NCBI RefSeq assembly: GCF_022045235.1
Contig: NW_027266284.1
Location: 2,604,001-2,668,000 of the forward strand
Origin: Haliotis cracherodii
Lineage: Eukaryota
Reading direction: 5' to 3'
Length of the DNA: 64,000 nt
Position numbers and translations under genes: made by a program. Below are positions 1-64,000 of this stretch, piece after piece. The notes below the pieces were generated by a model, which had not been told where the DNA came from, did not search any database, and saw only the letters and a list, made by a program, of their open reading frames with translations. Positions within the stretch are counted from its first letter, which is position 1. Each line of letters opens with the position of its first letter.

Positions 1-13500: not shown

Positions 13501-16500
13501 TATCATTCAACACAAGTGAAGGGGGTTTACCTGCCTACATAAGACATATCATTCAACACAAGTGAAGGTGGTTTACCTGCCTACATGAGACATATCATTC
13601 AACACAAGTGAAGGGGGTTTACCTGCCTACATAAGACATGTCATTCAACACAAGTGAAGGGGGTTCACCTGCCTACATGAGACATATCATTCAACACAAG
13701 TGAAGGTGGTTTACCTTCCTACATAAGACATGTCATTCAACACAAGTGAAGGTGGTTTACCTTCCTACATAAGACATGTCATTCAACACAAGTGAAGGGG
13801 GTTTACCTGAAGTTGCTTGGTTCCCTCGGATGACGTCGAAGGGTGAAAAGGGTTTTCAGGATAATAAGAAATAACAGCAGATTTATCTGTAAGCAAATAT
13901 TTGATACTTATGAACTGTGATCTAGAACTCTACATGTAAATATTCGATAAGGTATCTTACTTAATGCTGGTTGTCGGCCCAAAATGGTACAGGTCTCAGA
14001 CTAAAGCACTAAAGGCGATACCCACAACTATTGGTATTGTGTTGGGATTCGAACCCACGATCATAGGTTTTTGGAACGCCAAGGGGACGCAAATATGCAT
14101 GTTGCGCCACTTAGTACGACTGGGCCGAGATTTCCCTCTCACTGATTATTAAAGTTCTTGGAGACCGGAATTACACGAAATACAAATACCAAGGGTTTGT
14201 TTCCTGTTATAAAGACGCGTTGGCTTATGAAAATGACACCGACAATAAAGTGAGTGAGTTTTCAGTCGGCGATTTAAATAGTATTTCAGTTGTATATCAC
14301 GGCGTGTCAGTTTGATGTGGGAGGAAAGCCCGAAGTGATGCTTGTCTCACAAAGTTTACCACTTTGGTGAAACCCACGGGTATGGTGGTGACAAACCTAT
14401 CGACAATAACAATAACAACATATGAAGAATTTTCAACAGAAAGATTTGTTTTCATTTGAAAAAAAGCAACCCATATTGTCATTGGTACTTGAGAATCATG
14501 GGAGTACGAAAAGACAATCAACATGTCGCATTGTCTCCCATTTAATCGCCTTTCGTACACATTTTAGATGGTTCAACATTGCGATAATGCGACATATAAC
14601 TTGTCCTGTTGTTGCCCTTTCGACCTCAGGTAAAAGTGTCGCGCGTTGTTGTGCCTTGGTTAATATTGTCACATTTATTCTTGGTTTTGTAAGGCGTAAG
14701 TAAGTCTTGTAAGTTGGGTCTTGAACATTACATAGTATTCACATTTGGGTGATAACAGAAGTATATCGTTCCGTTTCTGACTTTACGTGCATGTATCCTT
14801 TGAGTGAATATTTGAATAAATTGATCGGGATATTCTACGTTTTGACTTTTCTATACATGTCCAAAACCAAGTTCATTAACACATTTCTTAATAGACGATA
14901 TCCAGTTTACAATTCCGCGACTCTCCTACATCACCATCATATCATAACATTGTTTTGAATATCTATGGGAATGCATTTGTAATAGTCGCAACCAGTATTT
15001 CATCATTTTCTCCTGTGCATTTAACAATAGAGATAATCTACCTGTTTCAAAACAAACCATTGCATTTGGAGTGTTGATTTTAACTCCCAGTAGTCGGTTA
15101 CATGCATATATATGTACTCTCTCAATACAGTCTACCTTACCGTTCGCCTTTCTTACACATATTAGAAATGGTAACAATGCGATAACGCTACGTATATTAA
15201 CTTTGAAGAATGTCTAAGGGAAAAGTGTCGCGCATTGTCCTGCTTTGGTTAATACTGTCCTATTTCTTCTTGGTTTTGGAAGGGCGACAATGTCCGTTCT
15301 AGGATTACATAACACAGGGCAGCCATATGTACAGATCACCGAAGGCATTTAATTTTGAGTGAGTGAGTGAGTTGGGTTTAACGCCGCTTTTAACATTATT
15401 CCAGTTATAGCACGGCGTGCCAGCTTAATGTGGGAGGAAAGCCCGAAATGATGCAGGTCTCAGACGTTTACCACTCCGGTGAAACCCACGAGCACGGGTA
15501 TGGTGCTGACAAACCTAGAAACATAATCGGGGCGAACCGGGATTCGAACCCACAATCATAGGTTTCTGGCATGTCCAAGGGACGCAACTCTGCACAGCAA
15601 ATCGCGGCGCCTTAGACGACTGGGCCACCCATGGCCCCCGTTTAATTTTGAAAAAGCAAGTCCAACCGCTTTTATCCAGCACTGGTTAGTGATTTTTTTT
15701 GGGGGGGGGGGGGGGGAAGAGCGTCATTACTATTCAACAGGGCGACATGGATGTATGAAGAGAACTATCTCTGCTACATCTAACTTACCGCGATACAGAC
15801 TAACGATGGTCCGTAGACAACCCAGTCCAGACCTAGAGGGCTGGTGAGCCAACAGGGACTGAAACGGAAGACCTAACCATATGCAGATAAATACATTACA
15901 AGACACAATACATTTGTATATGCCGACTGTACAAAAAGAATTGATCGATTAATATCGATAGCTATTAATTATCCAAACTAAAACTGTACTTCAAAACAAA
16001 GAAAGTATTAATATATCACATGGCAGTATGTATGCCTTATGCCTGTAAGGGGGGGGGGGGGGGGGGGGCGGACACTCGCTAACACACCCTTCCACCCACA
16101 CGCTCACTCATTCACACAGTTAGTCTTACAATGCGGCCTGAACGTTTGTCCTACATTGCGTCCCATAGTCATGTCGTGCGTGTTTGACCACTGTCGGGAA
16201 CTGTTATCGTCTTACCTGTCTGCGTCCACCTGTGTTTTCAAGAAGACGTAGATTACGACTATCAGTATTGGTAACCCTGTAAAATAAAGTCGTGATTCAC
16301 TGTAGAAATCTTAACCTTTGTAATCAATACAAATATATTCGTTGGAGTTTTCTTGACAAACGTACTGCGTGAACATGTTTGACGGGTTATATGTATTCAT
16401 TAGGTTTGCTGCTTATGAAGACAGGGTACATGTATAGAGCGTTGACCACTAACTCATACTGTATTCCTATGTCTTGAAAGGAGAGGTCGATTTGCTGTTT

Positions 16501-19500
16501 GCAATGATATATACTGGTACCCCAGCCAAATGTATAGAACCCGATGACGGATGTAAGTTGCTGGAACGACCGAATCATTAGCCAGGTGAGGTAGAAGCTT
16601 TCACACAGCATCCAGAACACGGGACACATGTGAAACAGGAGATCAAGGACGTTGAGGACCCGACATCCCACCTGCAAATACAGGATACTGTCACAGGACA
16701 CTGAAGGCCCATAGACTTACACATGATACTAACAGAGACAGACACAGGACACTGACAGATATGCACAGGACACTGACAGACATACACAGGACACTGACAG
16801 ATATACACAGAACACTGACAGACATACACAGAACACTGACAGACATACACAGAACACTGACATATATACACAGGACACTGACAGACATACACAGGACACT
16901 GACAGACATACACAGGACACTGACAGACATACACAGGACACTGGCAGACATACACAGGACACTGACAGATATACATGGTTCACTGACAGACATACGCAGA
17001 ACACTGACAGATGTACACAGAACACTGACATATATACACAGGACACTGACAGACATACACAGGACACTGACATATATACACAGAACACTGACATATATAC
17101 ACAGAACACTGACATATATACACAGAACACTGACATATATACACAGAAAACTGACATATATACACAGGACACTGACAGACATACACAGGGCACTGACAGA
17201 TATACACAGGACACTGACAGATATACACAGAACACTGACATATATACACAGGACACTGACAGACATACACAGGACACTGACAGACATACACAGGACACTG
17301 ACAGACATACACAGGACACTGACAGACATACACAGGACACTGACAGACATACACAGAACACTGACAGACATACACAGGACACTGACAGACATACACAGGA
17401 CACTGACAGATATACACAGGACACTGACAGACATACACAGAACACTGACAGATATACACAGGACACTGACAGACATACACAGAACACTGACAGACATACA
17501 CAGGACACTGACAGATATACGCAGGACACTGACAGATATACACAGGACACTGACAGACATACACAGAACACTGACAGACATACACAGAACACTGACAGAC
17601 ATACACAGGACACTGACAGACATACACAGGACACTGACAGACATACACAGGACACTGACAGATATACGCAGGACACTGACAGATATACACAGGACACTGA
17701 CAGACATACACAGAACACTGACAGATATACACAGAACACTGACAGACATACACAGGACACTGACAGACATACACAGGACACTGACAGATATACGCAGGAC
17801 ACTGACAGATATACACAGGACACTGACAGATGTACACGGTTCACTGACCGATGTACACAGGACACTGACATATATACGCAGGACACTGACATATATACAC
17901 AGGACACTGACAGATGTACACGGTTCACTGACAGATATACGCAGGACACTGACAGACATACACCGGATCAGTGTTTACCTATATATGTGCCAACATCTAT
18001 GTATGTCAGGAACGTTCTATACCCTAACGGGGCAGTCATTACATTATGACTACGGTAGTTGCTGTAAAGAGTTGTTTCCCTTAGGCATGCAAGAACAGTA
18101 TCACTGTGAGTTCGGATTCAAACGATACCCTGATGATTATTCTTCGTTTGTCGTCGCAATACCCTGACGTTTTGGGAATGGGTCACACTTAACTTGTATG
18201 CGTCCTCTGGCGTTAAGCTGACACGGGACACAACTGAAATACAGTTCAAACACGACGTTCAACCCGGCGTTGACAGCCTAGAGTTGAGTCAGTGTCCAGA
18301 TAGAGCGAACTGTACAAGCGCATACATTCATCGGCTCACCTGATTGGTCTGCTGGAACGTCTTGCTCTGCTCTGTAAATAAGCTGTCGTAGTACACAAGC
18401 TTCTCCATCGGCATTGAGGTGATGGACTTCAGCAGCAGGGCCACACACAGGTTGGTGTGCAGCTTGATGTGGCGGTGGCAGCGCAGCAGTCTGCAATGGA
18501 TACATTGACTTGGAGTCAGGTTTCAGGATGGATCTCTACAGAACATCTTCAATTCGTGGCGTGGCATAGCATCCTCATTAGATACGATTGGTTACGTCAT
18601 GGTGAGACGTTTTGGGTAGTGTATGGTTATTGTGACGTGACCAGATCTGCCTAATGTGTCTAGTGCTACCCACGTTAACAACATCTAAGGGCATGTGCTT
18701 CACATTCTTTTTACGAAGCAATGTCCTCTGCTTTGTGTGGAGCGTCATAGTGACGTTATGTGCATGTTTTATAAACTGTCCAAAAGAAAGTATACCAAGA
18801 GTTTGAAAGACTATGAAATAAAAGCAAAATCATATTCTCAATATGAATCTATTTCATTTGAGCTGTGTATAACATGATATGTAAAGCTGACCGTGTTATC
18901 CAAACAAATCTTTACGCCTGGCAAACACAAATGGTTCACAATATCACGGTTCGACATGGCTTTAAAATCTCTGAAAGCACATTCAAAACCAACTTAATAC
19001 CGAGTGAGTCCACTTTGTGAATTAATGTACGCCTGAACACGAGTACGTTAAACGTCGGATGACGTTGGGGATAGTCCGCTGTCATTCCCTATGGAGACAT
19101 TGTTCCAGTTCTTGACGGTTGATTGGTGACGCTGGTCGTCTTCTGATCTGTCGGTTAAGGTGATCCTATAATTGATCGATTGGGTTCATATCATGAGAAC
19201 ATACCGGTTAGGGCGAAAAGTAAAATTACGCATGTGAGCCTTGCCGTATGCGATCTCGCATTTTCTTTCTGGAAGACAGTGCCACGTAGTTGTTGCTGAA
19301 TGAACACCCCTCAACCCAAGCCATAATGCTACCAATGGTTGAACGATTTGGCGCTAAACGTTCACCTGCTAGTTTGTATACTTGCTGCCGACCATCATGT
19401 ATGTACAAAGAAACACGCACTTGCCAACGTCGAACTCGTCTGGCCAATGTCATCCTGTGTTAACATCTCTCAGCGACGTGCTCTCTTACTCTCCTATACA

Positions 19501-22500
19501 GTGTCTGTCGACTGAGCCTGTGTTCCAGTAGCGTCCAAACGTGCATGCAATGGAGGCATGCATGCTCCTTTTTCGCCATACCAACGACCCTCTTACTCTG
19601 TGTAGCGGATAAACGTGGCGTAAGGTCTTGGTGCTGTTGGTTGAAGTATTCATGACGTGCCGTATCACCAGTTTTATAAAGTACTTTTGCACGTGCACTT
19701 CGGTCTACGTAGCCCAAAGTCGTTGTGGCAAAATGCACGACTTTCACAAATACTGTCAATTCTTCTTCTTGTTTTTTTGCCACCGAATAAATTTGGACGT
19801 ATTCGTGCGACATATTTAAGTCTTAATTTCTTAGGTTATCAAAATAGTTCACCTGTACACCATGAATATGGCTATTGCTCACCTGAATCCCGTGAATATG
19901 GCGATAGCGGGAATCAGAAACAGGATGCTGAGTGCGTCACACACGATGGCCACGATCTGGGTGGCGGTCTCCCCCTACAACAGAACGTCCAGTGGGACAG
20001 GTGCATGCACAGACTACAACAGAACGTCCAGTGGGACAGGTGCATGCACAGACAAGGAAGTTCATATTTCGTGTCATATTAAGGTCAAGTTCTATGCATG
20101 ACGAGAAGTCTTGTCACTCACATTAAGGTCAAGTTCTATGCATGACGAGAAGTCTTGTCACTCACCTAAAGGTCAAGCTATATGCAGGACGAGAAGTCTT
20201 GTCACTCACATTAAGGAGAAAGCTCTATACAGGTCGAGAAGTCTTGTCACTCACATTAAGGTCAAGCTCTATGCAGGACGAGAAGTCTTGTCACTAAGCT
20301 TAATGTCAAGCTCTATGCAGGACGAGAAGTCTTGTCACTCACATTAAGGTCAAGCTCTATGCATGACGAGAAGTCTTGTCACGCACCTAAAGGTCAAGCT
20401 CTATGCAGGACGAGAAGTCTTGTCACTCACATTAAGGAGAAAGCTCTATACAGGTCAAGAAGTCTTGTCACTCACATTAATGTCAAGCTCTATGCAGGAC
20501 GAGAAGTCTTGTCACTCACATTAAGGAGAAAGCTCTATACAGGTTGAGAAGTCTTGTCACTAAGCGTAATGTCAAGCTCTATGCAGGACGAGAAGTCTTG
20601 TCACTCAAATTAAGGAAAAAACTCTATACAGGACCAAAAGTCTTGTCACTAACCTATATGTCAAGTTCTATGCATGACGAGAAGTCTTGTCACACACATT
20701 AAGGTCAAGCTCTATGCAGGACGAGAAGTCTTGTCACTCACATTAAGGTCAAGCTCTATGCAGGATGAGTAGTCTTGTCACTCACATTAAGGTCAAGCTC
20801 TATGCAGGATGAGTAGTCTTGTCACTCACATTAAGGTCAAGCTCTATGCAGGATGAGAAGTCTTGTCACTCACATTAAGGTCAAGCTCTATGCAGGATGA
20901 GTAGTCTTGTCACTCACATTAAGGTCAAGCTATATGCAGGACGAGAAGTCTTGTCACTCACATTAAGGTCAAGCTCTATGCAGGATGAGTAGTCTTGTCA
21001 CTCACATTAAGGTCAAGCTCTATGCAGGTCGAGTAGTCTTGTCACTCACATTAAGGTCAAGCTCTATGCAGGACGAGAAGTCTTGTCACTCACATTAAGG
21101 TCAAGCTCTATGCAGGACGAGAAGTCTTGTCACTCACATTAATGTCAAGCTCTATGCAGGACGAGAAGTCTTGTCACTCACATTAAGGAGAAAGCTCTAT
21201 ACAGGTTGAGAAGTCTTGTCACTAAGCGTAATGTCAAGCTCTATGCAGGACGAGAAGTCTTGTCACTCAAATTAAGGAAAAAACTCTATACAGGACCAAA
21301 AGTCTTGTCACTAACCTATATGTCAAGTTCTATGCATGACGAGAAGTCTTGTCACACACATTAAGGTCAAGCTCTATGCAGGACGAGAAGTCTTGTCACT
21401 CACATTAAGGTCAAGCTCTATGCAGGATGAGTAGTCTTGTCACTCACATTAAGGTCAAGCTCTATGCAGGATGAGTAGTCTTGTCACTCACATTAAGGTC
21501 AAGCTCTATGCAGGATGAGAAGTCTTGTCACTCACATTAAGGTCAAGCTCTATGCAGGATGAGTAGTCTTGTCACTCACATTAAGGTCAAGCTATATGCA
21601 GGACGAGAAGTCTTGTCACTCACATTAAGGTCAAGCTCTATGCAGGATGAGTAGTCTTGTCACTCACATTAAGGTCAAGCTCTATGCAGGTCGAGTAGTC
21701 TTGTCACTCACATTAAGGTCAAGCTCTATGCAGGATGAGAAGTCTTGTCACTCACATTAAGGTCAAGCTCTATGCAGGACGAGAAGTCTTGTCACTCACA
21801 TTAAGGTCAAGCTCTATGCAGGATGAGTAGTCTTGTCACTCACATTAAGGTCAAGCTCTATGCAGGATGAGTAGTCTTGTCACTCACATTAAGGTCAAGC
21901 TCTATGCAGGACGAGAAGTCTTGTCACTCACATTAAGGTCAAGCTCTATGCAGGATGAGTAGTCTTGTCACTCACATTAAGGTCAAGCTCTATGCAGGAC
22001 GAGAAGTCTTGTCACTCACATTAAGGTCAAGCTCTATGCAGGATGAGTAGTCAGTCCACTCCGTGTTGCTCGCGGGTTTCCGCCACCAGGTGCCGTTAGA
22101 TGTGCACTTCCTGTGTGCTCGAGCTTTAACAAATTCCACTTTAGGTTATGTCGGGTATGTACATGTAGCCTTGGAATAGTTTATTTCGCCCCCCGGCAAC
22201 ATCCCTAATACTGTACTTATGATATATAAAGCCTTTCATACATAACTCAAAAGCTTTAATTACTCTCATGAAACCCTTCTTCGGTAAATGGGGCACTTGA
22301 TGGATCAGGCCCTACAATTCCCTTAGCAGAGCTGCATACCCAAGGCATGCTAGAAACGTGGGTTCGAATCCCAGATTCGCCCTGATTATGTTTCTAGGTT
22401 TGTCAGTACTTTATCCTTGCTTGTGGGTTTCACCAAAGTGGTAGTCGTCAACGACATGCATCATCTCATCGGGTTTCCCTACATCAAGCTTGAATATTGC

Positions 22501-23194
22501 CCAATGCAGCGATAAACTAAACTCATACAATCAGTGGGGTGTCAGGGCTGTTCAGATGTAGTGGTATAGAAACTCAATGAGCAGCAGTCCATACAGGTTT
22601 AAACAAAGATGGTTCAACGTCTTCAGCGGGTGAAGCAGTAGGAACTGCATTTCAGAATGTTAGGCATGTACGGCAGCCGAAGTCAGTGTGATAAACAGTC
22701 TTACACGTTATCTCAGTCTTGTGCTCACCTTCTGGTCTAGACGATGGTATGAAGTCAGGACATTTTATTTCCGCCGTAATCCCTGCAGGTGTCTCGGCAA
22801 CACATGACCAGCCGTCCCATGTCATAGGACAAAAGCTGCCATCTTGGACCTGGCGGGACTTCTGTTCTTGCTGACAGCATGCAGCGGCGTCACTGCAGCA
22901 GGACGTCCACCACGTGCAGTTAGTCGCCGACAACGTCGAACACACTATGCCCATGGCGTGGTGGTCGTCTGGGTGGGGCCGCACGGTCGATTCGGAGGAA
23001 GACTTGAGGCACAGACCTCCACATGACACGTTCAGTTTGCCACCCTCCAAAAATAAGTACCAATAGCATTCTACACATGAGTATATTGTGTACACGTAGA
23101 GAGGCTGGAGGCCGTCCCGGTTTCTGCACAGCATGGGGGGACTGACTGTATCAAGCTGCACCTCGGACAATGTGTACTGTCTCTCTAAGTTTAA
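10514..23194 (-). CDS. Class B1 (secretin family) calcitonin/CGRP-receptor-like GPCR: join(22729..23194,22020..22123,19883..19974,18340..18490,16521..16671,16216..16276,15789..15858,13807..13886,11653..11788,10890..10931,10514..10768); 5' boundary and start codon uncertain
   Basis: ECD motifs CPMTWDGWSC, CP, CTSNGTW, WTDYSSC; TM2 HTNL; TM3 WMLCESFYL; TM4 GWGLP; ECL2 CW; TM6 KATVILIPLFG; 42-bp TM7 exon GLLVALLFCFLNTE. All ten junctions are phase-compatible GT-AG with no internal stop. Confidence 0.9.
11795..13125. repeat. CA-rich minisatellite of about 30-35 bp (cacactgtacacaggcattcttcaacata) next to the GPCR TM6 exon acceptor
   Basis: Direct inspection; it explains the His/Thr/Cys-rich pseudo-ORFs. 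Confidence 0.95.
13160..13809. repeat. 46-bp minisatellite (about 14 copies) containing the GPCR ICL3-exon donor
   Basis: Unit ggggtttacctgcctacataagacatatcattcaacacaagtgaag; the minus strand carries AG|GTAAAC as at the real donor (13807). Confidence 0.9.
14750..15140 (-). mobile_element. Non-LTR retrotransposon (LINE) remnant, region C-terminal to reverse transcriptase
   Basis: IERVHIYACNRLLGVKINTPNAMVCFETGRLSL..KYWLRLLQM..RYSKQCY resembles the post-RT region of LINE ORF2. Confidence 0.65.
15359..15640 (-). mobile_element. Full-length tRNA-derived SINE (second family) with 11-bp TSD; related copies at about 14000-14130, 14250-14400, 22300-22530 (+) and 28345-28590
   Basis: Head GTGGCCCAGTCGTCTAAGGCG...GGTTCGAATCC, (actc)n tail; TSD tttaattttga at 15348-15358 and 15641-15651. 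Confidence 0.85.
16690..17965. repeat. 21-bp minisatellite (acacaggacactgacagacat), about 58 copies, abutting the GPCR TM3 exon acceptor
   Basis: Period 21; source of the HRTLTDI and VCQCPVY pseudo-ORFs. Confidence 0.95.
19050..19800 (-). mobile_element. Degenerate Tc1/mariner transposase remnant
   Basis: RLSRQTLYRRVRE, DGRQQVYKLAGER..GSIMAW and CSHDMNPIDQL*D resemble the Tc1 motifs ISRQTVxRRL, DGRxRVxRRxGE/GSVMVW and SPDLNPIEHLWD. Confidence 0.7.
20078..22052. repeat. 44-bp minisatellite (about 45 copies) made of the last 33 nt of a GPCR ECD exon plus its donor
   Basis: Minus-strand unit GACTACTCATCCTGCATAGAGCTTGACCTTAAT|GTGAGTGACAA. Confidence 0.95.
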
Positions 23195-23247
23195 CTGAAA
23201 TTGAATCATTGCTAACATTATAGAACGCGTAAAGAACGTGTTTTACT

Positions 23248-23940
23248 AAGTGTACAAGTAAATATCATATTTGGCGAAGTGTACAGGTAAATGTCATGTT
23301 TCGAGAGGTGTACAAGTAAATGTCATGTTTCACGAAGTGTACAGGTAAATGTCATGTTTCACGAGGTGTACAGGTAAATGTCATGTTTGACAAAGTGTAC
23401 AGGTAAATGTCATGTTTCACGAAGTGTACAGGTAAATGTCATGTTTCACGAGGTGTATAGGTAAATGTCATGTCTGATGAAGTGTACAGGTAAATGTCAT
23501 GTTTCACGAAGTGTACAGGTAAATGTCATGTTTCACGAAGTGTACAGGTAAATGTCATGTTTCACGAAGTGTACAGGTAAACGTCGTGTTTCACGAAGTG
23601 TACAGGTAAATGTTATGTTTCACGAAATTTACAGGTAAATGTTATGTTTAACGAAGTGTATCGTAAACGGCATGTTTCACGAAGTGTACAGGTAAATGTC
23701 ATGTTTGACGAAGTGTACAGGTAAATGTAATGTTTCACGAAGTGTACAGGTAAATGTCATGTTTGACGAAGTGTACAGGTAAATGTCATGTTTCACGAAG
23801 TGTACACGTAAATGACAGGGTTCATGAAGTGTACAAGTAAATGTCATCTTTCACGAAGTTGTGAAGTAAATGTCATGTTTCACGAAGTGTACAGGCAAAT
23901 GTCATGTTTCACTAAGTGTCCAGGTAAATGTCATGCTTCA
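23248..23940. repeat. 29-bp minisatellite (aagtgtacaggtaaatgtcatgtttcacg)
   Basis: Period 29, about 24 copies. Confidence 0.95.
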
Positions 23941-26020
23941 CGGGAACAGTAGATTCTATTTCAGTTTGTGAGCTTATAACTGACATTCCTAGCATCTGCC
24001 TGGTTTGGTAATGTTTAACTACATACGTACCAGAATACACATTGCCAATACAAGTGGAGGCATGCCCATTGCTGTAGTCTGTGTAGACCGTGTTCAGCTG
24101 GAACAGATTCACGCACATTGCTTATGATGTTATTGTAAAGTGATTAAATGAAAGGGTAGTTTGTTATCATTGCCCTTGTGCTAAATATGTTGATACAAAT
24201 GATAATTAAGAATTAAATATTAAACTCCATGGGCCGTATAAAAATCTTTGCTAATCAGGGATGATTCTAATGTTGTTCGGTCCCCGGATGTCATATAAGC
24301 TGTGGATACCTCAAAGAGTTGAGCGTCAGGACAAGTCGGCTCCACACGTCCGTTAGAAATACGTATACAAGAGCGCATGTCATAACAGTTTCTACAGCAT
24401 TTTATTTACAATGGATAAACTATTTTGGTAAATCGTTCAATGAATTTCAAGTCACTTCGGTTATCAAATCCGCGTCAAATCAATAATCGTTACCTCGAAC
24501 TCTCATCCATGTACATTTTGAAGGAAAACTGAAAAATCTGTCCTCAGAATAAGACAGACTGAATGTTCATTCCGAGCTGGCCTCGTTTTCATTTACAAAA
24601 GTATGAAACATAAAAGCCTTGTTTAGATTACCTATCTCCATTAGTTTTTCTCCAATTTCAAATTAATTTGAACTGCCTGCATACATTCTCCAAATACCAT
24701 TAGCAGTGAAATCCTGTCAGTTTGGATACCAGTCTCATATACATTACTCCACAACAGTTAGTCGTTAATCCGGGTGGTTTCACTTAGAACGAACATAGTT
24801 AAATCACATACTTTCGCTATGCATGAACATCTCTTTCAACGGAACGACCTCATTCAGCAGATGACATGTCAGCCCATGGGTATAGCACTGTATACTATAC
24901 CTAAGTAATAGGTGCCACCCGTTGGTATTGTATATAACTAAAACATTAATACCTTCCAAATAAAAACGTACATGCGACTTGCGTTGGCAAGAAGGTGATA
25001 TACTTACTTGAGCTGGTGGCGAGAGACACAGACGTCATCCCTACCCGAGGAGCGCTACCCTGTCTCCCACATCCTTCAGACCCACGGAAACTGTCATGGC
25101 CAGAAGCTACCTTCAATATATGAATACAAGGTCACGTGTGGCCCTGTCGTTCTACTCTGGGATCACTGCAGTTCACCTCCTGTTACAATTCCGTCACCGT
25201 TATCAGGCCTGTCACACATAAAGAGACGTGGATTATTTGTCCCCCGACACATAAGTAATTGATACGTAACGGTAGGTATGAACAACACACTGAACGACTA
25301 GGTTAGGTATGTAGTTATATCTGGGGACACGGCGCTCCCCTTGTAGATCCCTCCCAATACAGGGCGAACTGTAGCCTTCCGGTAGCTAGATGCCAGTCAC
25401 CCCCTTCTCTGTAACACTGTTGGAGCCTCTCTACATGAGGCACGGTTCAGGTGGAGCTGTCTACAGACGGCGGCCATTGATTAGATCTGTGGGTGTGTAA
25501 GCATTTCCATCTATAAAAGCCGCCATTAGTAATAGTAATTAGTGAACGCTCAAAGTGCCAAAATTATCTTGTACAGGTACCACATGACTGTCTGCCAATT
25601 GAACACTTAAAATAACATGCAAGGCCGAAATATGAAACGTCATAGCCAGAGAATAACAATCTCGATTATCTGCCGAAACAGATTCCAGTAGGCGTAAAAG
25701 GCAAACAAGTGATGAATAGTATATGAAGGGATTACTGAAAATCAGTGATGACATCAGGTGTTCGCGAAAAGGGTGGGCGTGTCCTGTCTGTTCTTGGTAA
25801 TGCTCTGAACGGAAGCGTTACATGTTTTGCCAGAAGCTGTGTGAACAACTTTCAAGAGCGAATTGCGTTTGCCGCTGACAGGTTAAAGAAATTTGAAATT
25901 TAATGTATGTGTTGATCTTAAACTTTATGTATATCAGCTCAGCCTTTTGGCGCCAAGGTAGGAAAAAGTCAATGTAATTAAAGAACCTCTGCATTCAAGT
26001 AATAATTGAGTTAGTGTGTT

Positions 26021-26432
26021 GGTCAACACAACTAGGTCAAGAGTACGTATTGTCAAGTAAGCATGCAGGTCAACACAACTAGGTCAAGAGTACGTATTGT
26101 CAAGTAAGCATGCAGGTCAACACAACTAGGTCAAGAGTACGTATTGTCAAGTAAGCATGCAGGTCAACACAACTAGGTCAAGAGTACGTATTGTCAAGTA
26201 AGCATGCAGGTCAACACAACGAGGTCAAGATTACGTATTGTCGAGTTAGCCCGTAGGTCAACACAACTGGGTCAAGAGTGGGTATCACCTAGTTAGCCTG
26301 TAGGTCAACGCAACTAGGTCAAGAGTACGTACTGTCGAGTTGTCATGTAGGTCAACACAACTAGGTCAAGAGTGGGTATCACCTAGTTAGCCTGTAGGTC
26401 AAAGCAACTAGGTCAAGTGTACGTATTGTCGA
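26021..26432. repeat. 47-bp minisatellite, about 9 copies
   Basis: Unit ggtcaacacaactaggtcaagagtacgtattgtcaagtaagcatgca. Confidence 0.95.
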
Positions 26433-27044
26433 GAGGGTATGACCTTGTTTGTCTGGGGGTCAGTTAACACAGCATCCCATGCTGGTCGTAAGCGGCGACT
26501 TAAAGGTTTGGTCAGAACCGATGACTTGCGTGTCCCTGTGCCCCGACAACGTGTGGCTTAGCTTATAATATCTATCACCTGATAGTCTGGTCCATGCTCG
26601 ATTATTTAGAGGTCATCGTTATATATCTGGAATATTGCACACGTATAGTAGAGTAATAGAATGAGATGGGTGTATCAGGCAAGACTGACACGATTGCCGT
26701 CTTATGGTGTTTATCATATATTGAAAGATGTATGAACAACAACAATAACGATACATTTACACATCAACAGAAGAAATGATTGTTTGTTTGTTTGTTGTTT
26801 AACGCCGCACTCAACAATATTCCAGCTATATGACGGCGGTCCGTAAATAATCTGGACCAGTCACAACATTAAATGCATGTGCGCTATGTAGAATATGTAC
26901 AGGATACAAGTCGGCAGCACACTCATTAGTGGTGAATGAGTGAATTGGTTTTAACGGCGTTTTGAACAGTATATATCAGCCAGATCGGACCCCCGATCAC
27001 CGGATCTTGGCGAATTATTTAAAAGGGAAATGTTTTCGAGTATG

Positions 27045-27185
27045 GAATGAGTGAGTTTGGTTTTCGGCAATATCATGACGCCAGACACCAGCAATATGCT
27101 TCACTCGCACTACCCACGTAGAGAATCCAACCAGGGCCTTAGGGGTGACGAGCAAACGCTTTAACCACTAGGCTACCCCACCGAC
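27045..27185 (-). mobile_element. tRNA-derived SINE, same family as 4578-4745
   Basis: Minus strand cggtggggtagcctagtggttaaagcgtttgctcgtcac... with an actc tail. Confidence 0.7.
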
Positions 27186-29014
27186 CTTTGGTGGACAAAA
27201 AGACATCACAACCGTTGCTAAAATCTGAGATGATGTCTTTTGTTAAGGGCAAAGATATTCAATTTTACAAATTTCTTTCAGAATTGTGTGACAGCATGGC
27301 TAATAAAAAAATTCATAAAATAACACATTTCTACTATAGCCGGTGCTTTTCATGAAAGGTCAGCTTCGCTAACGAAATGCTGCTGTTTCTCATTAATCAC
27401 AACGTGGTCATGAATCCCGCACCCCAACAGAGCCCCATGCTGTCTTTGATCTACGAGATGGGAAACATTCCATAAAGATCCCAATATGTCCACGATAGAA
27501 ATATGTGCATGTCTAACGAGCGTAATTTATCACTAAAACTTCTCATAAACTCTCTGGATACCCGATCGACTTCTTAATGAAATCATTGGTGAAATACCGG
27601 TTTATATTTAGTACCACCGAAGTCTATATCATTTTAGATAACGTTCTTTTGCAAAGCCGCAATATACATGGGAAGGACTGTCACTTGTATATTTTACCAA
27701 ATTTCACTGACCGCAGGGGACTTTTGCTTCCCTTTATCGGAAGCACGTCGAAGTGATCGGTGTATTTTTAATTCAAATGCGTGTTTCATTGACTGAACAT
27801 AACAAATGGTAAATGAACAGGTATGGCGTTGTTTTGTTTGTTTGTTTGTTTGTTTGTTTTTGACGCCACAGTCGGGAATAAAAATAAGCATATTTACATT
27901 CATTTTGATGTAGACGATAAAATGTAAGTGGAATTTACAGATAGCATGTAATCTACAGTAAAATAGGTCATTATCTCGACATGCCATCCCAAATTGTGAT
28001 TTAACTGCAGCTGTCGGTGGTGAAACGATATTGAAGTAACTCTCTTCACCTGGCTCCATAGCTGTCATAGGAACGTCCACGTGACCGACGGGAGACAAAG
28101 CAATACAGATACCGCCTCCAAAACAATGCCACTCGAAGCCAAGAAGTATAACATTGTACCTTGAGCAGCCGATAACGTTACCACTTCCCCATTGTATTAC
28201 TTGTACCTCATCCATATATCACCTTGTGCACGTGTACGTGCAGCGCATCTGTACACAGTGTATATATCGGAATTTTTACACATTTCTTGTGATTAGAGAT
28301 CAGGTGCTGGGCCATCAGCTTTATTATTGATGGATAGAGTGACAGAGTTGAGTTTAACGCCGCCTTGATGGGTTTTCAAGTTATATCACGACGAGTCAGT
28401 TTAATGTGTCAGAAAAGCTCGAAGTGATGCAGGTGTAAGGCGTTTTCTACTTTTGTGAAACCCACGAGCATGGGTATGGTGCAGACAGACCTAAAAACAT
28501 AATAGGAGCGGACCGGGATTCGAACTGACGATCAAATGTTTATGGGGGCCCAAGGGCCACTACTCTGCATAGCGACTACCCTACTCCATGTTATTGTTGG
28601 ATATAGCCCGACACCTAGTCCTGCAACATGACCGTGGAATACATTTATTTTATGAAAACAAAATAATCTAGAAAGTCCAGCCAGCTCAAATCAGCATAGG
28701 GAATTTTTATTTTATTTTTAGAGTCAAGAAGGATATTGTGTGATATAAGATTTCAGAGACTAAATGTTAGTCTACCCAACACCATCACCCGTTCTTGCTA
28801 TATCGCCATGTGGGGAGTGGTCTTGTATTGTAGTCTAGTGTTCTCCGTGTCCTCTGTAATAAAGAAAGACTTTCTGGAAGCGAGTGTCCAAATAAAAAGA
28901 CGTTTCAATGATATAATGAATATGTTCTTTTGTCGACTCGGTAAGTAAGGTCGATGTCGGCGGCCATCAACACGTAATTGTCAATATAACGCCTGACTGA
29001 GTCACAGACCAACA

Positions 29015-29182
29015 GACCCGTGAAGATCCGGGTTAGAACTGGCCTTCAGCAACCCATGCTTGCCGTAAGAGGTGACTAACGGGATCATGATGTCAATCAC
29101 TTGATTGTCTGGTCCATTATTTACAGATCGCCGTCATATAGCTGAAATATTGCTGAGTGCGGCTATAAGCAACAAACAAAAC
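29015..29182 (+). mobile_element. Short non-autonomous retroposon with (caaa)n tail; related pieces at about 7985-8170 (-), 26475-26640 (+) and 26780-26860 (-)
   Basis: Shared cccatgcttg(c/t)cgtaagagg(t/c)gactaa hairpin and atatagctggaatattg 3' end among the copies. Confidence 0.6.
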
Positions 29183-30193
29183 AAGAGACCAACAAACCTA
29201 ACACGTGACCAAGTTGGGCATAAGTTTCTTTTTTTTCGAATAGTACTGGTGGTGTGGCTCCCGTCAGTGTTAACTACTTCGCACAAACAATTTACTGATA
29301 AGAAAGCGGACCTTTGCAGCACGTGCCAGTATTAGGAAACGTAAACAATCTCGTGTATTGCTTTCAAATCTATGGAAACATTTGCCAACTGTCAGCAACG
29401 AACCCCTGTAGCCATTATCTGTAGCCGGTCCTGTAGCCATTATCTGTAGCAGACCAGCGTGCATATTCAGTTCGCCAAGGTCCAAAATGATCCAACGAGA
29501 CTTCCACGATTATAACAAGCTGGTTTCATACTTCAAATGCCATTCTTTGAGACATTTCCTAATACAAAGCTATTCATATCTCAAAATTTATCGCTTTCAT
29601 AAGTGTGACAGGTTTTCAATAGGCTGTGTGAGCTTCGTGATACCCGTTACCTAGCAACCAGCAGGTATTGGGTACTGATCAATGAGGTATGACGTAATGG
29701 TGATTTATCACATTTACAATGAAAACATTGTTTGCCCTCATGTCCACAATTATACTTGATATTGGCTTTAATCGGGAAGGTTACACATGTCCAGGATACT
29801 CGCATTTGCCAATCCCACGAATACATTAGGCCACATACTTGTTTCTTTGGATGCAAGCATATAACGGATCTGCCTGAATCAGAGAATGACACGTTATTCG
29901 CCTTACACATAGCATTCACAACAGTCAGGAACTGAGACACGCACAATGCCAATATTCTTTTTAGAATTGATGTCAATATGTTTGTATTCGCCTTGCCATA
30001 ACAAAACATTCTTACTAAAATGCGTACACCCTTTCGTATCGTTTGGGTGAATCGTTAAGAGAGCGTTAAACAAAGTTTTATCATGAAATATTTTTTTCAA
30101 TATGAAGTTTCATTAAGACCCTTTAATCTTGAACTCGGCGGTTTGGAATGCATTGAGAAACGTCGGAGAGTTTGAGTGCATGTCCGTTCACGA

Positions 30194-30348
30194 ATATCCT
30201 CGCAACGACCCATCCTTGTGAAGTATATCCTCGCAACGACCCATCCTTGTGAAGTATATCCTCGCAACGACCCATCCTTGTGAAGTATATCCTCGCAACG
30301 ACCCATCCTTGTGAAGTATATCCTCGCAACGACCCATCCTTGTGAAGT
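30194..30348. repeat. 31-bp perfect tandem repeat, 5 copies
   Basis: Unit atatcctcgcaacgacccatccttgtgaagt. Confidence 0.95.
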
Positions 30349-31843
30349 AACGATGAAAGGCACATCCAAACTATCTAGGCTGACAGTGACAGTCTACAGC
30401 ATTCTACGAATTAACCTCAGTAATATCCGTCTTTGTAATCACCTTTCAAAGCTCGTCCAAGTTATCAACCTATTCATTAACAACTTTGGAAGTCTCTCCG
30501 GTCAAGTTTATCGTGTCGGCCATTTTGACCTCCTCGGACCAGGAGTTCAAAGCCTTGTTAACGAGTTAACCTTGTTAAATCAGTGTTAACTATACGTTAA
30601 ATTTATCCATAAGGTTATGTTGTTTCACAATGCATGGTTATATCTAACGATTGATTCAATGTCCGTAAGAGTTTACACTACTCCCGACATCTGTTGAATA
30701 CGTTACACCTTGGCTATCATTCATAATAATACGTTTCCTCTTTCATGTCTGGAACTGAATTATTCTCCTTTTTTAATATAAAACATATTACCACCACTTC
30801 AGTGTCACCTTACCGACCTGACCTCTACATTATAAAAGGCAGAGCAGGGGGAACCATAGTGTGCTCACGAAAAGTCCTTGATAACATGTTGGATTGTGAT
30901 ATAAAACGCGAAATTCTCAAATTGGATTATTTCAAAAGAGCATTAGTTAGTTACAGTGATGTTAGTGACAAACCACTGTAAATACAAAGAAGAATATGTT
31001 CTGTTTTCCATTCGAGAAAAACTAGCATAAGCCTATGAAGGCGCAGGTAGATCTCCTGTCGGCCGTAGTTTTTAAGTTCTATGAGTTCTTATGGCCTGAA
31101 ATTCATTTCCATGGTTTTGTTCCAGTTTCTTTTAATGAGGGCCTCGCGAGTATAGTCAATGCCTGCATCTTTTAAAGTCTGGGTCCTGGTGGCATTTCTG
31201 ATTTTGAACACTGACAGCTATGTGAAAGTGAAAAACTATGCCATCTCATTAAAAAAGGAATAATCCATGTCATGTTTTCAGGTTTACTCTGTTGAAATAA
31301 TCCAATCTGAGAATTGTATGGATGCATGATAAAATTACATTTAGAAGAACAACACACCAAGGGGAGGGCAAACCTCTACAAAGCTACATCTCCATGAGAT
31401 ACTAATGACAGTGAATTAAGGTAGACAAAACTAATGCCAATACATAGAAATACATTTTCAGGGTTCCTGTCATGACATTTGGCTTTCTGTATCTTCTTTT
31501 ATCGGTTATTCTGTGGAGATTCCAGGATAGAATAGGCACTGGGGGTAACCTGTATTTGTTGCAAGGTGGGACTGAACTAAAAATGGTTGTCATGCTTGGT
31601 GATTTTGTGTCATCATTCCCAAAAAGTATTGACATTGCCCATGGGATATCACTGGTTTGTCTGGTCCAAACACTATTACTTACAGGCTGTACATTCAAGC
31701 ACATACACACTAGATGCGAAACTTTTGGTCCAAGGCAGTCCTAGTGTCAATATTGAAAATCAGTGTCATGTTGGTGCAAGATGCCAGACGCCAGATGCCA
31801 GTCCAACATTTTCAGAGGATACACCACTACAATGAGCTACTCT

Positions 31844-32873
31844 TCATCAGCTTGAAGAGACAACGCTTTAACCTCTAGGCTAACAACTGCCCTATATCTC
31901 AAGTACAAAACAAAGGTCATCAGCTTGAAGAGACAACACTTTAACCTCTAGGCTAACAACTGCCCTATATCTCAAGTACAAAACAAAGGTCATCAGCTTG
32001 AAGAGACAATGCTTTAACCTCTTGGCTAACAACTGCCTTATATCTCAAGTACAAAACAAAGGTCATCAGCTTGAAGAGACAATGCTTTAACCTCTAGGCT
32101 AACAACTGCCCTATATCTCAAGTACAAAACAATGGTCATCAGCTTGAAGAGACAATGCTTTAACCTCTAGGCTAACAACTGCCTTATATCTCAAGTACAA
32201 AACAAAGGTCATCAGCTTGAAGAGCCAACGCTTTAACCTCTAGGCTAACAACTGCCTTATATCTCAAGTACAAAACAAAGGTCATCAGCTTGAAGAGACA
32301 ATGCTTTAACCTCTAGGCTAACAACTGCCTTATATCTCAAGTACAAAACAAAGGTCATCAGCTTGAAGAGACAATGCTTTAACCTCTAGGCTAACAACTT
32401 CCCTATATCTCAAGTACAAAACAAAGGTCATCAGCTTGAAGAGCCAACGCTTTAACCTCTAGGCTAACAACTGCCCTATATCTCAAGTACAAAACAAAGG
32501 TCATCAGCTTGAAGAGACAACACTTTAACCTCTAGGCTAACAACTGCCCTATATCTCAAGTACAAAACAAAGGTCATCAGCTTGAAGAGACAATGCTTTA
32601 ACCTCTAGGCTAACAACTGCCCTATATCTCAAGTACAAAACAAAGGTCATCAGCTTGAAGCGACAATGCTTTAACCTCTAGGCTAACAACTTCCCTATAT
32701 CTCAAGTACAAAACAAAGGTCATCAGCTTGAAGAGACAATGCTTTAACCTCTAGGCTAACAACTGCCCTATATCTCCAGTACAAAACAAAGGTCATCAGC
32801 TTGAAGAGACAATGCTTTAACCTCTAGGCTAACAACTGCCCTATATCTCCAGTACAAAACAAAGGTCATCAGT
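31844..32873. repeat. 73-bp minisatellite, 14 copies, containing a SINE 5' head
   Basis: tcatcag at 31844 and 32866 (14 x 73 bp). Confidence 0.95.
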
Positions 32874-33385
32874 TTGAAAATCGATAGATCATATCTGGTG
32901 TTAGGAGAAATACATTTGCTGTACCTATTGCTTCATGCACAGTAAAAGTAAACACAATTTATTTCAAACATGTATTTATTGAATTTCATTTTTTTTACAA
33001 ATACATTTTTACAAGAAGCAAATGTATGTGTGTGTGTCTGTGAGTTTGTCTGTGAGTGTGTCTGTGAGTGTGTCGCTGTGTCTGGATGAGTGTGTGCATA
33101 AACCTGACCATCTTGACTGGGGAGAAGTGGAGAAAAAATATCACATATAACCAACTTGAAAAAGTGATATATCACATTAACTTCCATCCCTAATAGTTTC
33201 ACTATTGAAAACTAAGCTGTACTATCTCGTCATTTGTAAAGTCATGTCAAATCACTGAGAGATTCTGGAATACCACATGGCTGAACAAGTGATATCATGA
33301 CCCAATATAACATCTCCTGACTTCATACCACAACCTTAGGCCTGAGGCCACACTTGCTGGTGGAAAAATCAGTTAAATCAGTTAC

Positions 33386-35052
33386 AAGCAATAGAGTCAA
33401 CACAGGCCATGATCAGACTGCCAACAGATACACCAAGCAATAGAGTCAGGAGAGGCCACATTTAGACTGCCAAAAGATACACCAAGCAATGGAGTAAGCA
33501 CAGGCCACAATTAGACTGCCAACAGATACACCAAGCAATGGAGTCGACACAGGCCATGATCAGACTGCCAACAGATACACCAAGCAATGGAGTCGACACA
33601 GGCCATGATCAGACTGCCAACAGATACACCAAGCAATGGGGTCAGCACAGGCCATGATCATACTGCCAACAGATACACCAAGCAATGGGGTCAGCACAGG
33701 CCATGATCAGACTGCCAACAGATACACCAAGCAATGGGGTCAGCACAGGCCATGATCAGACTGCCAACAGATACACCAAGCAATGGAGTCAGCACAGGCC
33801 ATGATCAGGCTGCCAACAGATACATCAAGCAATGGATTCGACACAGGCCATGATCAGACTGCCAACAGATACACCAAGCAATAGAATCAACACAGGCCAT
33901 GATCAGACTGCCAGCAGATACACCAAGCAATGGAGTCGACTAAGGCCATGATCAGACTGCCGGCAGATACACCAAGCAATGGAGTCGACACAGGCCATGA
34001 TCAGACTGTCAACAGATACACCAAGCAATAGAGTTGACACAGGCCACGATCAGACTGCCAACAGATACACCAAGCAATGGAGTCGACACAGGCCACGGCC
34101 AGACTGCCTACAGATAAACCCAATCTCATTAAAATCAGACCTTAGTTCTCGCTACCGCTAAACAAAGATCTGAAGACATCCCATTAGGGGTCACGTCAGA
34201 ACGACCTTTCATCCGACCAATCAGTGCATCGCTTTCTGGATTATGAAAGTGAGAGTCGGAACGTGATTTCTAATCATGAAATCTCGAAAACTTTAACATG
34301 GGGTATTCCGAACGATAGTTACGGGTTTAACGACTGAATCCTTACAATCTAGACCATCTATTAGCCATTCCAGAATGTTTTTGTTCAGGTTTCAAATTCT
34401 TAATCGAGAATTTGTCAAAATATGTTTCGAAGCGTAGTCGCCTGTTTGAAATTTGTCCCGTAAAGCACGAGAAAGCTGCCTTCTGATTGGTCATTCCATT
34501 GGTCGATCAAAGTTCGCTAAAGGTCGGTCTGACGTGACCCGTAATGGGATGTCCTCAGATCTTTGTTTAGCGGTAGCGAGAACTAAGATCTGATTTTAAT
34601 GAGATTGAGATAAACCAAGCAATGGGTTCAACACAGGCCATGATCAGACTGCCAACAGATACACCAAGCAATGGGGTCAGCACAGGCCACGGCCAGACTG
34701 CCAACTGATACACCAAGCAATGGGGTCAGCACAGGCCACGGCCAGACTGCCAACAGATACACCAAGCAATGGGGTCAGCACAGGCCACGGCCAGACTGCC
34801 AACAGATACATCAAGCAATGGAGTCGACACAGGCCACGGCCAGACTGCCAACAGATACACCAAGCAATGGGGTCAGCACAGGCCACGGCCAGACTGCCAA
34901 CAGATACATCAAGCAATGGAGTCGACACAGGCCACGGCCAGACTGCCAACAGATACACCAAGCAATGGGGTCGACACAGGCCATGATAAGACTGCCAACA
35001 GATACACCAAGCAATAGAGTCAGCACTGGCCACGATCAGACTGCCAACAGAT
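33386..35052. repeat. 49-bp minisatellite interrupted by a MITE
   Basis: Unit agcaatggagtcgacacaggccatgatcagactgccaacagatacacca. Confidence 0.95.
34121..34607. mobile_element. MITE with TIRs of about 90-100 bp and a 9-bp TSD (Mutator-like)
   Basis: caatctcattaaaatcaga...tctgattttaatgagattg; TSD agataaacc at 34112-34120 and 34608-34616. Confidence 0.9.
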
Positions 35053-36301
35053 ATTTTTTTACAATGCCATTGTGCCATTGTTTCCTTGAAGAGGTCAAGT
35101 TGACCTCTACCACTGTAGCTGTCAAACCACCACCAGAAATGAACTACACTTTTCATGATATGCTGCTACGATATCACAGACTGAAACAATATATACATCT
35201 ATGTACTTGAAATGAAGTATTCAGTATACTGTTCCATGATTACCATGGGTGAATGGAGTTTTAGGCTACTTTGAACAGTATTTCAGTTTCATCATAGTGG
35301 TTATTGTGGTTTAGGTGTTTTCTATCATAAAAAGTAGCAAGTTATGTTTCCACCATTAATGTTAGCAAACTGCAGCAACTGCTAACCTTGAAAAGCAGTG
35401 CTTACCCTGTTGGTTCCACTATATAATACCACAACCGGCAATTGCAAATGATGTGAATCAATGGCTTGGGGTGTGAAATGGCATCACTCTGGGAACAACA
35501 TGGCGGAAGAAAAGAAACTAGACAGCAGACATTTTACTGCAGTATGTTGCTAAGTGCCCTAAGCTGAATAACAGTAGTACATGAGGTTATGAAATTGTTC
35601 AAGGATTGCTCCTTCCTGTGGCCGGAGACACCAACACCTTCCTTGTACAACTCTCTGGCTGCTGTGACCTGTACACCATGGTGTGGGATAACCATGTAGC
35701 CGGGCAGATGGTGGACATCATCTTGCCATATTTCATCCCCGGGAAAAATGTTCAATTATCCCACAATATTCTCTGTTAAATGAACTATTTCACTTATCGA
35801 TAATAGATGCCAATGTGCATATCTTGATTGACGGGAATAGGATATGTTACATCATGGGGGGAGCTAACTGAACAGCCCATTATGATGTAACTCAAAAGGT
35901 TTACTTTTTCGTAGGATAAACTACTGTTGGTACCTTTGATTTTTTAGCAAAGTATAGAATACAGATTATATTTCCATGTTTGTTCATAGGAAAAGGGCAT
36001 TGATTCACTTGTAGTGGGCTTGGGTAAAGAGGGACAAGAATCCAAAATATCTCCCTGATTTGCTTAGATAATCCAATATCAATGTTGAATCATGCCTCTG
36101 TCCAACTTGTGCATAATCTATGGCAAACTTTTCTTAATACATACATCAGAGATTTAACCCTAAAAATATTAACAATTCTAGATGTTTTATCTATCTTCAC
36201 TAGCTAAATGTTCTCATAAATAGTTCTTCTTGCTGTAAGGGCCAAATATGGTACTTTCAGACCTATTTGCTACATATGCAGACAGAGTTCAAACCTGACA
36301 C

Positions 36302-36740
36302 ACAGTTGACCATGTATCTCCACAGACTGGGAGGTGAACAGTTGATCATGTATCTCCACAGACGCGGAGGTGAACAGTTGATCATGTGTCTCCACAGACT
36401 GGGGGGTGGACAGTTGATCATGTGTCTCCACAGACTGGGGGGTGGACAGTTGATCATGTATCTCCACAGACTGGGAGGTGAACAGTTGATCAGGTGTCTC
36501 CACAGACTGGGGGGTGGACAGTTGATCATGTATCTCCACAGACTGGGGGGTGGACAGTTGATCAGGTATCTCCACAGACTGGGAGGTGAACAGTTGATCA
36601 GGTATCTCCACAGACTGGGAGGTGAACAGTTGATCAGGTATCTCCACAGACTGGGAGGTGAACAGTTGATCAGGTATCTCCACAGACTCGGAGGTGAACA
36701 GTTGATCAGGTATCTCCACAGACTGGGAGGTGAACAGTTG
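36302..36740. repeat. 39-bp minisatellite, about 11 copies
   Basis: Unit acagttgatcatgtatctccacagactgggaggtga(a). Confidence 0.95.
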
Positions 36741-37410
36741 TCATGGAGGAACAAATATGATACAGACAGAAATGGAGATCATTCAGATATTATATGAATT
36801 ATCACAACATCAACAGCTTATCTTGAGGTGATCGTGTGTGGAGATGCTGACACCAGAATGACCTGGTGTTGAGGACACAAAAACATATAACCATCAGCTG
36901 TCCGTGAACAACTAAACACTGGACTCTTCATATCAGTAACATGGTAGGCATGGGTGTTTTAAACACAATACAATTAACATGATGATGAGGGCTAAGAAGG
37001 CACTATATCTTTAATGTCATTGTCACAACCAAAGACTAGAATGTCGGTCTTTGTAAATCGAAGCAATGTCACACTTTCCAGTTCAAAAGACAAGACGGTT
37101 TCCAAGACGCTCCTTGTCATACAAATGACATAGACTTTCCAAGTTCTGACATAACATGACAATGTTTATAAACATGGTTTGTGTTCATGAAATGTTGTCT
37201 TTACTGCATAGTAACCATAAACCGCATGTAGTTATGAACACTTACATCACATAAATTCTTTCAATATATTCAGACAAATGCACCAAATAAACTGGCATCA
37301 ATATGCCACTTATGGCTCACTGGATTTGCAAGATATATTACAGGGGAAATACATTATCTCTTCAATTCAATCCACTGAACAGATAACGGAGGGTCAACAT
37401 TGCTGATGCA

Positions 37411-40400
37411 TCACTGTAGTGCTGAGATCTTCAAGGCAATATTACTGCTGATATCGAGGAAGAAAGGTCCCTGGTTTCCAGGTCTGAATGTGCATGGCTG
37501 TATGTTGTAGACCCCGCCTGAGATATTGTCCAGCTGTAGCACACAGTATCCTGGTCTGAAGCAGAGAACACATGTATCAACCACACAGTAATGGTTTGGT
37601 TGGACTATGTGCAGGTGTTTATTGTGAAAGGTGGTAGTTGGACCAGCTCATATAAAACATTCTAAAAAGATAGAGTTATTCAACTAATCTTCTGATATCA
37701 CAAAGATACCCTACTGTTGTATCATTTGGACTATAAGGGAGAAAAAACTGATATCATCTGGACTATAAGGGAGAAAACACTGATATCATCTGGACTGTAA
37801 GGGAGAAAACACTGATATCATCTGGACTTTAAGGAAGCAAACACTGACATCATCTGGTCTATAAGGGAGCAAACACTGACATCATGTGGACTATAAGGGA
37901 GTAAACAATGATATCATCAGGACTATATGGGAGCAAACACTGACATCATGTGGACTATAAGGGAGTAAACAATGATATCATCTGGACTTTAAGGGAGTAA
38001 ACACTGATATCATCTGGACTATAAGGGAGAAAACAATGATATCATCTGGACTATAAGGGAGTAAACATGGATATCATCTGGACTGTAAGGAAGCAAACAC
38101 TGATATCATCTGGACTATAAGAAAGCAAACACTGACATCATCTGGACTATAAGGGAGCAAGCACTGATATCATCTGGACTTTAAGGGAACAAACACTGAT
38201 ATCACCTGGACTATATAACATGGATATCATCTGGACTGTAAGGGAGTAAACAAAAAGCTCACCTGAAATCTCCTGATGTCTTCTTGGAAAAAGATCCGGG
38301 CGCACTAGGCACATTCTGGCTGACTGCTATCACCTCGAACCCAACACTGTACACTCTGAAATACAAATGTCTTGTTGACTTCAAGAAGTACATGCTTCAA
38401 AATCATATTAACCAAACTTACCAAGTGGAATAGTGCACCCATGTGCATCAATAATCAGACTCACCAAGTGGAATAGTGCACCCATGTGCATCAATAATCA
38501 GACTCACCAAGTGGAATAGTGCACCCATGTGCTTCAATAACCAGACTCACCAAGTGGAATAGTGCACCCATGTGCTTCAATAATCAGACTCACCAAGTGG
38601 AATAGTGCACCCATGTGCTTCAATAATCAGGCTCACTGAGTGGAATAGTATACCCCTGTGCTTCAACACCTGGACTCAGTGTGTGAAATAGTGAACAAAC
38701 GTATAGGTTTATCTGCAACATTTCAAGTCACACCTTGCAAGAACATAATCTGAATCAGCCAAGAGGACAGACTGGCTGTTGAATGCTACTCACTTGGGCC
38801 CCAGGAGCTCAATCTGTACACAGTTGTCTGTACTGCTGTTGTCTATGAGGATCTGGTAGATAGGGTTGTTCTTGTGTGTGTCCGAGTAGTTGGAACATCC
38901 GCCAGCAGAGGTTTGAGTCCACGCACCATTCACCTGCAGTCACCAACATGCCATCATTAAAACATGTCTTCATCTTCTGAAGTTTTTCATCAGATAGCAT
39001 TCTATTCTATTGATCGTGTAGACCCATTTGATAAAGTCAACATATAGCTGACATATTCCAGTAGTTTGTGGCAAATGTTGCTTATTTGTCATCACACCAC
39101 TACAAAGAAGACGGTTACTGTAAGACATTTTGACCATACATGAGCTCATATTACAGTCACAATATTGTCCTATACATATTGATAAACTATCAGCTCTCTC
39201 AGAATTTTGCTTGCTGAAAAGAAGTTTCTTTATTATTTTCAAGGTTTTCACTGGTTCTTTTTTAAGCTTCAAACTTTTTAAATTTAATATTTCAGAATCC
39301 TAGATGTTGTTTTGTTTGAATAAGATACAGTGATCCCTCACTACAACACTACCTTTGGGGTCCAAATAATTGATGAGCATTATAGACGATCAACGGATTA
39401 AGAGAGGTGGAGTCATAGTGGGTAGATGATTATATCACAACAGTACATGCTCTGCCTACCTAACACGATCTACGATGTACGTTTCAGAGATCAAAAAAAG
39501 ATAAGAATGGTAGTTTATCGTGTTATGTGCTTTAAATAAAATCACATCTTATTCCTTCAGCGATTTCAGGTGAACAAACAGGTATAAAAAACTTGGTAAA
39601 AAAAAGATGAAATTTGATAAAAAACATCACCAGACATGATGATTTACCATTTAAAATGTAGTTCGTGCTCTCCAAGGCATTGCTTTATATGCAGACATTA
39701 AGATTACCATGTGTATTTTCTCATAAACTAAGCCTGAAATATCAATCAGCTGTACACATATTTTCTCCCAATCTAGCGCTGACTCAGTTATAATGTACCC
39801 AATGATACAACGTCAAAGAATTTTGATGCAATGGTCGTATCATGGGCATTAAATATGAACATAAGTTTTGCAATCATGCTATATACTTAAAACAATAATA
39901 ACTGTTGGAAAACTTAACCCAACCTTAATAGTAGTTATTCATAAAATAAACTTTATACATAATACACAAAATTTTATTGCAATGTTCTAAATCACCTAGA
40001 TATTAAACCATAAACACTTTGTCACATAAACCAAAACATTTAATAACTTTCCCTATTGAAATATTGTTAATCTAAATGCCATGTAAGCTATGACTTAAAT
40101 TGGGATATCTAAGTATCAATGAAAACAAACCTTAATCCCAATAATCCAACTATAAAAACATTATCCTAAAATAATATTGTCGACATCACTTAATTACCCT
40201 TGCATTCAATACATCTAGACAACATGCTAATTACCTAGTGCTAATCACCCAAAACAATAGATGTCACTTGCCAGCTGGTTAGTGTCAAAGGATACACATC
40301 TTAAGGATCCAAATAGTTTAAAACCTCTTAAATTTATCCCTTGAGTTGGTTGGAAGTAAAACCTTAATGTATGGACAGATAATGATAAATAACTACCCAT

Positions 40401-43400
40401 GCCAAGTCCACAGCCTTGATATATGTGATTCCAAACAGCAGATTATCACAGTCCATGACATCAGTTATCTCATTAAACCTTACTGCACGTAGACAAGATT
40501 GGTGAGATCTGCCCTCTGTGATACACACCTTCTGGAAGTACTGTGGCTTGTATGGGTCCTTGTACTGCTTGAGGGAAAACTCACACGTAGCGTACACCCT
40601 GAGTGTGTAGTGAATACTATTGTTCTTCTCGTACTGCGACACGACCAGCGTGTACAGTGATGTCCCCTTGTTCTCCACCAGTTTACACAGATAGTGCGGA
40701 CTGTTGATCCTCACACCATCCTTATAGGGTGGGGGATCATCTGCAATTGCAATTATAACCCATCATGAAGAGTATGAAAGCCACAGGGTATACAACATCA
40801 ACAAGACAGGGTTCATAATGAACAGCATCAACAAGACAGGGTCCATAATGAACAACATCAACAAGACAGGGTCCATAATGAACAGCATAGAAAAGACAAG
40901 GTCCATAATGAACAGCATCAACAAGACAGGGTCCATAATGAACAGCATCAACAAGACAGGGTCTATAATGAACAGCATCAACAAGACAGGGTTCATAATG
41001 AACAGCATCAACAAGACAGGGTCCATAATGAACAGCATCAACATGACAGGGTCCATAATGAACAGCATCAACAAGACAGGCTCCGTAATGAACAGCATCA
41101 ACAAGACAGGGTTCATAATGAACAGCATCAACAAGACATGGTCCATAATGAACAGCATCAACAAGACAGGGTCCATAATGAACAGCATCAACAAGACAGG
41201 GTCCATAATGAACAACATCAATATGACAGGGTCCATAATGAACAGCATCAACAAGACAGGGTCCATAATGAACAACATCAATATGACAGGGTCCATAATG
41301 AACAGCATCAACAAGACAGGGTCCATAATGAACAACACCAACAAGACAGGGTCCATAATGAACAGCATCAACAAGACAGGGTCCATAATGAACAACATCA
41401 ACGTGACAGGATCTACAACAAACAGCATAAACACGTACCTAGTATTATTAGTGACCCAGCATCTACATGGACAAACTGGGGCCCTCTTCTACTTTCACAC
41501 ACTGACACCTCATCTATTAGTACACACACAATAACTACTACAATATTGATGTGTCATAATAATGTGGCTTACTGAATAACAGACAAAAGTGGTGCTACTC
41601 ACAAGGGTAGAATACTCTCTTGCCTCCAGTCTTGTACACCAGCACGGTGATGAACTCCTTGTTGTCAGCAAAGTCATCCTGGAACACATATCAGAGAGGC
41701 ATTTCAAAAAATCAGACAGAGAATAAATGCACCAAGTCTCACAGAGAACCACTGCAACAAGTCACACAGAGAACCATTGCATAAATTTTCACAAAGACCG
41801 ATTGCATCAATTCTCACAGAGAACCATTGCACCAAGTCTCACAGAGAACCAATGCATCAATTCTCACAGAGAACCACTGCACCAAGTCTCACAGAGAACC
41901 ATTGCAACAAGTCTCACAGAGAACCATTGCAACAATCTCACAAAGAACCATTGCAACAAGTCTCACAGAGAGCCACTGCATCAAGTCTCACAGAGAACCA
42001 CTGCACCAAGTCTCACAAATAACCATTGCAGCAAGTCTCACAAAGAACCATTGCACCAAGTCACACAGAGAACCATTGCAACAAGACTCACAAAGAACCA
42101 TTGCAACAAGTCTCACAAAGAACCATTGCAACACATCTCACAGAGAACCATTGCAACAAGTCTCATAAAGAACCATTGCAACAAGTCTCACAAAGAACCA
42201 TTGCAACAAGTCTCACCACCATTGCAACAAGTCACACAAAGACCGATTGCATCAATTCTCACAGAGAACCATTGCACCAAGTCTCACAGAGAACCATTGC
42301 AGCAAGTCTCACAAAGAACCATTGCACCAAGTCACACAGAGGACCATTGCAACAAGGCTCACAAAGAACCATTGCAACAAGTCTCACAAAGAACCATTGC
42401 AACACATCTCACAGAGAACCATTGCAACAAGTCTCATAAAGAACCATTGCAACAAGTCTCACAAAGAACCATTGCAACAAGTCTCACCACCATTGCAACA
42501 AGTCACACAAAGAACCATTGCAACAAGTCTCACAAAGAACCATTGCAACACATCTCACAGAGAACCATTGCAACAAGTCTCATAAAGAACCATTGCAACA
42601 AGTCTCACAAAGAACCATTGCAACAAGTCTCACCACCATTGCAACAAGTCACACAAAGAACCATTGCAACAAGTCTCACAAAGAACCATTGCAACAAGTC
42701 TCACAACCATTGCAACAAGTCACACAAAGAACCATTGCAACAAGTCTCACAACCATTGCAACAAGTCTCACAAAGAACCATTGCAACAAGTCTCACAAAG
42801 AACCATTGCAACAAGTCTAACAACCATTGCAACATGTCTCACAAAGAACCATTGCAACAAGTCTCACAAAGAACCATTGCAACAAGTCTCACAAAGAACC
42901 ATTGCAACAAGTCTCACAAAGAACCATTGCAACAAGTCTCACAACCATTGCAACAAGTCTCACAAAGAACCACTGCAACAAGTCTCACAAAGAACCACTG
43001 CAACAAGTCTCACAACCATTGCAACAAGTCTCACAAAGAACCACTGCAACAAGTCTCACAAAGAACCATTGCCAAAAAGTCTCACAACCATTGCAACAAG
43101 TCAAACAAGAACAACTTTCCCTATCCCACATGACTTGCCTCATATGTGATATGTCAAATGACTTGGCTCATATGTGATATGTCACATGACTTGCCTCATA
43201 TGTGATATGTCACATGACTTGCCTTATCTGTGATATGTCACATGACCTGGCTTATATGTGACATGTCACATGACTTGCCTTATCTGTGATATGTCACATG
43301 ACTTGCCTTACGTGTGACATGTCACATGACTTGCTTTATCTGTAACATGTCACATGACTTTCTTTATCTGTGATATGTCACATGACTTGCCTTATCTGTG

Positions 43401-46400
43401 ACATGTCACATGACTTGCTTTATCTGTGACATGTCACATGACTTGCCTTATCTGTGACATGTCACATGACTTGCCTTATCTGTGACATGTCACATGACTT
43501 GCCTTATCTGTGACATGTCACATGACTTGCCTTACGTGTGACATGTCACATGACTTGCCTTATCTGTGACATGTCACATGACTTGCCTTATCTGTGATAT
43601 GTCGAGTGAGGAGGATCCACACAGCAGCAGACTTGCTGGCTTTGACCTCCAGGCGATACTGTGGGTTGTCACTTATATTGTAGCTGTCTTTCTTAGGCCC
43701 TTCCTTGGAATGCCAGGAACTGTTGGGACAAGAAACAGACTTTTACACTGCAGAGCTAACAAGTATTGAACAGTATCAAATATGTCTTAAACACTACGTC
43801 TTTACATGCAGGGGATGAAATGATACATGGGTAATCACCAACATCCACACTCCCGTTGTGGGGTCAAGGAACAAAGGTCCCCTTGCTTGCAAGATGGCAA
43901 TTAGTTATGTGATCAAAAGCATTTGTTGTATATTTAAACGCAAGAAGCAAAGTCATATAAACGAACTCGCTGTAGTCGGATCTTGCTCCAATCACTACGA
44001 GGGAGGTGACAATGCTGTACTGGTGTCTCATGACAAGCCTCTCCACAAGAGACTGACACCCTGCAGGAGCTGTCACGTACAAGAATGGCTGAACTGGTGG
44101 ACTTACTGGTGTATGCATGTTGTGTGTGTGAACAGCTCAGGACTCCAGTTGATGTAAAAGACGTCATAGAATGAACATAGGGAGTCATAGTCGATCCAGA
44201 ACACACCTGGCAACACAATGATCACAGTCCACAGACATAGCATCACATTTATCAGAGTTAAAAAGTAAACAGTGTATCCGTCAGCATGTGAAACAGTGCT
44301 TGTCAGAGGTAGAGAGCATTCTATTAAGTTGAAGAAATAGATGACACAAGAAAGTCAGAGGTAAACCTGTTACTGTGTTCATACCATTCATCTCACAGGC
44401 CAACTTTCATCTCACATACCATTATCAAACGTCTGAGCACTTTTTGGATCGTAGTTCAAGGCCTTCTGAAGGTCAGGAGTCCAGTGAGTTGTATCATGTT
44501 CCGAAAAATTTCCTTTCCAGCGTAAATGGTTCCAAGGATTCTTCAGCAAGAACAATCGCTGACCCTAGGGAGTGATACAACCAAAACTGAAGCACAACGT
44601 CTATAAAATAAAGAAATCATTCTTAGTGATGATATGTTTTCATATGACCTTTAAAATCTTTTTATCACTGACCTTGACCTCTCTGACATCCAACATGGCA
44701 TAGGCATGTGTTGGCACTAGTCCAGCTCTGTCGGCATGAGATTCTGACATTTCTCCTGTTGCAACAGTAACCAGACAATGTCCCTTGTGGAAGCGTTCCA
44801 GGAGTCTCTTGAACTCACGGTCCTTGTCAAACTCCTGACTGCCTGGTCTGATGGCCACTCTCTCTGGGATCCATCCAGTCAGGGCATGTAAGTCAATGTT
44901 CTGAAACAACATTTGGTACAGTGATTTCAGCTGTATTCTCAAAGAACAACAAATCATATCAATAAATCAAGCTGAACTGAGGATCTTGAAAGCCAAATCC
45001 ACAACAACTGAACGGGTAATGACAAGTAAATACATGCTTAATGTCTCTTTTATATTTTAGTGACATAAAATCCCATTCAATAACCGAATAAAGGTTTTCA
45101 CAAAACAACTGATATCAATTAGACATCTATTCCTACATACAGAGTTGGAACCCGGGAAGTCGTATCCACCCATGACCTTCATATAGGCCTTCTCCAGGAG
45201 GGACACCCACAGCTCATTCCGATTGGTGGAGAAGGAGCACAGGAGGTCGCCATGTTTACTAACTGGGAAGTAGTCGTCCAGGATAACCTGCAGCAGACAG
45301 AGTGTACATAGAGTGCATAGGGAACACATGGCTCGCTCTCCAGTCACATACAGCAGTACTTCTTAATGGCAGCATTTTTACTACTTGGTAGAAAAACCCT
45401 AAAGAAGCATGCTGATGTCAGCATCTTATTGCAATTGAAAAACAAAGTAGCTTTTGAAGTCATCACTACATGGCTACCTGGCAAGTACTTTAATGTGTCA
45501 CCAGATTTTCCTGATTCCCCATGACTTGGTTGCAAGGATGGTACTTAGACTGAAGAAGATGAAGGCAGGCGACTCCACCTACTGTCCACCTACCTTTCGA
45601 TGCACACCGTTGATGTTGAGTTTGACCATGTATTTCCCACATGGGTTGTACACAGGGTCTCCCTGACGGTTCTGGGGGTAAATGATGCTGCAAAGGACAG
45701 ATGAAAATGTGTAGAATGTATCTAAGCTAACCTAAATACACTAATTTGTAGTAAAACACAAACAGCAACAGTATATTCAGCCTAGAACACAGGAACAACA
45801 GTACTAACTAGCACTAAACAATGACCCGAGGACGTCAGAAGGACCTTTCATCCGAACATTCAGAGCGTCTTACCAGCTGATGAAAATGACAGTCGGAATG
45901 TGTTTCGTAATCATGCAACCCCCAAAAAGGTTAACACAAGGTATTCTGAATGACAGTTACAAGTTGTAGACTGATTCTGTCAAAAGCATTGTCTATACTT
46001 CAATGGGATAAACATTTGAACAAAAGAGACTATGCATATCCCATGGTAAGCTCTGTCATACAGTTTCGGCCATGTATAAGACATTCCAGAATATTCTTTT
46101 GTTTATTTTTCAAATTTTGAATTGTGAAAACAATCTTCAAAGCGTAGTCTAAAATGGAAGTAGCCAGTTTAAAACTAGCACTGTATAGCTTGAGAAAGCT
46201 GTTTTCTGATTGGCTAACATCAACTTCTTATCAGTCATTTCATTGATGGGTCAAAGAACATGAAAAGTTGTCCTCATGTGACCTGTAATGGGATGTCCTG
46301 AGATCTTTGTTTAGCCGTCGCTAGAACTAATGAGCTTGAGTTGACCAGTGGGCTGCCTGCGTCCCCACTCTCTCCAAGTTGAGGGTGTTGTGAGGATGTC

Positions 46401-49400
46401 ACACTCACTCACCTGGTGATCAGCTTCTTCTTGAACCTCCTCTCATACTGTGCACTGATGGCCACTGATGCTACAAAACTGCAGTCTGACACTATGGTCT
46501 GAAACACAACACTTTATATCAGGGCTGTTCCTGCTTTTCCAGTAAATCTCTTTCACAACTTATACAACACATAGTTATTTCATTATTGATATGAAGAGAG
46601 ATCAAACTGTCATTAACTTAAAATGGCAATTCAATTTGTCTGATGTTCTTTAAACAGTCCTCACCTGCCAAAATACAAGTAAAGCTCCTCACTAGTCAAT
46701 ATGTACAGACAGGTAATAGTCCCTACCTGCCTGATGTTCAGGTAACACTAATCACCTGTCTGATGTTCAGATAATACTAATCACCTGTCTGATGTACAGG
46801 TAACACTAATCACCTGCCTGATGTTCAGGTAATACTAATCACCTGTCTGATGTTCAGGTAACACTAATCACCTGTCTGATGTTCAGGTAATACTAATCAC
46901 CTGTCTGATGTACAGGTAACACTAATCACATGTCTGATGTACAGGTAACACTAATCACCTGCCTGATGTTCAGGTAACACTAATCACCTGTCTGATGTTC
47001 AGGTAATACTAATCACCTGTCTGATGTTCTGGTAACACTAATCACCTGTCTGATGTTCAGGTAACACTAATCACCTGTCTGATGTACAGGTAACACTAAT
47101 CAACCTCTGATGTACAGGTAACACTAATCACCTGTCTGATGTTCAGGTAACACTAATCACCTGTCTGATGTACAGGTAACACTAATCAACCTCTGATGTA
47201 CAGGTAACACTAATCACCTGTATGATGTTCAGGTAACACTAATCACCTGTCTGATGTTCAGGTAACACTAATCACCTGTCTGGTGTACAGGTAACACTAA
47301 TCACCTGCCTGATGTTCAGGTAACACTTATGATCTGTCTGATGTTCAGGTAACACTAATCACCTGTCTGATGAACAGGTAACACTAATCACCTGTCTGAT
47401 GTACAGGTAACACTAATCACCTGTCTGATGTACAGGTAACACTAATCACCTGTCTGATGTACAGGTAATATTCACAATCTCCTGATGAAGCTTTCCTCAC
47501 CTGTCTGATGCTAAAAGGAGAAACAGCCAGGATCATCTTGGGATCCTCACAGAAATCTTCAGCTCGAGCCCACTTGCCAAACTGTGACCTCTGTTTTGGG
47601 GACATAGCCAGCTTCCCATCCTTATCACTATAACAACATATCCAGAGTTACTTCCTATCCCTGTCACTAGAACATCATATCCAGAGTTACTTCCCTTCTC
47701 TGTCACTAGAACATCATATCCAGAGTTACTTCCCATCCCTGTCACTAGAACATCATATCCAGACTTACTTCCCTTCCCTGTCACTAGAACATCATATCCA
47801 GAGTTACTTCCTATCCCTGTCACTAGAACATCATATCCGGACTTACTTCCCTTCCCTGTCACTAGAACATCATATCAAGAGTTACTTCCCATCCCTGTCA
47901 CTAGAACAGCATATCCAGAGTTACTTCCCATCCCTGTCACTAGAACAGCATATACAGAGTTACTTTCCTTCCCTGATACTAGAACAGCATATCCAGACTT
48001 ACTTCCCTTCCCTGTCAATTGACCAACATATCCAGAGTTACTTCCCATCCCTGTCACTAGAACATCATATACAGAGTTACTCCCCTTCCCTGTCAATTGA
48101 CCAACATATCCAGAGTTACTTCCCATCCCTGTCACTAGAACATCATATCCGGAGTTACTTCCCATCTCTGCCACTAGAACAGCATATCCAGAGTTACTTC
48201 CCATCCCTGTCACTAGAACATCATATCCGGAGTTACTTCCCTTCCCTTTCAATTGACCAACATATCCAGAGCTACTTCCCTTCCCTGTCACTAGAACAGC
48301 ATATCCAGAGTTACTTCTAGTTACTGTCACTGTAACAGCATATCCAGAGTTACTTCCCTTTTCTGTCACAAGAACAGCATATCCAGAGTTACTTCCCATA
48401 TCCAGAGTTACTCCCCTTCCCTGATACTACAACAGCATATCCAAAGTTACTTCCCTTCCCTGTTACTAGACCAACATATCCAGAGTTACTTCCCATCCCT
48501 GTCACTAGAACAACATATCCAGAGTTACTTCCCTTCCCTCTCACTAGAACACCATATCCAGAGTTACTTCCCTTCCCTGTCTTTAGAACAACATATCAAG
48601 AGTTACTTCCAGTTACTGTCACTGGAACAGCATATTCAGAGTTACTTCCCATCCCTGTCACTAGACCATATATCTAGAGTTATTTCCCATCCCTGTCACT
48701 AGACCATATATCTAGAGTTATTTCCCATCCCTGTCACTAGAACAACATATCCAGAGTTACTTCCAGTTACTGTTACTGGAACAGCATATCCAGAGTTACC
48801 GTATTTCGAAATAATAAGCGCCCCGCTCTAATAAGCGCCCACGGCGATATTTGCTAATATATTGGCTAGTGAACAATACATATTAGCACCCCTTCCGATT
48901 GATCAATGTACAGAACACTTATTTATTCGCGTAAAATGCGCACTCGTGTTTTACTTGCACCCTTAATTATGGGCAATTAAATTCAGGGAAAATGTATTTC
49001 TCATATATAAACATTTCAGGCTGTCAGCATAAACCACAAAATTTATCTTTCAACTCTGTTTTTTCCCCACCAAAATAATATTCATATAAGAGCCCCCTAT
49101 TTCTAATTAGGGGGGCAGGCCCTGGGCGCTTATTACGTTGAATACGGTACTTCCCATCCCTGTCACTAGACCATATATCCAGAGTTACTTCCCATCCCTG
49201 TCACGAGAACATCATATCCAGAGTTACTTCCCCTCTAACTAGACCAACATATCCAGAGTTACTTCCCTTCCCTCTAACTAGAACCAAGCTCCTTCCCAGC
49301 GCGTGACACCTTCGTTACACTCTCGGTAACATCGCTGCCACCAGTGTGGGCGCGGCCATTTCAAGAATCTTGAAATTTGCCCTCCAACACCATATGTAGT

Positions 49401-52400
49401 AATGTTTATACTTTTGTTTATGTCTTTGGGAATGCCATCATATTTCAATTTGAAAAGGTTTACGACTGACCATGTTTTCCAGGATGAATTTACTTTGTTG
49501 TTTTGATAATCAGATTGGTTCGAGATTGCAGACTAACGGAAAATCAACCAACTTCTCCCTTACATTCTTACTATATCAATAACACGATAGTTTTAATGAA
49601 ACAGAAATTCAAATTGACAATAGAAGAAATTTATTTAGCAGCGATAAGTGTATTCGGCGTCACGACAGTCGTCACATGTTTGTAAACATAACGGCCATTC
49701 GGTTGCGAGTTCAACTCCAAGCATGGTTGTGGCCACCTATCACAGTGGGGAGTTTTGACTGGTGGCAGCGATAGTATAGAGAGCTCCGCGAACAGACTAT
49801 CGCTGTGGGAGCTTGTCACAAGAACATAATATCCAGAGATACATTGCAGGACACACTCCTCGTGTAAATGGTGTCCATGTCAAAAACAAAATAAGATATA
49901 AAGTCGTAGAGCTGAGACACAATTGCTCCACCTAGTGCAGTTGCTCCTTCCCCCTCCTCATCACATGGTGAGAGCTACTTACGTGAACGGCACTGGAAAG
50001 GCAAACCTCTCCTTCAGATCCACAGACAGAAATGGGACATATTCTCGACTGTTGATTTTTGAGGTGCTCCTGGAAATACAGAATGATAATTGCATTTCAA
50101 AGACACAAATTTTGTCAATGAACTGATTTCTCTGCTCATGTCAGTCCATTTATTGGCTTCAATTATTGTGTCTCTCACGATTCTATGTCACTGTCAATTC
50201 ACTTTGAAATCCAGACCACTTGCAAAAGAGTAGAGAAAAAACACTTAAGGTATGATTCCTTAGGCCAACATGTTGAGAAGTAACCTGGTATCAACACCAT
50301 ATTGATGTCATTATCCACGCTTCAGTGGAGACATAACAATTGGAAAAAATAGAACCATAGCACTGTAGCTCATCTACATATGTAGTCGACAGTTCGAAAT
50401 GACAACAAGGACAGACACTTATCAAAAGTTACTGTCAGCATTGATTTTCATTTCTTTTCTGCATTATTACTAGTGACTCAAATCTACCACTAAAATCTAA
50501 TGGTTTGACCAAAATACAATGTCATCAATACGAGTAGTAGTTAGTATTGCAGAGCAATGGCCGTAAATAGATCTTTCAATACACTGAAAATCTGATTCAA
50601 AAAGCTTAAATAAATTAAGGTGTCATCATTGGTGGGAACACGCATGTGCTTCATTGCTCGTGTGGTTTCAGTGAAGATGGTGCGTACACTACCAGGAAAC
50701 GTGGAAAGGTGAATTAAAGGTAAAAACATAGATTATTGTGAAAATAGGAGCATGTGTTGAGCCTTACTACTAACACACATACCATGTGTCATTACATTTT
50801 GATTCTGTAATGGATATAAATAGCTTCTTAATATAGTTGCCATGGTTGTTATATTGAAGTTCAGTCGCCTGAACAAATTCAGGGGTCATCATTGGTTGAA
50901 AGAAGCATGTGAACTGTGAAGTGAGGTGTCATAGGTCATTGGTTTCTGGAGGAGATGATTTTTAGAGTCTCATACAGTGAAGTGCTTTGCAGTTTCACAT
51001 AACCTTAACACAACAGACTTGCAAAATGCTCTAATAATATGTAACACTTGAACTGTTTTGGGGATATATACAATTATTAAACAGTAATTTGTTATATCCT
51101 TCAATAACAAATGATAAACAAAAAAAACCATTAAATATTAAACAGCTAAAAGACAAAGTACTACAGCTAGTACTGTTTCCTTCCATAATGGATTTACACA
51201 TCATACCTAATTACTGCTATCTCTTCCTTGGTGTAGGAGGAGGCCCCCACATTGGTTGGCCCTGAAGTCGGGGGAGGGGGGCCCGGCATCCCCTGGGGTT
51301 GTGGACGCGCCCGTGGTTTATCATCATCCTCTGAAAAGGCTCCAAAGCCAAGAGGGGGCATAACTCTTCCTGGTTGGTTTGGGAGTTGTTTCCCTTGGTT
51401 ATTATTAGGACTGAGAGGTTTGAGCTTCTTCTTCAAGTTTTCAGCTCTGTCAAAAAATAATAATTTGAAGCATTCTTATTATCTCCAGTGAAACCTCAGA
51501 TGAGTACAGTAGGGTACACCTCAACGTAATTAAGGTGACATTACTATGTACTAACTAGCAGGTGATCTGGAAATTCATCCCAATGATTTCACGGGGAACT
51601 GAACCATCTACAAAACAGGTTTCTGTATTTTACAGAAGTTGAAATGGGGATTGCCAGCTGTGACTGTTGCAACTGTGTTGTGAGTGGCTGTATACTACCT
51701 GTCCAGAGCCTGGGTTGCCATCTTTGTCACTTTAGTTTGGAGGGAGGAGTCGGTTGTATCATTTCTCTGTTAAAGTAAAAGTCAAAATGAGTACCAGGTG
51801 GTCATCTCATAACATCTGCATTTGGTGTCATGAAATAATACATTTAGAAATATTACTGCATATTAAACACAGAACTCTATATCAATCTACTTTCCTATAT
51901 TTAATGGCATGACCTACACATATGTGATTGTGTTTTCCAGTATTTACCCAGAATATAAGTCTGTCACAAATGATAAGGAAATGGACCTCATCCTCTAATA
52001 TTATACTACATATACATATACCATATGCTTTCTAGTTTCAGTGACAAAACAAATCCACATCTAAAGTGTACGAAAACTAAAAGCAATTTACAAATAGCTT
52101 AATTAAAAAACACAATAGGTTTATCTCCTTTGCTATAAAATAATGGAATCAACATTCTGATTGTTTGAAAAATACATTGTTTCTTGAAATTCAAGCCAAG
52201 GAAACATGAATATGCTTCCATATGAAATTTACAAACACATGGCATTTGGCATGGCAACAAGTTTATTGTGTTCTTCATATTGAATATTTGATTAATGTTT
52301 ATCAGAACATCCAATTTAAGTAGAATAGATATGGAGAAGGACAGATTTTCGAGAAGTGTTTGTAGTTTCAAGTCGTACTAATTAATATTCAAGCTATATG

Positions 52401-55400
52401 ACAGCAACATGTAAATAATCTAAAGTGTGGACCAGAAAATCCCTTGATCAACATAATCACCATTGATCCAAGCCATGTGGGCGCTATGAAACGCAATCAA
52501 GAAAGTTGTCGATCCTGACAACCCATTCTACAAGCTACCTCCTACACCAAGCACAGTTTGCTGTGGACCAAGTGTAATCTGGGAGCTTCCTGTGAAGGAC
52601 TGGTGTCTGACTCCAGCATATGACAAGGGACATTCACTTGGGACACATAGCTTATTCTAAGTAACACCAACTGTCTTTTAATAAAGAAATTTCAGGCATG
52701 TCAAACATGAAAAATTGGTGCTGTCATGAACAATGGATAGTTTGTATCATTCACTTCTGAACAATGCAGCAACGTGCAATGGGATCAGTCAGCATGGAGA
52801 ATCACCCATATGCACATCTGCATAGATTGGAAGGTAATTACACTTGCTCTTTCAATATCAAGGGTTATTATTTTTCAAACCAGGTGATTTAGTTTTCATG
52901 GAAACAGCCATTGAAGCACGAAGTCGTGTTTGTCTCACTGTGTGATTAGCAATATTCCAGCTACCTTACAGCACCCTGACACCACAGTCGGGGTATGATG
53001 ACACCCTATCAGCCAAGTCACTGAGCCGACCACCTGTTCTATACAGAATCATCACAGAATTACTACACAAAGAAGCTATGAAAGGGAGTGCTCCACAAAA
53101 AAAAAAAATAAACGTTAGTACTAACAACATTGACAATGTCAACAAATGTTATCAATACACATACACTTTTGCCACAAATACTCATTAACAATACTCCTGC
53201 AACAGATACCATTTATTTCATTAACAAACTTTGACACAAGATTGATATCTAACTAAGCCTAGCTGCCTGAAATGCTTCTTAATAGACTTAATAGGCATTT
53301 TGTATTTTTTTAATGATCCAGATTATAAGACAGCTAAATAGTTACTGAACTTCTTTCATAGGCATTTAGAATTACTAAGTAAGAATAAGAATTTATGGAA
53401 GAACAAGTTCTTTATTATAATTAAGAGCAACGTTTTGGTGTAGGTTCTAACACCATTAACATCAAGCAAGTGATATCAAGCCACAAGCTAGAACCATCAG
53501 GAGCAGTGTACCACATTCCGTGCAATTGTGGACAAGCTTACATAGGAGAAACATCTAGGACCCTCAAAACCCGAATTAAAGAACTTCAAAACTCAGTCTC
53601 CAAAGATGACTCCAAACCAGCTCTATCAGACCACATCCATGACAACCCAAGCCACAGCATTCAGTGGGATAAAGTCAAAGCCCTCACCACCAACCTCAAA
53701 GACTTCAAAATCAGAAAACTAAAGAAAAAGAAAAAGAGGCCATCAACATCAAAAGACTCCAACCGTCAATCAACTGTGACCATTCCCCCATCCTATCCCT
53801 GCCCCATCCCCCGTCGTACCATCAACTCATCAAAGACCCCAATCAGCCATAATCCCATTGTTTATAATTACTGGCTTCATCCTTTGTTTATGTCACTGAC
53901 TTCACCGATGATCGTCATTACTACCCTTGTGTGTACATAACAGGCTTCTCTCCTGCAGTATAACTACAGCTGATATCTACTCTACTGTATAAACATTGCC
54001 TCCTACCTGTATATATTCTTGTCAACCACACTCTGTATATCACTGATAATTGTGTTAGAACCTACACCGAAATGTAGCTCTTAATTATAATAAAGAACTT
54101 GTTCATCCATAAATTCTTATCCTTGAACAGTTACTTGTTTTCAGTGCATCTGATTCTGAATGTCATGTTGGACTACCTACTATTTTGATAAATAGTTCCA
54201 CAGCTTCTGAGTACAGTTCAACAGCATCTTCTTCATTGTCATTCTCATCCTCGTCAAATGCCTGATGAAGGAGGAACTGGGCTCGTTCCAGATCTTGCTG
54301 CAAGACACAATGACTCACTGTATACTACCCATAGTAACAGCATCAAGAGAGGAACTGGGCTCCAGATCTTGCTGCAAGACACAGTGACTCACTGTATACT
54401 ACCCATGCTAACAGCATCAAGAGGAGGAACTGGGCTCACTCCAGATCTTGCTGCAAGACACAGTGACTCACTGTATACTACCCATAGTAACAGCATCAAG
54501 AGGAGGAACTGGGCTCCAGATCTTGCTGCTAGACACAGTGACTCACTGTATACTACCCATGCTAACAGCATCAAGAGGAGGAACTGGGCTCCAGATCTTG
54601 CTGCAAGACACAGTCTCACTGTATACTACCCATGCTAACAGCATCAAGAGGAGGAACTGGGCTCACTCCAGATCTTGCTGCAAGACACAGTGACTCACTG
54701 TATACTACCCATGCTAACAGCATCAAGAGGAGGAACTGGGCTCACTCCAGATCTTGCTGCAAGACACAGTGACTCACTGTATACTACCCATAGTAACAGC
54801 ATCAAGAGGAGGAACTGGGCTCCAGATCTTGCTGCTAGACACAGTGACTCACTGTATACTACCCATGCTAACAGCATCAAGAGGAGGAACTGGGCTCCAG
54901 ATCTTGCTGCAAGACACAGTCTCACTGTATACTACCCATGCTAACAGCATCAAGAGGAGGAACTGGGCTCCAGATCTTGCTGCAAGACACAGTGACTCAC
55001 TGTATACTACCCATGCTAACAGCATCAAGAGGAGGAACTGGGCTCACTCCAGATCTTGCTGCAAGACACAGTGACTCACTGTATACTACCCATGCTAACA
55101 GCATCAAGAGGAGGAACTGGGCTCCAGATCTTGCTGCAAGACACAGTGACTCACTGTATACTACCCATGCTAACAGCATCAAGAGGAGGAACTGGGCTCA
55201 CTCCAGATCTTGCTGCAAGACACAGTGACTCACTGTATACTACCCATGCTAACAACATCAAGAGGAGGAACTGGGCTCCAGATCTTGCTGCAAGACACAG
55301 TGACTCACTGTATACCACCCATGCTAACAGCATCAAGAGGAGGAACTGGGCTCACTCCAGATCTTGCTGCAAGACACAGTGACTCACTGTATACTACCCA

Positions 55401-58400
55401 TGCTAACAGCATCAAGAGGAGGAACTGGGCTCCAGATCTTGCTGCAAGACACAGTGACTCACTGTATACTACCCATGCTAACAGCATCAAGAAGAGGAAC
55501 CGGGCTCAGTCCAGATCTTGCTGCAAGACACAATGACTCACTGTATACTACCCATGCTAACAGCATCAAGGGGAGGAACTGGGCTCCAGATCTTGCTGCA
55601 AGACACAGTGACTCACTGTATACTATCCATGCTAACAGCATCAAGAGGAGGAACTGGGCTCACTCCAGATCTTGCTGCAAGACACAGTGACTCACTGTGT
55701 ACTACCCATAGTAACAGCAACAAGAGGAGGAACTGGGCTCCAAATCTTGCTGCAAGACACAGTGACTCACTGTATACTACCCATGCTAACAGCATCAAGA
55801 GGAGGAACTGGGCTCCAGATCTTGCTGCAAGACACAGTCTCACTGTATACTACACATGCTAACAGCATCAAGAGGAGGAACTGGGCTCACTCCAGATCTT
55901 GCTGCAAGACACAGTGACTCACTGTATACTACCCATAGTAACAGCATCAAGAGGAGGAACTGGGCTCACTCCAGATCTTGCTGCAAGACACAGTGACTCA
56001 CTGTATACTACCCATGCTAACAACATCAAGAGGAGGAACTGGGCTCAATCCAGATCTTGCTGCAAGACACAGTGACTCACTGTATACTACCCATGCTAAC
56101 AGCATCAAGAGGAGGAACTGGGCTCACTCCAGATCTTGCTGCAAGACACAGTGACTCACTGTATACTACCCATGCTAACAGCATCAAGAGGAGGAACTGG
56201 GCTCCAGATCTTGCTGCAAGACACAGTGACTCACTGTATACTACCCATGCTAACAGCATCAAGAAGAGGAACTGGGCTCAGTCCAGATCTTGCTGCAAGA
56301 CACAATGACTCACTGTATACTACCCATGCTAACAGCATCAAGGGGAGGAACTGGACTCCAGATCGTGCTGCAAGACACAGTGACTCACTGTATACTACCC
56401 ATGCTAACAGCATCAAGAGGAGGAACTGGGCTCACTCCAGATCTTGCTGCAAGACACAATGACTCACTGTATACTACCCATGCTAACAGCATCAAGAGGA
56501 GGAACTGGGCTCACTCCAGATCTTGCTGCAAGACACAGTGACTCACTGTATACCACCCATGCTAACAGCATCAAGAGGAGGAACTGGGCTCCAGATCTTG
56601 CTGCAAGACACAGTGACTCACTGTATACTACCCATGCTAACAGCATCAAGAGGAGGAACTGGGCTCACTCCAGATCTTGCTGCAAGACACAGTGACTCAC
56701 TGTATACTACCCATAGTAACAGCATCAAGAGGAGGAACTGGGCTCACTCCAGATCTTGCTGCAAGACACAGTGACTCACTGTATACTACCCATGCTAATA
56801 GCATCAAGAAGAGGAACTGGGCTCCAGATCTTGCTGCAAGACACAGTGACTCACTGTATACTACCCATGCTAACAACATCAAGAGGAGGAACTTGGCTCA
56901 CTCCAGATCTTGCTGCAAGACACAATGACTCACTGTATACTACCCATGCTAACAGCATCAAGAGGAGGAACTGGGCTTCAGATCTTGCTGCAAGACACAG
57001 TGACTCACTGTATACTACCCATGCTAACAACATCAAGAGGAGGAACTGGGCTTCAGATCTTGCTGCTAAACACAGTGACTCACTGTATACTACCCATGCT
57101 AACAGCATCAAGAGGAGGAACTGGGCTCACTCCAGATCTTGCTGCAAGACACAGTGACTCACTGTATACTACCCATGCTAAAAACATCAAGAGGAGGAAC
57201 TGGGCTCACTCCAGATCTTGCTGCAAGAAACAGTGACTCACTGTATACTACCCATAGTAACAGCATCAAGAGGAGGAACTGGGCTTGCTCCAGATCTTGC
57301 TGCAAGACACAGTGACTCACTGTATACCACCCATAGTAACAGCATCAAGAGGAGGAACTGGGCTCACGCCAGATCTTGATTAATCTCATTAAAATCAGAC
57401 CTCAGTTCTCGCGACCGCTAAACAAAGATCTGAAGACATCCCATTAGGGGTCACGTCAGACCGACCTTTCATCCGACCAATCAGAGCATCGCTTACCAGA
57501 TTGTGAAAGTGACATGCAACCTCGAAAACTTTAACTCCGAACACTAGTTACGGTTTTAACGACTGACTCCATACAATCTAGACCATCTATTAGCCATCCC
57601 AGAATGTTCTTTTGTTCAGGTTTCAAATTTGTAATCGAGAATTTGTCAGAATATGTTTCGAAGCGTAGTCGCCAATTTGAAATTAGTGCTGTAAAACACG
57701 AGAAAACTGCCTTCTGATTGGTCGGTCAAAGTTCGCGCAAGGTCGGTCTGACGTGACCCGTAATGAGATGTCCTCAGATCTTTGTTTAGCGGTAGCGAGA
57801 ACTAAGATCTGATTTTAATGAGATTGGATCTTGCTGCAAGACACAGTGACTCACTGTATACTACCCATGCTAACAACATCAAGAGGAGGAACTGGGCTCA
57901 CTCCAGATCTTGCTGCAAGACACAGTGACTCACTGTATGCTACCCATGCTAACAGCATCAAGAGGAGGAACTGGGCTTCAGATCTTGCTGCAAGACACAG
58001 TGACTCACTGTATACTACCCATGCTAACAGCATCAAGAGGAGGAACTGGGCTTCAGATCTTGCTGCAAGACACAGTGACTCACTGTATACTACCCATGCT
58101 AACAACATCAAGAGGAGGAACTGGGCTCCAGATCTTGCTGCAAGACACAGTGACTCACTGTATACTACCCATGCTAACAACATCAAGAGGAGGAACTGGG
58201 CTCCAGATCTTGCTGCTAAACACAGTGACTCACTGTATACTACCCATGCTAACAGCATCAAGAGGAGGAACTGGGCTCACTCCAGATCTTGCTGCAAGAC
58301 ACAGTGACTCACTGTATACTACCCATGCTAAAAACATCAAGAGGAGGAACTGGGCTCACTCCAGATCTTGCTGCAAGAAACAGTGACTCACTGTATACTA

Positions 58401-61400
58401 CCCATGCTAACAGCATCAAGAGGAGGAACTTGGCTTGCTCCAGATCTTGCTGCAAGACACAGTGACTCACTGTATACCACCCATAGTAACAGCATCAAGA
58501 GGAGGAACTGGGCTCACGCCAGATCTTGATTAATCTCATTAAAATCAGACCTCAGTTCTCGCGACCGCTAAACAAAGATCTGAAGACATCCCATTAGGGG
58601 TCACGTCAGAACAACCTTTCATCCGACCAATCAGAGCATCGCTTACCAGATTGTGAAAGTGACATGCAACCTCGAAAACTTTAACTCCGAACACTAGTTA
58701 CGGTTTTAACGACTGACTCCATACAATCTAGACCATCTATTAGCCATCCCAGAATGTTCTTTTGTTCAGGTTTCAAATTTGTAATCGAGAATTTGTCAGA
58801 ATATGTTTCGAAGCGTAGTCGCCAATTTGAAATTAGTGCTGTAAAACACGAGAAAACTGCCTTCTGATTGGTCGGTCAAAGTTCGCGCAAGGTCGGTCTG
58901 ACGTGACCCGTAATGAGATGTCCTCAGATCTTTGTTTAGCGGTAGCGAGAACTAAGATCTGATTTTAATGAGATTGGATCTTGCTGCAAGACACAGTGTC
59001 TCACTGTTTACTACCCATGCTAACAACATCAAGAGGAGGAACTGGGCTCACTCCAGATCTTGCTGCAAGACACAGTGACTCACTGTATACTACCCATGCT
59101 AACAGCATCAAGAGGAGGAACTGGGCTTCAGAACTTGCTGCAAGAAACAGTGACTCACTGCATACCACCCATGCTAACAACATCAAGAGGAGGAACTTGG
59201 CTCCAGATCTTGCTGCAAGCTCTCTATCTCAATGTGTGCTTCATGTAAAATGCTGCGTATTATTCCAGATGACTATACCTGTTGTTGACTTTTGCCAGGG
59301 AGCTGTGCTTTGTTGTTGGGTGTCTGACTAGAAACTGAAATCACATAAATATACAACAGTAAACATATCTTTAATGTTTCTCATCATTCATGGTGTTATC
59401 TGTGTGCTACTATTGACTGAGTTGTCAATCCTGGCAAACCTAACTAAACCTACCCAAAGTATATCTGCAGTATGGGAAGACTCTCTCATTGTGTGCATTG
59501 CCTACTCTCTGGGAAGACTCTCTACCTCAATGTGTGCAATGTCTACTCTCTGGGAAGACTCTCTACCTCAATGTGTGCAATGTCTACTCTCTAGGAAGAC
59601 TCTCTACCTCAATTTGTGCAATGTCTACTCTCTGGGAAGACTCTCTACCTCAATGTGTGCAATGTCTACACTCTAGGAAGACTCTCTACCTCAATGTGTG
59701 CAATGTCTACTCTCTGGGAAGACTCTCTACCTCAATGTGTGCAATGTCTACTCTCTAGGAAGACTCTGTACCTCAATGTGTGCAATGTCTACTCTCTGGG
59801 AAGACTCTGTACCTCAATGTGTGCATGGCCTACTCTCTAGGAAGACTCTGTACCTCAATGTGTGCAATGTCTACTCTCTGGGAAGACTCTGTACCTCAAT
59901 GTGTGCAATGTCTACTCTCTGGGAAGACTCTCTACCTCAATGTGTGCAATGTCTACTCTCTGGGAAGACTCTGTACCTCAATGTGTGCAATGTCTACTCT
60001 CTGGGAAGACTCTCTACCCCAATGTGTGCAATGTCTACTCTCTGGGAAGACTCTCTACCTCAATGTGTGCAATGTCTACTCTCTGGGAAGACTCTCTACC
60101 TCAATGTGTGCAATGTCTACTCTCTAGGAAGACTCTCTACCTCAATTTGTGCAATGTCTACTCTCTGGGAAGACTCTCTACCTCAATTTGTGCAATGTAT
60201 ACTCTCTAGGAAGACTATCTACCTCAATGTGTGCAATGTCTACTCTCTGGGAAGACTCTCTACCTCAATTTGTGCAATGTCTACACTCTGGGAAGACTCT
60301 ATCTCAGTGTGCAATGCCTACACCTTGGAAGACTCTCCATCTCAGAGTGTGCAATGCCTACACCTTGGAAGACTCTATCTCAGTGTGCAATGCCTACACC
60401 TTGGGAAGACTCTATCTCAGTGTACAATGCCTACACCTTGGGAAGACTCTATCTCAGTGTGCAATGCCTACACCTTGGGAAGACTCTATCTCAGTGTGCA
60501 ATGCCTACACCTTGGGAAGACTCTATCTCAGAGTGCAATGCCTACACCTTGGGAAGACTCTATCTCAGAGTGCAATGCCTACACCTTGGAAGACTATCCA
60601 TCTCAGAGTGTGCAATGCCTACACCTTGGGAAGACTCTATCTCAGTGTGCAATGCCTACACCTTGGAAGACTCTCTATCTCAATGTGTGCATTGTCTCCA
60701 CCTTGGGAAGACTCTATCTCAGTGTGCAATGCCTACACCTTGGAAGACTCTAACAATGCATAGGCTGACTCTCTATCTCATCAGAAACTATCGGAAAATC
60801 ATATGAAAACTTGAATATTGACATGCTGTGAGCATTATTATTGTACTCACCTGACTGTTTGAGTGCTTCAGCTTGCAGCATGTACTCACCTGACTGTTTG
60901 TGTGCTTCAGCTTGCAGCATGTACTCACCTGACTGTTTGAGTGCTTCAGCTTGCAGCATGTACTCACCTGACTGTTTGTGTGCTTCAGCTCGCAGCATGT
61001 ACTCACCTGACTGTTTGAGTGCTTCAGCTCGCAGCATGTACTCACCTGACTGTTTGAGTGCTTCAGCTTGCAGCATGTACTCACCTGACTGTTTGTGTGC
61101 TTCAGCTCGCAGCATGTACTCACCTGACTGTTTGAGTGCTTCAGCTCGCAGCATGTACTCACCTGACTGTTTGAGTGCTTCAGCTCGCAGCATGTACTCA
61201 CCTGACTGTTTGAGTGCTTCAGCTTGCAGCATGTACTCACCTGACTGTTTGTGTGCTTCAGCTTGCAGCATGTACTCACCTGACTGTTTGAGTGCTTCAG
61301 CTCGCAGCATGTACTCATTAGCCTTGTCCAGTATGACCTGGTTGCGGGAGCTATCCGAGCCTCCCAGAGCAGCAGACAGGAGAGCCTGGGCTGCTTCCTG

Positions 61401-62255
61401 CAACACAAGTGGTCCAATATCTCAGTATATAGTCCTTATCTAAAACGTTTCCTGCACCGTACAGCATCAAAACATCTTTCCAGGTGAATAAATATGTAAC
61501 AAATGTCATGAACTGGACAACAATTATGATAATACAACATTAATATGATATTATATTTATATTATGTCTAAAGGGGCGTGAAACTATCCAGATACTTTTC
61601 AATAACTTTATGTAAAGAAAACAACAAAGCCAGCCATAAGGCTCACCTGAATGTTTCAAGCAAGTATGCAACATCAGGTTGTAGGTCATACTAAAACAGT
61701 GCTCAAGGTAAATGTGTCAGTCAAATGTTGACTTTGACAGGAAGGTCTCGATTGATTTAACTTGCACCAGGTGCATGTTGATATGAAAACTTAGTTGCAC
61801 CAGACATAACCAGGTTGTGTGGAAAAGTAATTCTAAGTCAGATAAAAATTTGACAAAGAAAATTACATGCACTTGGTGCATGTTGACATAAATATTAGGT
61901 TGCATTTTTCAATACTAGGTTGCACTTGTGCATGTTTTATGTTGTTGAATAGATCTCTGACAGGTCTATACAAATGTTATAAAAACATACCTCTCTAGCA
62001 GCATGTTTTTATAATAATCTGAACATTTGGTGAAGATGATCCTATCTTTCTATGATGACTTTTAAAGACTTAAAATGTTAGAAGTATCCTCAAATTCTAG
62101 CTGTGAACATGGTACAAGCTTACTATGTAATAAAACTTGGCCGTCTCGTAGTTTCCAACTTGGTCAAACTGTACAGCCTGATGAGCATACATTCCTGCAT
62201 CCCGCTCCAACACTGCCGAGTCAACACCATGGTAGCCTGATGTTGGGTCCCCCAT
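37411..62255 (-). CDS. CAPN7: Calpain-7 (PalBH; MIT-MIT-CysPc-CBSW-CBSW), 847 aa: join(62124..62255,61280..61397,59279..59334,54181..54297,51699..51766,51207..51446,49983..50069,47501..47627,46413..46498,45594..45687,45141..45287,44673..44900,44420..44564,44107..44206,43587..43719,41603..41678,40529..40740,38794..38933,38263..38355,37411..37555)
   Basis: MIT1 [30 protein letters not shown]; MIT2 [17 protein letters not shown]; catalytic triad motifs [21 protein letters not shown] and LKNPW; C-terminus [19 protein letters not shown]. Exons sum to 2544 nt in frame; 18 GT-AG introns and one GC-AG. Confidence 0.95.
37720..38252. repeat. 32-bp minisatellite in the last CAPN7 intron
   Basis: Unit tggactataagggagcaaacactgatatcatc. 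Confidence 0.9.
38418..38690. repeat. 43-bp minisatellite (about 6 copies) with TTG|GTGAGT donor-like motifs in the CAPN7 sense
   Basis: Unit actcaccaagtggaatagtgcacccatgtgc(a/t)tcaataatcag. Confidence 0.9.
40790..41430. repeat. 30-bp minisatellite, about 21 copies
   Basis: Unit aacagcatcaacaagacagggtccataatg. Confidence 0.95.
41727..43102. repeat. 25-bp minisatellite with shorter variants
   Basis: Unit aaccattgcaacaagtctcacaaag. Confidence 0.95.
43128..43603. repeat. 28-bp minisatellite (about 17 copies) spanning the GC donor of CAPN7 exon 15
   Basis: Minus-strand unit GACATGTCACAGATAAG|GCAAGTCATGT. Confidence 0.95.
45812..46332. mobile_element. Degenerate copy of the 9-bp-TSD MITE family
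   Basis: Shares acgtcagaaggacctttcatccga, agcgtagtc, ttctgattgg and gtaatgggatgtcctgagatctttgtttagc with 34121-34607. Confidence 0.7.
46722..47470. repeat. 29-bp minisatellite (about 25 copies) copying the CAPN7 exon 8 donor
   Basis: Minus-strand unit gttacctg(a/t)aCATCAGACAG|GTGAttagt; the real donor is gCATCAGACAG|GTGAGG at 47501. Confidence 0.9.
47612..49284. repeat. 39-bp minisatellite (over 30 copies) copying the CAPN7 exon 8 acceptor
   Basis: Minus-strand unit gttctag|TGACAGGGATGGGAAGtaactctggatatg; the real site is gttatag|TGATAAGGATGGGAAG. Confidence 0.9.
48799..49147. mobile_element. Tc1/mariner-type (pogo/Tigger-like) MITE with TA duplication, inserted in the 39-bp array
   Basis: TA|CCGTATTTCGAAATAATAAGCGCCC...GGGCGCTTATTACGTTGAATACGG|TA splits the unit ccagagtta/cttccc. 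Confidence 0.85.
49285..49815. mobile_element. Possible MITE at the distal end of the 39-bp array
   Basis: caagctcc..cagcg / cgctgtgggagcttg inverted ends; a degenerate array unit resumes after it. Confidence 0.45.
53381..54124 (+). mobile_element. 5'-truncated Penelope-like element: GIY-YIG endonuclease remnant flanked by inverted partial pseudo-LTR
   Basis: [43 protein letters not shown]; inverted repeat of about 70 bp at 53381-53454 and 54051-54124. Confidence 0.85.
57381..57826. mobile_element. MITE, 9-bp-TSD family
   Basis: Same TIRs as 34121-34607; TSD gatcttgat / gatcttgct. Confidence 0.9.
58531..58976. mobile_element. MITE, near-identical duplicate of 57381-57826
   Basis: Offset 1150 bp, identical flanks, differs at about 2 nt. 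Confidence 0.9.
59473..60750. repeat. 41-bp minisatellite grading into a ~38-bp variant, CAPN7 intron 2
   Basis: Unit gggaagactctctacctcaatgtgtgcaatgtctactctct. Confidence 0.95.
60843..61317. repeat. 39-bp in-frame minisatellite giving 12 copies of the CAPN7 exon 2 donor
   Basis: CAGTCAG|GTGAGTAC every 39 bp from 61280 to 60851. Confidence 0.95.
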
Positions 62256-62934
62256 AACTACTCTGTCAAAGTGCTGTCTCCCCCTTATTCAATGACACTG
62301 TTGGTACAAACTGACCAAATCACATCATCTGCAAATACAGAAATAAACTGCTCTGGTCAACCATGAACGTGTAAATTGACCAACTTCCACAGTTCAGACT
62401 CGGTCTAGATGCTTGGAGAGTATGGCCAACATACACACAAAAAATAAGTTCAGTGTTTCAGATATATTTTCATCTGCCAGTAAAATGCTATTCAAATCTA
62501 AAATACAGAATGCGTAACCTCTATCTTCCAGTTGAAAAGGGAAGGCAGAGTGAAATCCCTAGAGGACAATATACAAATTATTACGGTCAGATACAGTTTT
62601 TCAAAAACATGTAGTCAATCTATTTTTGAAAAAAGTATATCTGTTATTTATTCAGTGTGTAACTCTTGATCAGAGCTACGTTTGCTCCAAATACCCTGGT
62701 AGGCTCATCAACATTGTGATTGATAAATGTGCTTGAGTTGGTCCAATATGAATTGTATACTTGCCCCTGGACATTTATTTCATAACCTGCATCGCCAAAA
62801 TATGAAATGCACAGGTAACATGTTCACATTCATCACACAGGGGCATTTTACACAGTGTTGTCATAGTTAAACATATATGTTTTTTACTGTCAAATACAAA
62901 ATTAGTAAAGTCTAAATATTTTTTTTATTTGTAT

Positions 62935-63708
62935 ATTTATCCTGCATTTCTCCTTAATGCATCTACTGTTTACCTTGCCTTACGATGTTCCTAACTGAAG
63001 AAGAAAAGGTTGTTTCCACTCCAAGTCTATTTTTGTCTGAGGACCACTCGAACAGCTGTGACGTCACATCTCACCACATTACTGCTTATCACGCTGTAAT
63101 AACTGCGTTTCTGAAGCCATAGTGGGGAGGCAGGTCTGTGATGGGTGGGCCTTCAGACGTAGTAATGAAGGATAAGTATACAATTGTAAAAAATATTTAG
63201 ATTTTACAAATCGTTTTACTTATCCAGCATTACTCCTTATTGAATCTGTATCAGACGGTACAGCGGCGGGCATACCTTCAGATGTAATCCTCAATATAGA
63301 CAAACCCTTCATAAGACACATGTGTCAAGAGAACCGTATGGTGAGTGAAGCATGATCGGTATTACTCGCTCAATCTTGTCAATGGAGAGAAATGAGAATT
63401 GAGGAAGAAGTCCAGGTTAAAAACAATAAGAAGAAAATGGCGTGAGCTAAAATCTAAAGCCTGATAATCCCCCTAACAGACGTGTCAAGACACTGTATGA
63501 GTCTGGCAAGACTAGCTCCAGACTGGAGGAATGTGGGGGGATGGGACGTCACACTGGATGATCATGTGACTGCTATGTGAGTGGTCCTCAATTAAATATA
63601 GACTTGATGTGGAAAAAAAATTTTTTCTTTAGTTAGGACCATCGCAAGGCACTGTCTCTGTCAAAAGGTAAGCAGTAGATGCATAAAGGAGTAATGCAGG
63701 ATAAGTAA
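62935..63708. mobile_element. Probable MITE or foldback element upstream of CAPN7
   Basis: ttatcctgcatttctccttaatgcatctactg / cagtagatgcataaaggagtaatgcaggataa inverted ends, plus a related internal hairpin at 63160-63240. Confidence 0.5.
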
Positions 63709-64000
63709 AAAATATGCTTATAAAAATGTGTTTGCTGTAAGCATATGTTTCAGGTGCCAGGAAGAAAATGCTAAAATCACTTAAAAAGAGAAGAAGAGCA
63801 AAGAAAAGTTTTCCTTACACAGAGGCGAGACGAAATGGAGTTTAATGTCTCGTTCAAGATTACTGCACTTATATGTCGATGTGCATGCATGTGTGTGTGT
63901 TTGTGTGGGTGGGTGCTTGTACTAGTCCAGACTAGTGCTGATTTTGTAGTGCCAGCGCACTGAGATATCATGCCGCAGTTTAACATGAATACCCAACATG

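Follow-up and report, generated by a model that had tools for sequence, protein, structure and literature searches.

At the boundary between coding exon 2 and intron 2 of the calpain-7 gene (CAPN7) of the abalone Haliotis cracherodii, the 5' splice site is part of a minisatellite and recurs, in the same reading frame, in every copy. The question raised by this locus is which of these donors are used. An earlier note had proposed a ladder of isoforms, in which 0 to 11 additional copies of a 13-residue peptide follow the first MIT domain (MIT1). The reading that we favour, with a probability of roughly 0.8, is a junction minisatellite in which the first donor is used, while copies 2-12 are likely silent pseudo-donors that are removed with the intron. 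Here, the window is the whole stretch of DNA that was analysed (64 000 nucleotides), and a slash within a motif marks the exon-intron boundary.

Structure of the junction array

All 12 copies of the 39-bp unit end in CAG/GTGAGT on the minus strand, at a constant spacing of 39 bp, with the exon-side G of the donors at 61280, 61241 and so on down to 60851 (Table 1). The last 39 nt of exon 2 form copy 1, copies 2-12 lie in the intron, and the unit is made up of 38 exonic bases and one G. Read in the frame of exon 2, the array encodes GEYML(R/Q)AEA(L/H)KQS and is free of stop codons up to the last donor, beyond which unique intron sequence follows. There are two variable sites per unit, at unit positions 16 and 28, which distinguish 8 of the 11 downstream copies from the exon copy; the other three, with donors at 61163, 61124 and 61007, match it at these sites. 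The word TGAGTACA is found at each end of the array (61317-61310 and 60849-60842). The 12-copy array is real and not a chance arrangement, and it has the features of a junction minisatellite, namely a unit that spans a real exon-intron boundary and a splice signal that is repeated in the copies.

The structural part of the earlier note is borne out by these data. This includes the 12 identical in-frame donors at 39-bp spacing, the unique intron after the most distal donor, the 8-nt microhomology (TGAGTACA) common to exon and donor, the gene, phase and peptide (coding exon 2, phase 1, of a CDS that is that of calpain-7), and the calculated maximum of 143 extra residues.

Table 1. Features of the junction array, of CAPN7 and of other splice site ladders (window coordinates, except for the last four rows)
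Feature	Position	Strand	Evidence or remarks
CAPN7 exon with ATG	62124..62328	-	CDS part 62255-62124; contigs
CAPN7 coding exon 2, 118 nt, phase 1, end of MIT1	61280..61397	-	CDS; contig joints
39-bp junction minisatellite, 12.2 copies	60842..61318	-	TRF, period 39, 97 % matches; exon 2/intron 2 junction
5' splice site CAG/GTGAGT, copy 1, authentic, used	61274..61282	-	Contigs of X2, X3 and X4
Exonic copy of 8-nt microhomology TGAGTACA	61310..61317	-	Sequence; likely seed of first duplication (inferred role)
Intronic copy of 8-nt microhomology TGAGTACA	60842..60849	-	Sequence; right behind donor 60851
CAPN7 coding exon 3, 56 nt, MIT1-MIT2 linker	59279..59334	-	CDS; contigs
41-bp minisatellite, same intron, unrelated; marker for unspliced RNA or DNA	59485..60751	.	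TRF
Exon 4 acceptor ladder with exon start, 75/79 bp, 51 matches including the real one, stop-bearing	54269..59219	-	TRF
Exon 8 acceptor ladder, 39 bp, in-frame TAA in the copies printed	47612..48799	-	CDS comparison
Exon 8 end plus GT array, 29 bp, 17 copies besides the real donor, out of frame	46725..47468	-	
Exon 15 GC donor ladder (AAG/GCAAGT), 28 bp, 17 copies, out of frame	43127..43603	-	TRF, CDS
44-bp donor ladder, 45 copies, AAT/GTGAGT, hormone-receptor-domain exon	20074-22052	-	Donor inferred
Other calpain/myosin donor ladder, period 61	L019:6304-6702		
Other calpain/myosin donor ladder, period 79	L058:1707-2273		
Other calpain/myosin donor ladder, period 26	L031:1920-3099		
Other calpain/myosin donor ladder, period 36	L011:5512-5658		

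The calpain-7 gene

A CDS of 20 exons with AG acceptors and GT or GC donors was the sole solution found, and it translates exactly to P0121, the calpain-7-like isoform X1 of H. cracherodii (847 aa). Pfam detects two MIT domains, Peptidase_C2 and Calpain_III in the window CDS, and this architecture, together with orthology, identifies the gene as calpain-7. The best match of the window exon is a calpain-7-like sequence of Haliotis asinina (96 % identity), and a sequence search of the PDB gave weak matches only (8uc6, calpain-7, E 0.81). Exon 2 is bounded by the spliced contig joints 61396-62123 and 59334-61280. Upstream, contigs cover 62123-62328 and then extend for 30-41 letters, and an AG acceptor precedes 62328, from which we infer a further 5' UTR exon upstream of the ATG exon. 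An ORF at 58964-58836 was at first a candidate for exon 3, but was rejected because it has another occurrence near 46330 and is absent from the CDS.

Other repeats are present in the introns of this gene. RNA-type contigs contain the intron 1 repeat at 61650-61990 in great abundance (summed depth in the hundreds to thousands, with many loose ends), and it is probably a transcribed MITE- or SINE-like family. A dispersed element recurs at 58684-58964, at 46033-46408 and also from 57830 downward, and has been inserted at least once into the exon 4 acceptor array. Elsewhere in the window, there is an armadillo-repeat exon (Pfam Arm) at 184-570 (minus strand), presumably of a gene resembling SPAG6/PF16, and broken ORFs at 5026-5870 (minus strand) that we take to resemble a retrotransposon integrase region.

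Donor choice in assembled transcripts

Contigs were examined from 6 RNA-type runs (X1, X2, X3, X4, X6 and X13) of 18, representing 6 studies and organism codes A-D, and one DNA-type run (X19) was compared alongside. No run is on record as RNA, and these six were treated as such on the grounds that exons are joined at GT-AG ends in their contigs. All of the RNA evidence consists of assembled contigs, from which rare forms are dropped and in which identical copies are collapsed. The four runs compared on exon 1 each have two or three differences from the window, and therefore appear to come from related abalones (congeners) other than the window's species, with arrays that differ. Unit variants also differ among runs X1 and X19, and the contigs collapse the array and hence carry no copy number.

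Full-length contigs of 3359, 3217 and 3332 nt from X2, X3 and X4, respectively (3 of the 6 RNA-type runs, from three studies and three organism codes), contain exon 1, exon 2 with a single unit, and exon 3. In each, 61280 is joined to exon 3 (joint 59334-61280), and exactly 1945 nt with the ends CT..AC are skipped. All contigs that span exon 2 to exon 3 use 61280. The mRNA contigs of X1, X6 and X13 break within the unit (30-38 letters), and these runs thus fit donor 61280 or any identical downstream copy. Joints at 61007 in X1 and X6 were considered as proof of distal donor use and rejected, as only 38 and 30 letters, respectively, lie on that side, and 61280, 61163, 61124 and 61007 are identical over these stretches. 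Among the joints listed for the six RNA-type runs, no join to exon 3 from a distinguishable downstream copy was found. This includes X1, where none of the seven records has a unit with variant letters joined to exon 3, though such units are present in that run. The array is represented in X19, including its distal end, and an exon 2-exon 3 joint was not found there.

Regular splicing at the authentic site is therefore retained in the three runs that show it, with none to the contrary, and this applies to the major form. Normal calpain-7 is the major product. The earlier note had stated that its ladder would fall if all transcripts were spliced at 61280 only; this is what is found for the major form, but it cannot be extended to all transcripts, since contigs drop rare forms.

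The same joints bear on a proto-splice-site (Rogers-type) model, in which a CAG within the array serves as an acceptor, turning a unit into a 39-nt mini-exon and giving rise to a new intron. Each unit does contain CAG/GT, and a model of this kind has been proposed for the 'mirage' minisatellites of amphioxus (PMC3087553). However, the 17 nt before the CAGs of the array contain 6-7 pyrimidines, compared to 8-14 at the 19 real acceptors, and no joint among those listed has an array CAG as acceptor. We give this model almost no credence.

Protein records

The calpain-7 records of H. cracherodii, Haliotis rufescens and H. asinina are 847 aa long and contain one copy of the peptide each, as do the shorter isoform X2 records (774 aa), which begin at Met74. 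No 13-residue repeat was found within the first 220 aa of any of the 97 homologues with a length of at least 400 aa. A query with the read-through peptide matched two calpain-7 proteins of the ordinary kind in a set of 7996 longer candidates, and none of the 7998 candidates of similar length was matched; this is weak evidence. Neither the six runs nor the protein searches revealed a spliced mRNA or a protein with an extra unit, noting that contigs can miss rare forms, and the proposed ladder of 0 to 11 copies is thus unsupported.

The isoform X2 records P0122 (H. cracherodii) and P0124 (H. rufescens) lack most of MIT1, and the Met74 ATG at which they start lies inside the exon 2 repeat unit (window 61311, minus strand). 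They could arise from skipping of the ATG exon, or from an error of the gene model caused by reads that were mapped to the array.

Origin of repeat-bearing contigs

A second reading, which we consider unlikely, is that the first donor is dominant but not exclusive, and that a few percent of splicing takes place at the second or third donor, or now and then at a later one. The resulting mRNAs, being in frame, would not be subject to nonsense-mediated decay and would encode minor forms of calpain-7 with 13 or 26 residues added between MIT1 and MIT2; these forms would have no selected role. In favour of this, all of the donors share one sequence, human CBS and 6-16 make use of two extra sites (PMC1557585), and contigs in which unit follows unit were found in all five runs with pieces listed (X1, X2, X3, X4 and X13) and, judged by depth, also in X6. 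Were an extended isoform common, unit-unit words would be expected near the depth of the mRNA. The leftover repeat contigs of X2, X3 and X4 have depths of 2.05, 2.72 and 2.6, against mRNA depths of 28.4, 17.4 and 28.2, i.e. ratios of 0.07, 0.16 and 0.09, with contig depth a rough measure.

A contig of X2 (depth 2) crosses the distal donor unspliced into unique intron, and one of X13 (depth 2.8) leaves the array into intron-type sequence; in X13, inflow to and outflow from the unit are about balanced (3.8 and 3.4). Low-depth contigs of X4 and X13 extend over the 41-bp array in the same intron, which is also covered in X19. Because these contigs cover intron, unspliced RNA or DNA can account for the repeat words in X2, X4 and X13. 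Minor use of later donors is further opposed by window copies 2 and 3, which carry variant letters while no variant unit is joined to exon 3 among the joints listed, and by the human F7, LMNB2 and PDGF arrays, where only the authentic site is used (PMC1557585). In X19, the 41-bp array is shorter by 387 bases (window 60379-60767), a difference in length between the X19 organism and the window.

X1 is the least explained run and the main result against the reading of the repeat as silent. Its repeat contigs have depths of 5.5-6.7 compared to 16-17 for the mRNA (about a third), there is no cover of the unique intron, and a path in the graph leads from the repeat into the exon 3 contig. One diverged contig on the 41-bp array has a depth of 55.4. 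The missing cover of the unique intron in X1, X3 and X6 proves nothing, and X1 is compatible both with collapsed pre-mRNA and with some use of a later donor.

The open frame and unit variants

A third reading is that distal donors are used substantially, with the frame kept open so that linker length, or extra copies of the terminal helix of MIT1, tunes the binding of IST1. The frame is open over all 11 extra units, and the array has persisted, as runs from at least four organism codes (A-D) contain it. An insert would lie between the tandem MIT domains, each of which binds one IST1 motif in calpain-7; the same source describes the human linker as disordered (PMC10586806), and its exact length may therefore matter little. 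We regard this reading as very improbable, and for the major transcript it is already largely refuted, with no ladder transcript or protein found.

An open frame is not in itself a rare outcome. Among the conceivable duplications across the exon 2 donor, 1256 of 3986 (31.5 %) are open in frame, and the open frame is largely a matter of chance, about a one-in-three event at this donor. As the unit is 38 exon bases plus a G, an open frame is passed on to it provided that its period is divisible by three. The earlier note had described this array as the only one open throughout. This holds among the six splice site ladders examined, when read in the frame of the gene, but not among arrays generally, since 10 of the 26 arrays in the window have some fully open frame.

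No sign of coding constraint on the units was found, in small numbers, as both of the variable sites in the window are non-synonymous (R>Q and L>H). Three further variants were recorded in the runs, one stop and two synonymous. A contig of X1 (depth 5.5) includes a unit with an in-frame CGA>TGA stop plus one synonymous change, the stop-bearing unit being that of a single contig in a single run, and another synonymous change was found in X19. The stop and the R>Q change fall on one CpG, which, with the small numbers in mind, suggests neutral decay of methyl-cytosine.

Other splice site ladders

Five further ladders were found in the window (Table 1). Four are in CAPN7 and all of these are out of frame or stop-bearing, which also argues against a frame maintained for function. 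The fifth, the 44-bp donor ladder, belongs to a neighbouring class B GPCR-like gene (exons from about 23200 to 10900). The exon 4 acceptor ladder has about 50 copies, spread across more than 4 kb, and is interrupted by a non-repeat insert at 58516-58976. Transcripts skip these roughly 50 pseudo-acceptors, joining exon 3 to the real exon 4, and loose contig ends at 59279 in X1, X4 and X13 read the authentic exon 4 start. Wherever a ladder was checked against RNA, splicing takes place at the site closest to the exon body, in agreement with the prediction of exon definition.

Elsewhere in the genome (G000), donor ladders were found at 4 of 93 sampled exon matches, a slight overstatement of the rate as 23 loci of one array-free myosin-like cluster were left out of the 93; none is open in frame. 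Their periods are 61, 79, 36 and 26, the last with a short offset. The sample comprised 81 calpain matches, 3 MIT matches and 9 of 117 myosin matches, and the ends of HMM matches were used as approximate exon ends. When these are combined with the donor ladders of the window other than the exon 2 array (n=7; periods 28, 29, 44, 61, 79, 26 and 36), one of seven periods is a multiple of three and none of the seven ladders is open. Among arrays of all kinds in the sampled loci, 24 of 63 have a period divisible by three. On this comparison there is no sign of selection for frame among donor ladders, the sample being small. Loci L043-L070 (G000:C12, 64.6-64.96 Mb) form a tandem cluster of about 14 myosin-head genes, and the stretches sampled there are without minisatellites, unlike CAPN7.

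Possible origin and significance

In the silent-repeat reading, the first duplication could have been produced by slippage, or guided by microhomology, between two TGAGTACA words, and the array may then have expanded and been homogenized through unequal exchange or slippage. The first donor would be chosen by exon definition or 5'-to-3' scanning. It gives an exon of 118 nt, whereas the downstream donors would give 157-547 nt; the 18 internal exons of the gene span 56-240 nt. The open frame would be an unselected consequence of a copied unit that consists of 38 coding bases and a G.

As found, the array carries little weight, being one more junction minisatellite in a genome with many, in a gene from which a normal protein is made. 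It has modest value as a natural test substrate for donor choice among identical 5' splice sites. Use of a downstream donor would not be masked by nonsense-mediated decay here, since all of the donors keep the reading frame, and a count from long reads would gauge how strictly an invertebrate spliceosome takes the first of several identical sites. A ladder, if found, would reveal a route from intronic to coding repeat. That some tissue, stage or genotype uses downstream donors at a real share, so that the repeat sets, in frame and by way of splicing, the number of 13-residue MIT1-end copies between the two IST1-binding domains, is in our view improbable. If it were true, this would be a junction repeat turning into a coding repeat, and the repeat-rich contigs of X1 would be its trace.

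Comparison with known systems

The abalone array is a junction minisatellite of the 'mirage' or F7 IVS7 type, and likely an ordinary and mostly silent member of this kind, which is known from lancelets and humans. We found no relevant paper on junction repeats in abalone or molluscs, and nothing relevant in the literature on the human VNTR cases UPF3A, NOC4L and CUL4A. The accessible part of PMC10078293 contains nothing on reiterated donors, and VNTR nomenclature is treated in PMC2630376.

At the protein level, the window gene does not differ from known calpain-7 (CAPN7/PalBH; P0121, P0123 and P0001; human, 8UC6). The two MIT, Peptidase_C2 and Calpain_III domains are shared and the CDS is identical to P0121; the introns alone are unusual.

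The mirage minisatellites of amphioxus (Adh3 and the globins BflGb6 and BflGb9) are tandem copies over exon-intron boundaries, of donor and acceptor types, with several per gene; many keep AG/GT, and they are reported to leave regular splicing undisturbed (PMC3087553). In Adh3, the units are 10-72 bp, and somatic or allelic instability of length is reported (PMC3087553). CAPN7 likewise has several junction arrays, at both types of boundary and with units of tens of bases. However, the abalone array is in a gastropod, 38 of the 39 nt of its unit are exonic and it is open in frame.

In intron 7 of human F7 (IVS7), the first unit of a 37-bp VNTR spans the junction, the pseudo-sites are functional yet unused, and the most upstream site is chosen; exon definition and 5'-to-3' scanning were tested in this system (PMC1557585). 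The first unit of the CAPN7 array also spans the boundary and is followed by identical 5' pseudo-sites, with the most upstream site used. The F7 unit consists of 4 exonic and 33 intronic bases and is not a multiple of three, whereas the CAPN7 unit has 38 exonic bases and one more. Silence was demonstrated by mutagenesis for F7, but for CAPN7 only by the assembled contigs of related species.

Further junction-spanning minisatellites, in which the donor is reiterated 10-25 times, compared to 12 in CAPN7, are the 31-bp VNTR of CBS intron 13, the minisatellite in intron 2 of the interferon-inducible 6-16 gene, and those of LMNB2 and PDGF (PMC1557585). The two extra sites used in CBS and 6-16 have no counterpart in the CAPN7 contigs, where minor use is possible, and the use of the authentic site only, as in LMNB2 and PDGF, is the same as that found for CAPN7.
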